Shown here: positions 1 through 64,000 of the stretch, one piece after another | Numbering within the stretch: the stretch's first letter is position 1 | How the letters are laid out: every line of letters starts with the position of its first letter | Sequence record: PV611058.1 | Strand: one strand, 5' to 3' | Length of the DNA: 64,000 nucleotides | The notes under the pieces: model-generated | What the model was told of the DNA's origin: nothing | The model's input: the letters and a program-made list of their open reading frames with translations, nothing else | Databases searched by the model: none | Translations under genes and position numbers: made by a program

Positions 1-14
1 GTGCACGTGATGAA

Positions 15-704
15 ATGACACTCAATACACCAGATATGCTTCTAAATGGTGATGCAATTGCTCGTGTTATTGAAAACTGCGTACCTAACGTACTTGATGC
101 AGATGAACTTTATGTAAATGACGTAGAGCAACTACTTATCGCTATTAAAGTAGCTTCTAAAGAAGAATCATATGATATTAATGTGACATGCCCTGAATGT
201 AACAAAGAAGGCCGTTTTGAGCGTAGCTTATCATATCTACTAGAAACAGCACAAACTTTCAGTGAAGTTCCTACTGTACAATTGGATAATGGACTAAGTT
301 TAGAGTTTAGACCACTTACTTGGAAGGAATATTCTAACTTCGCAGAAAGAATGTTTACAGAACAACAAAAAACTAAATTCCTTGAAACTGCCGAAATGGA
401 GCAGGAAGAAAAAGTTAAAGTGTTTGGTGAAGTATTTGAAAGTATGGCACAACTCAACTTTGATATGATCGCAGGAGTTATTGCTAAGGTAATTACACCT
501 GAAGGTGATGAAGTAACTGAAAATGAATTCATTTCTGAATGGCTAGGTCAGCAGTCCAAAGGAACACTTAAAATAATTCGTGAAAAAATGGATGAAGTAC
601 TTGAAATTGGTGTTTCCCATACTATGGAAGTTGAATGCAGTGACTGTAATCATCAATGGGAAATTAATGGACTGAAATATGACCCAAGTCATTTTTTCGC
701 ATAA
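15..704 (+). CDS. gp26: T4 gp26-like baseplate hub subunit (5'-truncated; the frame is open to the window edge)
   Basis: The frame continues upstream (..ARDEMTLNTPDMLLNG). It has a DVEQLLIAIK motif and two CxxC pairs (CPEC, CSDC), typical of gp26-like hub proteins. It is translationally coupled (TAATG) to the next ORF. Confidence 0.65.
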   Translation: MTLNTPDMLLNGDAIARVIENCVPNVLDADELYVNDVEQLLIAIKVASKEESYDINVTCPECNKEGRFERSLSYLLETAQTFSEVPTVQLDNGLSLEFRPLTWKEYSNFAERMFTEQQKTKFLETAEMEQEEKVKVFGEVFESMAQLNFDMIAGVIAKVITPEGDEVTENEFISEWLGQQSKGTLKIIREKMDEVLEIGVSHTMEVECSDCNHQWEINGLKYDPSHFFA

Positions 705-913
705 TGCTTCTCCACTCATCTCCTGAAGAAATACAAGAAGTACTTAAGGAATTTGAGTTGAATAAGTCAGATATTAAAACTGCATTAATGGAGTGTTCTG
801 TTTATATGGAAAGTGTTGATTACGGAACACTACTTAATATGCCACTAATTGATAGAGACTTATTAGTTAAGTCTTTTAATAAGAAAATTAAAAAACAAAA
901 CGAGAAGCACTAA
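704..913 (+). CDS. Small baseplate hub assembly protein (gp51-like)
   Basis: Its start overlaps the gp26 stop. The LLNMPLIDRDLLVK motif resembles small partners of gp26-like genes. A terminator follows. Confidence 0.45.
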   Translation: MLLHSSPEEIQEVLKEFELNKSDIKTALMECSVYMESVDYGTLLNMPLIDRDLLVKSFNKKIKKQNEKH

Positions 914-923
914 CTCACAAGGA

Positions 924-950
924 GCCAGCACATTGTTGCTGGTTTTTTTT
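924..950 (+). terminator. Rho-independent terminator
   Basis: GCCAGCA-cattgt-TGCTGGT stem followed by a T run. Confidence 0.8.
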
Positions 951-1169
951 GGTTTTAAACTACAGAATTGATTGAATTGAATTATGAAAGGAATTAATTA
1001 TTTTATAGTGAACTCATCTAACTCATTTCATTCGTTAGCTGAAGAATATTCGTTACTACGTAACTCATATTCATTTCTTATAATTAATTATAAAGAACTT
1101 TAAAAGATTTAATACTTGACGGGATTTGTTGAAGACATTTTCATCCCCCCGCAGGGGAATGAAGACAAT

Positions 1170-1193
1170 AAAAAAGAGACAATTAAGTCTCTT
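1170..1193 (-). terminator. Minus-strand intrinsic terminator
   Basis: AAGAGAC-aattaa-GTCTCTT stem (1174-1193) with an A6 run on its left, which reads as a U tract on the minus strand. Confidence 0.65.
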
Positions 1194-1622
1194 AATTCTT
1201 GACGCTGATGGTTTCAGCATTTATTGTATTGCGAATTTCTTAAAATTCATTAAGAACGAAAGCGGGTTGCTCTGTTTCTCTCTATCGCAGTCATGTGCAA
1301 CGGTCGTCAGTCTTAATCATCCTGACACTCACCTGAAAGTCTATACAATCAAACTTCAGGCTGTTTATTAAATCACTTAATAAACTCCCTTAGCAAATCT
1401 GGTAAGGTGCGATCCTTATACATCTATCGAGGAACTCTCTGTATGCTTATCGGAGTTCTTTATTGAGCCGTGTCGCCGTGAGGGGTTCAAACTATGCCCA
1501 CATCTAACGGGTTTCTTCTGCTCATCGCACTGTTGAACTGCTCATCTGCCATCTACATTTTCGATAGGATCAGGTTCTAATTTATATGCATTTCTGCATT
1601 CAACAGGATTGTCATCACTACA
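1170..1622 (-). ncRNA. Candidate ~450-nt structured non-coding RNA (or origin primer transcript)
   Basis: No credible ORF. There is an extended -10 promoter at 1629-1637, at least 8 inverted-repeat stems, and a minus-strand terminator at 1170-1193. The family is not recognised. Confidence 0.5.
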
Positions 1623-1628
1623 ATTAAC

Positions 1629-1657
1629 ATTATAGCACCAAATTCAAAAGTGTCTCA
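1629..1657 (-). promoter_or_regulatory. Promoter TGAGAC-N17-TATAAT with extended -10 (TGC TATAAT)
   Basis: The minus strand reads TGAGACacttttgaatttggtgcTATAAT. The 14-mer TTTGGTGCTATAAT is identical to the gp55 promoter. Confidence 0.65.
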
Positions 1658-1712
1658 CTATTATGATAAAAAATTTATAAAAAGTACATAATTCTTGAAC
1701 ATTGAAGTAACG

Positions 1713-1720
1713 CATAAATA
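1713..1720 (+). promoter_or_regulatory. T4-type late promoter variant (CATAAATA)
   Basis: One mismatch to TATAAATA, 30 bp upstream of the Endo VII start. Confidence 0.5.
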
Positions 1721-1750
1721 TTTTGATAAGAATTAGTTTAGTGGGGATTT

Positions 1751-2242
1751 ATGAAGAAAAGATTAAAAGATAGTAAAGAAGCTGCAAACTATCGAAATGA
1801 ATTACTAAAGAAGCAAAAAGGAATTGATCCTATAATTAAGGAACCAATAACTAAGCCAGTACTTGATCACTATCACTTCGAGAATCAACACTGTCGTGAA
1901 GTTCTCCAGAACGAAGTGAACGCATGGGAAGGTAAAGTACAGAACAGCTTTAATCGCTATATGAAGCACTTAACCGATAAACCCTTATACGAGGTACTAC
2001 GAAATCTTGCGGATTATCTGGAGCGTAATAACAGCATTCCTGAAGATGAGCAAGTTATACATCACACTGCACTAACAATCGATACGAATAAGTTTAAAAG
2101 GCTCCCAGCAGGACAACAGAATGCAATACTGGAAGAGTTAGGTGTTATCCCTGGTGCAAACAATGCTGCTCGTGTTAAGCAAGCCAGAAAGCTTATCAAG
2201 GAAGGCAAATTAAATATGGTAGATATAAAAAAAGGGAGCTAA
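1751..2242 (+). CDS. gp49: Recombination endonuclease VII (Holliday junction resolvase)
   Basis: LDHYH...VN-AWEG-KVQNSFNRY...LRNLADYLE aligns by eye to T4 Endo VII (LDHDH...CNAAEG..HKFNR...LENLLTYLK). Confidence 0.8.
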   Translation: MKKRLKDSKEAANYRNELLKKQKGIDPIIKEPITKPVLDHYHFENQHCREVLQNEVNAWEGKVQNSFNRYMKHLTDKPLYEVLRNLADYLERNNSIPEDEQVIHHTALTIDTNKFKRLPAGQQNAILEELGVIPGANNAARVKQARKLIKEGKLNMVDIKKGS

Positions 2243-2257
2243 GGCTCCCTTTCCTTT
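2227..2257. terminator. Bidirectional terminator between convergent genes
   Basis: AAAGGGAGC / GCTCCCTTT stem flanked by A and T runs. Confidence 0.75.
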
Positions 2258-2260
2258 TAA

Positions 2261-4408
2261 TTAGAATACATCATCAAGAGTTGTATACTCAACAGTACTG
2301 AAACCATCCTCTTTAACTACTTTTAGGATTTTCTCAGTCTTAGAAAGCAATTCTTCTCTGTGAGAAATGGCATATACATTCTTACCACGCACAGCAGCCA
2401 TATCTTGGAAGATAGACCACACGCGAAGAACACCACTTGAATCAAGACCTTGGTCAATCATCTCATCAATGATAAGAATATTGATACTTTGATACAATGA
2501 CTCATATGTATCACGGAAAGCACAAGATAAAGCAATGTTTACCCTTGTACGCTCACCACGACTAAGCTGTTTATAGTCAAAGTACTGACCACTTTTCTCA
2601 ATTTCTACACTCAAATCATTCAAGAACACAACATTATGTTCAGAACCACACATATCAATGTAATATTGAAGACGTGTATTCAGATACGAAATGTTTTGTT
2701 CAATAATACGCTTACGGACATAAGAATCCTTGTTTAACAACAATTTAACCAAGAAATCTTGGTGATTTGCCATCTTATCAAGGTTATTATAGTCACTATA
2801 GTCGATTGGTACTAATGAATCGGTCGTAAGTGTATTAATTTGTCCAATAAATGTGTTAGTAGTTTTCAATTCACGATCTAATTGCTGCGATAATGAAGTT
2901 ACTGTCATTTCTAACTCTTTTACTTCAGATTTATTCAATGTATCTGGTACTTCTTGAAGAACATGTGCGTTCAGTTCTTCATATGATGACATAAGTTCAT
3001 TAGCATAGATGTTAATTTGCTCTTCTTCACTCTTTTTAATAAGTTCTTGAAGCTTATGCTCATGCATTTGTGCTTCAGTTAGTGTAGAATAGAATGTCAC
3101 AGGCTTAGGTGGCATATCAAAAATCTCAATACTATCAATTTCCTGAAGTATTGTTTCAATTTCAGAAGTGGAACTATCAATTTTCGATTGAAGTTCATTA
3201 ATAGTATTTTGAATTTTATCTTTAATAGACGAAGTATGTTCATTATGTTCTAATTCGGACATACAAAGTGGACATTTACTACTCTCCACTGTTGCTAATT
3301 TGTCCACCTCAGCACGTAACGAACTCTCATGACCATTTAAAGCCACCTTTAATGCGTTAAGTTTTTGTTCTTTGAAACGTTTTTGGTTATTATTCTCTTT
3401 TAGAATACCCTCCAACTGTTTCCATATCTCCAACTCATTGTGATTTTCTAATTCAGTACTGATATCAATAGTTTTTAGCTTATCAATACTTACATTTAAT
3501 GCTAATTTTGCTGTTGCTAGTTCACGGTCATATGCATCATACTTCAAAGCTAACTCTTGCACACGTCTTTCTATTTGATCACGAGCAGCATTATGAATAA
3601 GAGCTTTCTCTTTCACTTCTGCCAAATCATAGAGATCGTTGAAGTCTAAAGTTTTGTAGATATTCAATTCTTCAGTCAACTTAGATACTCTATTATTTTT
3701 ATCAATCTCAAATTGGTTAGCTTGTTCTTGTAATGATTCAATACTTTTTTGAATACGTTCATTACTTGCAGCCACAGTTTCAATTTTGAACTTTTCTTGT
3801 TCAGCTAAACGTTTAGAATCTTTATACATATCCTTTAATAGTTCAGCTTTCTCTGTTAATTGTGTGATGCCCAGAAGTTCCTCAATCATATCACGTTGTT
3901 TCTGTGATGATAATGCAAGAAACGGCTCTACGTTAGCATTAAGTACTACAATATGTTCAAATAGTAGTTGAGAAATCCCAAGAATCTCGTTTAGATCTTC
4001 TTGTGTATCTTTCTTCTCCCCTCTTGACTCATCTTCGACCTTATTATCTTTACCTAATGTAATAAAGTTGAAATACGTGGGACTTCTCCCACGCTCGACG
4101 AGATATTGTACACCATCTTTCTCGAACTCAACAGATACTTCACAGTTTTTAGCATTAGTTTTATTAACTAAGTTTGGAATTTTGATATCGTTACCAATAC
4201 TTTTTCCAAACAAACCAAAAACTAAACCTTGAATGATGGCACTTTTACCAACACCATTACGGCGACCGGAACTATCACCACCTTCAATAACTGCATCATT
4301 GTTTTGACCAAGAACTAACGATATATCAGCACCAGACAAATCAATTACTTGTGGTGCATTGCCAAATGAAAAGAAGTTCCTCATTGATATACGTGTAATG
4401 TTTAGCAC
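2261..4408 (-). CDS. gp46: Rad50/SbcC-like recombination ATPase subunit
   Basis: Walker A NGVGKS, zinc hook CPLC, long coiled coil, signature LSRGE, Walker B IIDE. GTG start with an AAGGG SD. Confidence 0.95.
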   Translation of the reverse strand: MLNITRISMRNFFSFGNAPQVIDLSGADISLVLGQNNDAVIEGGDSSGRRNGVGKSAIIQGLVFGLFGKSIGNDIKIPNLVNKTNAKNCEVSVEFEKDGVQYLVERGRSPTYFNFITLGKDNKVEDESRGEKKDTQEDLNEILGISQLLFEHIVVLNANVEPFLALSSQKQRDMIEELLGITQLTEKAELLKDMYKDSKRLAEQEKFKIETVAASNERIQKSIESLQEQANQFEIDKNNRVSKLTEELNIYKTLDFNDLYDLAEVKEKALIHNAARDQIERRVQELALKYDAYDRELATAKLALNVSIDKLKTIDISTELENHNELEIWKQLEGILKENNNQKRFKEQKLNALKVALNGHESSLRAEVDKLATVESSKCPLCMSELEHNEHTSSIKDKIQNTINELQSKIDSSTSEIETILQEIDSIEIFDMPPKPVTFYSTLTEAQMHEHKLQELIKKSEEEQINIYANELMSSYEELNAHVLQEVPDTLNKSEVKELEMTVTSLSQQLDRELKTTNTFIGQINTLTTDSLVPIDYSDYNNLDKMANHQDFLVKLLLNKDSYVRKRIIEQNISYLNTRLQYYIDMCGSEHNVVFLNDLSVEIEKSGQYFDYKQLSRGERTRVNIALSCAFRDTYESLYQSINILIIDEMIDQGLDSSGVLRVWSIFQDMAAVRGKNVYAISHREELLSKTEKILKVVKEDGFSTVEYTTLDDVF

Positions 4409-4420
4409 AATAAATTTCCC

Positions 4421-5452
4421 TTATAGTGATCTGTAAATTTGGATTAGAAGATTTTTATCGAACATAGGTGAATCAATTTCCATGATTTGTTGTAACACAA
4501 TCTCATCAACTGACTCAGTACTTTCAAAGCTTTCACCATCTTCAATAAGTTCTTTGATACTTTGCTTGCTAGTAACAACGTTAAACTCACGAATGTTATA
4601 AAGTTTAGTAAAAGTATCACGAATAAAACTAATCTCATCAGTAGTGATAGCAATATCAACTTGAACCTTTGAAATAGTATTGTCTTGAAGATAATAACTT
4701 GGATCTGTTAATAGTTCTGAAAGTGTAAATGTTCTATATTTTGGTGCTTCTGACCAAGAATGGAAAGTTGGTTCTTTACCATGTTCTAAAATCATCACAC
4801 CTCTTGCATCATCCCATGTATCAGAAAAGTTATGTGGGAAACAGTTACCTGTGTAAATTACACGAGTTCCTTTAGATGTTGTTTTTGCTTGTCTCTTGTG
4901 GAAATGTCCACTAAAAACATACTCACAACCACCAAAAGAACCTTCAGTCTCTTTACCATGATCTGGCATCTCAACCATTTTATTGAGCAAGTATCCAGGT
5001 AACTCTAAGTGACCAAAAACATACTTACTTTTAAGTTGAGGTAGAACTTTGTATTCATCTTCAATCATAAATGGAATGAAAGTACAATCATCAAATGTTG
5101 TGATTTCATTAATGAACTCGATGTTCTCATAAACTTGTGCCATATTAATACTAGTAATGTCACGTTTATTTTTATGATACATGTCATGGTTCCCAACTAA
5201 GAAGTAAACCTTATCAAAGTTGTCATTTAGTAATTGTAGAATTTGTAAACCATAGTTTAATGTTTGAATGTTAATATTACTGCGGTTATGGAAGTAATCT
5301 CCCATAAACACGCATACAGTAATACCATTTTTCTTAGCAAGTTCAATCATAAACTTGATGAAGTTCAAACAATCTTCGTTGTGCTGCTTGCTGTTATTCT
5401 TTAATCCTAAATGAATATCAGTAAATGTAATTGCTTTATCAAATAGAGCCAT
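4421..5452 (-). CDS. gp47: Mre11/SbcD-like recombination nuclease subunit
   Basis: Phosphoesterase motifs DIH, GD, GNHD, GH and GHFH. Adjacent to gp46. Start placed at MALFDK. Confidence 0.95.
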   Translation of the reverse strand: MALFDKAITFTDIHLGLKNNSKQHNEDCLNFIKFMIELAKKNGITVCVFMGDYFHNRSNINIQTLNYGLQILQLLNDNFDKVYFLVGNHDMYHKNKRDITSINMAQVYENIEFINEITTFDDCTFIPFMIEDEYKVLPQLKSKYVFGHLELPGYLLNKMVEMPDHGKETEGSFGGCEYVFSGHFHKRQAKTTSKGTRVIYTGNCFPHNFSDTWDDARGVMILEHGKEPTFHSWSEAPKYRTFTLSELLTDPSYYLQDNTISKVQVDIAITTDEISFIRDTFTKLYNIREFNVVTSKQSIKELIEDGESFESTESVDEIVLQQIMEIDSPMFDKNLLIQIYRSL

Positions 5453-6278
5453 CTTCGTTTTTCCTTTCAATCATGTTCATTTCAATTTCGATTTGACGAG
5501 TGTGTGATGGTGTAAAACCATGCATCTCAAGTAAATCGTCTCGGATGTTACGAACATTTTTCTCACTATTAAGAATCGAACGGAAACTATTGTTAACGAA
5601 CGAAGTATAGTAAGAGAAAGGATTCAACTGTACTGCTGGTTTATCTTTTTTGTAAAGAATACTCTCTTTAAAGAGAAGTGCGTTTTTAACTAATTGTATT
5701 CTGGCATCACCCATCATTTCATCCAAATATGTATAGTTTCTATAGTTGGATTTGTGTGAGATTTCCTCTGCCAGTTTAATGAACATTTTACCTAGTTCAT
5801 TAGTGATTTTACCATGAACAGTACTGAATTCTCCGTCTTCAAGATCACCTTTCCAGTGAGAACGAACGACTTCGTACAGAATACCTTCTTCATCTACAAT
5901 GTAATGTTTGAATGGTTCAAAATTAACTCTTGTATCTGCTGGGATATGTTCATCGGTAATTACACGAATAACCACCTCATCGATAGGTACATCAGTCAGT
6001 ACTAAATTGTGCTCATCTGCGTATTCCTTCGCTTTCTTCGCACTCATACCTTCTTTTTCACGAATTGCATCAAGCATTTCATTGTTGAGACGTTTAATAC
6101 GTGCTGCTTTAGCTTTATCTAAAAGTTCTGCTGTAATTTCGGATTCATCAAAAACGATATAATCGTACATACTGTAGCACTTATCAAGTAACCAGCAATA
6201 TGAGATTTTACTTTTTTGTATCTCACGAAGTAAATCAGCATTGTTAAGATACTTTTTACGCTTCGGCCTATTTGTCAT
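5439..6278 (-). CDS. gp55: Late-transcription sigma factor
   Basis: YLNNADLL, NYRNYTYLDEM and NPFSYYTSFVNNSF motifs. Lies upstream of 47-46 as in T4. GGAG SD before MTNRPK. Confidence 0.9.
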   Translation of the reverse strand: MTNRPKRKKYLNNADLLREIQKSKISYCWLLDKCYSMYDYIVFDESEITAELLDKAKAARIKRLNNEMLDAIREKEGMSAKKAKEYADEHNLVLTDVPIDEVVIRVITDEHIPADTRVNFEPFKHYIVDEEGILYEVVRSHWKGDLEDGEFSTVHGKITNELGKMFIKLAEEISHKSNYRNYTYLDEMMGDARIQLVKNALLFKESILYKKDKPAVQLNPFSYYTSFVNNSFRSILNSEKNVRNIRDDLLEMHGFTPSHTRQIEIEMNMIERKNEDGSI

Positions 6279-6335
6279 TATTTCAACTCTCCATGTTTTA
6301 AATCCAATAGGTACATTCCTTGTACCATCAATGTT

Positions 6336-6364
6336 ATTATAGCACCAAAAACGTCTTTGTCCCA
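6336..6364 (-). promoter_or_regulatory. Promoter of the gp55-47-46 operon, TGGGAC-N17-TATAAT
   Basis: The minus strand reads TGGGACaaagacgtttttggtgcTATAAT (extended -10). Confidence 0.65.
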
Positions 6365-6366
6365 CG

Positions 6367-6374
6367 TATAAATA
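6367..6374 (+). promoter_or_regulatory. T4 late promoter TATAAATA
   Basis: Exact consensus, 35 bp upstream of the first gene of the baseplate operon. Confidence 0.8.
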
Positions 6375-6409
6375 CATCAAATGTTCCCTTCTTATGGAGA
6401 ATCAAAAAG

Positions 6410-7141
6410 ATGATTGATCGTAGAATCCGATTAAGACCTAAAACCGCAGGTGCTAACTATGTGTATGGTGATTTTGGCAACAGTTCAGAACCAACATTGC
6501 TATCGTTTCTGCGTCCAACAAATGGTTTGGTTTGGACTGTAACCCCAACTGTAACTGAACAAAGGTCGGTTCAATATGAAACACAGTCCCCTATACATAC
6601 TAACAGTAACTACAACAACTACAAGAATACAACAAACACAATTTTCACTATCCAAGGTGAGTTTTATGCAAACACTGCTGCTGAAGCAATGTATGCATTG
6701 GCTTGTGTTCATTTTATTCGTTCCGTGTCCTTAATGGACTTTGGTCGTCAAGCAGCATCTGCTAATAATCCCGAACTAGCAATTGCAGGTGCACCACCGC
6801 CAATTTTACTATTAAGTGGGTATGGTCGTTATACATATAATGATATTCCTGTTATTTTGAAAGCATATAATTTTACATATCCAAATGATGTTTCTTACAT
6901 TCAGGTTCCATTGAATAGTAGTGATAGTACTTTTAATTTATCTGATATGGATAGTCGTAAATTCTTCGAACAGCTTAGAAGTACTGGATATATGAATCCA
7001 CAAGATGAGGTATGGGTTCCACAGAAAATATCGGTAACGCTTCAACTTGAAGAACAACCAACATCTGATTACATGACTAAAAAGTTCAACCTAAATGCAT
7101 TTAAGCGTGGTGAACTATTACGTAATGGAGGATTTATCTAA
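6410..7141 (+). CDS. Baseplate tail-tube initiator/cap protein (gp48/gp54-like)
   Basis: GAPPPILLLSGYG..YNDIPV..YPNDVSYI motif of contractile-system tube initiators. Lies upstream of gp53. GGAG SD before MIDRR. Confidence 0.6.
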   Translation: MIDRRIRLRPKTAGANYVYGDFGNSSEPTLLSFLRPTNGLVWTVTPTVTEQRSVQYETQSPIHTNSNYNNYKNTTNTIFTIQGEFYANTAAEAMYALACVHFIRSVSLMDFGRQAASANNPELAIAGAPPPILLLSGYGRYTYNDIPVILKAYNFTYPNDVSYIQVPLNSSDSTFNLSDMDSRKFFEQLRSTGYMNPQDEVWVPQKISVTLQLEEQPTSDYMTKKFNLNAFKRGELLRNGGFI

Positions 7142-7455
7142 TGTCCAATTATAGTCAATACTCTCCTTATGCAAAGGTTAAACAAACGTGGTATCTTGGT
7201 TACAATTTACCACGTGATATGGTTCCTGCTGATACTGACGACTTCTATGTAATTCCATTGAAGTATGAGCATCAACCTTGGCGTTTAGCATACGAAATGT
7301 ATGGTAATGAACGTCTGTATTATGTATTTGCCCTATTGAATCCTGATATATTAGGAGAAGACCCAATATACAATTTTAATAGTGGTATCACAATTCGTGT
7401 TCCCTCAAATCAACGAGTGCAAAACTATTTGAACGGTACTCGTAACATAGGTTAA
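7141..7455 (+). CDS. gp53: Baseplate wedge protein, LysM-like
   Basis: Motif HQPWRLAYEMYGNERLYYVFALLNP...IRVP, plus size and position. Confidence 0.75.
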   Translation: MSNYSQYSPYAKVKQTWYLGYNLPRDMVPADTDDFYVIPLKYEHQPWRLAYEMYGNERLYYVFALLNPDILGEDPIYNFNSGITIRVPSNQRVQNYLNGTRNIG

Positions 7456-7466
7456 TGGAGTAAAGT

Positions 7467-9722
7467 ATGGCAGATTTACAAAGTTCTGTTGATAATTTTA
7501 AAAATGATATTTCAAACATCACAAGTTCTGCAAAGGCAGCAAAAGAAACTGCAACAAGTACTATTGAAAGCTTAAAAGCAACTGCTAATACTTTGCAAAA
7601 TGATCTTGAAAAAGTAAAAAACAATTTTAAAGCTAAGGTTAGTAACGTACAGTCTTTACCAAAGCAAAGTGCAAGCGTTGACCAAGTGTATGAAGACTTG
7701 GATCTAAGTGAGTTTGTTATTCCTTATGACAATAAATTGTTAAAGTATGACAATCCAACTTGGCACTTTTCCCTTTTCGCATTAGACAAGGATGATTTCA
7801 AAAACTTCTGGCTTTACCCAGATGCTGAAGTTCAACGTCATGTCATCTCTGAAAGTGGTGTAACTGGAAAGTATAATATCACAAGTGTTCAGATGACGCA
7901 AGCTGGTCCTTCAACTCCAGGGATGACAACCAACTATTGCTTCAACACAGCAGTACTGAACCTTTCAGAAAACAATAGTATGAGTTTATATGATGAACTA
8001 ATTTCTTTAAGTAATAAACTAAGGTATCATAAGTTCATGGACTTACCTTTGATATTAGAATTGAAATTTATTGGATTCAATACTAATGGTGTACCTGAAA
8101 CTATACCAGAAACAACTCGTAGATGGTCCGTGAAGATTAACAGTGTTACCGCTAGTGCATCACAAAGTGGTAGTACTATGATGTATTCTATGAGTCTTGT
8201 TCATAACCGTGCGGCTCTAGTGGATAATGTGGAATGGACTCTTAAAGAACCATTTACCTGCACAGCAGAAAACTTTGGTGATTTTTGTTTTGATTTGGAA
8301 GATAAATTGAATCAAATGGCAGACCAGCAATATGGTTATTTGCGTTATAAATTTGGTGAGTTAGCAGAAGGGAAGTTCTTTGAATTCAAAGTTGCACCAG
8401 ATTTACAGGATTTGTTTATAAACTATGATTCTAAACAGATGGCAGAAGCTGGAGCTACAAAAAGTGGTGCACAGGGTTCTAAAAACTTTTCATGGAATCC
8501 AAGTACTCCAATTTCTCGAATTATCGATGACGTAATAGATACCTGTACTGTACAGGCTGATGATAGTACTAGTGTTCGTCAATTTGTTAATATAATCCCA
8601 CTTAAACAGTATGTTGGATTTGATAATTACCGAAACACGTCAGTTTATAAAGTTGTTTTCTATATAGTTCGTTTTAAAATTGGTGATATTGTTCATGAAT
8701 CCGATTTACAGCCAGAAAACTTTACATTTGAGTATTTCTTTGAAAATGCCGAGAAATATGTAGACCCAAATGACCAAAAACCAAAGATTAACATGAAAAC
8801 TTACAATTATCAGTTTAGTGGACTCAATAGTGAGATTCTAGACCTTGATTTGAAGTTTGATCAGCAATTCTTTGTAGCTACAACTCGTAACCCTGGTCCA
8901 ATACAGGACGTTGCGAACCATGCTGGTACACACACATCACAAGAATTGAATATCCAAGGTGTTCAGTACAACAGTATACCAGATGCGTGGGCAAAAACAA
9001 GTGATTTACGCGTCACACGTGATCTTGGTGGTATATTAACACAGGCACAAGAGCAACTTTTAAATCGAGTAGAAACTTTAGCAAGAGAACAAATGCAGGT
9101 TGGTAATGCTGAAGAACAGGATCGTTATAATAACTATCAAGTAAACGTTCTACCACAGTATATTGAAGATTATGTAACCACATATGAAGAAAATGACGGT
9201 GGAACCGATGGAATTGGTCATCGATATGGTGAAGTATTCACAATGCCAACTGAAGCAACCAATAATGAAACAACATTATCTGCATCATTGAACGATAACA
9301 GTAGTACATATGAAATGGACCGCCGTAAAATTCGTGACAACTATTACAATCGTCCATTCTTGTGTAAATTGGATATGCGTGTAGTTGGTGACCCATATTG
9401 GTTAGGTTGGAGTGATTATTCATATATCCAATATCTTGAACAGGTAATTAATGGAGAAGATATGGAAATTAATCCAGAAGATTACCATGTAGCAAACTAC
9501 ATTACATCTGAAGCATATCTTTTATTGAAATTACAACCTGTAGTTTCTATAAATGATAACACTGGTGTTCTTGATATTAATACCCCAACTACATTTAACC
9601 AAACTGTTTATCGTGTAAACAAAATTGTTCATGATTTTGGTGCAGGTGGATCATTTACACAACAAATTCAGGCTGCAATTGTAATTCGTGCACTCAAACG
9701 TCACGATAGTATAATTGAATAA
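7467..9722 (+). CDS. Baseplate hub protein (gp27/gpD-like)
   Basis: C-terminal MRVVGDPYWLG and YRVNKIVHDF..GSFTQ motifs. Lies between gp53 and gp5. Confidence 0.65.
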   Translation: MADLQSSVDNFKNDISNITSSAKAAKETATSTIESLKATANTLQNDLEKVKNNFKAKVSNVQSLPKQSASVDQVYEDLDLSEFVIPYDNKLLKYDNPTWHFSLFALDKDDFKNFWLYPDAEVQRHVISESGVTGKYNITSVQMTQAGPSTPGMTTNYCFNTAVLNLSENNSMSLYDELISLSNKLRYHKFMDLPLILELKFIGFNTNGVPETIPETTRRWSVKINSVTASASQSGSTMMYSMSLVHNRAALVDNVEWTLKEPFTCTAENFGDFCFDLEDKLNQMADQQYGYLRYKFGELAEGKFFEFKVAPDLQDLFINYDSKQMAEAGATKSGAQGSKNFSWNPSTPISRIIDDVIDTCTVQADDSTSVRQFVNIIPLKQYVGFDNYRNTSVYKVVFYIVRFKIGDIVHESDLQPENFTFEYFFENAEKYVDPNDQKPKINMKTYNYQFSGLNSEILDLDLKFDQQFFVATTRNPGPIQDVANHAGTHTSQELNIQGVQYNSIPDAWAKTSDLRVTRDLGGILTQAQEQLLNRVETLAREQMQVGNAEEQDRYNNYQVNVLPQYIEDYVTTYEENDGGTDGIGHRYGEVFTMPTEATNNETTLSASLNDNSSTYEMDRRKIRDNYYNRPFLCKLDMRVVGDPYWLGWSDYSYIQYLEQVINGEDMEINPEDYHVANYITSEAYLLLKLQPVVSINDNTGVLDINTPTTFNQTVYRVNKIVHDFGAGGSFTQQIQAAIVIRALKRHDSIIE

Positions 9723-9735
9723 GGAATAATTTAAG

Positions 9736-12399
9736 ATGGCAGATACAAGTAAGAAATATGCCCAACAACAGTTGGGTCGTTTTGACCCTTCGTACCCACA
9801 ACTAGCAACTGTGATGGATAACCGTGACCCAACTAAATCCGGTAAGCTAAAAGTGTGGATTCAAGGTTCACAAAGTGATAAAAATTCAAAAGAGTCATGG
9901 ATTGAAGCATCATACATGTCTCCATTCGCTGGCAAAACTCCAGGGATACCAAGTGCTGATGCTTATGGTCAATATCCAAAGGGATATGGTTTTTGGGCGG
10001 TTCCACCTGATGTCGGATGTACTGTTGTTGTTATATTTGCACAAGCAAGAACATTCCAAGCGTATTGGATTGGTTGTGTTTATGACCAACGTATGAATAC
10101 GATGGTTCCTGGGATGGCTACTGAAATAAGCAACTATGCTGGTACTGATATGCCATTACCCGTAACTGATTATGACCGTAATACAATTTCTACCAGTACT
10201 CAAGACAAATATGCAAACGTTCCAATTATTGCAGGTCTGAAAAAACAAAACTTACTTTATGATGAGGAAGCGGGTGTTGCTAACCGTAGCAGTACTCGCC
10301 AGACCACCAGTACTGTTTATGGTCTTTCCTCACCTCGTGGTAACAGTTTTATTATTGATGATGGTTACACAGAAGAAGAATTAACAGCACCTACATGGGA
10401 TCAAGATCCAGATGGTTATCAGGATACCCAATTCAATAACCCAGTGAACGATACTCGTGTTGGTTCTCGTAAAAATGAAGGCGTTGTAATTAAAACACGT
10501 AGTGGTGCACAGTTGTTGTTATCTGAAGCCTCTGGTGATGTTCTTTTAATTAACCGTGATGGTACTGCACGTATTAAATTCACTGGTGAAGGTGATATTG
10601 AAATGCACTGTGATAAGAATATTAACATTCGTGCAGGTCAAGATATTAACATGGTTGCTGGACGCTCATATAATATTGAAAGTGGAGCAGACTTCAATGC
10701 TCGTGTTGGTGCAAACACTAAACTAGATTTGGTTGGTGCATTGGATGCTAAAGTTGGTGGTCAGGTTGTTATTAACGCTGGAGCAGATTTACGTTTAGTA
10801 ACAGCAGCTTCATTGCGTATGCAAAGTGGTAGCAGTACTGATATAACTGCTGGTTCTAATGCGTCAATCTCTGCTGCTACCAGTGCTAATCTTATTGGTT
10901 CTTCATCAGCTATTATTAGTGGTGGTGGTCAAACTCTTACTGTTAACAGTGGTGGTAATAGTGGTACTGCTGAATTTAATGCACCAAACTTCCGCACCCC
11001 ATCTGCTGGCTTGAATGATCATATACATGATATATCGGCTTGGGTTGATGCAGAGAATCACGGCAGTACTGTTGAACCTCCACGTCAAGGTGGTGGTAGT
11101 GGGAATAGTGAATCCCCAGTTCAACCTGAACCTGCTAATGATGTAGCTCCAACTTTAGCTCCAGTACAGGACACTGAAGCAATTCAATATGTAAATTATA
11201 CAACAGAAACAGAACAAGTTCAAACACAAGATTTAATGACTTCTGATCCTGGTATGACTGGTTATAGCATTACTTATGAAGGTCTTCATATGTTCATGCC
11301 GTGTAGTGGAACCATTCGCCAATACGGTTATTGGGGGAAAGGTGTCCCGACTAGTGGTGGTGGTAAAGCTGATAGAAGTGGCTGGGAAATACAGTGCAAG
11401 GGTGATGTTGTAGCTCCAGATGGCGGTGTAGTTGTTATCACTAATGGTGCTTTATTGGTTCAACATAAGTCTGGATATAAATCTGTATTTTATAATATTC
11501 AATCAGATTTGCTCAATAAAGACGTTGTTCAAAAAGGTCAAGTTATCGGTAAAGCTAATGGTGTTATTCAATTTGAAATAAGAGTAACCTCTGCCAACGT
11601 ACTAGGATTTAGTGGTTCAGTTGACCCTGGATTATTCTACGCATCGCAGACTGGTACAGGTTCTGAAGCGGGAAATAAAACATTAATTGCAGGACAAGCA
11701 ACGAACCAAGCAGCACCGAAAGCTGTTGTTCAACCTTCTGTTGATAGTGATGAATTAGTTGTAACAACTAAAATTAAAACTATCGGTACTGGGTATTCTC
11801 AACGTGGTTCTCGTCATGTTCCTCGTCGTAGAAGAACACAACGTTCAGGTGGTACTCCAGCACCTACTGCACAAGAATCATACAATGTGGGTAATGTTGA
11901 TAAGACTGCAATTGATTGGAAAGTTGTTCCAGGTGATTCACAATTTATTTCTGAATTGAAAGAATATGAAGGAACAATGGCGTATCAACAAGCTAAAGGA
12001 TATTACCGCAATGGTAAATTCTGGAGATATTTGGACAGTCGTGGGTTCCCAACCATCGGATACGGACACTTGATCGTTAATGGGGAAAACTTCTCTGGTG
12101 GTATTACTGAACAGGAAGCCAATGATATGTTGGTTCGTGATAGTAGTAAGGCTATATATGATGCTAAATCAATCTACGCTTCTTATAAGATGAAAACACC
12201 TTACATGGCACAACAAGTTCTATGTCAAATGGTATTCCAGATGGGTAAAGGTGGTGTAATGAAATTTAAGATGATGCTATCTGAAATGGCAAAAGGTAAC
12301 TACAAGCAAGCTGCTGCTCAAATTCGAAATTCAGCTTGGTATCGTCAAACTACACGCCGTGCTGAATTAATGGCACGTAGATTAGAGGCATGTCAATAA
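9736..12399 (+). CDS. gp5: Baseplate central spike with C-terminal M23-like and T4-lysozyme domains
   Basis: OB-fold motifs (DPTKSGKLKVWI, GFWAVPPDVG), beta-helix repeats, HxH tip, degenerate M23 fold, and a GH24 domain (EG..D..TIGYGHL). Confidence 0.85.
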   Translation: MADTSKKYAQQQLGRFDPSYPQLATVMDNRDPTKSGKLKVWIQGSQSDKNSKESWIEASYMSPFAGKTPGIPSADAYGQYPKGYGFWAVPPDVGCTVVVIFAQARTFQAYWIGCVYDQRMNTMVPGMATEISNYAGTDMPLPVTDYDRNTISTSTQDKYANVPIIAGLKKQNLLYDEEAGVANRSSTRQTTSTVYGLSSPRGNSFIIDDGYTEEELTAPTWDQDPDGYQDTQFNNPVNDTRVGSRKNEGVVIKTRSGAQLLLSEASGDVLLINRDGTARIKFTGEGDIEMHCDKNINIRAGQDINMVAGRSYNIESGADFNARVGANTKLDLVGALDAKVGGQVVINAGADLRLVTAASLRMQSGSSTDITAGSNASISAATSANLIGSSSAIISGGGQTLTVNSGGNSGTAEFNAPNFRTPSAGLNDHIHDISAWVDAENHGSTVEPPRQGGGSGNSESPVQPEPANDVAPTLAPVQDTEAIQYVNYTTETEQVQTQDLMTSDPGMTGYSITYEGLHMFMPCSGTIRQYGYWGKGVPTSGGGKADRSGWEIQCKGDVVAPDGGVVVITNGALLVQHKSGYKSVFYNIQSDLLNKDVVQKGQVIGKANGVIQFEIRVTSANVLGFSGSVDPGLFYASQTGTGSEAGNKTLIAGQATNQAAPKAVVQPSVDSDELVVTTKIKTIGTGYSQRGSRHVPRRRRTQRSGGTPAPTAQESYNVGNVDKTAIDWKVVPGDSQFISELKEYEGTMAYQQAKGYYRNGKFWRYLDSRGFPTIGYGHLIVNGENFSGGITEQEANDMLVRDSSKAIYDAKSIYASYKMKTPYMAQQVLCQMVFQMGKGGVMKFKMMLSEMAKGNYKQAAAQIRNSAWYRQTTRRAELMARRLEACQ

Positions 12400-12411
12400 A
12401 TATTTCAGTAC

Positions 12412-12419
12412 TATAAATA
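12412..12419 (+). promoter_or_regulatory. T4 late promoter TATAAATA
   Basis: Exact consensus upstream of the stand-alone lysozyme. Confidence 0.75.
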
Positions 12420-12436
12420 ATAATGAGGAAATCTTT

Positions 12437-12925
12437 ATGAGTAAATGGGAAATCAAAAATACCGACGAACAATTTTTTAAAGAAATTAAAGAATTTGAAG
12501 GTACTATTGCGTATCAGAAAAAACTTGGTTATTTTAAAAATGATAAGTTTTGGGTATATAAAGACAGTCTAGGTCTTGATACCATTGGTTACGGTCACCT
12601 TGTACTTAAGGGTGAAAGTTTCAAAAATGGACTCACTGAAGCAGAAGCTGATGCTCTCCTTATAAAAGATGCTCAGACCGCTTACAATGACGCAAAATCA
12701 ATCTATGATCAATTTGGAATGACTGCTCCAGTACAGGTTCAGCGTGTATTGTGGTTTATGGTGTTCCAAATGGGTAAATCAAAAGTTTTAAATTTCAAAA
12801 AAGCGATGGCTGCTCTCGGTCGTGGTGATTATAAAACTGCTGGTAAAGAAATGCGTGATAGTTCGTGGTACAAACAAACCACATCCAGAGCGGAGAAGAT
12901 GGCTCGCATCGTCGAATCCGTATAA
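12437..12925 (+). CDS. T4-type (GH24) lysozyme, paralogue of the gp5 C-terminal domain
   Basis: EG...YKDSLGLDTIGYGHL and MVFQMG..V..FKK..A...GDY..A..EM.DS.WY.QT..RA motifs. Confidence 0.9.
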   Translation: MSKWEIKNTDEQFFKEIKEFEGTIAYQKKLGYFKNDKFWVYKDSLGLDTIGYGHLVLKGESFKNGLTEAEADALLIKDAQTAYNDAKSIYDQFGMTAPVQVQRVLWFMVFQMGKSKVLNFKKAMAALGRGDYKTAGKEMRDSSWYKQTTSRAEKMARIVESV

Positions 12926-12940
12926 TAAAGGAAACACATA

Positions 12941-13336
12941 ATGGCAATTGTTTTTAAAGGTTTTTCAACTCCAGTAGTTGGAAGAACTGAAACATTGTAT
13001 GACAGTGAATTGGTTCGTCAGGATTTAATGAATCATTTCAATACAAAAAAAGGTGAACGTGCATTTGATGCTGATTATGGGTTCATTGCGTGGGATTTGC
13101 TATTTGAATTGGATGGTTATAATACAATCAACCTTTTGGAAGCAGATGCCCGTAGAATTATTAGCTTGGACCCACGTTTAAGCTTAAAGAAACTTCAAAT
13201 ATCAAGAATTGAGTACGGTTATCAGATGGATATAGTACTTGAATATGTTGTTCTCAATACTCTTGAAGAATTAACTATAGTTTTTGATGCAAGAAGTAAC
13301 AACAGAATGGCTACCTATTCTGTATCATCTTTGTAA
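12941..13336 (+). CDS. gp25: Baseplate wedge subunit
   Basis: Motif DL.NHF.TKKGER.FD.DYG...LLFE..D.RRII..DPR. Confidence 0.9.
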   Translation: MAIVFKGFSTPVVGRTETLYDSELVRQDLMNHFNTKKGERAFDADYGFIAWDLLFELDGYNTINLLEADARRIISLDPRLSLKKLQISRIEYGYQMDIVLEYVVLNTLEELTIVFDARSNNRMATYSVSSL

Positions 13337-13341
13337 ATTAT

Positions 13342-13371
13342 AAAAGCACTCTTCGGGGTGCTTTTCTTTTT
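13342..13371 (+). terminator. Intrinsic terminator with UUCG tetraloop
   Basis: AAAAGCACTC-TTCG-GGGTGCTTTT followed by a T run. Confidence 0.85.
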
Positions 13372-13372
13372 G

Positions 13373-13380
13373 GATAAATA
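13373..13380 (+). promoter_or_regulatory. Late promoter variant GATAAATA
   Basis: One mismatch to TATAAATA, just after a terminator and upstream of gp6. Confidence 0.5.
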
Positions 13381-13438
13381 TTTCTATATATAATTCCCAG
13401 TACTGAACTAGTACTTTACTGATTTAAAGGAATAAATT

Positions 13439-16400
13439 ATGTCACAACAAAAAAGGCAATCAAATTTATACGCTGGTGAAGATTGGACTCAAGTATATGA
13501 AAGCTTTTATAAGATCAATCTAACAGCTTATGACTTTGATACAATCCGTCAAAGTATGATTGACTATCTACGTGCTACGTACCCAGATTCTTTCAACGAC
13601 TGGATCGAAAACGACCAGTTCATCTTTATTCTAGATACCATTTCTATGCTAGGACAGAACTTAGCATTCCGTATGGATTTAAACACTCGCGAGAACTTCC
13701 TAGATACTGCTACTCGTCGTGCATCAGTACTGAAACTCGCAAAAATGATTTCTTACTCTCCACGCCGTTCATATCCAGGTCGTGCAGTTGCTAAATTAAC
13801 AGAAATAAAAACCAATCAAGACGTTCGTAATAGTTTTAACGAATCACTTAAGGATAAAATCATTCGTTGGAATGACCCAATGGACACAAACTGGTATGAG
13901 AACTTCATTCTAGTTATGAACAGTTCATTTGTCAGTACTAACCAGTTTGGTAATCCGGTTAAACGTATCGATATCAATGGTGTTTCTCGTCAGCTATATC
14001 GTATGAATACAATTCCAATGTCAGCACCAAGTCTTCCATTCACAGCTACAGTTAATGGTGAATCGATGACATTTGAAGTTGTCAACCCTGATATTACAGC
14101 AGTTGGTGTTGAAGAGCGTCACCCTGAACCACAAGAGCAAAAATATATCGTTTATCAGAATGATGGTAACGGATTTAGTTCTCCAAATACTGGTTTCTTC
14201 GTTTATTTTGTTCAAGGGACATTGACATACCAAGATTACCAATATAATATTCGTGAAGAAAACCGTATTCAAGACATCAACGTAGATAATATCAACGAAA
14301 CTGATGTTTGGGTTCAGGAAATCAACGAAGATGGTATTGTACGTACTAAATGGACCAAAGTTCCATCTATGGAAAGTATCGCATACAATACTGTTAACCG
14401 TCAACTAAAAACAATCTTTGCTGTCACAACTCGTGATAAAGACCAGATTACTATTAAGTATCCTGATTCTCGTAGTGGTGTTGTTCCTCGTGGGACATAT
14501 CGTGTATGGTATCGTGTTAGTAATGGTGAAACATACAACATTAAAACGTCTGAAATCCAGAACAAAAGTGTAAAATACACCTATAGAACCAAAACACAAT
14601 CAAGCTACGAATCCAGTACTTTGGATATTCGTTTCACATTGCAATATGAATCAGATCGTGCACAAAGTGCAGAAACAATTGAACAAATTAAGGCTCGTGC
14701 TCCACAAATGTATTACACTCAAAACCGTTTTGTTAACGGCGAAGACTATAACATTGCTCCGTTGAGTTTGGGTAACACAGTTCTTAAATCTAAAGCAATT
14801 AACCGTTTATATAGTGGACAGTCACGATTCATTGATATTAATGACCCAACTGGTAAGTATCAAAACACTGATGTGTTTAGTGATGATGGTTCAATGTATC
14901 AAGAAAACACACAATTTAATAAATCTTTACAATTACCAACTACCAAAACAAATGCTAGTATTGTAATTGATAATATTCAGCCATTAATTGGTGAGAATGC
15001 TGTAATCCAACGTTATCAAGCATATCCACCGAATACAATTGGTATTGAAATTCAACAAAAATGGACACCTGAATACAATTCTAATTACGCAACTAATACG
15101 TATGGTCGTATTATGGGGGCAACAGGTAACGTATTCGGAAATTATCAAGTTGGTACGTTGATTAAGTTTTCAAATGCCGGGACTACTGTGTGGGCTAGTA
15201 TTGTTAGTGTTCTTGATAATGGATATTACGTTCTAAGTACTTCAGTTTCATCAAATATGCAAGCACAAGAGTACATTTTACAATACAGAACACGTTTTAA
15301 TAGTGTCGAAGTGCAAGCAATCGCTGCAATGCTTGATAAAAAGACAGATTTTGTTATTATTCATGATAAAGAAACAACTTCTTGGATTCCATTAGAAATC
15401 AGTACTGATGAAGATACTATTTCTTATAATGGAAATGAAGTTCTTGTTATGATTAACATCAAATATACTGCTGAAACATGGGAATTTGATGCGAATGGCG
15501 TTGAATATGTGTTCGTTGGTGGTGATAAAGTTCGTTTTTACTTCGTTTCTTCTAAAAAGATAACTGATATTAGTACTGGTAGTGTTCAAAGTGACAAAAT
15601 TGAAATTTTATCATCAAATACCACAAGCAATAGTAATGCTGGGTTAACAAGTAACATTGATTTCCAAATTTATGATACAATTCAACAAGAAAACGGTTAT
15701 CTTGATGGATCTCGTGTGATTATCACCTCTGAAAATGTTGATAGTAATGGCATCCCACTAGAACCTAATCAATTTAGAGAAATTGTACCTAATTGGACTG
15801 GTGAAGATGCAGTTAAATATGGTGGTATATTGGTTTTCCAAGAAAATGATGACTTCACTATATCAGTACTGTCATTACCGAGCGATACTTTCACTATTCT
15901 TGATTCTTCATGGGCTTATACAATGGATCAGGCACTTGCAGAAACTAATGCGTATAAGAGAAGTGAATTTGTTCGCAACAATGCTATTCGCTCAACAACA
16001 TTGAGTGGTATCTATAGTAAAGGTTCAGGCTTTATGGTTGGCTTTAAATACGATGGTAAATATTACTTCATAGAACAAACTGTTGGTAATAATAATGACC
16101 GTTTAAACCAATTAATTGAGAACTTGACCTATTCTGATGATACAACTGCTGCAACTCCTGAACTTGCGTTTTATCGTGCTATTGTTAATATCGGTACTAA
16201 TGCTGATGTTAACCAGAAGTTAGATTATTATGGTTATAAAGATGTAACTTCACAATATACCGTAAAAACGAATGCAAGAACTGGTATTGACTTCCACTGG
16301 AAACATTATGCACCAGATGATAATCGCATTGACCCAAGTAGAACAAACTTGATTGACATGTATGTATTAACCAATTCATACAAAACTGAAGTTGATGTAT

Positions 16401-16900
16401 GGTTGAAGAATGGAACACAAGGTAATATTCCTAAACCGCCGACATCTGTTGAATTGAAAGACATTTTTAAAGAAGTTGAACAAAAAATAGTCATCAGTGA
16501 CAGTATTATTTGGCATAGTGCAGAATATCTACCATTATTTGGTGCGAGTGCTGCTGAAGATTATAAAGCAGATTTCAAAGTTGTAAAATTGCCTAACAGT
16601 ACAATGAGTGATGATGAAATTCGTCAAAATGTAGTAGCACTAACTAACGAGTATTTTAATGTTGATAACTGGGACTTTGGTGAAAGTTTTTATTACACAG
16701 ACTTGTGTACATACATTCATTCTCAATTAGGACGACATATTAGTACTATTGTTATCGTAGCTCAAAACCCTAACTCTAAATTTGGTTCACTATTTGAAAT
16801 ACCTTCACGTTCTGACCAGATTTTCTTAAGTACTGCATCAGTTGATAACGTACAGATAGTCAATTCCTTGGCTAAGAGTAACATTAACATTGGTTCATAA
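13439..16900 (+). CDS. gp6: Baseplate wedge subunit (large)
   Basis: AYDFDTIRQSMIDYLR, RENFLDTATRRASVLKLAK.ISY.P and QNRFVNGEDY motifs. Confidence 0.88.
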   Translation: MSQQKRQSNLYAGEDWTQVYESFYKINLTAYDFDTIRQSMIDYLRATYPDSFNDWIENDQFIFILDTISMLGQNLAFRMDLNTRENFLDTATRRASVLKLAKMISYSPRRSYPGRAVAKLTEIKTNQDVRNSFNESLKDKIIRWNDPMDTNWYENFILVMNSSFVSTNQFGNPVKRIDINGVSRQLYRMNTIPMSAPSLPFTATVNGESMTFEVVNPDITAVGVEERHPEPQEQKYIVYQNDGNGFSSPNTGFFVYFVQGTLTYQDYQYNIREENRIQDINVDNINETDVWVQEINEDGIVRTKWTKVPSMESIAYNTVNRQLKTIFAVTTRDKDQITIKYPDSRSGVVPRGTYRVWYRVSNGETYNIKTSEIQNKSVKYTYRTKTQSSYESSTLDIRFTLQYESDRAQSAETIEQIKARAPQMYYTQNRFVNGEDYNIAPLSLGNTVLKSKAINRLYSGQSRFIDINDPTGKYQNTDVFSDDGSMYQENTQFNKSLQLPTTKTNASIVIDNIQPLIGENAVIQRYQAYPPNTIGIEIQQKWTPEYNSNYATNTYGRIMGATGNVFGNYQVGTLIKFSNAGTTVWASIVSVLDNGYYVLSTSVSSNMQAQEYILQYRTRFNSVEVQAIAAMLDKKTDFVIIHDKETTSWIPLEISTDEDTISYNGNEVLVMINIKYTAETWEFDANGVEYVFVGGDKVRFYFVSSKKITDISTGSVQSDKIEILSSNTTSNSNAGLTSNIDFQIYDTIQQENGYLDGSRVIITSENVDSNGIPLEPNQFREIVPNWTGEDAVKYGGILVFQENDDFTISVLSLPSDTFTILDSSWAYTMDQALAETNAYKRSEFVRNNAIRSTTLSGIYSKGSGFMVGFKYDGKYYFIEQTVGNNNDRLNQLIENLTYSDDTTAATPELAFYRAIVNIGTNADVNQKLDYYGYKDVTSQYTVKTNARTGIDFHWKHYAPDDNRIDPSRTNLIDMYVLTNSYKTEVDVWLKNGTQGNIPKPPTSVELKDIFKEVEQKIVISDSIIWHSAEYLPLFGASAAEDYKADFKVVKLPNSTMSDDEIRQNVVALTNEYFNVDNWDFGESFYYTDLCTYIHSQLGRHISTIVIVAQNPNSKFGSLFEIPSRSDQIFLSTASVDNVQIVNSLAKSNINIGS

Positions 16901-16906
16901 CACATT

Positions 16907-16932
16907 AAGGCGTTCTTCGGAACGTCTTTTTT
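16907..16932 (+). terminator. Intrinsic terminator with UUCG tetraloop
   Basis: AAGGCGTTC-TTCG-GAACGTCTT followed by a T run. Confidence 0.85.
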
Positions 16933-16936
16933 ATAT

Positions 16937-16944
16937 CATAAATA
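16937..16944 (+). promoter_or_regulatory. Late promoter variant CATAAATA
   Basis: Lies directly after a terminator and upstream of the giant wedge gene. Confidence 0.5.
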
Positions 16945-16980
16945 AATCAAATGAATGAACGAATTATATGGAGTCCAAAA

Positions 16981-19900
16981 ATGACTAATAATTTTAAGTT
17001 TCAACCTACACAGATGGCTGAAGCAGTACAGAAGAAGCTTTTCATAAAAAGATTGCCTGAGTGGATGCAAGGCTTAGAAGATATTCAGAAAGTCAGTGAT
17101 GATGTTATCCAACAATGGTTTAATCCGGCTGAAAACGAATTAGTTGACGGCTACATTGGTGACATGGGTTCTCCGGCAGCAGCAGGGAACATCTTCTTAC
17201 ACGAGTCAACAGTCGCACGTCAACTATATCAGTTGTCCTCTGCGTATGTCTCAAGAAATGATGACTCCAGCATTCGTTCAATTCAATTTTATGATGATCT
17301 AGTTGGTTATATGAATCATTACGGTGCACTAACCGAAAATGAAAGCCGTTTGTTTAATGGTAAGTTCTATTCATGGACCCCACCAATTAACCCTAACAAA
17401 ATGAACAACTACAGTTCATATCTATGGGATTCCAAGAATAGCTATAATATCACAACTCCAGATTATATTGTAATGGAACGTGGTGCAGAAAATGGTAACA
17501 CTTGGTCACTACAAAACTTCTGGTACACATTAGGTGAAACTTTAGAAGATGGTACAATCCTAACTGAAGAACTAATGCAAGATTCCCGTTTTGTTCGTGC
17601 TCGTGCTCCAATTATCGAATACAATAAAAATATCGAACTAATGAACTACGGTACTAAATTCCGTGGGACAGTTGATTTGTTCTCTGATATTATTAAACCT
17701 GAAGATATCGTACAAAAAGATATTAACAGCGGTATACGTATTGATGGTATTATTCCACAAGATGGTATGCGTATTCTTTTCACCAGTATTGGTAACAATG
17801 GTGAAAACAACCGAATTTATAAAGTATATGTTAAACGTATGCAAGATGGAACACGTGTGTATGGTCTAGCATTAGATCCAGACGAAGAATCTGAAAGCCG
17901 TCCGAGTGGTGAACCACAAGATGGTGACGTAGTTCTTATTATCAAAGGTAATGAATTTGGTAACAGTTCCATGTATTGGGACGGTTCTCATTGGATTCAA
18001 GCACAGTCTAAAACTTCTGTGAACGTATTTCCACAATTCCAATTGTATGACCGTAATGGTGTTAAACTAAACAACACTACTACCTATCCATCAAGTACTT
18101 TTACTGGTTCTTCACTATTTGGTTTTAAAATTAACTATAATTATGCAACTGATAGCGTTTATGGTTATAACATTGAACTAGGTGATTACAATTATTACAC
18201 ATATGAGAATTTCCTACAATCAACTCGTTATACTTACGAGCATTTGGGTGTGGAAGTTGAAATTGATGGACTATATTACTATAACGTAATTGGTGAAGGT
18301 AATACAATGAACCTAGAAACTGATTGGGTTCGTAGTACTGAATACTCCAAACAATATGTTAAACAAACTCCACAGGTTGAACGTACAGTAATGTTCCGCG
18401 TGTTCAGTACTGTTTATGACATGGAAAGTTTCAAAGATCCAGTTGAAGGAATGTATGCTTATGTAATTGAAGTTGATAGAACATATCAATATTACAAAGC
18501 AGAACGTGAAACATATCTTGATTGGCATGTTATCGTTGGTGATGGGGTACAAAGCGTTAAGTACAATCATACATTTGAATTGGCACAAAAAGTACTAGAT
18601 AATTCTGATGATATTATCGAACTAGTTGTTGATGGTGTGGAAATAAAAGAATACACCAAAACTGTAGTTAATAATCAAGTACAAAGTATTACAATTGATA
18701 GCTCTGTTGATTTGGATGAAGATTCTGTTGTACAAATCAGAACTTATAGTAGCACTATCACTCCTAATAAAGAGTTGGGTGCATATGAAGTTCCAATTAA
18801 CCTACAAAATAACCCATATAATTCAAACATTGAATACATCAACCAAGGTGATTACACCCTGCACTTCCAAGATATTATTCAAAAGAATATTACATCTGGT
18901 TCTGCTGATGACTTTAACAATTACGAAGAACGTTTGGCTGCTGGTTTGGTTAATAATGGTGTAGGTACTAAAATTATTCAAAACGAAGCGTCTATGCTAC
19001 CACTAATGGCACATACCGCTAATGAAGATATTGATTTGTTTGAATCAATCATGTTTATGCAAGCAGAATACTTCCGCTTCATCAACAAGTTCAACACTCA
19101 AATGCTTCGTTTGTATGAAGAAGATCCAAGTGCATTTCTTGGTAATAGTGCATCAAACATCGTAGATGCGATTCTAACAGCTATTAATATGGGACGTGAT
19201 AGTACATTCCCATTCTACTATGACAACGTTGCAAGCACTGCTGGGTTTATTCGTGCATTTGTCCCACCAACTCCACAGTTTTTGGGTATTTTGCAAGCTT
19301 ATACACCACAAAAAGCAACATTCTTAACTGCTGGTAGTAAATCTAGCTGGTATAATATCAGTCATACTGGTATTATTTCAAAAGCATACCGTGTTATCAA
19401 TGGTGTTGATAAAATGGATGACGTTGTTTTCGAATTGGAGAATCGTATCTTTAATAGTATTGACCTTACTTTCAAGGATATTGATTATAAACCAGTACTA
19501 AACAGTGAAGACCTATTCCCAACTCCATATTTCACTGGTACTGATTATAGTGCAGAAGAAAAGAAAACTCTATTGCTACGTGGTTACATTAACTTCACAG
19601 CAACCAATGGTATTAGTAACAGTACTCATGATTATGATGCAAATAACTGGAGAACTTGGAACTATACTGGTAGTTATTATGTTGTTGATGGTCAACGTAC
19701 TGAAATTCCTGCTCGTGGTTCATGGCGTGCAATCTATACTGACCAATACGGCACATATCGTCCAGCAACCCATCCGTGGGAAATGATGGGCTTCTCTCAA
19801 CGTCCTACTTGGTGGAACCAAGAATACGAACCAACCGCAGTTCAAGTTGGTGAACGTGAAGGTGATGTTGTTTATGTGTATGAAGCACTAGTAATGAATG

Positions 19901-22900
19901 AAAGTGGTGATTTGGTCCCAAGTGGTTTGTGGGATATTGATGGTACTATCGGTGACAGCAGCACTGGTACTATTTTGTCAGGTGAACGCCGTGGTCAATA
20001 TGACAAATACAAGCGTTTCGGTGTACAGCCATTTAAAATCACTAAGACTGGCGAGAAAACCAGTACTGGTATTGATATTTGTGAAGTGGAGTATATTGCA
20101 CCTGAAGTTTTAGGTCTTGTTAGTGGTAATTTAGATCATCGTGCAGAACCGTGGTCTTATGGTGACATGGGTGACATGGAATTCACTTACATGAACACTG
20201 CGATGTTTGCTTATGACCAAATGCTTCTTCTATACAAAGCAAAACCAGCACAGTTTGTAAACTATTACTGGGATACCCGTAATGATAACCTCAAACCAGT
20301 TTATACTGATGGTTCACAGTTCCTTTATGGTGAAACTCGTAAGCGTCTAAACTTTGACAGTACTACATTAGTACATGGTGAGAAAAATACCCGTACTATC
20401 GGTTATCAAATGTTTGTTAGTGACTATTTGATGTATCAGAACAAGAACATTACCACCAAATACGGTGACGTTGTTCGTTCTTCTTATGTTAATGTTGCTC
20501 ACAAAATTGGTGGCTTTACTAAAGCAGACCAATTGACATTCACTGCTAAATCTTTCGGTTTGATTTCACAAGAAAACCAAACTATCGGTCTAGTTCGTTC
20601 CAATAACATTCGCGATGAGCAAATGAGTGCAGTAAAAATTACTTGGAATGGTAGTGCATATCAAATTGATGGTTATGATTTAGTTGGTGCTAAATTTAAG
20701 TATAAAATTCCAGTTAAAAATGGAAGAAAAGTAACTCTTAAATTGGAAGACAGAACTGTTGTTCATTACAATGAATGGAAATCTGAAGGTACATTAGAAT
20801 ATGGTAAAATATTCAATACATACCAAGAAGTTTATACTTTCATTTGTGGATATGGTGAATATCTAAAAGAACATGGCTGGATTTTTGAAGATGTAAATGA
20901 TAGTGGTGCTCAACAAGACTGGACAACTATTGCTAAAGACTTTGTTATTTGGAGTCAGAATAATTTAAGTACTGGTGAGTTCATCTCCTGTACTCCAAGT
21001 GCAGCTAATGCTAAATTTGGTGCAGATTTTGGTTCAGTTCAATCTGTTACACAGAACAGTGGTGGTGTTTGGTCACTACTCGATGATGAAAACCAAGGTA
21101 TCCGTCAATATGAAATCGAAACTTCGCGTATCGGTAACGTATTCACAGTGAGAACTACATCTGAATCACAAAAACGTATGGCGTTGATTCGTTTGAGCCT
21201 AAGTTCATATGAACACGCAGTTGTTTTTGATGATAAAACTATCTTTGGTGATTACATTTACCAACCAACTTATGGTGCTATTCAAGAATTGATTAAAATG
21301 TATGGTTACATTACTGGGTCATGGACTGGTCGCCTACAAGCACCCGGTTTCATTATCCTAGAAGCAGGAACTTTACCATCATTTGAAAAATTAGTAACTG
21401 ATTTTGAATTATATTATAATAGTGAAACTCCTGTGAGTGATGTTCAGCTTCAAGAGTTATCAAATCACTTGATTGGCTATCAAACTCGTGATTATCTACA
21501 ACGTATGATTAGTAGTGATGTTAGTCGTGTTGATTTCTATAAAGGATTCATTCATGACAAAGGTACTAACCAAGTAATGGAAAAAGTACTACGCGTTTCT
21601 AAATCTTACGACACTGATGAATATAAAGCACTTCAGGAATGGGCATTTAAGATTGGTACTTATGGTAATATCAATGGTAAGAAAAATCTACAATTTAAAC
21701 TAATCAATGACCAATTTAAGCAACAACCACAGATGGTTTCGTTTGATGTTAATGCTACATCAAATGGTACTGGTAATGGTATTGTTTATTACGGTGAACA
21801 AGGGGTTGACTCACGCTGGATTACTCGTCCAAATGGTAAGTTTTCATTCCCAATGCGTAGTGGAAGAAGTGAGAATATCCAACTTCCAGACATTGGTCCT
21901 GTAACACTAGATGAAATTTCATACGTTACTAAAGATTTCAGTACTGCATATAATGATCGTATCAATTATATGAATAACAGTGGTGAAATCCCAGATTCTG
22001 TATGGATGTTTAAAGATGGTAATGATTTGTGGAATATTTTCGAACTAGTAGACACTGAAGTTGAGATGCTCTCTATCGTTCCAATTGAAAATACCGATGT
22101 ATATGCAGAACAATTCTGTAAAGTAACTCTAAGTGATGATATCCCACTAAATGATGGTGATTATTATTACTTTGTTGATGAAACTAACTTTATGCCAGAT
22201 ACATTGACTATAGAAAGTCAATATTATACTGCGGGTAATGACCCTAGAGTTATGGTAGTTCCGTTTGACACTTCAATCACTATTGACTTCACTGATCCTG
22301 ATACTCGCCCACGCTTGTATCGTTATGTTTCACGATTCAGTACTGAAGAGATGCGTCAGGAATACATTGACAGAAAATATAGTTTTAAAGCTCCACAAAG
22401 TACTTTGTTTGACCGCCCAACCACATATGATGAGCGTACTAACATTACTGCGTTGTACCTAAACGTGTTTGACCCAATCAACGGTGTTATTCCTGGTGCA
22501 GCGATGCAGAACGTTACCTACACATCTCCAGTTGACCCAGCACAATACAACAGCAATGGTGAATTGATTCAAGCATGGGGTGCTGATAAAGTTGGTCAGG
22601 TTTGGTGGAACACCAGCACTGCTTTCTACTTAGATTACACTCGTGCAATCTATGATGCTGATGGTAATGTGGATGTTGATGCAACAAATGAATATAAACG
22701 TTATAACTGGGGCAGATTGCTACCGCACAGTACTGTTGATGTTCTTGAATGGGTATGTTCGCCAGTTGAACCATATAACTGGGACAAATACTGCAAAGAC
22801 GTTGCTAACAAAAATAAAAACAACACTATGTACCTACCAAGCGGAACCGCATTGGAAGATAATTATAGTACGTTCTTAGAATATGATAGCACAACTGATA

Positions 22901-25900
22901 CTTATGTTACAAAATACTATTTCTGGGTTCGTGATACAATCTATGTACCACCATTGCATTCCAGAACTAAATCTTGTACTGATATTGCTCGTATTATTAA
23001 AGAACCAGCACAGCTTAACATTCCTTGGTTTGCACCAATCAATGAAAGCTCGTTCATTCTAAGTAATATGCAATTTGAAGTCAACGATGACACAAGTATT
23101 TTAACTGTTTCTTATTACATGGATAATACTGAAGTTATTAAACATGACCAGTATCAATTATGTAAAGAAGGTGATAGCTATAACTTCAATCCATCAATCT
23201 GGACTTCTATGTGGAATTCTATGATTGGTCAAGAAACTACTGAATCAGGAACTGTTATTGATTTACTATATCCTTTAGTACCAAACGGTTTAGGTTCTAA
23301 TAAGACTTGGTTCCAAGATGTAATTGAAGCTCGTAGAAACTTTGTAGAAAGTGCAAATAACTATTATCGCTCACAGAATATAACAACTAACACTGTTCTA
23401 ATGGACGAAGTGTTTAATGTTAAAACTACTGAAGTTAACCCGAATGAAGTATCATATCGTGTACTAACTTACAATAGTGAATTAGTCATTGCACCTGAAA
23501 GTGACAAGTTCAAAGAAAACGACGCAGTACTAGTAAGTACTAGTGGTGTATTACCTAACCCACTATCAACTAGCTCTGTATATTTTGTGCATATTGATGC
23601 TAATGGTTATATTCATCTAATGAATAGTCCATCAAGTGCTGGTAGTGTGGTTACCATTACATTGGAAAACCGTGGTGAAGGTCAACAGAAAATGATTAAA
23701 CAATCAGACTATGTTGAAGCACTAGGAACTTCATTGGACATGACCCAGTACTGGTCACTAGCAGATTGGTATGATATTGGTTACGATAAAAATACTGCAT
23801 ATACACAAGAATCCAGCCTAGAAGATGCAAACACTAAGAACTATCAAGTTGGTGACATTATCAGAATTACAGATGTTGATGGCATCTGGACATTGTACAT
23901 TAAAGCACAATCACGTGATTCAGTTTACTGGAAAGCAATTGGTCGTGAAAATAGTACAGTTGAATTGAATGATATGTTATACGCTGACTATACAGTTCGT
24001 GATGCTAATGGTTCGTTGAGTAATCGTGAGATTAACGTTCGTAAAGCACTAGCTTTATTGAAGAACTCATTCGACTTACATCAGAGTGAAATTGTGTTTG
24101 ATATGGTTAAGTATGTTCACGTAGAACAAAGCGTTGTTGATTGGGTATTCAAAACATCTTACATTTATATTGTAGGTTTAGAACAATCATTAGTACAGAA
24201 CTATTCCAACGACAACTTGATTAATCAAATCGTTGAGTACTTTGAAGAAGTTAAACCATATAGAACTAAGATTCGTTCCCAGATTGAACAGAAAACTTCA
24301 GATGATGATTTAATTAAAGGTTTGTGTAATGATTTAGATCCTAATGGCTATATATTTGCAGATGGGACTTGGGTTAAAACGGAAAAAGACATTTGGGATT
24401 ATGAATATGCTCAATTCAATGAGGTAACTCAACGTTGGGAGCAAGTTGGTGAATTGCCAAGTGATTTCGTAACACCTAATCGCCGTTTCCAAGAAATTGA
24501 TGTTATCATGCACTACGACAACACTCAATGTAAACCAAATGATAATTTGGCAAGTGTTGATGTATTGGAAGAAGTGAATAAGAAATATCAATCTAATGCA
24601 CAAGATGTTGTTAGTAATTTTGAATTACAACGTTACAAATATACATTCCCAGAATACAGTGATGAAGATTTCGACCTATTGGTTGCTTATCAGATGCAAT
24701 TGTATTACCCAGAATTGAACGTAACTCTAGGGATTGCTTACGGTGTTAACCAATGGTATGCAGACCATGCAGATGATTTGGTAGCAACCGCAGAATTCAC
24801 AGAAACGTTGAATCGTGTATATAAAGAATCAACACAAAATGAAATGTTTAATGACGTAAATCATTATGTTCAGTATAACACACTCTCTAACCGTTTGAAA
24901 TTGTACACAGGTGCAGATGATGAAGTAATTCATGATGAAGTTGGATGTGGATTTAGTGGGTTAACCTATGATGATAATCCAAGTACCAGACTACCGTTTG
25001 GTTATGCATCCAGTACTGATTATAACTTTGGTTACTTTGAAGTTAGTAGTGAGTTGTATAAAAAGTATGTTTCTTTAATTAAAGAAAACAATACTACTGC
25101 AACTGATGATGAAGTTAGAATTATACTTGAAGTTGAATATGGTGTTTATTCATATCGCCATGTAGATGAAGATGGAAATCAACGATTCTACAATGACGCA
25201 ATTCATGTATTGTCTGGTATGCGTGGTTTGTATGACAAAGATGCTACCGACCATTATGAAAAGGCTGAAGAAATACTAAGTAGAATGCCTATTGATATTC
25301 ATGCATTTACTATGATGCCACGAAAATATGTTTATGTTAATGTTAATGGTGTATACGAGAGTATCCCAGATGACCAAAGCATTGATGATTTCATGGAAGA
25401 CAAATTCATAACTGACGGTCAACTAGTTCAATTGGCAGAAATAAATCTTGATGACTTACCTCTTGATAGAAATAACCCAATGTACAGTGATTATCAGCAC
25501 ATCCTAGATAGCATCACCGATGCTAAGTACTACGATGATATGAATGCATTTGATAACCTAGCACTTGAATCACAAACTTCCGAGTTAAAATGGGAAGTTG
25601 AAGGTGACGAAGTAGATCCGTACATAATCGACATTTCTGATATTAACCCATCAGGAAGAAAGATTGGTCAGATTCGCTTCACAGTTGATGGTTATGGATT
25701 CAATAGTGTTTCACTAGTTCAATTGAGAGACAATAGTAGATATAAAACTGAAGGTATGGTTATTATCAACCCTTATAAAACAACAGAAGCAATTGTTAGT
25801 ATTCCTTCTTACGCTAAGATTGAAAATGATATTAGTAAATCATACAGTAAGTATGATGAAAAATACTTCTATAAAATTAAATCAATTGTTAGTGATACAG

Positions 25901-26952
25901 AAGCTGAAGTAATTGACAATACCCTATCTGATGGTGATAAGGTTATGATATTCACAACTGATGGTGAAGATTATGTGAGATACCAAAACAATGCATGGGA
26001 AACCATCTTGAGTGTATCAAAAATCAAAACTGACACCACACCAACCTTGTACACAGTAAGAAACACTGCGAACGGAACTGTAGAACTACTAGATAGTACT
26101 GGAGTTGTACTTCGTTATGATAACATCACTAAACAACAACAGAATGAACCAGCAATACCTCTAGCATTGAACATCGTTCGTATTAGAACCTTTGCTGATC
26201 CAGAATTCTTGGTTGATGGTGTTAAGTTGTATGAAACAAATAGAAACTATGCTATCGACGCAATGAACTATGAAGTATTCTACGACACAACACTATATGG
26301 TGGTTCTTATAATGATGGAATTACACCAGATGACGTTGATGTTTGGGTAGTGTCTAACGAGATATTTGAAGTTAATGGTGTTACCATTGATAACGGATAT
26401 AACTTACCAATTACTGGTGCAGGTGTTCTTAGTGAGTTAGTGAGAACCAAAATGACTGATAGTGTGGAAATTAACGTGTTCGAGTATGATGTTGGTATTA
26501 TTCAACCAGTACTGAATGCTGAAGGGGTATGGGAATATGCATATCCACTAGTTAGTGATACATATATTGGTGTAGTTGGTGGAACAGTAACTAACATTAC
26601 TGCTATCAGTGAAGAAAATACTACTTATGTTTCACAACCAGATTCAGTTAGTCCATATAGTGTTACTAATAATGTTCTATCTGGTGCTGGTGCAAGTATG
26701 AATGATATTATTTCTCTTGGTTTTGAAAAAGTTGAAGTACGTTTTGCAAATAACTTACTCCGTGGGGTAATGTATAGTGCAGAACACGACTTTAAAGAGA
26801 ATGTGACATATTCATTTAATGGCTTGAACTTAGGTAAAGTTAATTTACTAAAACGTTATAGTGTTAACAGTTATCCAATCGAACTATCTGTTTACTCCGA
26901 TAGTTTGCAAATAAGTGGTACTGACATTAAAAATCTATTAGAAGTTAAATAA
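16981..26952 (+). CDS. Giant baseplate wedge/structural protein (gp7-like position), ~3,323 aa
   Basis: Uninterrupted ~10-kb ORF directly after gp6. GGAG SD at 16970-16973 before MTNNF. FEEVKPYRTKIR motif of jumbo-phage wedge proteins. Confidence 0.6.
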   Translation: MTNNFKFQPTQMAEAVQKKLFIKRLPEWMQGLEDIQKVSDDVIQQWFNPAENELVDGYIGDMGSPAAAGNIFLHESTVARQLYQLSSAYVSRNDDSSIRSIQFYDDLVGYMNHYGALTENESRLFNGKFYSWTPPINPNKMNNYSSYLWDSKNSYNITTPDYIVMERGAENGNTWSLQNFWYTLGETLEDGTILTEELMQDSRFVRARAPIIEYNKNIELMNYGTKFRGTVDLFSDIIKPEDIVQKDINSGIRIDGIIPQDGMRILFTSIGNNGENNRIYKVYVKRMQDGTRVYGLALDPDEESESRPSGEPQDGDVVLIIKGNEFGNSSMYWDGSHWIQAQSKTSVNVFPQFQLYDRNGVKLNNTTTYPSSTFTGSSLFGFKINYNYATDSVYGYNIELGDYNYYTYENFLQSTRYTYEHLGVEVEIDGLYYYNVIGEGNTMNLETDWVRSTEYSKQYVKQTPQVERTVMFRVFSTVYDMESFKDPVEGMYAYVIEVDRTYQYYKAERETYLDWHVIVGDGVQSVKYNHTFELAQKVLDNSDDIIELVVDGVEIKEYTKTVVNNQVQSITIDSSVDLDEDSVVQIRTYSSTITPNKELGAYEVPINLQNNPYNSNIEYINQGDYTLHFQDIIQKNITSGSADDFNNYEERLAAGLVNNGVGTKIIQNEASMLPLMAHTANEDIDLFESIMFMQAEYFRFINKFNTQMLRLYEEDPSAFLGNSASNIVDAILTAINMGRDSTFPFYYDNVASTAGFIRAFVPPTPQFLGILQAYTPQKATFLTAGSKSSWYNISHTGIISKAYRVINGVDKMDDVVFELENRIFNSIDLTFKDIDYKPVLNSEDLFPTPYFTGTDYSAEEKKTLLLRGYINFTATNGISNSTHDYDANNWRTWNYTGSYYVVDGQRTEIPARGSWRAIYTDQYGTYRPATHPWEMMGFSQRPTWWNQEYEPTAVQVGEREGDVVYVYEALVMNESGDLVPSGLWDIDGTIGDSSTGTILSGERRGQYDKYKRFGVQPFKITKTGEKTSTGIDICEVEYIAPEVLGLVSGNLDHRAEPWSYGDMGDMEFTYMNTAMFAYDQMLLLYKAKPAQFVNYYWDTRNDNLKPVYTDGSQFLYGETRKRLNFDSTTLVHGEKNTRTIGYQMFVSDYLMYQNKNITTKYGDVVRSSYVNVAHKIGGFTKADQLTFTAKSFGLISQENQTIGLVRSNNIRDEQMSAVKITWNGSAYQIDGYDLVGAKFKYKIPVKNGRKVTLKLEDRTVVHYNEWKSEGTLEYGKIFNTYQEVYTFICGYGEYLKEHGWIFEDVNDSGAQQDWTTIAKDFVIWSQNNLSTGEFISCTPSAANAKFGADFGSVQSVTQNSGGVWSLLDDENQGIRQYEIETSRIGNVFTVRTTSESQKRMALIRLSLSSYEHAVVFDDKTIFGDYIYQPTYGAIQELIKMYGYITGSWTGRLQAPGFIILEAGTLPSFEKLVTDFELYYNSETPVSDVQLQELSNHLIGYQTRDYLQRMISSDVSRVDFYKGFIHDKGTNQVMEKVLRVSKSYDTDEYKALQEWAFKIGTYGNINGKKNLQFKLINDQFKQQPQMVSFDVNATSNGTGNGIVYYGEQGVDSRWITRPNGKFSFPMRSGRSENIQLPDIGPVTLDEISYVTKDFSTAYNDRINYMNNSGEIPDSVWMFKDGNDLWNIFELVDTEVEMLSIVPIENTDVYAEQFCKVTLSDDIPLNDGDYYYFVDETNFMPDTLTIESQYYTAGNDPRVMVVPFDTSITIDFTDPDTRPRLYRYVSRFSTEEMRQEYIDRKYSFKAPQSTLFDRPTTYDERTNITALYLNVFDPINGVIPGAAMQNVTYTSPVDPAQYNSNGELIQAWGADKVGQVWWNTSTAFYLDYTRAIYDADGNVDVDATNEYKRYNWGRLLPHSTVDVLEWVCSPVEPYNWDKYCKDVANKNKNNTMYLPSGTALEDNYSTFLEYDSTTDTYVTKYYFWVRDTIYVPPLHSRTKSCTDIARIIKEPAQLNIPWFAPINESSFILSNMQFEVNDDTSILTVSYYMDNTEVIKHDQYQLCKEGDSYNFNPSIWTSMWNSMIGQETTESGTVIDLLYPLVPNGLGSNKTWFQDVIEARRNFVESANNYYRSQNITTNTVLMDEVFNVKTTEVNPNEVSYRVLTYNSELVIAPESDKFKENDAVLVSTSGVLPNPLSTSSVYFVHIDANGYIHLMNSPSSAGSVVTITLENRGEGQQKMIKQSDYVEALGTSLDMTQYWSLADWYDIGYDKNTAYTQESSLEDANTKNYQVGDIIRITDVDGIWTLYIKAQSRDSVYWKAIGRENSTVELNDMLYADYTVRDANGSLSNREINVRKALALLKNSFDLHQSEIVFDMVKYVHVEQSVVDWVFKTSYIYIVGLEQSLVQNYSNDNLINQIVEYFEEVKPYRTKIRSQIEQKTSDDDLIKGLCNDLDPNGYIFADGTWVKTEKDIWDYEYAQFNEVTQRWEQVGELPSDFVTPNRRFQEIDVIMHYDNTQCKPNDNLASVDVLEEVNKKYQSNAQDVVSNFELQRYKYTFPEYSDEDFDLLVAYQMQLYYPELNVTLGIAYGVNQWYADHADDLVATAEFTETLNRVYKESTQNEMFNDVNHYVQYNTLSNRLKLYTGADDEVIHDEVGCGFSGLTYDDNPSTRLPFGYASSTDYNFGYFEVSSELYKKYVSLIKENNTTATDDEVRIILEVEYGVYSYRHVDEDGNQRFYNDAIHVLSGMRGLYDKDATDHYEKAEEILSRMPIDIHAFTMMPRKYVYVNVNGVYESIPDDQSIDDFMEDKFITDGQLVQLAEINLDDLPLDRNNPMYSDYQHILDSITDAKYYDDMNAFDNLALESQTSELKWEVEGDEVDPYIIDISDINPSGRKIGQIRFTVDGYGFNSVSLVQLRDNSRYKTEGMVIINPYKTTEAIVSIPSYAKIENDISKSYSKYDEKYFYKIKSIVSDTEAEVIDNTLSDGDKVMIFTTDGEDYVRYQNNAWETILSVSKIKTDTTPTLYTVRNTANGTVELLDSTGVVLRYDNITKQQQNEPAIPLALNIVRIRTFADPEFLVDGVKLYETNRNYAIDAMNYEVFYDTTLYGGSYNDGITPDDVDVWVVSNEIFEVNGVTIDNGYNLPITGAGVLSELVRTKMTDSVEINVFEYDVGIIQPVLNAEGVWEYAYPLVSDTYIGVVGGTVTNITAISEENTTYVSQPDSVSPYSVTNNVLSGAGASMNDIISLGFEKVEVRFANNLLRGVMYSAEHDFKENVTYSFNGLNLGKVNLLKRYSVNSYPIELSVYSDSLQISGTDIKNLLEVK

Positions 26953-26953
26953 C

Positions 26954-26987
26954 AAAAAGGAGAGCAAATGCTCTCCTTTTCTTTTTT
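26954..26987. terminator. Bidirectional terminator
   Basis: AAAAGGAGAGC-aaat-GCTCTCCTTTT between convergent genes. Confidence 0.85.
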
Positions 26988-29274
26988 ACGCAATAACTTT
27001 TTCTACTGCTTTAGTGCGTTTAGGTTTGATAGCCAATTTACCATCAATCACATCAAACGTCACGTTACCACCATTAACTAGAGAACCACACAACATCTCT
27101 TTAGCTAGTGGAACACGGATGTTTTGCTCAATAGTGCGTTTCATTGGACGTGCACCCATCCCAACTTTAACACCATTTGTTGCCAACCACTCACGTGCCG
27201 CTTTAGTCAGGGAAACTTTAACTTTGCGGTCTTTGATTTGTTCATTCAGACTACCCATGAACTTATCAATGATGCTGTCAATCGCTTCGCTGCTTAGGTC
27301 TTTGAATGTCACAATACTATCGATACGGTTGATGAATTCAGGTGGCAAGAATGCTTTAATCGCTTTATCTTGTGCTGTATCACTACCGCTCATCCCAATA
27401 CTACGCTTGGTTGAATCTGCTGCACCAAGGTTAGTTGTCATAATAACAGTTACGTTATTGAAGTAAACAGTTTTACCTTGTGAACCAGTCAAACGTCCTT
27501 CGTCCAGAACCTGTAGGAAGGTTAGTAGTACTTTACGATCAGCTTTTTCGATTTCATCAAGCAACAGTACTGCATTCGGGAACTGCTCAATCTTGTCGAG
27601 TAGCAGACCGTTACCGGAATCGTGACCAACATAGCCTGGAGGTGAACCAATCAGTTTAGCAACAGTATGTTCCTGTGAAAACTCGGACATATCGAAACGA
27701 ATCAGTTCAGAGCCAGTTGCATCAGCCAGTGCTTTGGTAATTTCAGTTTTACCAGTACCAGATGGCCCAACAAACATGAATGCACCTTGAACACTTGATT
27801 TATCACGCAGACCAGCACGAGCTACCATCACGTTATCAACCAGTTTCTGTACTGCTTCTTCTTGACCGTATACACGAGAACGTAGTGCATCTGGTAGATT
27901 ACGCATACGTTCACTTTCAGTGCAAGCAACCACGTTAATATCTAGGTTTGCGATACCTGCAACAACTTCTTGAATCAGTGCAACAGTGATGATGTTATCA
28001 TCAGTTTCACGAGAACGTACTTTCGCTGCCGCCGCATCCATTAGGTCGATTGCTTTGTCAGGGAAGTGTTTGTTCTTCAGGAACTTATCACTTAGTGTAA
28101 TAACTGCATCCATAGCTTCAGTACTGAACTCTACGTTATGGAAAGTTTCATAAGTAGATTTCAAACCATTCACAATCGCACGGGTTTCATCAATTGTTGG
28201 CTCAACTACATCAATTTTCATGAAACGGCGAGTTAATGCACTATCTTTTTCGATGTTTTTACGATATTCATCGTAAGTTGTTGCACCGATTACACGAATC
28301 TCACCACGAGATAGTGCAGGTTTGAGCATGTTACTCATATCCATAGAACCGTTGCTTGCTGAACCAGCACCAACCATAATATGGATTTCATCGATGAACA
28401 CAATAGTGTTTTCACGTTTCTTCAGTTCTTTTAGTAGGTTATCGATACGTTCTTCGAACTCACCACGGTACTTAGTACCAGCAGTCAGTGCACCTACGTT
28501 CAGAGACAGAATTTCAACATCTTTAAGATGCTCTGGTACTTCACCATCAGCGATTGCCTGTGCTAGACCGTCAATGATTTGAGTTTTACCAACACCAGCT
28601 TCACCAGTCAGGATGGCATTCTTCTTAGTCTTACGGGCCAGAGTTTCAATCAGTGCAGAAAGCTCTTTCTGGCGACCAATCATTGGGTCAAGTTTACCTT
28701 CTTTTGCAAGTGCGGTTAGGTTAGTGGTGTAATCTTCTAAACCTTTTTGTTTGGACGATGGTTGCTGTTGTGCCACTTTTTTCTCCCCAGTTGGCTCATC
28801 ACTAATGCTTTGAAGGTTGATTCCGTTGTCGATTGCTTCTACGTGCTTCTGTAGAGTTCGTGCTGCTTCAGTACAAGTGATACCCTCTTCACGCAATGCT
28901 GCTTCTAGTGCAGTATTTGGGAAGGACAAACACTCAAACAGTACAAAATAAGCATCAATTGAGAAATCATCACGTTTAAGTTGCTCAATTACTGATTTCT
29001 TAGAAAGTTCCTGAACTACACGGTTCACGAGAAGTGATGTGCGGTTCGCTTCATCACCATCAGCACTTTTAGGTGCATGTGGGAATGTTGTATTCTTCAG
29101 ATATGCAATCAAACGACCGTGTAGGTTGTCTGCATCGATGTTCATATCTTCAAATACTGCTTTGATGCTATCGATTGTCAGTACTGTAGCACTTAGATGG
29201 TCAATAGTCAAGAAGGTATGACCCAGAGAAGTTGCCAGTTCGTCGCTTTTTTTGAATAATTGGGTAAGATTCAT
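26986..29274 (-). CDS. clpA: ClpA-type double AAA+ unfoldase
   Basis: Clp N-domain; D1 GEAGVGKT/FIDEIH/KYRGEFE; D2 GPSGTGKT/LLDEIEK/PPGYVG; no ClpB middle domain; IGM loop. GGAG SD before MNLTQ. Confidence 0.9.
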   Translation of the reverse strand: MNLTQLFKKSDELATSLGHTFLTIDHLSATVLTIDSIKAVFEDMNIDADNLHGRLIAYLKNTTFPHAPKSADGDEANRTSLLVNRVVQELSKKSVIEQLKRDDFSIDAYFVLFECLSFPNTALEAALREEGITCTEAARTLQKHVEAIDNGINLQSISDEPTGEKKVAQQQPSSKQKGLEDYTTNLTALAKEGKLDPMIGRQKELSALIETLARKTKKNAILTGEAGVGKTQIIDGLAQAIADGEVPEHLKDVEILSLNVGALTAGTKYRGEFEERIDNLLKELKKRENTIVFIDEIHIMVGAGSASNGSMDMSNMLKPALSRGEIRVIGATTYDEYRKNIEKDSALTRRFMKIDVVEPTIDETRAIVNGLKSTYETFHNVEFSTEAMDAVITLSDKFLKNKHFPDKAIDLMDAAAAKVRSRETDDNIITVALIQEVVAGIANLDINVVACTESERMRNLPDALRSRVYGQEEAVQKLVDNVMVARAGLRDKSSVQGAFMFVGPSGTGKTEITKALADATGSELIRFDMSEFSQEHTVAKLIGSPPGYVGHDSGNGLLLDKIEQFPNAVLLLDEIEKADRKVLLTFLQVLDEGRLTGSQGKTVYFNNVTVIMTTNLGAADSTKRSIGMSGSDTAQDKAIKAFLPPEFINRIDSIVTFKDLSSEAIDSIIDKFMGSLNEQIKDRKVKVSLTKAAREWLATNGVKVGMGARPMKRTIEQNIRVPLAKEMLCGSLVNGGNVTFDVIDGKLAIKPKRTKAVEKVIA

Positions 29275-29312
29275 GTATTCTCCTAAATGAGTAGTCACTC
29301 TAATTAATAAAC

Positions 29313-29340
29313 ATTATATCACATTCTTTGCGTTTGTCAA
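29313..29340 (-). promoter_or_regulatory. Sigma70-type early promoter of clpA, TTGACA-N16-TATAAT
   Basis: The minus strand reads TTGACAaacgcaaagaatgtgaTATAAT (perfect hexamers, TGn extension). Confidence 0.8.
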
Positions 29341-29382
29341 CAAGGTAAATAAAGATATACCCGATTTATTTTGGAGACAAAC

Positions 29383-30879
29383 ATGACATATAGAATGTGG
29401 AAAAAAGGTAGAACCAATGATTACAAGTTCATTGACTCTGCCATAGCAGAACAATACAACATCGGTGGTGTTGACATGTGGCTTTATGCCTATGTCGGAC
29501 CAAAACAAGTCGCTGATAACACTGATTTATCATACGGCGGTGATTATTATGGATCAGATAGTACCGTTGTGTCAAGCATTGGTGATTTAATTTTTGGGGA
29601 CACTCCAAGTCGTAACTATAATCTCGAAGCTATCACCTTAAGTTGCGTCTACCAAGTCCAAGAAGCAACTCCTGACTTGAAAATCCCAGGATTGTTCTTC
29701 AATTTTAACACAATGGACATCACAATTCATTATAACACAATGATTCAGCGTTTGGGAAGAAAAATTATGCCAGGTGACGTAATCGAACTTCCTAACTTAC
29801 GTGATTTTGATGTACTTGGTAAAGATTCTGGTTTAAACCGCTTCTATGTAGTACAAGATGGGTTTAGAACGTCAGAAGGTTACTCAGTTACATGGCAACA
29901 TCACATTTACAAACTCCGTGTTAAACCTCTTACTGATTCACCAGAGTATTCTGACCTTCTAGGTAACAATAACTACCCTGATGACCCAGATGATCCAAAC
30001 AACGGCAATGGTAATACTGATGATGGCTCTTCAGAGAACAGCAGCTATGGTAATGAAATGGATATTATGAACCGTATCATTATGCAAGCTGACGATGAAG
30101 TACCATACATTCATTTTACTAACGAACACTTGTTCGATGACAGACCAGATACTGTTGATTTGTCTAAGTATATGCTAAATGGATACGAATTACCAGAGGA
30201 ACCAGCAAATAAAATGTATTTCCTCAAGAAAACTTACCCAGTACTGAAAGAACTATCTAATGATACATGGATTTCTGTAGAAGTCAAGCGTGGAACAATC
30301 TTTCCTCGCAAACCGATGGATGGTGACTTCTTCTTTAAAGAAAACGAGGCTGATGTTACTGGCTTCTCATTGTATCAATACGATAAATCTGCCAAAAAGT
30401 GGCTAAATTGTGATGTTGAGTATACTACAGAAAGCACACCACCGCAAGGGGTTGATGATTTTTATATTGAATACAAAGAACCACACATTTATCAGTACTT
30501 AAATGGTAAATGGGGCGAACCAGAAGTAACTTACGTTAATGAACCATTCACTTCTAATAGTGTTTATGGAAATATAGATTCACAACAAGATTATCGTCCT
30601 AAGATTCCACCAGCACGCGGTACAGTTCCTGAAGGTAACATGTTCCCAAGTGATGCAGTTGATGGTGATTACTACTATCGTACCGATTATACACCAGTAA
30701 CCCTATGGGAATACAGTGCGTCCAAGAATTCTTGGGTAATTTTCGATTACGGCGGCAGAAAACCGTGGGAAGGTGCAGATCTTGCTCTAACAGAATTTGT
30801 TAATAGCCCGAACCGTGTACCATTACATGATGCAGTTAAACCTAATACAGTGTATCGTATACATAAGGATTCAGAATGA
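29383..30879 (+). CDS. gp14: Neck protein with C-terminal extension
   Basis: Directly upstream of gp15. N-terminal half resembles gp14-type neck proteins (GGVDMWLY, MPGDVIELP). GGAG SD. Confidence 0.6.
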   Translation: MTYRMWKKGRTNDYKFIDSAIAEQYNIGGVDMWLYAYVGPKQVADNTDLSYGGDYYGSDSTVVSSIGDLIFGDTPSRNYNLEAITLSCVYQVQEATPDLKIPGLFFNFNTMDITIHYNTMIQRLGRKIMPGDVIELPNLRDFDVLGKDSGLNRFYVVQDGFRTSEGYSVTWQHHIYKLRVKPLTDSPEYSDLLGNNNYPDDPDDPNNGNGNTDDGSSENSSYGNEMDIMNRIIMQADDEVPYIHFTNEHLFDDRPDTVDLSKYMLNGYELPEEPANKMYFLKKTYPVLKELSNDTWISVEVKRGTIFPRKPMDGDFFFKENEADVTGFSLYQYDKSAKKWLNCDVEYTTESTPPQGVDDFYIEYKEPHIYQYLNGKWGEPEVTYVNEPFTSNSVYGNIDSQQDYRPKIPPARGTVPEGNMFPSDAVDGDYYYRTDYTPVTLWEYSASKNSWVIFDYGGRKPWEGADLALTEFVNSPNRVPLHDAVKPNTVYRIHKDSE

Positions 30880-32219
30880 AAATAGATTATTATTATGATG
30901 GTCAATTTCGTCGAGTACTGAAACATCTTATCAGAGTGTTTGGTGAATTTCAAGTACAAAATGGTGTTGATGCTGACGGAAAACCAAAATATAAGAAAGT
31001 TCCTTGCCGCTATGCAGATATTTCACGTATGGCAGCAGCAATTATTAATGGTAACAGTGAGAACGTGCTTCCAACAGCACCAATCATGACCATTAGTGTA
31101 AACCAACTTAAACTAGATCGCAAGTCAGTTCGTTCGAACGCAAATGAAACATTAGTTATGGGGACTAACAAGTCCCCTGGAATTAACGAATATACTAAAG
31201 ACTTAGATAAACAGTATAAAGTAACTCGTCATAACCCAGTACCTTGGACATTTACTTTTGATGTTAATATTTGGGTTACACAAACACAAACCAAAATGGA
31301 ACTATTTGAGCAAATTTCAACATTGTTTGCTCCTAGTATTCAATTACAACTCTCCGAGAACCCATTGGATTGGACATCATTGAGTGATGTGGAGTTAATT
31401 GACTGTCAATTTACTACTCGTGGTTTCCCACAAGGAACAGATAGTGATTTGGATATAATGGTTTTGACATTTGAAACCACAATTTGGTTCTCTTTGCCAG
31501 CTATTGTTGAGAAACCAAAACTTATTCAACAAATTACCACCAATATTAAAGGTGCTCGTGATGAACTTGATTTTGAAATTGGTAATTACTCGGATATCAT
31601 TACTGATGTATTCACACCAAAGAACTTATGTATTAAAGTTGATGAAATAACAAACTCTGAACTTAATATTCCAGATACTTACCAACTCACTCTTGTTAGT
31701 CAATCACTATCAGAAACATCACCAAATGGTGGAATTTATTCATGGGAAAAATACCTTAAGTACTTGGACCCAGAATATGAAGACAAGACGGTTGGTATCA
31801 AATTCCAACAAGCTATAGAAGAGGACAACCCACTAAAAGGACACATCTCTTCATTTGGTGAAGGTGCTGAATCTAACAAGATTGTAGTTCAGCTTGATAA
31901 TAGTAATTATACTGTTGATTATACAATACATGGATTCATTAGTAAAAGCTCTTTGTTATATAACGCACTGCCTGAACAATATTATGTAAATAATAGCATA
32001 CATAACATCATTTACAAAGAGACTGAAATCCCAGCGAACTATTTGTTTAAAATTACCAATGATGGAGCAGAACTTATTGAGCCATCACTAGTACACAACT
32101 ATGTTTATAATATGGAAGATAGTGGGTATTATAGATATAATGACAAATTCAAATGGCATAAGAGTATTATGTCAGTATATCGTCAGGGGTATTGGAAAAT
32201 AACTTTCACTGACAAATAA
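30876..32219 (+). CDS. gp15: Tail sheath stabiliser / tail terminator
   Basis: YYYDGQFRR...KKVPCRYA...P.PW.FTF...QI..LF.P motifs align with T4 gp15. ATGA coupling to the upstream gene. Confidence 0.8.
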   Translation: MKIDYYYDGQFRRVLKHLIRVFGEFQVQNGVDADGKPKYKKVPCRYADISRMAAAIINGNSENVLPTAPIMTISVNQLKLDRKSVRSNANETLVMGTNKSPGINEYTKDLDKQYKVTRHNPVPWTFTFDVNIWVTQTQTKMELFEQISTLFAPSIQLQLSENPLDWTSLSDVELIDCQFTTRGFPQGTDSDLDIMVLTFETTIWFSLPAIVEKPKLIQQITTNIKGARDELDFEIGNYSDIITDVFTPKNLCIKVDEITNSELNIPDTYQLTLVSQSLSETSPNGGIYSWEKYLKYLDPEYEDKTVGIKFQQAIEEDNPLKGHISSFGEGAESNKIVVQLDNSNYTVDYTIHGFISKSSLLYNALPEQYYVNNSIHNIIYKETEIPANYLFKITNDGAELIEPSLVHNYVYNMEDSGYYRYNDKFKWHKSIMSVYRQGYWKITFTDK

Positions 32220-32231
32220 GGAGGTGTTGTT

Positions 32232-32696
32232 ATGAATGAAGCAGTAGGTGCTATATTTTTATCTAAAAGTACTGGACACATGATGTTAAACTTGAGATCA
32301 GAAAGAAGTACGTATTCTAACAACTGGGCATTTGTTGGTGGGAAGCTTGAGTATAATGAAACTCCGTTACAGGGTCTTATGCGTGAGATTAAAGAAGAGC
32401 TAGGTGATTCTATTCCAACGATAATAGATATTATACCATTTGATGTGTTCTGCACTAAGAATGGTAAATTTAAATACTATTCATTTGTCATTGTAGTTGA
32501 AAATGAATTCGTACCTACTTTAAATCATGAGAGTTCTGGTTATGCATGGGTTAAGATTGGCTCATGGCCTAAACCGTTACATCCTGGTGCAAAAAACACA
32601 TTACTCAACGCAAATTTAATGAAGGATTTTTATTCATTGTGGGAAAGTATACGACAAGGTACACAGTTTGTCAACAGCTTACCATATCGATATTAA
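32232..32696 (+). CDS. Nudix hydrolase
   Basis: Complete Nudix box GGKLEYNETPLQGLMREIKEELG. Confidence 0.92.
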   Translation: MNEAVGAIFLSKSTGHMMLNLRSERSTYSNNWAFVGGKLEYNETPLQGLMREIKEELGDSIPTIIDIIPFDVFCTKNGKFKYYSFVIVVENEFVPTLNHESSGYAWVKIGSWPKPLHPGAKNTLLNANLMKDFYSLWESIRQGTQFVNSLPYRY

Positions 32697-32729
32697 TAAA
32701 AAAAGGAGCCATTGGCTCCTTTTTTCTTT
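32697..32729. terminator. Bidirectional terminator
   Basis: AAAAAGGAGCC-att-GGCTCCTTTTT. Confidence 0.85.
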
Positions 32730-33830
32730 TTATACCCCAATCAGTGGGATACCTGTTATATTAAGTAGAACAGATGCTTGAAGCTTAACTGACTCACCTG
32801 CCGAAAGGTTGTTTACTATACCATCGACGCGGAACCCTAAGTTTTTATTAGAGTTGAGAGAGTTAATCACCCAGTTTTCGTAATCCGCTTTTGTAATACC
32901 ATTCGGATTTGGGAGAGTTGGGTCAACATCATTAATTACCATAGAAACATCCCAATTCGGGCGACTACTTGTAATTACATCCTTGATTGATTCTAGTTGT
33001 GTAATGCGACGTGGATCTGGAATCTGACTTGCACCAATTGAACCAGGAACAAATGTACCTTGGTTATCAACATAGAACTGACCTTTAATGAAAAATGTTT
33101 TTGAATTATACGGAAGAGAAACAATTTCACCTGTTGAATCACTAACTTCACGAATCATAATTTTCAATTCATAAAAATAGTTACTACCAAATTCAAACAC
33201 CCCAGTACCATTTGTGAATGTTGTCCAGTTATTTGAATCAACCTGTGAAGTGCCACCCATATTGAAGTAAGCTAATGGCTTAGTACTGTTACTTTGTGTA
33301 AATTCAATGTATTTCTTACCTGTATCATAGTTGATATCAAGTAGTGTGGAGTATTCTTTATTTTCAGGACGAGATGTTTGAATTTCACGCCATTCTTTAT
33401 TTTTCATTAGGACACGAAGGGAATCACCATTGCTGGTAAGAACCATACGACCCATAATACTATTTTCACCATCTGGTACTGTGTTGAAAATTGAAATCAT
33501 TGGGATAGATGCCCAGTCTGCTTCAGATGCAGTATCTACTGGTTGACGAGCATTATCAACTAATGCAAGAAGTAGTTCACCAGTGTTGCCAGTATTTCTG
33601 TACCAAATCTGACCATTAACGTTACCACGAGGTGCAGTAGCTCCACTGAAGTTCTCAACCAAGTGGAGGAAGTTTTCGTTCCAGGCTTGACCGTAACCAA
33701 CTTTATTTCGACCTGCAAAGTTTAACGGTACTGGGTTACTACCAGGTTGGTTTGGTCCTAATATTACGTTATTTGGAATGGTAGCATAAACGCTACCATT
33801 ACTTCTATAAATTGTATAACTTACACTCAT
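32730..33830 (-). CDS. Virion structural protein (baseplate/fibre-associated)
   Basis: N-terminal GRNKVGYG..WNENFLHLVENFS..P...GQIWY motif is common to structural proteins of large T4-like phages. Confidence 0.6.
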   Translation of the reverse strand: MSVSYTIYRSNGSVYATIPNNVILGPNQPGSNPVPLNFAGRNKVGYGQAWNENFLHLVENFSGATAPRGNVNGQIWYRNTGNTGELLLALVDNARQPVDTASEADWASIPMISIFNTVPDGENSIMGRMVLTSNGDSLRVLMKNKEWREIQTSRPENKEYSTLLDINYDTGKKYIEFTQSNSTKPLAYFNMGGTSQVDSNNWTTFTNGTGVFEFGSNYFYELKIMIREVSDSTGEIVSLPYNSKTFFIKGQFYVDNQGTFVPGSIGASQIPDPRRITQLESIKDVITSSRPNWDVSMVINDVDPTLPNPNGITKADYENWVINSLNSNKNLGFRVDGIVNNLSAGESVKLQASVLLNITGIPLIGV

Positions 33831-33842
33831 ATCATCACCTTA

Positions 33843-34451
33843 TTATTGTAGTTGGACACGAACTGTGTATTTGATTTGCAAAACACGGTTAGCACTTTTC
33901 TCAACTGGGTGAAAAATAATATGGGTAAGTGGAATACCGCTATCACCATTTGTATATAAACCCAATTCGTCAAATACATATGTCCCATCCATGCTAGTAC
34001 CAGAGCTAACACCTTGGTCAGATGGCTCACCTAAACCTAATGTACAAATACAGACAATATCAGTGTAAGCTTGGCCTGGAATGTGAACAGTTGTAATGTT
34101 GTTATATTGTGAATCAATACCAGCAGAGATACGTGGGTTGATTTTTTTCAGATAAGTCTGAGAATATAGACCACCGAAAGAAGTCACGCGTGGTTTCTTA
34201 TATGTGATACGACCAGTACTCAAAACTACTGTTCCACCATTACCAAAACGCATCTCACTAATAGATCCAATAGGAATACCAGTACTATCTTGATTATAAG
34301 CCAACGCATTAGCAATAGCAGTACTCATATTTTCAGGGTGAATTGCGTTTGATTTATCCAAAACGATTTTTTGGTTAGATGGATCAGTAACGTCAGTAAT
34401 TAGTACATGACCCTTAACAAATAGTTTTGGTTGTTCTGTTTCTAATTTCAT
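33843..34451 (-). CDS. Conserved virion structural protein (tail-collar/baseplate-like)
   Basis: KGHVLI..N.I, FGNGGT, FDELGL and HPVEKSANR.LQI.YTVR motifs. Confidence 0.55.
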   Translation of the reverse strand: MKLETEQPKLFVKGHVLITDVTDPSNQKIVLDKSNAIHPENMSTAIANALAYNQDSTGIPIGSISEMRFGNGGTVVLSTGRITYKKPRVTSFGGLYSQTYLKKINPRISAGIDSQYNNITTVHIPGQAYTDIVCICTLGLGEPSDQGVSSGTSMDGTYVFDELGLYTNGDSGIPLTHIIFHPVEKSANRVLQIKYTVRVQLQ

Positions 34452-34460
34452 TTCTAATCC

Positions 34461-34958
34461 TTAGTAGTTAATTAAAATTTGTTCTAACTTACCAGCTAAA
34501 CTTTTTTGTACATCAGATGGATACTTGCTAATGTAATCACGGTCAATACCGACTTTCAGATAGGTAAAGTTTCCGGTTAAGGTTTCAGCGAATGTACCAG
34601 TTGTACCTTGTTCTCTAATAAGGTCACCGCCATTTGGGTTAAGAATGACATTATCAGTAAATTCAAGATAGAAGTTGCAGCTTTCGGTAAATTTAATTGG
34701 GAACCAATCATCGTCAGATGGATTACTTGCCAGTGTAGCGAGTACGTAAATTCTACCAATGAAGTTACGTAGGGTAAAGGATATTGTATGTAATCCTGTA
34801 GTACTACCATAATAGCCGCCACTAGCTAATGGTAATGTTTGTTCGTTCCAATGATAATCTAAGTTAGCAGGATACCAGCTATCTGATTCAGGAAATTCTT
34901 GCCATGAACCATCTTTAGTTTTTCTTTTGAAGAGGAAGTCTTTTGATCTTAATGCCAT
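34461..34958 (-). CDS. Hypothetical, probably structural protein
   Basis: 165-aa ORF at the head of a minus-strand structural operon, with an AAGGG SD. Confidence 0.6.
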   Translation of the reverse strand: MALRSKDFLFKRKTKDGSWQEFPESDSWYPANLDYHWNEQTLPLASGGYYGSTTGLHTISFTLRNFIGRIYVLATLASNPSDDDWFPIKFTESCNFYLEFTDNVILNPNGGDLIREQGTTGTFAETLTGNFTYLKVGIDRDYISKYPSDVQKSLAGKLEQILINY

Positions 34959-35023
34959 TGTTAAGCCCTTTTAGTAGTGAACTTTCATTTATTTATTAAT
35001 GGCAACGAAATGTATTTTGTACT

Positions 35024-35031
35024 GATAAATA
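35024..35031 (+). promoter_or_regulatory. Late promoter variant GATAAATA
   Basis: Lies upstream of the fibre operon, in a divergent intergenic gap. Confidence 0.5.
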
Positions 35032-35067
35032 TTGGTATATGACATTAACTCATACAAGGGAAATATT

Positions 35068-36195
35068 ATGACAATTTCATTCAACAATGGGTCAGGTGGT
35101 TCATGTAATAATTCTGGCATCAAAAGTTTAGTTATTAACGCTGCTGGACATTTAATTGTAACCTATTCCGACAATACAATCCAAGACCTAGGTCTAGTGG
35201 TTGGACAAAATGGTGCTAACGGTAGAAACTTTTATCCAAATGAGATAGGTTTTGAAGTTCCTAATGAACTCTTCCGTGTTGGTGAAGAACTAGGGTGGTG
35301 TTATCTTAGTCTTGCAAACGGCACTAGTACTTTATATTTTAAATCAAACGATGCACAAGAAGCAATTAGTACTTGGAACCGTGTAGAGTTTGGTAAAGGT
35401 GATACTGGTGAAGCTGGTAAACCATTCCACATTGACAGTTCCGGTACTGTGTTTCCAACAACTGGTCTTTTCGATAATTACACATTCTATAATACTGAAG
35501 ATGGTAAATTATATTTCTATCAAAGCGTAACTGCAACATGGAGTGATGGTATTCCTTTCCGTGGTGAACAAGGTCTACGTGGTCGTTTCCATATTGATAG
35601 TACTGGTAGTCAATTCCCAAGCATTGATAATCTACCACAAGATTATTGCTTCTATAACACGACAGATGGTAATTTGTATTATGTCGATATCGTAACTACA
35701 TCATCAACCCCAACTAAAGAGTGGAGTGCTGGTATCTTATTCCGTGGAAAAGACGGTGAAGAAGGTAAGCAAGGTGAACAAGGTATTCAGGGTGAACCAG
35801 GTAAAGATACAGTTGTTATCATCAACACTATTGATCATTCATGGACTAACGCATTGTTAGTTATTGGTACATGCCCTGCTGGATACCTAGTAACTAATAT
35901 CGAAGTTGATATTAACCAAGCATATGATGAACCAGTAAATGAAATGTTTGTACGTTTCGGTGGTGAAGCACAAGAAGATATTGGCGGTACTGTAATTGCA
36001 CCTGTTGATTATTTCGATATCAACCGCAAAATGCGTTACATTGTTAACGAAACCAACCACGAAGTATCAAGTAAAGATGAAATCATTTCTTGTGTATTCA
36101 ATGATTCCGTAAACAACAGTTCATTTGGTGAAATGAAGATCGTTTGTACTTTATCATGGCAAGCACCTATTCAGCCTATTCAAGATAACATTTAA
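35068..36195 (+). CDS. Collagen-repeat fibre/adaptor protein
   Basis: Gly-X-Y runs (GKDGEEGKQGEQGIQGEPGKD, GDTGEAGKP, GEQGLRG) and two repeated FHIDS.G..FP...FYNT.DG.LY modules. Confidence 0.7.
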   Translation: MTISFNNGSGGSCNNSGIKSLVINAAGHLIVTYSDNTIQDLGLVVGQNGANGRNFYPNEIGFEVPNELFRVGEELGWCYLSLANGTSTLYFKSNDAQEAISTWNRVEFGKGDTGEAGKPFHIDSSGTVFPTTGLFDNYTFYNTEDGKLYFYQSVTATWSDGIPFRGEQGLRGRFHIDSTGSQFPSIDNLPQDYCFYNTTDGNLYYVDIVTTSSTPTKEWSAGILFRGKDGEEGKQGEQGIQGEPGKDTVVIINTIDHSWTNALLVIGTCPAGYLVTNIEVDINQAYDEPVNEMFVRFGGEAQEDIGGTVIAPVDYFDINRKMRYIVNETNHEVSSKDEIISCVFNDSVNNSSFGEMKIVCTLSWQAPIQPIQDNI

Positions 36196-36209
36196 AAGAG
36201 GGTTGATAA

Positions 36210-38351
36210 ATGGCAGTTTTTTCCAATTTAGAAGGGACCATGATGCCAACATTCAAGTTGGGTAAACGTGGTGCTTCTATTAATTTTGTAAACGATTCTG
36301 TCGCAATCAAAGACTTTTTAGGCGAAACGTTCCTACCTGTTAAGGTGGGAACTCCTAATGACGATGATTCCGCAGTAAACGTTAGGTATCTTGAAGATAA
36401 CCCAAATGCTTTATTTGGCGTACTTCCACCAACAAATGACATTGGTAAAAATAACAACACTTATTTTCAAGTTGATTCTGAGGGTATTGTTGATATCTTT
36501 GCAAAAACAAATGATGTTTGGGTAAAATCATTATACATTAATAAAAATGTCCTTTCCAGTGTTAACGGTGCTGATTATATCGGACTTATTACTGGAGGAA
36601 CACTTCAACAGGCACAGTTTTACATAACTCCAGAAGAGTTTGGTGCAAAAGGTGATGGTATCACTGATGACACGGCGGCGGTTAACGCATGTGCAGTTTA
36701 TGCTAAAGAACACCAAATCCAAATTCAAGCTGGTGGTAATTATCGTATCAGAACTGCTGTTTATTTGAATGATATTCAATGGTTTGGCGGTACAATCACT
36801 GGTAACGGTGGCACAATGGTATCAGTACTGAATAGTACAATCCAACAAGCAACATTAACAGGATGTTATTTAAAATTCTTTGGTGGTAATGGTAAATTTT
36901 ATTTTAATAAATTTATTAATATTACAAGTACTGCTGCATTTCTAATGCAAGGTATGACTGAATCAGGTACTATCGACTTCTGCTTTAATGAAATGACACA
37001 ATGTAAGTACGGTGTTCTTCAGCAAGGCACTGGTGAGAAAATGACCGTTGGGCGTTATTCATACAACCACATCCATGATATATATGGTGATGCAATTGAA
37101 TTGAACGTAGTCAACTCACATTACCCAGACGGATTTGTAATAGAAGGTAACTTGATTGAAAACGTAGATGGTACAAATGCACCAATTCCTCTTTCAAACT
37201 GGGGTATTGGTATCGGTGTTGCAGGTTCTGGTCCTTATGATGTGAATGCTGATGATTCACAATATGTAAAAAAATTCGTTATAAAAAATAACCGCTTGTA
37301 CAATGTCCGTCAATGTATTCACGTTGAGTTGGGTAAAGACTTTAAAATTCTCAATAATGAAGTTTATCCATCAACGTTGGTATCAATTGGTACTGGTTTG
37401 ACAACCGCTGGTGTAATTACTTATGGTTCTGTTGATTTTATTATTGATGGCCTATCTGGGCATCTATTAAATGATCCATCAGTAACTAACCGTATGGTTT
37501 CTATTAACTGGGGCGTAACATCTGGTAAATTTGCTGGTCCTCCACGAAACTTTAAATTATGTAATCTCCACATTCCTGAGTCGTCTATTATTGTGTATAC
37601 TTCAGGCTCTGATAATTGGCTAAATACTACTGAACTTTCTAATATTACATGTAGTAGAATTCAATGGCGTGGATTGCCGTCATCTTCCAAGTTTAATAAT
37701 ATCAGTACTAAAGAACTTGATGTTATTGGACAACACCTTGCAACTGAAGGTGAAGGAGGGGGCTTATATACTCGCTCTAAATATACATATACCAACTGGA
37801 CTAATTGTGTTGTTCAAGATGATTGTAACATATCAAAATATAGTTTCTCAAGAATGTATGTTGACCGTATTGACCAATCATCTAATAACTTTAAAGTAAC
37901 CACTGCAATTGATGGAACGGGTCATCGTGGACCTGTAGTAATACCTGTAGTTGAACAGTATTACGTGCCTTATGATGTTTTTCCTGGTGGGAGATATTTC
38001 CCAGCAGGAACAATTATCCATAAACAATCAGGTGGAAAATTTATTGTTACAGTAGGTGGTTCTTTCTTTGGTCGATATGACACAATTAGACAAACAGTTG
38101 CAGGACAAACTTATATCGAAGCATTGGGTGTATCATGGGGTGATAATCAATATGCTAAAGCTGCTGGAACCGAAATCCTAATCACAGGAGCAGGGGAAAA
38201 TGGCGAAGATTTAAAAACATATATCACTAGAGCAGTTTATGTTGTTAATAATGCGTATCGTATCGATATTGCCGATCCGATTGTTACTGCTACCGCAGCA
38301 GGGGCATTATTAAAAGCTGCTCAACCAATAACATATATCACCCTATCTTAA
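36210..38351 (+). CDS. Tailspike with WcaM-like beta-helix (probable colanic-acid depolymerase)
   Basis: FGAKGDGITDDTAA head motif. GDAIELNV, NWGIGIGVAGS, RQCIHVE.GKDF and YG..DFIID match the WcaM/phi92 colanidase family by eye. Confidence 0.8.
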   Translation: MAVFSNLEGTMMPTFKLGKRGASINFVNDSVAIKDFLGETFLPVKVGTPNDDDSAVNVRYLEDNPNALFGVLPPTNDIGKNNNTYFQVDSEGIVDIFAKTNDVWVKSLYINKNVLSSVNGADYIGLITGGTLQQAQFYITPEEFGAKGDGITDDTAAVNACAVYAKEHQIQIQAGGNYRIRTAVYLNDIQWFGGTITGNGGTMVSVLNSTIQQATLTGCYLKFFGGNGKFYFNKFINITSTAAFLMQGMTESGTIDFCFNEMTQCKYGVLQQGTGEKMTVGRYSYNHIHDIYGDAIELNVVNSHYPDGFVIEGNLIENVDGTNAPIPLSNWGIGIGVAGSGPYDVNADDSQYVKKFVIKNNRLYNVRQCIHVELGKDFKILNNEVYPSTLVSIGTGLTTAGVITYGSVDFIIDGLSGHLLNDPSVTNRMVSINWGVTSGKFAGPPRNFKLCNLHIPESSIIVYTSGSDNWLNTTELSNITCSRIQWRGLPSSSKFNNISTKELDVIGQHLATEGEGGGLYTRSKYTYTNWTNCVVQDDCNISKYSFSRMYVDRIDQSSNNFKVTTAIDGTGHRGPVVIPVVEQYYVPYDVFPGGRYFPAGTIIHKQSGGKFIVTVGGSFFGRYDTIRQTVAGQTYIEALGVSWGDNQYAKAAGTEILITGAGENGEDLKTYITRAVYVVNNAYRIDIADPIVTATAAGALLKAAQPITYITLS

Positions 38352-38365
38352 AGGAGATTATAAAA

Positions 38366-39265
38366 ATGGCAGTTTTTTCTAATTTAGAAGGAACCATGAA
38401 GAAGACCTTCATACTTGGTAAAAATGGTGCACAAATTGCCACTAATGGTAATGTTGTTCAAATCCAGAACTACACGGGTACACAACTTCTTCCTGTTTCA
38501 GCAGGTGACCCAACCGCAAATACACACTTGGTTACATTGGGTTATTTGAATACACATAGCGGTGGTGGTGGCGGTTCCGGTATTTTACGTGGAACTATTG
38601 CACCATCTGAATCAATCGGTGTAGATGGTGACGCTTACTTCTTAGTTGACAGTACTAATATTATTCAGATCTATATTAAAGACCTTGGTGTTTGGAAGCC
38701 TCTCCAAAGCACAACTCCAGGTACTGATAGTTCTTACGTTACTACTGAAATCGTTCCTGTATCGGCATTTACATTAGTTCCTGGAACAACAGATCAATAT
38801 ACTTATTCTTTACCTGAATCAGTACATGGTCGTGGACCAGATATTATGGTTCAGCTACAGGGTGATCCTGGTAACATCCCACTTGACACTGTATTCCAAA
38901 CTAACGTCACTGTGAGTGGTATTGGTGACATTACGATTGATGTTATTGGTCAAATCACTGATTACACAAGTGTCAAAGTCAACATCATAGGAGCAACAAC
39001 AATGACAGTACCTTATAGTAAATTAATTAACCAAGCGGATTGGGTAGTATCTAGTGATGAATACACCATTACTATCCCAGCGTCTGAACATAACCAAACA
39101 CCTGATAATTTGTATATTTCAATTTATTCAAATAAAACTCCAGGTAGCACAGCAGCATCACCATTTGAACTGGTAATAACCGAAACTCAAATTGATGCAA
39201 GTGGTAATGTTACATTCACTTCTGACGAAGCGTTTAGTGGTAAAATAGTAATTTCCGGCAAATAA
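38366..39265 (+). CDS. Fibre adaptor/structural protein paralogous to the tailspike N-terminus
   Basis: Identical first 11 aa (MAVFSNLEGTM) to 36210..38351, and a shared P...G.D.YF.VD...K..VW motif. Confidence 0.65.
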   Translation: MAVFSNLEGTMKKTFILGKNGAQIATNGNVVQIQNYTGTQLLPVSAGDPTANTHLVTLGYLNTHSGGGGGSGILRGTIAPSESIGVDGDAYFLVDSTNIIQIYIKDLGVWKPLQSTTPGTDSSYVTTEIVPVSAFTLVPGTTDQYTYSLPESVHGRGPDIMVQLQGDPGNIPLDTVFQTNVTVSGIGDITIDVIGQITDYTSVKVNIIGATTMTVPYSKLINQADWVVSSDEYTITIPASEHNQTPDNLYISIYSNKTPGSTAASPFELVITETQIDASGNVTFTSDEAFSGKIVISGK

Positions 39266-39274
39266 AAAAAATAG

Positions 39275-39307
39275 TCCAGACTATGATTCATCGAGTCTGG
39301 ATTTTTT
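39275..39307 (+). terminator. Intrinsic terminator
   Basis: TCCAGACT / AGTCTGGA stem followed by a T run. Confidence 0.7.
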
Positions 39308-39315
39308 ATATCAAC

Positions 39316-39339
39316 AACTAAATATATGTATATTAACAA
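39316..39339 (+). promoter_or_regulatory. Duplicated upstream element of fibre A (contains TAAATA, late-like)
   Basis: AACTAAATATATGTATATTAACAA, 23/24 identical to 44380-44403. Confidence 0.6.
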
Positions 39340-39383
39340 GGTCAAATGTATTTTATGCTTTTTGCCTATTTGGAGGGAACTAA

Positions 39384-42300
39384 ATGTACTCGATTAAAAC
39401 AGATCTCGATATAACTGGTGGTGCAACGGTTGGTAAAGATCTTCTTGTGAAAGGCGATGCAGTATTCAATAAAAATCTAACAGTTAATGGAACTGTAACT
39501 TTTGCTGACGCTGTATTCACTGCAATTGAAGCAGGAACTGTAGACATTTCATCTACACTAGATGTTGCTGGTAAAGCATCATTGAATGGTGGAATTGAAG
39601 TTCATGGTAATTCCGTAATTGGTAATTTGCCTGTTGGTTCTGATACTGCAACAATTAATTCTAATGCACAATTCCAAAGCCCAGTATCAATGGCAGGTAA
39701 CCTAACACAAACCGCTGGCACTGCTGTACTAAAAGATACCCAAGTGGCATCAATGGATGTTCTTGGAACTTCTTCATTTAAAGGTAACATTACTGCTGAA
39801 ACTGGCACTACCGCAGCATTTGACAAAATAACTGCAACTGATGCAACATTCACAAACACTGCAACTACTGATATTACATCAACTGGAACTGCAAACTTTA
39901 AAGATGTGAATATTTCCGGTACACTAGGTGGAACATTTAGTCTATCTGATGTTAATGCAACAACTCTAACTGTTTCTGGTTTAACCAGTCTACAAGGTGG
40001 TGTTACATTAGGTTCCAACATTACTGGTGTGAATAGTAGTGCAAACTTCCGTGATATTAAAATTGGTTCCAATGCTGCAAACACTAACTACCGTTTGAGC
40101 TTTAACTATTCTGCTCCAAGTCTTCGTCCAACTGTAATTCTACAGAACGAAATCCAATCAGAATTGATGTCTCCAGCTACCCTAAGTGTATTGAAAACTG
40201 CATCTTTTGGTGATTCGTCATTATCCACTTTTGGTATTACTGGTAATGGTCTAAACAAACTAGATTACCTAACAGTATCTGGTAACTCTGTTCAAGATCC
40301 AACAACTCCACTATTACAAGTAACTTCAGGTAAAACTAAAGTTCATGATTTCGAAGTAACAGGAACTGCAACTATTCCTAACATTGAAAGTACTGGTACT
40401 GCTAATTTTAATAACATCAACGTATCTGGTACACTCGGTGGTACTTTCAGTCTTGATGATATTGAAGCAAACACACTAACTGTATCCGGTTTAACTAGCC
40501 TTGTTGGTGGTGTAACTTTAGGTGCTGATATTTCCGGTGCTAATAGTACTGCTAATTTTAAAGCAGTAAGTTTAGGACAAAACGCCGCCGATGCTAACGT
40601 TAAGTATGGTTTTGCTTATTCTGCCCCTGGTGCTCGTCCAACTGTAATTCTACAAAATGAAATTCAGTCTGAGCTAGTATCTCCAGCAGTACTTAATGTA
40701 CAAAAAACTGCAACCTTTGGTGATGCATCTCTTGCAACCTATGGTATCACAGGTAACGGTCTAAACAAACTAGATTATCTATCTATTACTGGTAATGGTA
40801 CACAAAGTCCAGCTACACCACAACTACAAGTTGCTGGTAAATCAGTACTAAATGATGTTGAATTCACTGGTACTGTAACTGGTCTAACTGTTGATGTGAG
40901 TGGACAAGATCTAACTCCTAAATCAGTAGTTGCTGCTGAAGCAATCAAAGGTCAAACCCTTGAATCAGTTGGTCAAACCACCGTAGGAACTAACCTACAA
41001 GTTGGTGGAACTGCTAATGTTGTTGGTGCACTAACTGGTACTGCTGCTACCTTCACTGGTGATGTAAGTGCTGCTAAAGGTACTTTCAGTGGTGATGTTA
41101 GCGTTACTGGTCAAACTGTAACTGTACGTGATTTAGTAGTAACTGGTACAACTACTGGTGTAACTGCCCAAGCTGATGTTGATGGTCTTGATATCGCCCC
41201 AAATAAAGTTGATGTTACAACAACACTATCTGTTGCTGGGGACACTACTTTAGCTGGCCTAACTGCTAGTTCAGTAACCAGTACTGGTGATGTTACTGGT
41301 GCGTCTGTATCTGGTAATACAGTAACTGCGGCTGGTGCACTATCTGGTGGTTCTCTTGCAGTAACTGGTGCTGGTTCTATGGCTTCACTAACTGTTCCAA
41401 GTATTACTGGTGACACTACTTTTGCTAATAACGTAACTATTACTGGAACACTAACTCCGAGTAGTATAGATTTAAGCACTACTGATGTAAGTGCTGCTTC
41501 TTTAACAACTACTGGTAACGTAACTGTGGGTGGTTCTCTTGCAGTAACTGGTGCTATTGATTTGTCTGCTGCTGATGTAGTAACAAAATCAGTTAGTGCA
41601 ACTAACCCAAGTACATTTGGTGTAATTAATGCATCTTCTGTTGTCGCAACTGGTGACGTTTCAGGTGGTACACTAACTACTACTGGTGCAGCGAAAGTAG
41701 GAACACTAACTAGTACTGGTGTAGTATCTGGTTCGCGTTTGTCTTCTGGTACTGCAACAATCACAACTTCTGTAACAGTTCCAACTTTACAAGCTGAAGC
41801 TGCTGGTGCTGGTACACTAAATCTAGCAAGTAATGTTGTCGCGGCAAAAGATCTAACTGTCACTGGTGTATTCAAACCTGAAGGTGGTCTTGATCTAACA
41901 ACTGTTGATATTACTGCAAACTCACTAACTACTACTGCTGATGTTAATGTTGGTGGAAACTTAGTAGTTGATGGTACTTTTGACCTAAGTGCTGCTGATG
42001 TGTCTGTGAAATCTCTTGCAAGTGCAGAGACAATTACAAGTGCTGGTGTTATTACCGTTACCGATTCAACCAATACTAGTTCGTTACCTAAAATTACTTC
42101 AACTGATGCAACACTCTTTACAGTAAATGCAGGTACTATTAATGCAACTGGCAACAGTGTACTACAAAGTGTATCAGCTACTCAAGTAACTGCTACTAGT
42201 GCTGAATTTTCTGGTGGTGGCCTTGGTCTTCAAGTTGATAATGATGCAAACGTTGGTGGTGCATTATCTGTTGGTGGCATTGCAACTGTTGGTTCTTTAA

Positions 42301-44300
42301 CAACAACTGCTGCTTCTCTTAATATTGCAAAAAATACTGCAATCACTGGTGATTTAGCTGTATCTGGTACACTAACTGCTGGTTCAATCGACCTAAGCAA
42401 TACTGATGTAACCGTTAAATCTCTTGATTCACTAGGTAACGCACACATTGCTGGTAACCTAACTGTTGATGGTGCATTCGACTTAAGTGCAACTAACCTT
42501 GTAGCTGCAAGTCTAGCAAGTACTGGTTCTACTACTGTTGGAACTGATCTAGTACTAACAACTGGTGTTGTGACTGGTAGCCCAGCTATCTCTGGTAATA
42601 CAACAATCGGTGGAACTCTTGGTGTAACTGGTGCTGTTAACCTAACTGATATTGTTAATATCGGTAAGAAAGTAACAGTGAGTACTGGTGGTATTCAGGT
42701 AGTTGATGGTGGTATCAATACTAACACAATTAACGTTTCTGGTGCTTCTACTCTAGCAGGAACTTCCATTACTGGAACTTTAGGTGTAACTGGTGCTTCT
42801 ACTCTAGCAGGTGTATCTGCGACATCACTAACAGTTTCTGGTGACAGTACTGTTCAGAAACTAACTGTCCAAGGTGAATTGATCCCACAAGGTGGTCTTG
42901 ACCTAAGCGGTGCAGACATTACTGCTAATAGTCTAACTACTGCAACAACTATCAATGCAACTGGCCTAAGTACTCTAAGTGGTGGTGTTAGTACTTCTAC
43001 TGTGACTGCATCTGGTCTAGCAACTGTTGGAAGTTTAACTTCTACTGCAAACGCATCAGTTGGTGGTAATATGGGTGTAACTGGAACTCTAGATGTTACT
43101 GGTGCTACTACTGTATCTTCACTAACAGCTACTGGTGCAGTGAAAACTGGCACAACCCTAACTGTTGGTACTCCAGTTGGTGAACAACCTGAAACTGTAC
43201 AGATCATTCCAGATACTTATATTGCTGGTAAATTGCGTGTAATCGGCGGTATTAACGCTGAAATCGACGTAAGTGGTCAAACACTAGAACCATATGCAAT
43301 TGAAGCTGCTGCAACACTATCTGCTGTTGGTAACATTACTTCTGGTGCAACCATCGTTTCTAAAGCTGCAACAATTGGTGATGTTGGTTCACAAAACAAC
43401 AACCTAACTGTTAATGGTAACGTAGTAACTAATGGTGACTTCACCGTTACTGGTGTACTAAATGCACAATTGAACCAAGCAGATTCCGATGTAGCTGTTA
43501 AATCTTTAACTGCAACTAATAACGTTGCGGCTGGTACTTCAATCACTGCTGGAACATCCATCACTGCATCAGGCTTACTAAAAGGTAATTCGTTAGAAAT
43601 CACCACTACTGGTTCATTTGGTGGTGCTGTAATGATGCTAAATGGTGCAGAAATTTCTGGTGGTGATTTATATGTTGACGGAACAATAACTGCAACAGAA
43701 ACTTCTAGCTTCCAAGGATTAACTGCAACAACCATTACTACATCTGGTGCTGTTACAATGGCAAGTGCATCTGTAACTGGTGATCTAACTGTAGGTGGTA
43801 CATTAACTGTAAATGGTAACACTGTGATTGGTGATGCTGCTGCTGATACTTTAACTGTAAATGCAACATCTACATTTAAAGAGAACGCAACATTTGATAA
43901 GAACCTAACAGTGACTGGTTCTATTAACACCACCACTGCAAACTTCACTACAAACAACATGGTAACTAAGAAATATTCTGTTATCCCTGCTAGTGTTACT
44001 GCTTCTACTGCTGCTGTAGGTGGCACTTGGACACCAGATGGTACTACTAACGTATATCGCTTAACTCTTGACCAAAGTGTTACAATGGATTCCATCGCGG
44101 GTCTAATTGGTAGTGGTCAAGCATGTTCAGTGTATATCTATGTAACTCCATCTGTTGCTGATACTACTTTCACCTTCGGTGGTGCATACTCTGTAGTTTC
44201 TGGTACAGTAAGTGCTGTAGTTGGTCAAACAAGTATTATCCAAGTAATCTATGATGGTTTCAGTACTGTGTTTGATACCTTCGTTGCACAACGTGTATAA
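39384..44300 (+). CDS. Long repetitive tail-fibre/whisker protein A (1,638 aa)
   Basis: G/T/S/V/A-rich beta-strand repeats, internal duplications and a C-terminal WTPDG..NVY..TLDQ..QVIYDG domain. Paralogue of the next gene. Confidence 0.75.
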   Translation: MYSIKTDLDITGGATVGKDLLVKGDAVFNKNLTVNGTVTFADAVFTAIEAGTVDISSTLDVAGKASLNGGIEVHGNSVIGNLPVGSDTATINSNAQFQSPVSMAGNLTQTAGTAVLKDTQVASMDVLGTSSFKGNITAETGTTAAFDKITATDATFTNTATTDITSTGTANFKDVNISGTLGGTFSLSDVNATTLTVSGLTSLQGGVTLGSNITGVNSSANFRDIKIGSNAANTNYRLSFNYSAPSLRPTVILQNEIQSELMSPATLSVLKTASFGDSSLSTFGITGNGLNKLDYLTVSGNSVQDPTTPLLQVTSGKTKVHDFEVTGTATIPNIESTGTANFNNINVSGTLGGTFSLDDIEANTLTVSGLTSLVGGVTLGADISGANSTANFKAVSLGQNAADANVKYGFAYSAPGARPTVILQNEIQSELVSPAVLNVQKTATFGDASLATYGITGNGLNKLDYLSITGNGTQSPATPQLQVAGKSVLNDVEFTGTVTGLTVDVSGQDLTPKSVVAAEAIKGQTLESVGQTTVGTNLQVGGTANVVGALTGTAATFTGDVSAAKGTFSGDVSVTGQTVTVRDLVVTGTTTGVTAQADVDGLDIAPNKVDVTTTLSVAGDTTLAGLTASSVTSTGDVTGASVSGNTVTAAGALSGGSLAVTGAGSMASLTVPSITGDTTFANNVTITGTLTPSSIDLSTTDVSAASLTTTGNVTVGGSLAVTGAIDLSAADVVTKSVSATNPSTFGVINASSVVATGDVSGGTLTTTGAAKVGTLTSTGVVSGSRLSSGTATITTSVTVPTLQAEAAGAGTLNLASNVVAAKDLTVTGVFKPEGGLDLTTVDITANSLTTTADVNVGGNLVVDGTFDLSAADVSVKSLASAETITSAGVITVTDSTNTSSLPKITSTDATLFTVNAGTINATGNSVLQSVSATQVTATSAEFSGGGLGLQVDNDANVGGALSVGGIATVGSLTTTAASLNIAKNTAITGDLAVSGTLTAGSIDLSNTDVTVKSLDSLGNAHIAGNLTVDGAFDLSATNLVAASLASTGSTTVGTDLVLTTGVVTGSPAISGNTTIGGTLGVTGAVNLTDIVNIGKKVTVSTGGIQVVDGGINTNTINVSGASTLAGTSITGTLGVTGASTLAGVSATSLTVSGDSTVQKLTVQGELIPQGGLDLSGADITANSLTTATTINATGLSTLSGGVSTSTVTASGLATVGSLTSTANASVGGNMGVTGTLDVTGATTVSSLTATGAVKTGTTLTVGTPVGEQPETVQIIPDTYIAGKLRVIGGINAEIDVSGQTLEPYAIEAAATLSAVGNITSGATIVSKAATIGDVGSQNNNLTVNGNVVTNGDFTVTGVLNAQLNQADSDVAVKSLTATNNVAAGTSITAGTSITASGLLKGNSLEITTTGSFGGAVMMLNGAEISGGDLYVDGTITATETSSFQGLTATTITTSGAVTMASASVTGDLTVGGTLTVNGNTVIGDAAADTLTVNATSTFKENATFDKNLTVTGSINTTTANFTTNNMVTKKYSVIPASVTASTAAVGGTWTPDGTTNVYRLTLDQSVTMDSIAGLIGSGQACSVYIYVTPSVADTTFTFGGAYSVVSGTVSAVVGQTSIIQVIYDGFSTVFDTFVAQRV

Positions 44301-44318
44301 CATTTTAAATTAATAATT

Positions 44319-44350
44319 AAAGCCAACTATTTTAGTTGGCTTTTTCTTTT
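44319..44350 (+). terminator. Intrinsic terminator
   Basis: AAAGCCAACTA-ttt-TAGTTGGCTTT followed by a T run. Confidence 0.85.
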
Positions 44351-44379
44351 GTATTAGATAATAGTGTTTTTGTGAATTA

Positions 44380-44403
44380 AACTAAATATAAGTATATTAA
44401 CAA
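44380..44403 (+). promoter_or_regulatory. Duplicated upstream element of fibre B
   Basis: AACTAAATATAAGTATATTAACAA, a near-copy of 39316-39339. Confidence 0.6.
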
Positions 44404-44449
44404 AAGATGGGTTATGAATATATAGTTCATCGTTATAGGAGGGGACTCT

Positions 44450-47400
44450 ATGTACTCGATTAAAACGGATCTTGATGTATCTGGTAATTCCACGGTAGGT
44501 AAGGATCTTTTGGTCAAAGGTAATGCAGTATTCAGTAATGACCTAACGGTTAATGGGGAAGTGTCTTTTGCTAACGCAGTATTCACTGCAATTACCGCTG
44601 GTTCTGTGAATGTCACAGGTGCATTGGATGTTGCTGGTAAGGCAACCTTATCCGGTGGTGCTGATGTTTCAGGTGCTGCGACATTTGCAGGAAACATTAC
44701 TGCTGCTGACGGCACAACTGCAAAATTTGATAACTTAGAAGCTAATTCAGGATCATTTAATTCTGTTGAATCAACTGATATTACTTCAACTGGCACAGCA
44801 ACTTTTAAAGATGTAAACATTTCTGGTACACTTGGTGGTACTTTTAATCTTTCTGATATTAATGCTACAACACTTAATGTGTCTGGTGCTTCAGCACTAA
44901 CTGGTTCAGTCACATTGGGTGCAAATATCACTGGTCTTGCAAGTACTGCAAACTTCCGTGATATTCGTATCGGGCCTAATGAAGCAGGTCAAGCATATAG
45001 ACTAAACTTTGGTTACACCGTTCCAGGACAACGACCAACCGTTCTTCTACAGAACGAAGTTCAATCCGAACTAATGTCACCAGCTAAGTTGAATGTTCTA
45101 CAAACTGCAACATTTGGTGATTCTTCACTTTCAACTTACGGTATTACAGGTAATGGTTTAAACAAATTAGATTATGTAACTATTTCTGGTAACGCAATTC
45201 AATCACCAACCACTCCTTTACTTGAAGTAACTAAAGGTAAAACTAAAGTTGTTGATTTAGAAGTAACTGGTATAGCAACTATTCCTAATATCGAAAGTTC
45301 TGGTACTGCAAACTTTAACAACATCAACGTATCTGGAACTATTGGTGGTAGTTTTGATTTAGATGATATACAAGCAACAACATTATCAGTATCCGGTGCT
45401 TCAGCACTAACTGGTGCAGTTACATTGGGTGCAAACATCACTGGTCTAGCAAGTACTGCAACATTCAAAGCAATCAATTTGGGTCAAAATACCGCTGATG
45501 CTAACGTTAAGCTAGGTTTTGCATATACTGCACCTAGTGCACGTCCAACAGTCTTGTTAGCAAACGAAGTTCAATCTGAACTAATGTCTCCTGCTAAGTT
45601 GAACGTTCTACAAACTGCAACCTTCGGTTCTGCTGCACTATCTACCTATGGTATTACTGGTAATGGTCTAAACAAATTAGATTATCTAACAATCACTGGT
45701 AACGCAACACAAAACCCTGCAACTCCACAACTTCAAGTTGGTGGTAAAGCAATTCTTAATGATGTTGAATTTACAGGTACTGTAACTGGCCTAACTGTTG
45801 ATGTGAGTGGACAAGATCTAACTCCTAAATCAGTAGTTGCTGCTGAAGCAATGAAAGGTCAAACTCTTGAATCAGTTGGTCAAACAACTGTAGGTTCATC
45901 TCTACAAGTTGGTGGTACTGCAACTGTTACTGGTGCATTATCTGCTGCCTCTGGTACTTTCAGTGGTGATGTTAGTGGTTCTAAAGGTATCTTCAGTGGT
46001 AGCGTATCCGGTACAAGTGCAACCTTTACTGGGGATGTTAGCGGTGATAACGCAACCTTTAGTGGCGATTTATCTGCTGTAGCTGGTACTTTCAGTGGTG
46101 ATGTAACCGTAACTGGTCAAACAATCACGGTTAAAGACTTGGTAGTAACTGGAACTTCAACTGGTGTAACTGCAATCGCTGACGTTGACGGTCTTGATAT
46201 TGCTCCAAACAAAGTTGATGTTACAACAACTCTATCTGTTGCTGGTGAATCAACTCTTGCTGGTGTTACAGCAACTTCAATCAATAGTACTGGTGCAATT
46301 GCAGGTACTGCAATTTCTGGCTCTACTATTACAGCAACTGGTGAAATTTCTGGTGCATCATCTGTAGTAACTGGTCTTTCTAAATCTGGTAGCGTTGAAA
46401 CTGGTGCTCTAAAGGCATCTTCTGTTGAAACTGCAATCATTAGTAACACTGCTGGTGTGTCAATAACAAACAACACTTCAATTGCAGGTAATCTATCTGT
46501 GACTGGGACTGTTACCCCTGGTGCAATTGACCTAAGTACTACTGATATTGATGCTAAGTCTCTAACAACTACTGAAGGTGCTAACATTGGTGGTGACCTA
46601 GTTGTTGCAGGTACAGTTGATCTAAGTGCTGCTGACGTTGCTGTTAAATCTCTAACCAGTTCTGGTGCAGTTATTAGTTCTGAAGGTACTGTAAGTAGTG
46701 TTCTACCTAAACTTTCCAGTACTGAAGCTAATATTACCACAGTAACTGCAACCACTGCAAATGCTACCACACTAAATGTAACTGGTACATCAACTCTAGC
46801 TGGTGTTAACGCTTCTGGTGCTATTACTTCTGCAACTAACATTACCGCTACTGGTGTATTAAAAGGTGCATCTGTTGAAACTGCGTCAATCAGCAATGCT
46901 GATGGTGTAGCAATTAACAATAACACTACAATCACTGGTAATTTGGACGTATCTGGGACATTGACCCCTGGTGCAATTGACCTAAGCACCACTGATATTA
47001 GTTCTAAGTCTCTAACCACAACTGAAGGTGCTACAATTGGTGGCGATCTTGTGGTAGCAGGTACTGTTGACCTAAGTGCTGCTGATGTGTCTGTGAAATC
47101 TCTTGCAAGTGCAGAGACAATTACAAGTGCTGGTGTTATTACAGTTTCGGATACAGTGAATTCTAGCACTCTACCAAAACTAATTACTACTGATGCAACT
47201 ATTGGTGCTGTCCATGCAGCTACTATTGAAACAACTGGTTCAAGCACACTAAAACAAGTATCTGCTACTGAAGTAACAGCTACAAGTATTGTACTAAATT
47301 CAGTTGGTGAAGGTTTACGTGTTGACAATGATGCAAACATTAATGGTATATTAAGTGTTAATAATATTACTTCTACCAATGATACTATTGCAATTGCGAA

Positions 47401-50170
47401 AAGTGCAGCTATTACTGGTGATCTGACCGTATCTGGTACTGTTACTCCTGGTGCAATTGACCTAAGTACTACCGATATTAGTTCTAAATCCCTAAGTACT
47501 ACTGAAGGTGCTACAATTGGTGGTGACCTAGTTGTTAATGGTTCAATTGATTTAAGTTCTTCCAATGTTTCAGCAATTACCCTTGCTAGTTCTGGTAATA
47601 CTACCGTTGGTGGTAACCTAGTACTAACAACTGGTGTTGTAACTGGCAGCCCATCTGTATCTGGTAACCTTTCAGTTGCAGGTACTGCGGCAGTAACTGG
47701 TGCAACTACCCTAACTGATATCGTAAATATCGGTAAGAAAGTAACTGTAAGCACTGGTGGTATTCAAGTAGTTGCAGGTGGTATTAATACCGACGCTATA
47801 TTAGTATCCGGTGATACAACTTTAAACAACACTACTGTAAACACTACCTTAAATGTAACTGGTCAAAGTACAGTTGCTGCACTAAGTGCTGCATCTTTGA
47901 ATGTATCTGGTGATAGTACTGTTCAAAAACTAACAGTTGAAGGTGAATTGGTTCCACAAGGTGGTATCGACCTAACTGGTGCAGATATTTCTGCTAATAG
48001 TCTTGCAACTGCTTCAACAATCACTGCAACTGGACTAAGCACACTAAGTGGTGGTGTAAGTACTACTAATGTTACTGCATCTGGTACAGTGAATGCTGGT
48101 AGTTTGGATGTTACTAACAACGCAACCGTTGGTGGTACATTAGGTGTAACTGGTGCATTAACTTCTGGTCCATTGAGTGTAACAGGTATTGCGAATATTA
48201 CTGGTGTAACAACTGTTGGTTCATTGGTTTCCGGTGCTGTATCTGGTAGTACTGGTACATTTAGTTCAACATTAGGTGTAACTGGTGCAGCTACATTTGA
48301 CAATGACGTAACTGTTGAAGGTGTATTCACCCCAGCAGGTGGTTTAGACCTAACAACTTCTGATATTACAGCTAAGAGTTTGTCAGTATCTGAAACTATT
48401 CACTCTGATGGTGCAGCTTCCTTTGGTGGTAACACAACAGTAGGTGGTACATTGGGTGTAACTGGTGCAGTAACTGCTCCATCGGCAACCCTAAGCGGTA
48501 CTGGTACTGCACTAGCAGTAACTAATAATGCAACTATTGGTGGTACATTGGGTGTAACTGGTCAAGCATCACTTGGTTCTATAGTAACTTCTGGTGTATC
48601 TGCAACAAGTGGCTCTTTCAGCACTACTCTTGGCGTTACTGGTGCTGCGACATTTGGAAACGATGTAACTGTAGTTGGAACACTAACTCCTGGTAGCTTA
48701 GATCTAACTGGTGCAGATATCTCTGCTAAAACACTAACTCTATCTGAAACATTAAATGCGACAGGTAATACTACCCTTGGTGGAACATTAGGTGTAACTG
48801 GTTTAGCAACAATTGGTGGAACACTAACGTCTGGTGCAGTAACTGCTCCATCTGCAACCTTGAATGGTTCAGGAACTGGTCTAGCAGTAACTAACAACGC
48901 AACCGTTGGTGGTACATTAGGTGTAGTTGGTCAAACAACACTAGGTTCTGTTAAAACTGGTGCAACTCTAACAGTTGGTACACCATTAGGTGAGCAGCCT
49001 GAAACTGTACAGATTATGCCAGACACTTATATTGCTGGTAAACTACGTGTTGAGGGTGGTATTAACGCAGATATCGATGTTGGTGGACAAACACTAGAAC
49101 CGTTTGCAGTAATAGCATCTGATTCTTTATCTTCTGCTGGTAATATTACTGCTGGTGCAGCAATTATTTCAAGTTCTGCAACAATTGGTGAAGTCGGTTC
49201 ACAAAACAACAACCTAATCGTTAATGGTAACGTTGTAAACAACGGTAACTTCACTGTTACTGGCGTACTAAATGCACAATTGAACCAAGCAGATTCCGAT
49301 GTAGCTGTTAAGTCTTTGACTGCAACTAACAACGTTGCGGCTGGAACCACATTAAGTGCAGGTACTGCAATTACTGCTGGTACTTCCATCACTGCAACTG
49401 GATTACTTAAAGGTAATACTTTAGAAGTTACTACTACTGGTTCATTTGGTGGTGCAGTAACTATGTCAAGTGGTGCAAACATCACTGGTACAGTGGGTAT
49501 TACTGCTGGTGACCTAACAGTAGGTGGTAATATCTCTGCAACTGGGACTGCTGGATTCGGTGCAACAACCGTTTCTACAATTACAACATCAGGTTTGGCT
49601 ACACTTGCAAGTACATCCGTTACTGGTAACGCAACAGTAGGTGGAACACTAGCAGTAACAGGATCACTAACTGCGAATGGTAACGTAACATTAGGTGACG
49701 CAGCGGCTGACGTTCTAACCGTTAATGCAACTTCATCATTTAAAGAAAATGCTGTGTTTGATAAGGCAGTAACAGTAACTGGTGAACTAACCACTACTAA
49801 TGCTAACTTAACTACTACAACAGTAACTACCAAAAAGTATGATGTAATCCCAACTCAAGTTACATCATCAGTAATTGCTCCAACCGGAACATGGACTCCA
49901 GATGGTACAAGTAACGTGTACTTCATCACTCTAGACCAAGATACCACGTTGGCTCCAATTACTGGCCTAATTGGTGGTGGTAAAGCTGCATCAGTATACA
50001 TCTATGTTAAACAAGATACAACTGGTAACAGAAACTTTACAACTGATGGTACTTATGCTGTTGTTGATGGTGAACTAAACAAAACTGCTGGTAGCGTAAC
50101 CATTTACCAAGTAATTTATGATGGTGTAAGTCCAGTTACTGATTTGTTCATTGCACAACGTACTGCTTAA
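44450..50170 (+). CDS. Long repetitive tail-fibre/whisker protein B (1,906 aa)
   Basis: Same start (MYSIKTDLD), same module order and same C-terminal domain as fibre A, with extra repeats. Confidence 0.75.
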   Translation: MYSIKTDLDVSGNSTVGKDLLVKGNAVFSNDLTVNGEVSFANAVFTAITAGSVNVTGALDVAGKATLSGGADVSGAATFAGNITAADGTTAKFDNLEANSGSFNSVESTDITSTGTATFKDVNISGTLGGTFNLSDINATTLNVSGASALTGSVTLGANITGLASTANFRDIRIGPNEAGQAYRLNFGYTVPGQRPTVLLQNEVQSELMSPAKLNVLQTATFGDSSLSTYGITGNGLNKLDYVTISGNAIQSPTTPLLEVTKGKTKVVDLEVTGIATIPNIESSGTANFNNINVSGTIGGSFDLDDIQATTLSVSGASALTGAVTLGANITGLASTATFKAINLGQNTADANVKLGFAYTAPSARPTVLLANEVQSELMSPAKLNVLQTATFGSAALSTYGITGNGLNKLDYLTITGNATQNPATPQLQVGGKAILNDVEFTGTVTGLTVDVSGQDLTPKSVVAAEAMKGQTLESVGQTTVGSSLQVGGTATVTGALSAASGTFSGDVSGSKGIFSGSVSGTSATFTGDVSGDNATFSGDLSAVAGTFSGDVTVTGQTITVKDLVVTGTSTGVTAIADVDGLDIAPNKVDVTTTLSVAGESTLAGVTATSINSTGAIAGTAISGSTITATGEISGASSVVTGLSKSGSVETGALKASSVETAIISNTAGVSITNNTSIAGNLSVTGTVTPGAIDLSTTDIDAKSLTTTEGANIGGDLVVAGTVDLSAADVAVKSLTSSGAVISSEGTVSSVLPKLSSTEANITTVTATTANATTLNVTGTSTLAGVNASGAITSATNITATGVLKGASVETASISNADGVAINNNTTITGNLDVSGTLTPGAIDLSTTDISSKSLTTTEGATIGGDLVVAGTVDLSAADVSVKSLASAETITSAGVITVSDTVNSSTLPKLITTDATIGAVHAATIETTGSSTLKQVSATEVTATSIVLNSVGEGLRVDNDANINGILSVNNITSTNDTIAIAKSAAITGDLTVSGTVTPGAIDLSTTDISSKSLSTTEGATIGGDLVVNGSIDLSSSNVSAITLASSGNTTVGGNLVLTTGVVTGSPSVSGNLSVAGTAAVTGATTLTDIVNIGKKVTVSTGGIQVVAGGINTDAILVSGDTTLNNTTVNTTLNVTGQSTVAALSAASLNVSGDSTVQKLTVEGELVPQGGIDLTGADISANSLATASTITATGLSTLSGGVSTTNVTASGTVNAGSLDVTNNATVGGTLGVTGALTSGPLSVTGIANITGVTTVGSLVSGAVSGSTGTFSSTLGVTGAATFDNDVTVEGVFTPAGGLDLTTSDITAKSLSVSETIHSDGAASFGGNTTVGGTLGVTGAVTAPSATLSGTGTALAVTNNATIGGTLGVTGQASLGSIVTSGVSATSGSFSTTLGVTGAATFGNDVTVVGTLTPGSLDLTGADISAKTLTLSETLNATGNTTLGGTLGVTGLATIGGTLTSGAVTAPSATLNGSGTGLAVTNNATVGGTLGVVGQTTLGSVKTGATLTVGTPLGEQPETVQIMPDTYIAGKLRVEGGINADIDVGGQTLEPFAVIASDSLSSAGNITAGAAIISSSATIGEVGSQNNNLIVNGNVVNNGNFTVTGVLNAQLNQADSDVAVKSLTATNNVAAGTTLSAGTAITAGTSITATGLLKGNTLEVTTTGSFGGAVTMSSGANITGTVGITAGDLTVGGNISATGTAGFGATTVSTITTSGLATLASTSVTGNATVGGTLAVTGSLTANGNVTLGDAAADVLTVNATSSFKENAVFDKAVTVTGELTTTNANLTTTTVTTKKYDVIPTQVTSSVIAPTGTWTPDGTSNVYFITLDQDTTLAPITGLIGGGKAASVYIYVKQDTTGNRNFTTDGTYAVVDGELNKTAGSVTIYQVIYDGVSPVTDLFIAQRTA
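46518..47466 (+). repeat. Three internal repeat modules in fibre B
   Basis: The 19-mer CTGGTGCAATTGACCTAAG recurs at 46518, 46968 and 47448 (spacing 450 and 480 bp). The protein repeat is TPGAIDLSTTDI..KSL.TTEGA.IGGDLVV.G. Confidence 0.85.
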
Positions 50171-50236
50171 TAATTATAATAAAAAAAACGGTGTCATCAA
50201 TTATGGTGACACCATCTTAACAAGTGAGGTAGTTAT

Positions 50237-51016
50237 ATGTTTACATATGTAAAAGGTAGTTCTAAAGAAAATTATGAATTGGGTAACATCATCTCCAACC
50301 CAGTTGGTGTTAAGGGTTTAAAAGAACGCCCTGGGGCAACTCCAGATGATGAACAAACATATCGTTATTTGTACAGTGATATTCGTGCACTTTATGGTAT
50401 TTCAAGTAAAGATGGTTCTGAAATTGAACCTAATAACGCTGTTCGCAAAGAAGAGGGTTTCTGGTGGTTGGAATATAAGAATGTTGGTAATGTGAACGCA
50501 ATTAATGAGAATTTGGAATATATTAAACTACAAGATAGTAATCAACCAGTCATCACATTCTTAGAAGAAGCAGAAGGTGAATATAAAGAGTTAACAGTAC
50601 TGAAAACTTATAATTATGTTGATATGGATATTGCAGCAGTTAAATCTGATCTGAAAGCACGCACAGTATCATCTCGTAGTGATCGTATTAATGCTGGTTA
50701 TATGTTTAACGGTCATCGTTATAGTACTGATCTAGCTGGTCGTCAAATGCTTCTTAATTATTATACACAAGTAACTTCCGGTTCAGATAGCGTTTCGATT
50801 TTCCTTGATGACGCAATTGTAAAACTATCTGCTGCTGAAATGACTCAACTATACACTGAAGCATTTGCTATGGTTGAATCCCTATTTGCAGAGTGTAATA
50901 AGCAATGTGCTGACATTGATGCAGTTCCTGATGCTGATGAAGATGCAATTTATAAAGCACAACAGGCGGCTGTATGGGTATATGAAGGTATTGATATTCC
51001 TGAGCGTACTCGTTAA
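50237..51016 (+). CDS. Tail-fibre assembly/chaperone protein (DUF4376-like C-terminus)
   Basis: R..RINAGYMFNGHRYSTD...R motif, directly downstream of the fibre genes. Confidence 0.65.
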   Translation: MFTYVKGSSKENYELGNIISNPVGVKGLKERPGATPDDEQTYRYLYSDIRALYGISSKDGSEIEPNNAVRKEEGFWWLEYKNVGNVNAINENLEYIKLQDSNQPVITFLEEAEGEYKELTVLKTYNYVDMDIAAVKSDLKARTVSSRSDRINAGYMFNGHRYSTDLAGRQMLLNYYTQVTSGSDSVSIFLDDAIVKLSAAEMTQLYTEAFAMVESLFAECNKQCADIDAVPDADEDAIYKAQQAAVWVYEGIDIPERTR

Positions 51017-51029
51017 TTTATATTTTTTT

Positions 51030-51059
51030 AAAGGTCAACTATGGTTGGCCTTTTCTTTT
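51030..51059 (+). terminator. Intrinsic terminator
   Basis: AAAGGTCAAC-tatg-GTTGGCCTTT followed by a T run. Confidence 0.75.
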
Positions 51060-51107
51060 ATCTAAAATAAATACTTAATATATAATCTATTCTGAGGAAA
51101 TATTTAA

Positions 51108-53072
51108 ATGAGTATAAATCGAATTAGAGGTGATGGTGGTGTAATTATAGATAGTCAGGCATTTCTAGAATTACCTAAAGCACCGACTAAAGAAACCGCT
51201 GATGTGGTTAGATCAGGGATGATTAGATACAATAAAGGATGGAAAGCATTTGAAGGTGTACTAGACTTTGAAGATGGTTCAATGGCATATCGACGTTTTG
51301 CAAACCTAGATGCAAACGGTAAACTTCTTACTTCCCAATTACCAGATTCAGTAACTAGTGGTTTACAATTTGTTGGTACATATAATCCCATCCCAGATGA
51401 TATCGATCCACCTTTAGCACAAACTCCACTACCAGCACCATCACCATCGCTTAATGGTGATTATTATGTCGTTCGTGGTATAATGGATGCCGCACAAGCA
51501 CATTATGAAGCAAATAATCCACAAACAAGTCCTGTTACATTTACACCTACAAATCCAACTGGACAAGGTAATTGGATTGAAATTTTATATTATGTTGACT
51601 CTAATCCAAATATATCTGGTGCTAAACTAGTAACATACGCTTTTGCTAGAATTATTACTGCATCTATTCCCAGTACTGGACATGATGGCCTTGAAAATTT
51701 AGCAACAGATACTGACTTGACCAAACCATTTGCATCTGGTGTTCCAATGAACCAAACTGCACTTTCAGATGGTGATTGGATTATTATAACTGAAGATAAG
51801 AATATACGTCTTCGTCAGTCAAGAACAAGCATTTCCGCTGCTTCAGTATTATATGACAATACTGTAATGATTGCAAATCATCGCCAATTTAGAACAAACG
51901 CAGGGACCGTTCAAACATCCATAGATAACGTTGTGATTGAGTGTTTACGTAGAACTGGCGATTCCATGTATAATGATGGAACAGACGGCTCTGGGCGTTT
52001 TGGGGTGGTGTATGGCAGTGCAGCAGCACCAGCATTGACATTTAATAATAATCCGTTTGACCCAACGAACAACCCAGGTAATGACCCAACTAAGTGGTCC
52101 GATGCTAATACTGGTATATTCCATCCAGCAGATGATGCAATTGGTTTTACAACAGCCGGAACTGAGCGTGTTAGAATTAATAATGGAACATTAACATTAT
52201 TCCAAACTACCGCTACACCAGCAGCTACACCAGTAATACGTTTTGATAATGCATCAAACACAAACGTAGGGATAAGTGCAAGTAGTAATATTATTTCTTT
52301 AAGTTCAATGAATAAAGTTCAAGTTGAATTTAAAAATGGTGAATCACATTTTCATGGAAATATTATTGTAGATGGATCAACATCACTAACTGGTGATTTA
52401 AACGCAGGTAACATCACTGCCAGCGGGAATTTAGTTGTTAAAGGTAATACAACACTAGGAGACACTACTGGTGACACTATTACAGTTAATGGTGTTAGTA
52501 CTTATAATGCAAATACTAATTTCAATGGAACTAATAACAAATTCAAAAACATAAACTTACTAGAGAATGGTGTATTCACATTAGAAAGTACTACAAACCA
52601 AAGTGATATAAAACTACTTGGTGCAGACTTACGTTTCACTATGGGAAGTTATGCTGATGTAAGTATATATGATAACGGTGTTATTCGTACTCGTTTCAAC
52701 CGATATGGTATTCAATTACCAGTACTGGCTACAATTGATAACTCAGTTGGTGTTGATGGTATGATTGCATACTCAAATACCGAACGTACATCGATGCAGA
52801 AGGTCCAAGGACAATGGGTTCCAATTGGTTCTGGTTCTGTACGTACTGACCCGTTTACTGCGTCAGCGTGGGTTTTAAACGGCTCATATTACACATTAAC
52901 AGTAACTGCTAGTAACATAGTAACTGCTGAAATTCAAGAACTCGTAAGTACTGGTGTTTACACTCGTGTTGAAGTTGATAGTGTTACATTCAATGGAACA
53001 AGCGTAGTGTTCAGTATTCCTGCAACTCCTGATGTGAGATTTGCCGGACGTACACTGGTTACATTAAGATAA
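51108..53072 (+). CDS. Fibre-like virion structural protein
   Basis: SGMIRYN..FEG and GSAAAPALTF..NTGIFHP..DAIGFTTAGTER motifs, common in phage fibres. Confidence 0.65.
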   Translation: MSINRIRGDGGVIIDSQAFLELPKAPTKETADVVRSGMIRYNKGWKAFEGVLDFEDGSMAYRRFANLDANGKLLTSQLPDSVTSGLQFVGTYNPIPDDIDPPLAQTPLPAPSPSLNGDYYVVRGIMDAAQAHYEANNPQTSPVTFTPTNPTGQGNWIEILYYVDSNPNISGAKLVTYAFARIITASIPSTGHDGLENLATDTDLTKPFASGVPMNQTALSDGDWIIITEDKNIRLRQSRTSISAASVLYDNTVMIANHRQFRTNAGTVQTSIDNVVIECLRRTGDSMYNDGTDGSGRFGVVYGSAAAPALTFNNNPFDPTNNPGNDPTKWSDANTGIFHPADDAIGFTTAGTERVRINNGTLTLFQTTATPAATPVIRFDNASNTNVGISASSNIISLSSMNKVQVEFKNGESHFHGNIIVDGSTSLTGDLNAGNITASGNLVVKGNTTLGDTTGDTITVNGVSTYNANTNFNGTNNKFKNINLLENGVFTLESTTNQSDIKLLGADLRFTMGSYADVSIYDNGVIRTRFNRYGIQLPVLATIDNSVGVDGMIAYSNTERTSMQKVQGQWVPIGSGSVRTDPFTASAWVLNGSYYTLTVTASNIVTAEIQELVSTGVYTRVEVDSVTFNGTSVVFSIPATPDVRFAGRTLVTLR

Positions 53073-53073
53073 T

Positions 53074-53107
53074 AAAAAAGGGAGACATAAGTCTCCCTTT
53101 TCTTTTA
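53074..53107. terminator. Bidirectional terminator
   Basis: AAAGGGAGAC-ataa-GTCTCCCTTT. Confidence 0.85.
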
Positions 53108-54034
53108 TACAGCCATTGGTGCTTTGATTGTTGGCATTGGATTGTAATTAACTAATTTGAAAGAATCCATAGTGAAATCTTCAATATCAGTAATAGTAGG
53201 ATCTAGCCATAATTCTGGTAATGTACGTGGTTCACGTTGGAGTTGCTCTTTTACTTGTTCAATATGGTTTTGGTAGATATGGCAGTCGCCACCATTCCAA
53301 ATAAATTCACCAACATCTAACCCTGTAATTTGTGCAATCATATGAGTTAGTAGTGAGTAACTACTAATATTAAATGGCACACCAAGGAATAGATCAGCAC
53401 TACGTTGATGAAGAATACAACTTAGTTTACCCTGTACAACACAAAACTGCACAAAGCTATGACAGGGTGGCAAAGTCATAGCATCAAGCTCACCAACGTT
53501 CCATGCACTTAGAATGTGACGACGACCGTATGGATCAGTATTGATACCTTCAATAACTTGTTTTAGCTGGTCAGTTACACGACGCATAATAACACCATGT
53601 GAACCAGTATAATCAATAACTTTATACCCTTTATCTTTTAGTTCTTGAATTTCTTCAGTACTGGAACTGAATTTATAATCTTCCCATTCACGCCATTGTT
53701 TACCATAAACTGGGCCAAGCTCACCATCAGAATACCCAAGGCTTACACCTTGATTAAGGTAGTTGTCTGTCCAAATTGTTTTCTTTTCTACATCACGTGT
53801 CCCGTGTAAAATTTCACACAGACGACGCTCATCGTGAGAACCTTCAATAAACCATAACAATTCTGAAGTCATTGCTTTCCAAGCCAAACGTTTAGTAGTT
53901 ACTGCTGGGAAACCTTCTTTTAGGTCAAAACGCATTTGTTGTCCGATTAGCTTGATAGTGCCAACACCAGTACGATCAACGCTTTCGACACCTTGATCCA
54001 GAATTCTTTGATATAGTTCTTGTAGTTGTTTCAT
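53105..54034 (-). CDS. thyA: Thymidylate synthase (ThyA type), intron-free
   Basis: DRTGVGT, ELLWF, LGPVYG.QWR, LPPCH (catalytic Cys), QRSAD..LGVPFN and DCHIY.NH motifs. Confidence 0.97.
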   Translation of the reverse strand: MKQLQELYQRILDQGVESVDRTGVGTIKLIGQQMRFDLKEGFPAVTTKRLAWKAMTSELLWFIEGSHDERRLCEILHGTRDVEKKTIWTDNYLNQGVSLGYSDGELGPVYGKQWREWEDYKFSSSTEEIQELKDKGYKVIDYTGSHGVIMRRVTDQLKQVIEGINTDPYGRRHILSAWNVGELDAMTLPPCHSFVQFCVVQGKLSCILHQRSADLFLGVPFNISSYSLLTHMIAQITGLDVGEFIWNGGDCHIYQNHIEQVKEQLQREPRTLPELWLDPTITDIEDFTMDSFKLVNYNPMPTIKAPMAV

Positions 54035-54627
54035 TTTACGTCCTTGAAAAATGTAATAAAGTGTTCCATGTGTTTTTGTGTAGCATTACGTGAACCAATC
54101 CCAGTCCAATTACCGTGTGGTGCTGGTATTGAGAATGTTTCAGTAAACTCTTTCAGTACTGTATCATAATAAAATACAGAGCGAGTGTTCATATCATAAC
54201 AATATATTTCTGGATTGTCAACTGAATCCATATACATCTGTACGGCCCATGCAGTTCCACCTGAAACTTGCGTAGGTGATGTAATATTTGCAATACAATA
54301 TACTCTTTTTGTATTAAGTATCTGGTAACTATTCCTTGCAAGTAAGTTATATACATACGAACCAGGCTTAGGAACTTTACGGCGTAAAGAGTAACATGCA
54401 ATGTTTAATTGTTTTAATATTGAACTATCACAAAGGATATTGGGTGGAATTTCTAATATAGTATTTTCATCTACGCTGCTTTGGTGACCCTTGAATGAAA
54501 AATTTATTACTTCAAATCCATTGTCTTTTGCATAGATAGAAAAAAGGCGGTCAGCACCTGCTGCCCCGCCACTGAAACATACATTAGATAAACCATTGAT
54601 TGCTTCATCTAATTCTATTTTATTCAT
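54031..54627 (-). CDS. SLOG-superfamily (YspA/DprA/LOG-like) Rossmann protein
   Basis: SGGAAGAD loop, ARN, GGTAWAV and GIGSR motifs. Stop overlaps the thyA start. Confidence 0.55.
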   Translation of the reverse strand: MNKIELDEAINGLSNVCFSGGAAGADRLFSIYAKDNGFEVINFSFKGHQSSVDENTILEIPPNILCDSSILKQLNIACYSLRRKVPKPGSYVYNLLARNSYQILNTKRVYCIANITSPTQVSGGTAWAVQMYMDSVDNPEIYCYDMNTRSVFYYDTVLKEFTETFSIPAPHGNWTGIGSRNATQKHMEHFITFFKDVK

Positions 54628-54632
54628 TTATA

Positions 54633-55286
54633 TTATTTTGCTTTACGTTCTGCAAATGCCTGTTTAACTTTCTCAATTGCTTTGGTTTGTGAAATTCCTT
54701 CTGGGATTTCAATATAGAAAGTTTTGCTATCAGGTGCTACAGGTGTTGCTTGAACTTGTGGACGTAGAGATGGTTCTAAGTTGTAAGCACGTTCAAAGTG
54801 CTCTTTAGCCAACTGCTCATAACGTTGTGCATCTTTAAGTAGTTGCTCAACAATGGTAGCTTCTTCAACAGAAGTATCAACTTCTTGTGGCTTGAATGGG
54901 TTGTATTCTTTAACTTTACCATCTTCATGTTTTTTAGCATCATTATCATTGATTGCGTTGTTTAGAACATCAAGAGAAATCTTACTGTTTCCACCAACAT
55001 GCATATCAATATCACAAGTACGTGCACGACGCAAATGTTGTAGATTATGAAGAACATCTAGCATTTTGCGACCGTCTAGATGACCAATCTTATGCATAAC
55101 TTCCCACAAATCTACATTCGATTGACCTTGATTCATTACTAAATCTGCAACAGATTGAGCATATGCTTCAGGAAGTGAATCGCGATAAACAATGAGACAA
55201 TGTTCTGGATCATCAGGGAGTGAACGCCATACCACAAATACTCGTGAACCCGTATTACGTACTACACCAACGTGACGAATAGCCAT
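54633..55286 (-). CDS. Conserved hypothetical phage protein
   Basis: RHVG...VFVVWR.LP.DP.HCL...LP and DG..ML..LH motifs recur in large T4-like phages. Function unknown. Confidence 0.65.
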   Translation of the reverse strand: MAIRHVGVVRNTGSRVFVVWRSLPDDPEHCLIVYRDSLPEAYAQSVADLVMNQGQSNVDLWEVMHKIGHLDGRKMLDVLHNLQHLRRARTCDIDMHVGGNSKISLDVLNNAINDNDAKKHEDGKVKEYNPFKPQEVDTSVEEATIVEQLLKDAQRYEQLAKEHFERAYNLEPSLRPQVQATPVAPDSKTFYIEIPEGISQTKAIEKVKQAFAERKAK

Positions 55287-55288
55287 TA

Positions 55289-55519
55289 TTATTCTCCTTT
55301 ATTTTGTTCAGCAGCAGCTTGTGCAGCATCAGCTTCTTCTTGTGCTTTGATATCTTCGAGTGCAGAGTTGGCAAACTCAACAAACTTAGATACGACTGGA
55401 GCAACATCAACAAGTTCTTCGACTTTAAATGAATTACGAGCCACAGCAGCTTCCATGATTTTAGCAGCGTTGATTAGGTCGATTAGTGTTAGTTGAATTT
55501 TTTCTGGTTCTTGTTCCAT
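55289..55519 (-). CDS. Small conserved hypothetical protein
   Basis: GGAG SD before MEQEPEK. The LTL.DL....I..A..R..FK..E motif is seen in T4-like phages. Confidence 0.65.
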   Translation of the reverse strand: MEQEPEKIQLTLIDLINAAKIMEAAVARNSFKVEELVDVAPVVSKFVEFANSALEDIKAQEEADAAQAAAEQNKGE

Positions 55520-55585
55520 TTTAATACTCTCCATGTATGTTGTTACAAATATAATTATATCACCTTTTTCCAAGCTGTCCCGCTG

Positions 55586-55616
55586 AAAAAAGTAGAGAAC
55601 GGAATTTTCCGTTCTC
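55586..55616 (-). terminator. Minus-strand intrinsic terminator after the vWA gene
   Basis: GAGAACGGA / TCCGTTCTC stem with an A run on its left. Confidence 0.7.
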
Positions 55617-55628
55617 ATTATTTAGTAC

Positions 55629-57038
55629 TTAGCTACGTTGACGCTTTTTGTCAGCTTCATATTCGTAGTGTACAGTTTCGCCAAATGGTGCTTGTTTGTT
55701 AGGATTACTGTGGATAACAAACAGTGTCTTACAGTAATCAGGATCACCCCATGACTGCCACGGCTCACCATCGGTAAACATAATAAGCTGTTTAGGCTTA
55801 TAGTTGTCATGCTTCATATGAACCCATACTGCTTCAAAGTCAGTACCACCACCACCTTTCACTGGATATTCGAGAATCTTACTCTCTTCACCAGTTTTGT
55901 AATCTTTCACAGTATAAACTTCAGTATCGAACGTCATGATACGGATTTTAAATTGTTTAAACTGCTTAGTGATACCCAGTACTTCACTGATGAAATCACG
56001 GAGCATATCTTCAGAGATAGAACCGGATGCATCTAGTGCAATTGCAATATCAATATCATCATCTGGTTTCATACCAGGGAAGATTGGATTCCCGTAGAAT
56101 GAACCAGAACTACCAAAACCAGCACCCCATGAACGACGATTAGGATTTTGATAAGTTGCATCAGACTTCAACCAGCTACGTAGTGTGCGGTGAAGTTTAG
56201 AACGCCAGTCAATCTTAGGTTCTTTGAAGTTGTTAATCATACGTGCGATTTCAGCAGGAGTACCACCTGCACGAGCAGCATTCATCATTGCTGTTTTGAA
56301 ATCATCCATATAATCACGTTTTTGTTTATCACTTGAACCACCTTCTTGACCTTCTTGTGGAACGTCATGTTGGTCGATTGTTGTACCTTTGCCTTTACCA
56401 TCTTTGATATCACCAAAAGTACCGCGTGATTTACCTTCACCCTCACCACTACCAGCCTGTGGATTTCCTTCACCTTCTCCGTCTTGGTCCTGCTTATCTT
56501 CTTCTTCGAGAATGTTATAAATCTCTTCAGCAGTCATACCATCGTACTTTTTATCGTACAGCCATTGGCTTTGAATTTTACCAATTTTATCACGAACAAG
56601 AATCTGGTTAATTGCATAGTCAGCAGCACGGTTATAACGCTGCGGGTCACGCATACCACGACGCAAGAAGTGGTCATATGCACAGTGAAGAATTTCATGA
56701 CAAATAACTGCAATCAGGTTTTCATCAGTCAAACCTTCTGTCATTTCTTTAAGTTGTTCTTCAGTTACTTCAGGATGTTTCTCACGAATTGCTTCTTCGT
56801 ATGCTGACTTTTTGGATTGGTCCTGAATACCCATGATGAATTCTACGTTGTAGAATAAATGCTTACCATCTACAGCCAAAGTACGACACCATGTGTTGTT
56901 TGCAACTGGACGCAGACGAGAAGCCAGTACACCAAAGAATGGGAATGTTAGCATTAAAGATGTGCGAGCTAAGATCAGACGATCTTGACATTCTTTCTGG
57001 AGAGCCGGAGTAACATCACTGAAACGTTTATCTGACAT
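55629..57038 (-). CDS. HEXXH metallopeptidase-like + vWA domain protein (DUF2201-type)
   Basis: CHEILH motif, acidic Gly-rich linker, MIDAS DASGS, GGGGTDF and FTDG. Confidence 0.85.
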   Translation of the reverse strand: MSDKRFSDVTPALQKECQDRLILARTSLMLTFPFFGVLASRLRPVANNTWCRTLAVDGKHLFYNVEFIMGIQDQSKKSAYEEAIREKHPEVTEEQLKEMTEGLTDENLIAVICHEILHCAYDHFLRRGMRDPQRYNRAADYAINQILVRDKIGKIQSQWLYDKKYDGMTAEEIYNILEEEDKQDQDGEGEGNPQAGSGEGEGKSRGTFGDIKDGKGKGTTIDQHDVPQEGQEGGSSDKQKRDYMDDFKTAMMNAARAGGTPAEIARMINNFKEPKIDWRSKLHRTLRSWLKSDATYQNPNRRSWGAGFGSSGSFYGNPIFPGMKPDDDIDIAIALDASGSISEDMLRDFISEVLGITKQFKQFKIRIMTFDTEVYTVKDYKTGEESKILEYPVKGGGGTDFEAVWVHMKHDNYKPKQLIMFTDGEPWQSWGDPDYCKTLFVIHSNPNKQAPFGETVHYEYEADKKRQRS

Positions 57039-57069
57039 TTGTATTTCCTCGTTTAGTTAAGATAAAAGA

Positions 57070-57098
57070 AGGATACCATGTGGTATCCTCCTTGTCAA
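57070..57098 (-). promoter_or_regulatory. Promoter TTGACA-N17-TATCCT overlapping a terminator hairpin
   Basis: The minus strand reads TTGACAaggaggataccacatggTATCCT. The stem AGGATACC/GGTATCCT (57070-57089) is followed by a U tract. Confidence 0.6.
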
Positions 57099-57113
57099 CA
57101 CTCTTTTTAATTA

Positions 57114-58442
57114 TTAACCAAGAGAGCGTGCTTTACGTACTAGGTCAGAGTACTTCATAACGAAGTCTTTAAACGCTGGTACATCTTTAATCGTAATCGC
57201 TACTTTATGAAGCGTGATGGTACGAATCGCCAGTACTGCCAGTTCTGCTTGAGTTGCAGAGAAGTTATGGTCTAGGAAGGTGATGAAGTTGTTGCACAGC
57301 TTACCCCAATCTTCCACTGGTAGACGTTGTTCTTGCTTCTCATTGTAGAGGTCGATAATTTTGTAAACCAGATTCAGAGTGATGAAGTAGTTCGCGGAAA
57401 TATCAAGCGAAGCATCAATCTCTTTAATCTCACCCTGTAGGATGGACATGGTATCTGGTAGTTTAGCTACGTTATCAACATACTCGATGTATTCAGTTGC
57501 TACGCCTTCACCAACACGACCTGCAATCATCGCACGGAACACTTCTTTATCAATGTTCTTAACTTTCTTCAGATCTTCGTAGCGTGCTACTGCTTCCCAT
57601 GAACGTGGAGAAGTACCACCACAGTGAGAAGGATCTTGTGGGCTAAGGGTGTTGAAGTGTTTAGCACCAGTGTTGTTGATGAACGCTACAGTTGCTGGGT
57701 TCAAACGCTTACCAATCGCATAATCGTTAATCCAATCTTGATGATAAGGAATCATTTCGATGTGGGTCATACGGTCACGCAGTGGTGTAGCTAGAGAGAA
57801 CGTTACACCGCCATCAGTTTCACGGTTACCTGCTGCGAGAATCAGTGCAGTCTTAGGTAGCTTCATCTCACCAACACAACGGTCGAGGATTAGCTGATAA
57901 GACGCTGCCTGTACAATCGGCATTGCAGAGTTGATTTCGTCAAACAGAATAACACCTTTCCAATCTGGAGACAGTTTCAGTACTTTAGGTGCTGCCCACA
58001 CAACTGCTGTTTCAGCGATGTAATCTTGTGCACTAGCCAGTTCAGATTCAATCAGTTGCTTACCATCCATATCAAGGAACACTTTCTCTGGAACTGGGAT
58101 ACCACGAAGGTCACTTGGTTCAATCTGAGACAAACGGAAATCGATAAAGTTAGTGTCTTGGTCGATTAGTTTGGCTTCAAACGCTGCCAGTTCACGGCGA
58201 AGTTGATCAGCATTTTCAGTATCAGCTTCGATTTGTTGTTTCATGAACTCAATTTTTGCCACGTTATCTTTACGCAGTGGGTAGTTCTCATCAGCGTATT
58301 GACGTGCGATAGCAGATTTACCGATACCAGGGCTACCCCAAATCATCAGGCTATCTTGAATCATGTCAGCCAGTGCCATTGCTTCTTTAGCTTTCTTAGG
58401 AGTCAGTTTTACGTTCAGGATATCGTTGTTTTGAGTAGACAT
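57114..58442 (-). CDS. MoxR-family AAA+ ATPase
   Basis: WGSPGIGKS, FRLSQIEPSDLRGIP, LFDEIN, AAGNR and SPRSW motifs. Adjacent to the vWA partner. Confidence 0.88.
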   Translation of the reverse strand: MSTQNNDILNVKLTPKKAKEAMALADMIQDSLMIWGSPGIGKSAIARQYADENYPLRKDNVAKIEFMKQQIEADTENADQLRRELAAFEAKLIDQDTNFIDFRLSQIEPSDLRGIPVPEKVFLDMDGKQLIESELASAQDYIAETAVVWAAPKVLKLSPDWKGVILFDEINSAMPIVQAASYQLILDRCVGEMKLPKTALILAAGNRETDGGVTFSLATPLRDRMTHIEMIPYHQDWINDYAIGKRLNPATVAFINNTGAKHFNTLSPQDPSHCGGTSPRSWEAVARYEDLKKVKNIDKEVFRAMIAGRVGEGVATEYIEYVDNVAKLPDTMSILQGEIKEIDASLDISANYFITLNLVYKIIDLYNEKQEQRLPVEDWGKLCNNFITFLDHNFSATQAELAVLAIRTITLHKVAITIKDVPAFKDFVMKYSDLVRKARSLG

Positions 58443-58483
58443 GTATATTTTCCTTTTGTTGGATAAAATCGTTTAGGTTTCTA

Positions 58484-58512
58484 TTATAGCCAATCCGTGG
58501 GCAAAAGTAAAG
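58484..58512 (-). promoter_or_regulatory. Promoter of the MoxR gene, TTTACT-N17-TATAAT
   Basis: The minus strand reads TTTACTtttgcccacggattggcTATAAT. Confidence 0.6.
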
Positions 58513-58605
58513 GAACTGTGTTAAAAGAATTTTTAACTTATCAGTTCCTTTGTTACTTCATGAATCATCCGTGTATTTAAAAAGGCATTTCTCTTTGCCG
58601 TCTTG

Positions 58606-58745
58606 ATGTGGTCATTATATCACATCGTTCAGGCTTGTCAACAACTTTTTTATTTCTTTTTCAATCTCACATCTTGTGATTTTGAAAACTTGCTTCGTGG
58701 TGGTCATTATAACACATCATTCGGCGTTGTCAACATCTTTTTTTC
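58606..58745 (-). repeat. Tandem duplicated sigma70 promoter cassettes (TTGACA-N16-TATAATGACCAC)
   Basis: Copy 1 at 58614-58641 (TTGACAagcctgaacgatgtgaTATAAT) and copy 2 at 58706-58733 (TTGACAacgccgaatgatgtgtTATAAT). Both have an A-rich upstream tract and the same GACCAC start region. Confidence 0.8.
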
Positions 58746-58758
58746 TTTATTTTCGAAG

Positions 58759-59136
58759 CTACATGTGCATCGAAAATAACATTCTAAAATCATCACCACA
58801 CAATGTTAACTCTGTAACTATCATTGCGTCCGAGAGGTATATGTACTGCCCTTCTACATAGTAGGGTGAAGTACATATCCTATCAAGCGATGTAAAGATT
58901 ATAGAACTTTTGAACTCTCTTTGCAAGGGGATTTTTGTAAATTCGTAAAGAATGTTTTCTTTACAAATTGTATATCCAAACTTGCTAAGTCTTAAACCAC
59001 CGCCAGTTCTGAAATTTTCAAAAATTGACATCAGAAGCATACGGTCTGTTAATTCAGCGTCTGATCCATGTACTTCTCTAACTTTTAAAAGTACATCGTT
59101 TTGAAATTCAGTACTGTTGTGTGGTTCAGGGATCAT
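58759..59136 (-). CDS. Conserved hypothetical phage protein
   Basis: N.RTGGGLRLS..G and LDR...SPYY motifs recur in large T4-like phages. Confidence 0.6.
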   Translation of the reverse strand: MIPEPHNSTEFQNDVLLKVREVHGSDAELTDRMLLMSIFENFRTGGGLRLSKFGYTICKENILYEFTKIPLQREFKSSIIFTSLDRICTSPYYVEGQYIYLSDAMIVTELTLCGDDFRMLFSMHM

Positions 59137-59139
59137 AAA

Positions 59140-59532
59140 TTACATCCCCACGAAACCCTGTCTTGCTGCATATGAAGGAGCATCTTTAACTTTATAGTCT
59201 TGGACACCATCTTTACCAATTTTCGGACCCATATCTTTGGTTCCGAAGCAGCAATCAGTGGATTCATCAACTTCTTCAGTACTTTCATCATTATATCGAA
59301 CATCCGATAAAATGTCACACGCTTTTTGAAGCTTTTCTACGATTTCTTTTTGATCTTCACCTGATTTAACCTTATCCACAATGTGGATAAGGCATTCGGT
59401 GATATCTTTAAGTAAATCGGTGGCAACAGCATCAGAAGGAGTCTCAACTGCAAAACTTTCTTCTTCAGTAGATTCTTCACTAGAAGTGATTTCATCTAAT
59501 GCTTCAACCAATTCACGATAATTATATCCCAT
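59140..59532 (-). CDS. Acidic hypothetical protein (possible head-associated)
   Basis: 130-aa ORF tightly packed in an operon, Glu/Asp rich. Confidence 0.6.
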   Translation of the reverse strand: MGYNYRELVEALDEITSSEESTEEESFAVETPSDAVATDLLKDITECLIHIVDKVKSGEDQKEIVEKLQKACDILSDVRYNDESTEEVDESTDCCFGTKDMGPKIGKDGVQDYKVKDAPSYAARQGFVGM

Positions 59533-59533
59533 C

Positions 59534-60523
59534 TTATTTGTCCCCTAGAAATTGTTGATATTTCTTCTGGAGACTTTCGAAAATGTCTTCGACTTCTTCA
59601 TCGCTTTCATCTTCTAGTTCTTCGTTACCTTCCACTGACTCATCACTCTCATTAACATTGAGTGGGTTGTCACCTAGAGCAGTACCTGGGAACTTAGGTT
59701 CAAATTTGTGAACACGGTTCTCGTTACCGTCATTGTCATAGTACTCTGGTTCAGGACGATTGTCAACATCTTCATCAACGACACGTCTCCAGTAGAACTT
59801 GTTACCCTTGGTAATAACAACAAAGTGGTCACCTTCTACACCATTAGTTTTAGCTTGACCGTCACGAACGGCATCAGCTTCAGTGTTGTAAGGTCCAAAA
59901 TCAGTACTGTCACCTTGTTCTTCATCTTCTGAGATGGTTAGGTCTGGTAGGAAAGTGTTTTCTTCAACTTTAACTTCAGTATCTGGGTTACCTTCTACTG
60001 AATATTCATCTTCTGGTTCGTCTTGAAGACCAGCTAGAGATAGCATACGACTGAAATCGAATTCTTCTTCGATGATTTCTTCTTCTTCCTCTTCTTCAAC
60101 TGATTCTAGTTGAGGTTGACCGGAAAGATCTAAAGAAAACTCTTCTTCATCTGCAACACCAGGCTCTTCGAACTCTGCATCCATACTTACTTCTTCAGAA
60201 TCACCACCAAAATCACCAGCTTCAGCAGATAGTGAGTCAGCAGCTACTTCCAATGGGTCTTCAACTGGTGCATCAATCGCACCATCCATTGTACCACCAA
60301 CTTCTTCTTCAGCACCCGCACCAATGGAATCCATGTCGAGTGGAGCGATTGGTGGTAGAGAAGGGGTCATAGACCCCATAGAAGGAACTGGAGCAGCAAC
60401 AGGAGAAGCTTGACGCTCGGCTTGACCAGCTAGTGCAAGCATACGAGATAGTGTTTCTAGATCTTCAGATTCTAGTCCTGCGATATCGATTTTAACTTGT
60501 GCTTCATTAATTTTTTTAGCCAT
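59534..60523 (-). CDS. Highly acidic, low-complexity protein (possible prohead core/internal protein)
   Basis: 329 aa with Glu/Asp tracts and I/L-x-E motifs. Confidence 0.6.
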   Translation of the reverse strand: MAKKINEAQVKIDIAGLESEDLETLSRMLALAGQAERQASPVAAPVPSMGSMTPSLPPIAPLDMDSIGAGAEEEVGGTMDGAIDAPVEDPLEVAADSLSAEAGDFGGDSEEVSMDAEFEEPGVADEEEFSLDLSGQPQLESVEEEEEEEIIEEEFDFSRMLSLAGLQDEPEDEYSVEGNPDTEVKVEENTFLPDLTISEDEEQGDSTDFGPYNTEADAVRDGQAKTNGVEGDHFVVITKGNKFYWRRVVDEDVDNRPEPEYYDNDGNENRVHKFEPKFPGTALGDNPLNVNESDESVEGNEELEDESDEEVEDIFESLQKKYQQFLGDK

Positions 60524-60545
60524 TTTAAATAAATCCTTTTAGTTA

Positions 60546-62057
60546 TCAATCATTCTTATTTAATGATTTTAAAATTTGCACTGTTTCATCCTTTTTACCA
60601 GATAGTAAAATGTCAGCAGCAATTAGAGAAACCTCATCACCACGCGTTAAGAGTACTGTAATTTTCTTAGCGTAAGGTGATTCTTTAATTCGTGAAGCCA
60701 ATGATTGAACTTCATCACCAGGAGCAGGAACTTCAGGTTCTGGCTCTGATACAGGTTCTGGTTCTTTAGTAGGTTCAGCTTTTGGTTCAACTACATCAGT
60801 ACTTGATACTTCAGCATCTACTTTCTCTTCAGGTTCTTCTTCTTTCTTATCAGCACGTTCTGCATCATAACGAGCAAGAATGTTATCAGCAGTTGATTTT
60901 GGAATCAATTTACCATCAGCACTAATAAAGCGGTTACCACCGATATAAGAATACTCTGTGCCTTTCTTAGATTTTACTTTAGTTCCGATTTTCATTGCAC
61001 CAGAACTGTTATGGCGAATTATATCACGTTGAGCAGCACGTTCAACACTTTTTGCAGCACTAACATTTAGTTGTTTTTTAGTTTCTACATCAAACCATGC
61101 ATCTTTTTGTTTAATGTATGTTTTACCTTTATTTGAAGTAATGCGGTAACCATTTGGAACCACAACAGATTCAGTTTCTTCAATCTCTTCATCTGCTTCA
61201 TTAATGGATTCTTTTGTTGCGAATACTGGCTGTTTTACTGGTTGTTTAGGTTGTTCTGGCTTTTCACCTGAACCAAAACGTTGTTCACCTGATTCATGTT
61301 CACCAGTTAGTGAAGGAAAATCACCAGGGTTAGCCTTAACAAATTGCTGATATGCATTAAAGATTACATGTGCATTTTGTTCTGGAATTACAACATTACC
61401 ATCATTATCACAAAATTCTTTACCATTCCATTCGGAACGAGTATTACCTTGTACTAAAGTAGATTTAATTGGAATTAGTTTGTTTTTTGGTGCTAATTGG
61501 CGAGCAATACGCATACCTTCATCGGAAAGTTTACGGGTCATTGCTGGGTCAACTGGACGTCCAGATTTTGCATCAACAAAACGGTGATTTTTAGGGATGA
61601 ATTTAAATCCACTAACTTCCATACCTGCTGGAATAGAAATATCATCAGCATATGGTGGAAGGATATAGAATTTTAGGGAGTTCCATTCTTTTTGTAGAGT
61701 TTCTTTTGAAACATTATATACACGGTGGTCATCTGCCATTAGTTCAGTGATAATTTCACTTTCAGTTAGTAGAATTCCATCTTTAGAATTGAAACGATTT
61801 TCACCAAGAAATGTACACTCTTTACCTTCAAGAATATATTTGTTACCAATTTTATATTCACTAGAAGATAGATTGTGCTCAACAATCTGTTGTCGAGCAC
61901 TTGCGTACATGGATGGGTATTTTTTAGGGTCTACCATTAACATATTATTGTCGTTAAACCAGAAACCTTCTAGAAATACATATTTGCCACCAGTGTGAGA
62001 AGTATATACATATCCATTAGGTACTGTGGTAGTTTCAGTACTGAAAAAATTATCCAT
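60546..62057 (-). CDS. Hypothetical protein with an internal ~90-aa duplication (possible internal head protein)
   Basis: AAGGAG SD before MDNFF. Two VPNGY..TS..G..Y...WF...KIG.K...G...GNRF.S.DG modules. Confidence 0.7.
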   Translation of the reverse strand: MDNFFSTETTTVPNGYVYTSHTGGKYVFLEGFWFNDNNMLMVDPKKYPSMYASARQQIVEHNLSSSEYKIGNKYILEGKECTFLGENRFNSKDGILLTESEIITELMADDHRVYNVSKETLQKEWNSLKFYILPPYADDISIPAGMEVSGFKFIPKNHRFVDAKSGRPVDPAMTRKLSDEGMRIARQLAPKNKLIPIKSTLVQGNTRSEWNGKEFCDNDGNVVIPEQNAHVIFNAYQQFVKANPGDFPSLTGEHESGEQRFGSGEKPEQPKQPVKQPVFATKESINEADEEIEETESVVVPNGYRITSNKGKTYIKQKDAWFDVETKKQLNVSAAKSVERAAQRDIIRHNSSGAMKIGTKVKSKKGTEYSYIGGNRFISADGKLIPKSTADNILARYDAERADKKEEEPEEKVDAEVSSTDVVEPKAEPTKEPEPVSEPEPEVPAPGDEVQSLASRIKESPYAKKITVLLTRGDEVSLIAADILLSGKKDETVQILKSLNKND

Positions 62058-62070
62058 GTGTTGATTCTCC

Positions 62071-62616
62071 TTAAGAAAGCATACGCAAAAGTTGTTCACG
62101 CTGCTCTGGACTTAATTTTTGTAGAGCATCAGGGATACTAGAACCTTGTGCTTTTGGCTGTTCCTGTGGTGCTGGTTGTGGAGCATTGTCAGGTTGAGCT
62201 TGTGGTGCAGGACGTTGTTGTTCTTCACCTTTATCATCATCACGATAATCATTCATCAAGTCACGTGCTGCTGCCAATAGAGCAGAACCAACATCTTTAG
62301 GAGTAAAAGTACGACGACTGTTATTTCCCAGGTGTTTTATATCAAGGTTATTTCCTTTGAAGAATTGTGCAACATCAGCATATGGTACTGATGGCTGTGC
62401 TTTACCGTATTTGCGACCAACATAGCGTTTAAATTCAGCCCAAAGACGGTTTGCTTCTGCACCAACTTCTTGTGCACCTTGTTCTACTTGACCACTACCG
62501 AAAAAGCCTTTTACTTTTCCTTTTGCACTATCTACTGCACTTTGTGAACGACTATATGGACGAGCTTCATTTAGCTCTTCATCATTATAGTCTAACATTT
62601 CATTAAGTATACTCAT
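62071..62616 (-). CDS. Hypothetical protein
   Basis: 181-aa ORF in an operon, with a Pro/Gln-rich C-terminal linker and LNE motifs at the N-terminus. Confidence 0.65.
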   Translation of the reverse strand: MSILNEMLDYNDEELNEARPYSRSQSAVDSAKGKVKGFFGSGQVEQGAQEVGAEANRLWAEFKRYVGRKYGKAQPSVPYADVAQFFKGNNLDIKHLGNNSRRTFTPKDVGSALLAAARDLMNDYRDDDKGEEQQRPAPQAQPDNAPQPAPQEQPKAQGSSIPDALQKLSPEQREQLLRMLS

Positions 62617-62619
62617 GTC

Positions 62620-63153
62620 TCAATCCTTTTTACCAAAACCAGCACTCATATATTGAGAGTATTTATTGTCACTTTTAACTGCTTCAATCGCATCTTTAAC
62701 TGCGGTTACAGCACGTTCTTCACCAGCTAAATCATGGCTGTCTTCTGGTTTACCAAAATCAACACCAATTACTGGTTCGTAATCGTCAAAGTCAATATCA
62801 TCTTCGAGTTCGGTCATTTCTTGTTGACGTGGTTCATCTTTACTACGTACACGGATTAGAGCTTCAGTCATACTTAGTAGGTTACCAATTTCATACATTA
62901 GTACGTTTGATTGAACACCACGGTGGCATTTGAAATCAAACATCCAAATTTCACCACAATCTAATTCATAAAAATCTAGTGGTCTTTCCATGAAAATAGT
63001 TTTCTTTAGTGCACCAATATCAAATGCATCATAACGATCCATTAGGCGTTGTGATACTTTACTTAGTTGCTCATTGGTAGGTTCAACTGCAAACTTGACT
63101 CGGTATTCAAAAACTGGTTTTTTATCCGTTAGGATTTGTTGTAATCTATTCAT
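62620..63153 (-). CDS. Conserved hypothetical (probably virion) protein
   Basis: EYRVK.A, KKT.F.E.PLDF and IRVR...EP motifs occur in large T4-like phages. Confidence 0.6.
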   Translation of the reverse strand: MNRLQQILTDKKPVFEYRVKFAVEPTNEQLSKVSQRLMDRYDAFDIGALKKTIFMERPLDFYELDCGEIWMFDFKCHRGVQSNVLMYEIGNLLSMTEALIRVRSKDEPRQQEMTELEDDIDFDDYEPVIGVDFGKPEDSHDLAGEERAVTAVKDAIEAVKSDNKYSQYMSAGFGKKD

Positions 63154-63180
63154 TTTAATAACTCCATAAGGTCGTTTAAG

Positions 63181-64000
<820 letters not shown>

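Follow-up and report, generated by a model that had tools for sequence, protein, structure and literature searches.

What does the largest ORF-free gap near one end of a 64,000-nucleotide stretch of sequence record PV611058.1 (the window) encode? The initial annotation proposed a minus-strand unit of about 450 nt at 1170-1657, read as a large phage non-coding RNA of an unrecognised family. We confirm the observation and find that its central inference is supported. Our analyses indicate a gene, at 1098-1621 on the minus strand and possibly continuing to about 1017, for a predicted, heavily pseudoknotted RNA of roughly 520-650 nucleotides that matches no catalogued RNA family. The transcript, its ends and its abundance are inferred from sequence, as no expression data were found for any RaK2-like phage in the literature searched.

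The locus and its boundaries

The gap spans 705-1750 for ORFs of at least 100 aa, and 1372-1750 for ORFs of at least 60 aa. The RNA is antisense to both neighbours, and the window copy has no minus-strand gene downstream. A scan for promoters and terminators recovered both signals of the initial annotation.

1629-1656, minus strand: promoter with an extended -10 (TG at 1636-1637, TATAAT at 1629-1634) and a -35-like GAGACA 16 bp upstream; predicted transcription start about 1622.
1098-1621, minus strand: conserved RNA body, as matched by the family profile (nhmmer E = 5.7e-132, the only hit in the window).
1170-1192, minus strand: terminator-like hairpin (AGAGAC/GUCUCU) plus U6, an optional module of the family.
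1017-1075, minus strand: 3' extension, a helix GAAUAU/AUAUUC around a small hairpin, followed by hairpin CUAAC...GUUAG.

The TGnTATAAT at 1629-1637 is invariant in 20/20 orthologous loci, and an extended -10 is present in 45/52 non-redundant family copies, with a TGAAAC/GGAAC/GAGAC-type upstream hexamer, bacterial copies included. It resembles the 'divergent RpoD-like promoter' described for phage CBB (PMC5259590).

The hairpin plus U-run at 1170-1193, taken in the initial annotation as the terminator, has a covarying stem but is not the end of the conserved unit. It lies about 75 nt (profile end, 1098) to about 155 nt (3' extension, about 1017) inside it, and is absent in 18 of the 51 aligned copies, in eight of which a similar module sits right after the promoter instead. 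Conservation continues through a G-C hairpin, a second copy of a 12-nt repeat and the 3' extension. The extension is conserved in nearly all copies, and 4 of its pairs are compensatory in a 25-copy set; however, all its pairs are Watson-Crick, so neither the strand nor the RNA-versus-DNA level is settled here, and it may or may not belong to the same transcript. A TTGACA-like hexamer in the extension, considered as a sigma-70 promoter, is one arm of a covarying hairpin.

A predicted fold supported by covariation

The MFE z-score of the region is -3.2 on the minus strand and -2.6 on the plus strand. We built a structure of 77 pairs with four pseudoknots by hand and tested it on 51 non-redundant copies. 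In this alignment 96.8% of cells are paired, against 80.6% in shuffled controls and about 42% when partners are slid. Compensatory changes occur at 53 of 77 pairs, and 0/500 shuffles reach the observed value on any of five measures, although the shuffle control does not remove phylogenetic relatedness. Independent RNAalifold runs give 40/77 and 55/80 compensatory pairs. G-U outnumbers A-C 290 to 28, which fixes the strand. The predicted elements, all on the minus strand, are as follows.

1586-1599: H1, 5' hairpin with a GAAA loop in the window; length and sequence vary between copies, and the columns align poorly across the family.
1546-1573: H2, interrupted 8-bp helix closing the conserved loop GAAAAUGUA; 7 of 8 pairs have changes on both sides and 91.8% of cells are paired.
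1464-1541: H3 (1527-1541) and the H4 domain (1464-1524), with inner helix 1476-1479/1507-1510; 100% paired, six pairs with compensatory changes.
1432-1458: H5, 6-bp hairpin whose loop forms pseudoknot PK-C; all pairs covary, with up to 5 pair types.
1420-1473: PK-B, 1471-1473 with 1420-1422 (ACA/UGU in the window); 96% paired, 2 of 3 pairs compensatory, with three pair-sets seen (ACA/UGU, AUG/CAU and AUA/UAU).
1392-1447: PK-C, the H5 loop (1444-1447) with 1392-1395, just 5' of the invariant UAAGGGAG; 80.8% paired, 3 of 4 pairs compensatory, with a mutual information (MI) signal between positions 180 and 233. This is the weakest of the four pseudoknots.
1403-1418: H6, hairpin UAAG/CUUA; 2 pairs compensatory.
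1332-1360: H8, long hairpin whose loop (1343-1349) is the 5' strand of PK-A; 4 of 4 pairs covary.
1223-1229: 3' strand of PK-A, AUACAAU pairing with the H8 loop AUUGUAU (1343-1349); first detected by a column-pair scan, with all 7 of 7 pairs changed on both sides and 99.7% paired.
1305-1327: H9 hairpin; 97.4% paired, 2 pairs compensatory.
1266-1301: PK-D, GUUGC (1297-1301) with GCAAC (1266-1270), crossing H10/H11; 100% paired, 2 pairs compensatory (G-C to A-U in the GAP32/CBB-type copies). This is the most conserved segment of the family and was used as a search pattern.
1230-1289: H10 (1285-1289/1230-1234), enclosing H11 (1278-1282/1258-1262) and H12 (1253-1255/1238-1240); 98.7-100% paired, 9 pairs compensatory.
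1198-1211: R1, first copy of the co-evolving direct repeat (CAUCAGCGUCAAG in the window); its 5' part lies in the local hairpin 1204-1218.
1140-1163: H15, G-C-rich hairpin UUCAUUCCCC-UGC-GGGGGGAUGAA; 95% paired, with many U-G to C-G one-sided changes, and conserved in all 51 copies.
1115-1128: R2, second copy of the direct repeat (AAAUCCCGUCAAG).

Of the stems proposed in the initial annotation, 1432-1458, 1332-1360, 1306-1326 and 1237-1256 are supported by compensatory changes, and the base of 1363-1385 also covaries. Stems 1586-1599 and 1204-1218 exist in the window but lie in regions that vary in length or register between copies. Two proposed pairings are not supported. For stem 1388-1407, covariation favours the alternative 1403-1418. 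For the long-range CUAUCGA/UCGAUAG pairing (1561-1567/1424-1430), the 5' strand instead pairs locally (1563-1565 with 1551-1553, 18 of 51 sequences compensatory), while the far segment stays nearly invariant. The repeat GAUGAGCAG does occur twice in the window (1538-1546 and 1518-1526), but the second copy is not kept as a repeat in other clades. The four pseudoknots, which the initial annotation did not include, hold the predicted fold together.

Letters change identically in R1 and R2 across clades (MI 0.84 for positions 418/502). A common pairing partner for the two repeats was searched for by mutual information on 52 and 71 copies, and none was found.

The region does not appear to be coding, as stops occur in all three frames and indels are not multiples of three.

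Distribution of the family

The window copy is one member of a family. It is the only copy in the window by blastn, pattern and profile searches, and additional places flagged there are terminator look-alikes. Across all RaK2-like genera blastn finds 67-76% identity, and matches were found in 71 jumbo-phage records. There are 148 profile hits in the fetched loci. We estimate 2-5 copies per RaK2-like jumbo genome by combining BLAST places per record (2 for the RaK2 group, 4-5 for most others) with 2-5 full-length profile or pattern hits per complete genome contig, which are lower bounds. The copies form four cross-genus paralogue clusters, the paralogues are older than the phage genera, and the same paralogue lineage sits between different genes in different genera.

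Copies also sit beside integrases in prophages and islands of Serratia, Enterobacter, Silvania and 2 of 5,426 E. coli genomes, in contexts that include a cI-like repressor. These integrases belong to two unrelated families. Bacterial copies are closest to one phage paralogue, XaC1 (72% over 93%). None of 72,556 plasmid records has a match at E up to 1e-3.

Comparison with known RNAs

No identity was found with any Rfam 15 family (4,227 models, including GOLLD, ROOL, raiA, OLE, RNase P, tmRNA, 6S, SRP, group I/II introns and riboswitches). At E up to 10, the best overlapping hits for the window copy, a bacterial copy and a GAP32 paralogue score 13-26 bits against thresholds of 39-100, and are snoRNA, CRISPR-repeat or terminator-like chance matches. 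A gathering-threshold scan of the bacterial loci found only TPP and STnc450, both elsewhere. ARAGORN detected no tRNA or tmRNA in the 64-kb window, and no tRNA in the 15 loci scanned. No core E. coli sequence is similar, which argues against mimicry of a host RNA. Literature searches on RaK2-like phages, jumbo-phage ncRNAs, ROOL/GOLLD and transcriptomes gave no description of this RNA.

ROOL and GOLLD, large 'ornate' bacterial and phage-associated RNAs of unknown function that cryo-EM shows to be RNA-only multimers (bioRxiv 10.1101/2024.12.08.627333), are of the same size class (over 500 nt), with many helices and pseudoknots, invariant unpaired stretches, carriage by phages and prophages, and no associated protein gene. 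The RNA described here matches neither model, occurs in Enterobacterales and their jumbo phages, is present as 2-5 diverged paralogues per genome, and lacks nearby tRNA genes, to which ROOL and GOLLD are probably often adjacent.

Bacterial RNase P RNA is comparable in size, has a pseudoknotted core, and shares a 12-nt stretch with one mismatch (AGAGCAACCCGC against the corresponding rnpB stretch). However, local alignment with E. coli rnpB (from NZ_AP027515.1) scores 19 against 18.3 +/- 2.1 for shuffles, with 110/300 shuffles at least as high, and the family profile finds nothing in rnpB at E up to 100 even with filters off. Group I introns of T4-like phages also occur in several copies per genome with a structured, pseudoknotted core, but the unit studied here matches no intron model, has its own promoter, lies between complete genes and has no flanking exon. 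Finally, ncRNA002 of Pseudomonas jumbo phage PA5oct (451 nt, highly transcribed; PMC7318152), a distant relative of the RaK2-like phages, shows that such phages make abundant long ncRNAs, yet the family profile finds nothing in the PA5oct locus at E up to 10.

Possible roles of the RNA

With moderate confidence, we favour a trans-acting folded RNA, in the same loose class as ROOL and GOLLD. We infer that host RNA polymerase transcribes it early in infection, and from prophages or islands in uninfected cells, and that it folds into a compact tertiary structure acting either as the core of a ribonucleoprotein or as an RNA-only assembly. Long invariant single-stranded purine-rich segments are present. 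The RNA may engage a partner, not identified here, through its invariant loops and through two 12-nt repeats that co-evolve with the carrying genome; the effect could lie in host take-over, defence or counter-defence. Conservation of the promoter with the RNA in phage and bacterial copies supports autonomy, and the four pseudoknots, including a 7-bp loop-to-strand helix in which every pair covaries, are a signature of tertiary folding. Two observations fit this picture less well. If the hairpin plus U-run in the window copy terminates efficiently, the conserved 3' third would be left untranscribed, which a single trans-acting RNA does not explain. Additionally, in two other loci of the same genome type the RNA lies co-directionally upstream of small genes, as a cis-acting leader would. 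The roles listed in the initial annotation (structural RNA, ribozyme, decoy, R-loop primer) are not discriminated by our computations, and the origin-primer, cis-antitermination and mobile-ribozyme readings remain open.

An origin transcript, in the manner of ColE1 RNA II or the T4 oriF/oriG R-loop transcripts, is possible but unlikely. In this reading a structured pre-primer would form a persistent RNA-DNA hybrid near the G-run/C-run hairpin (1140-1163), the 3' extension hairpins would act on the displaced DNA strand, and the 2-5 copies would be the origins of a 350-kb genome. The predicted transcript is untranslated, 520-650 nt long and driven by a strong host-type promoter of the kind that the CBB paper finds mostly upstream of DNA-synthesis genes. 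Copies are dispersed and on one strand (121Q at 192.8, 247.5 and 326.9 kb), a G6/C4 hairpin is invariant, the 3' extension hairpins are purely Watson-Crick, and in Serratia fonticola the copy lies next to two ParB/RepB-like genes at the edge of an integrated element. However, the plasmids searched have no copy, conservation of the body goes far beyond what hybrid formation needs, and there is no AT-rich unwinding stretch downstream of the promoter, the body being 39.6% G+C against 23-24% in the flanks. Additionally, in the window copy a terminator-like module lies upstream of the supposed hybrid site, and GC skew in the window only follows gene orientation.

Equally doubtful is a cis-acting control element, in which the folded body modifies or senses something at the transcribing polymerase and decides read-through of the hairpin plus U-run. 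Such an element would control the 3' part and whatever lies downstream: early genes at other loci, antisense transcription into the convergent structural genes in the window, or into the cI-like repressor gene in prophages. The embedded module sits either after R1 or right after the promoter and never both, two other copies lie directly upstream of co-directional small genes, the RNA in prophages points towards the convergent cI-like gene, and R1 and R2 are two identical sites, as expected for alternative pairings. However, ten of the 51 copies have no such module at all (probably including individual copies L156-L158, where the post-R1 hairpin has no clear U-run), no sequence was found that could pair alternately with R1 and R2, and the window copy has no downstream gene on its strand. 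HK022 put-type antitermination RNAs, also structured and placed between a promoter and a terminator-like hairpin, appear to be about ten times smaller.

Less likely still is a selfish mobile RNA gene or ribozyme, with R1 and R2 as processing or joining sites. The shifting genomic neighbourhoods of one lineage, the relationship of bacterial copies to XaC1, the unrelated integrases, the invariant unpaired nucleotides of the pseudoknotted core and the concerted evolution of the repeats are compatible with it. However, no group I intron or other ribozyme model matches, the unit has its own promoter and interrupts no gene, no reverse transcriptase, endonuclease or transposase is shared between contexts, and the paralogue lineages are ancient and stable rather than recently copied. 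A DNA-level protein-binding array or a set of small protein-coding genes, although short 'hypothetical protein' CDSs are annotated here in several records, is very improbable, because the ten-fold excess of G-U over A-C is strand-specific and has no meaning for duplex DNA, compensatory changes preserve pairing and not codons, stops occur in all frames, and the annotated ORFs differ in frame, strand and position between records.

Only tentatively, the family could be a new class of large phage RNA with its own biochemical activity or architecture: a ribozyme, an RNA-only multimer or the RNA subunit of an unknown machine, kept as 2-5 specialised paralogues by every RaK2-like jumbo phage and lent to bacterial islands, with the two repeats as recognition sites for a genome-specific partner. 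That would add a new functional RNA type to the biology of E. coli phages.

Implications

Large, intricately folded RNAs with no known function are rare, and each earlier one (RNase P, group I/II introns, tmRNA, and more recently OLE, ROOL and GOLLD) opened a field. Several GenBank records currently annotate spurious small proteins over this RNA, and no RNA family model exists to flag it. The family is found in phages of E. coli, Salmonella, Klebsiella, Serratia, Yersinia, Erwinia and Cronobacter, including a phage isolated on E. coli K-12 MG1655, so its expression and structure can be examined directly. Every genus of the RaK2-like group keeps it in several old paralogues, and unrelated integrated elements have captured it. 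Both facts argue for an important, portable function.

Genomic context and conservation

The RNA unit lies in an Asteriusvirus, a 121Q/PBECO4-like RaK2-like jumbo phage of E. coli, and the region is 100% identical to phages EC.P1, BF17, vB_Ec-M-J and WPEC3. It occupies the largest ORF-free gap of the window, between a small plus-strand ORF (704-913) that follows the gp26/51-like baseplate-hub gene and the plus-strand endonuclease VII gene (1751-2242). A hairpin flanked by an A-run and a T-run (919-948) ends the upstream plus-strand genes, and the same CCAGC...GCTGG hairpin follows the RNA unit in many relatives and may stop transcription from both sides. The features to which we refer are as follows.

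1629-1634, minus strand: TATAAT of an extended -10 promoter, with TG upstream and a -35-like hexamer up to 1656
1098-1621, minus strand: match to the family profile
1343-1349 with 1223-1229, minus strand: pseudoknot of 7 bp formed by the H8 loop
1198-1211, minus strand: R1, first copy of a 12-nt motif
1174-1193, minus strand: terminator-like hairpin plus U-run
1140-1163, minus strand: G-C hairpin
1115-1128, minus strand: R2, second copy of the 12-nt motif
about 1017-1075: further conserved hairpins

A sequence scan recovered the promoter and the hairpin plus U-run that the initial annotation had proposed, and either strand folds better than shuffled sequences (z = -3.2 on the minus strand and -2.6 on the plus strand). 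Most of the stems proposed there by hand are real. However, two proposals fail, as stem 1388-1407 and a long-range pairing of 1561-1567 with 1424-1430 are replaced by alternatives that covary.

Using blastn, we found window 1108-1592 at 67-76% identity in every RaK2-like genus (Asteriusvirus, Alcyoneusvirus, Eneladusvirus, Mimasvirus, and the Munch and XaC1 groups), which is far more than expected for an intergenic region. In Eneladusvirus-type genomes the closest copy lies between different genes, encoding an ADP-ribosylglycohydrolase and a hypothetical protein. Thus, the unit travels as a whole. Several GenBank records annotate short 'hypothetical protein' CDSs on top of this RNA, on differing strands and in differing frames (in our extracted loci, L003 1131-1244 and 1680-1811, L005 1202-1492, L009 1209-1713, L014 1284-1436, L019 1572-1703, L020 1488-1694 and L175 3837-3992), and these are probably spurious. 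Additionally, the UE-S1 record annotates a 'repeat_region' inside it (locus L004, 1574-1731).

The -10 element is invariant in 20/20 orthologous loci. Across the family, 45 of 52 non-redundant copies have TGnTAnnnT and the rest have a plain -10, with an upstream hexamer of the TGAAAC/GGAAC/GAGAC type at 16-18 bp in phage and bacterial copies alike. This arrangement resembles the 'divergent RpoD-like promoter' reported for phage CBB mainly upstream of DNA-synthesis genes (PMC5259590). We read it as a host sigma-70 promoter, although the timing of its use is inferred.

Distribution of the family

We found that the unit belongs to a family and is not a single gene. A degenerate pattern of about 44 nt taken from the most conserved segment, together with a profile HMM built from the alignment, retrieved full-length relatives several times per genome. 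Phage 121Q has at least three, at 192.8, 247.5 and 326.9 kb, all on one strand, whereas BF and Yen9-04 have four, GAP32 has up to five and RaK2 has two. The copies of one genome are only about 70-73% identical to each other and fall into clusters shared across genera, so the paralogues predate those genera. The window itself holds only one copy (profile hit E = 5.7e-132), and a weak second blast match inside it is explained by a terminator hairpin at 53063-53095 that is about 82% similar to the one at 1159-1191. The other two copies in G17, a genome of the same type, lie co-directionally inside arrays of small hypothetical genes.

Outside jumbo phages, the same pattern hits eight bacterial records. 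In Enterobacter chinensis, Silvania hatchlandensis, two enterobacterial MAGs, Enterobacteriaceae bacterium RIT714 and a Serratia species, the RNA follows an integrase, which is a serine recombinase in some and a tyrosine integrase in others, and in three of these records it also faces a cI-like S24 repressor gene. In the complete Serratia fonticola chromosome (NZ_CP183218.1, locus L161, 61-5490), the RNA lies at the edge of an element with a large serine recombinase and two ParB/RepB-like genes, next to two tandem rof genes and tilS, and the rof duplication may mark the integration site. A full-length copy also sits on a 2.8-kb contig binned with a Clostridium sp. MAG (DPOH01000171.1, locus L162), but this is more likely a mis-binned phage fragment than a true Firmicute copy.

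Among 5,426 complete E. coli genomes, two carry the RNA, in a roughly 10-kb island beside ffs. In E. coli LR-29-1 (NZ_AP027515.1, locus L174, 4753-15303), this island lies between ffs and ybaA and has a tyrosine integrase fragment next to an IS3-family transposase gene (apparently interrupted by the IS3 element), the RNA, DUF4326/DUF488/dual-OB genes and a small recombinase. It may be a defence-type island. No plasmid searched carries the RNA, and in the phage collection only the 71 RaK2-like records do. Metagenome contigs with the pattern include several of 349-371 kb.

Predicted structure

RNAalifold on 18 and on 39 sequences gave 40/77 and 55/80 pairs with compensatory changes, respectively, and a scan of all column pairs and a mutual-information analysis added four pseudoknots. 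The final predicted structure has 77 pairs in 18 helices, and was tested on an independent MAFFT alignment of 51 non-redundant copies. In this alignment 96.8% of cells are paired, against 80.6% in shuffles and about 42% with slid partners, 53 pairs have compensatory changes, and none of 500 shuffles reaches the observed value on any measure. The shuffle control does not remove relatedness, but the slid-partner control and the number of distinct pair types argue that the signal is structural. The pseudoknot between the H8 loop and 1223-1229 covaries at every pair.

G-U cells outnumber A-C cells 290 to 28, so the selected strand is the minus strand of the window. The body is 39.6% G+C inside flanks of 23-24%, and all three frames are full of stops. 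Additionally, a recurrent insert hairpin containing UACAAUAUAGAUCCGUC-like letters appears at the tips of two different helices, H7 and H12, in different copies of the A3/A4 family alignment (for example in loci L012, L030, L010 and L014), but is absent in the window copy, and looks like a modular peripheral element. In the copy of phage A4 (locus L006), a 12-nt tandem duplication (GAGTTCCTCGAT) lies in the 3' strand region of H5, equivalent to window about 1430-1445.

Architecture of the unit

The unit is larger and odder than initially described. The terminator-like hairpin is missing from many copies, and one paralogue group instead has a GC hairpin plus U-run immediately after the promoter rather than after R1 (locus L064 at about 6700-6750, and likewise L164, L166, L168, L170, L171, L035 and L047). 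The two positions are mutually exclusive, and some copies have neither. Downstream of the terminator-like hairpin, all copies keep the G-C hairpin and a tail to about 1100, which contains R2. Beyond R2, a further 60-100 nt of conserved hairpins follow, with stems that covary but only through Watson-Crick pairs, although these parts are not necessarily transcribed together.

R1 and R2 change identically across clades. Both read CGUCAAG in the window, CGUCAG in BF-type genomes, CUUCAAG in RaK2-type genomes and CGACAA in one Serratia copy, and no complementary partner for them was found in the RNA. This suggests a shared external partner, or a copying or processing mechanism.

Comparison with known RNAs

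Rfam 15 gave nothing for three different family members, even at E up to 10, and ARAGORN found no tRNA or tmRNA. A relationship to RNase P RNA is rejected, as local alignment with E. coli rnpB scores 19 against 18.3 +/- 2.1 for shuffles and the family profile finds nothing. PA5oct ncRNA002, a 451-nt RNA from a distant relative, is unrelated. The papers on these phages that we examined mention no such RNA, and our literature searches found no transcriptome of a RaK2-like phage.

Interpretation

We provide sequence-based evidence that shows a new family of large, pseudoknotted, autonomously promoted RNAs. The mechanism is inferred, and with moderate confidence we favour a trans-acting folded RNA, either the core of a ribonucleoprotein or an RNA-only assembly. 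The conservation pattern, with four pseudoknots, long invariant unpaired purine-rich stretches and variable peripheral hairpins, is that of a tertiary-folded functional RNA. Additionally, the unit is independent of its neighbours, and very different mobile elements use it.

Three other mechanisms remain open, although we consider each less likely. An origin pre-primer fits the copy number and the promoter class, but does not fit the absence from plasmids or the structural constraints. Cis-acting read-through control, which we consider equally likely, fits the embedded hairpin plus U-run, but does not fit the optional nature of this module or the lack of a downstream gene in the window. A mobile ribozyme-like element is less likely still. 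A DNA-level or protein-coding reading is essentially excluded.

The proposed RNA is a real feature, larger than first reported, and a member of an undescribed family. Orphan large structured phage RNAs are already known, but this family is new and has unusual traits: ancient multi-copy paralogy, two co-evolving direct repeats, and a movable hairpin plus U-run module.
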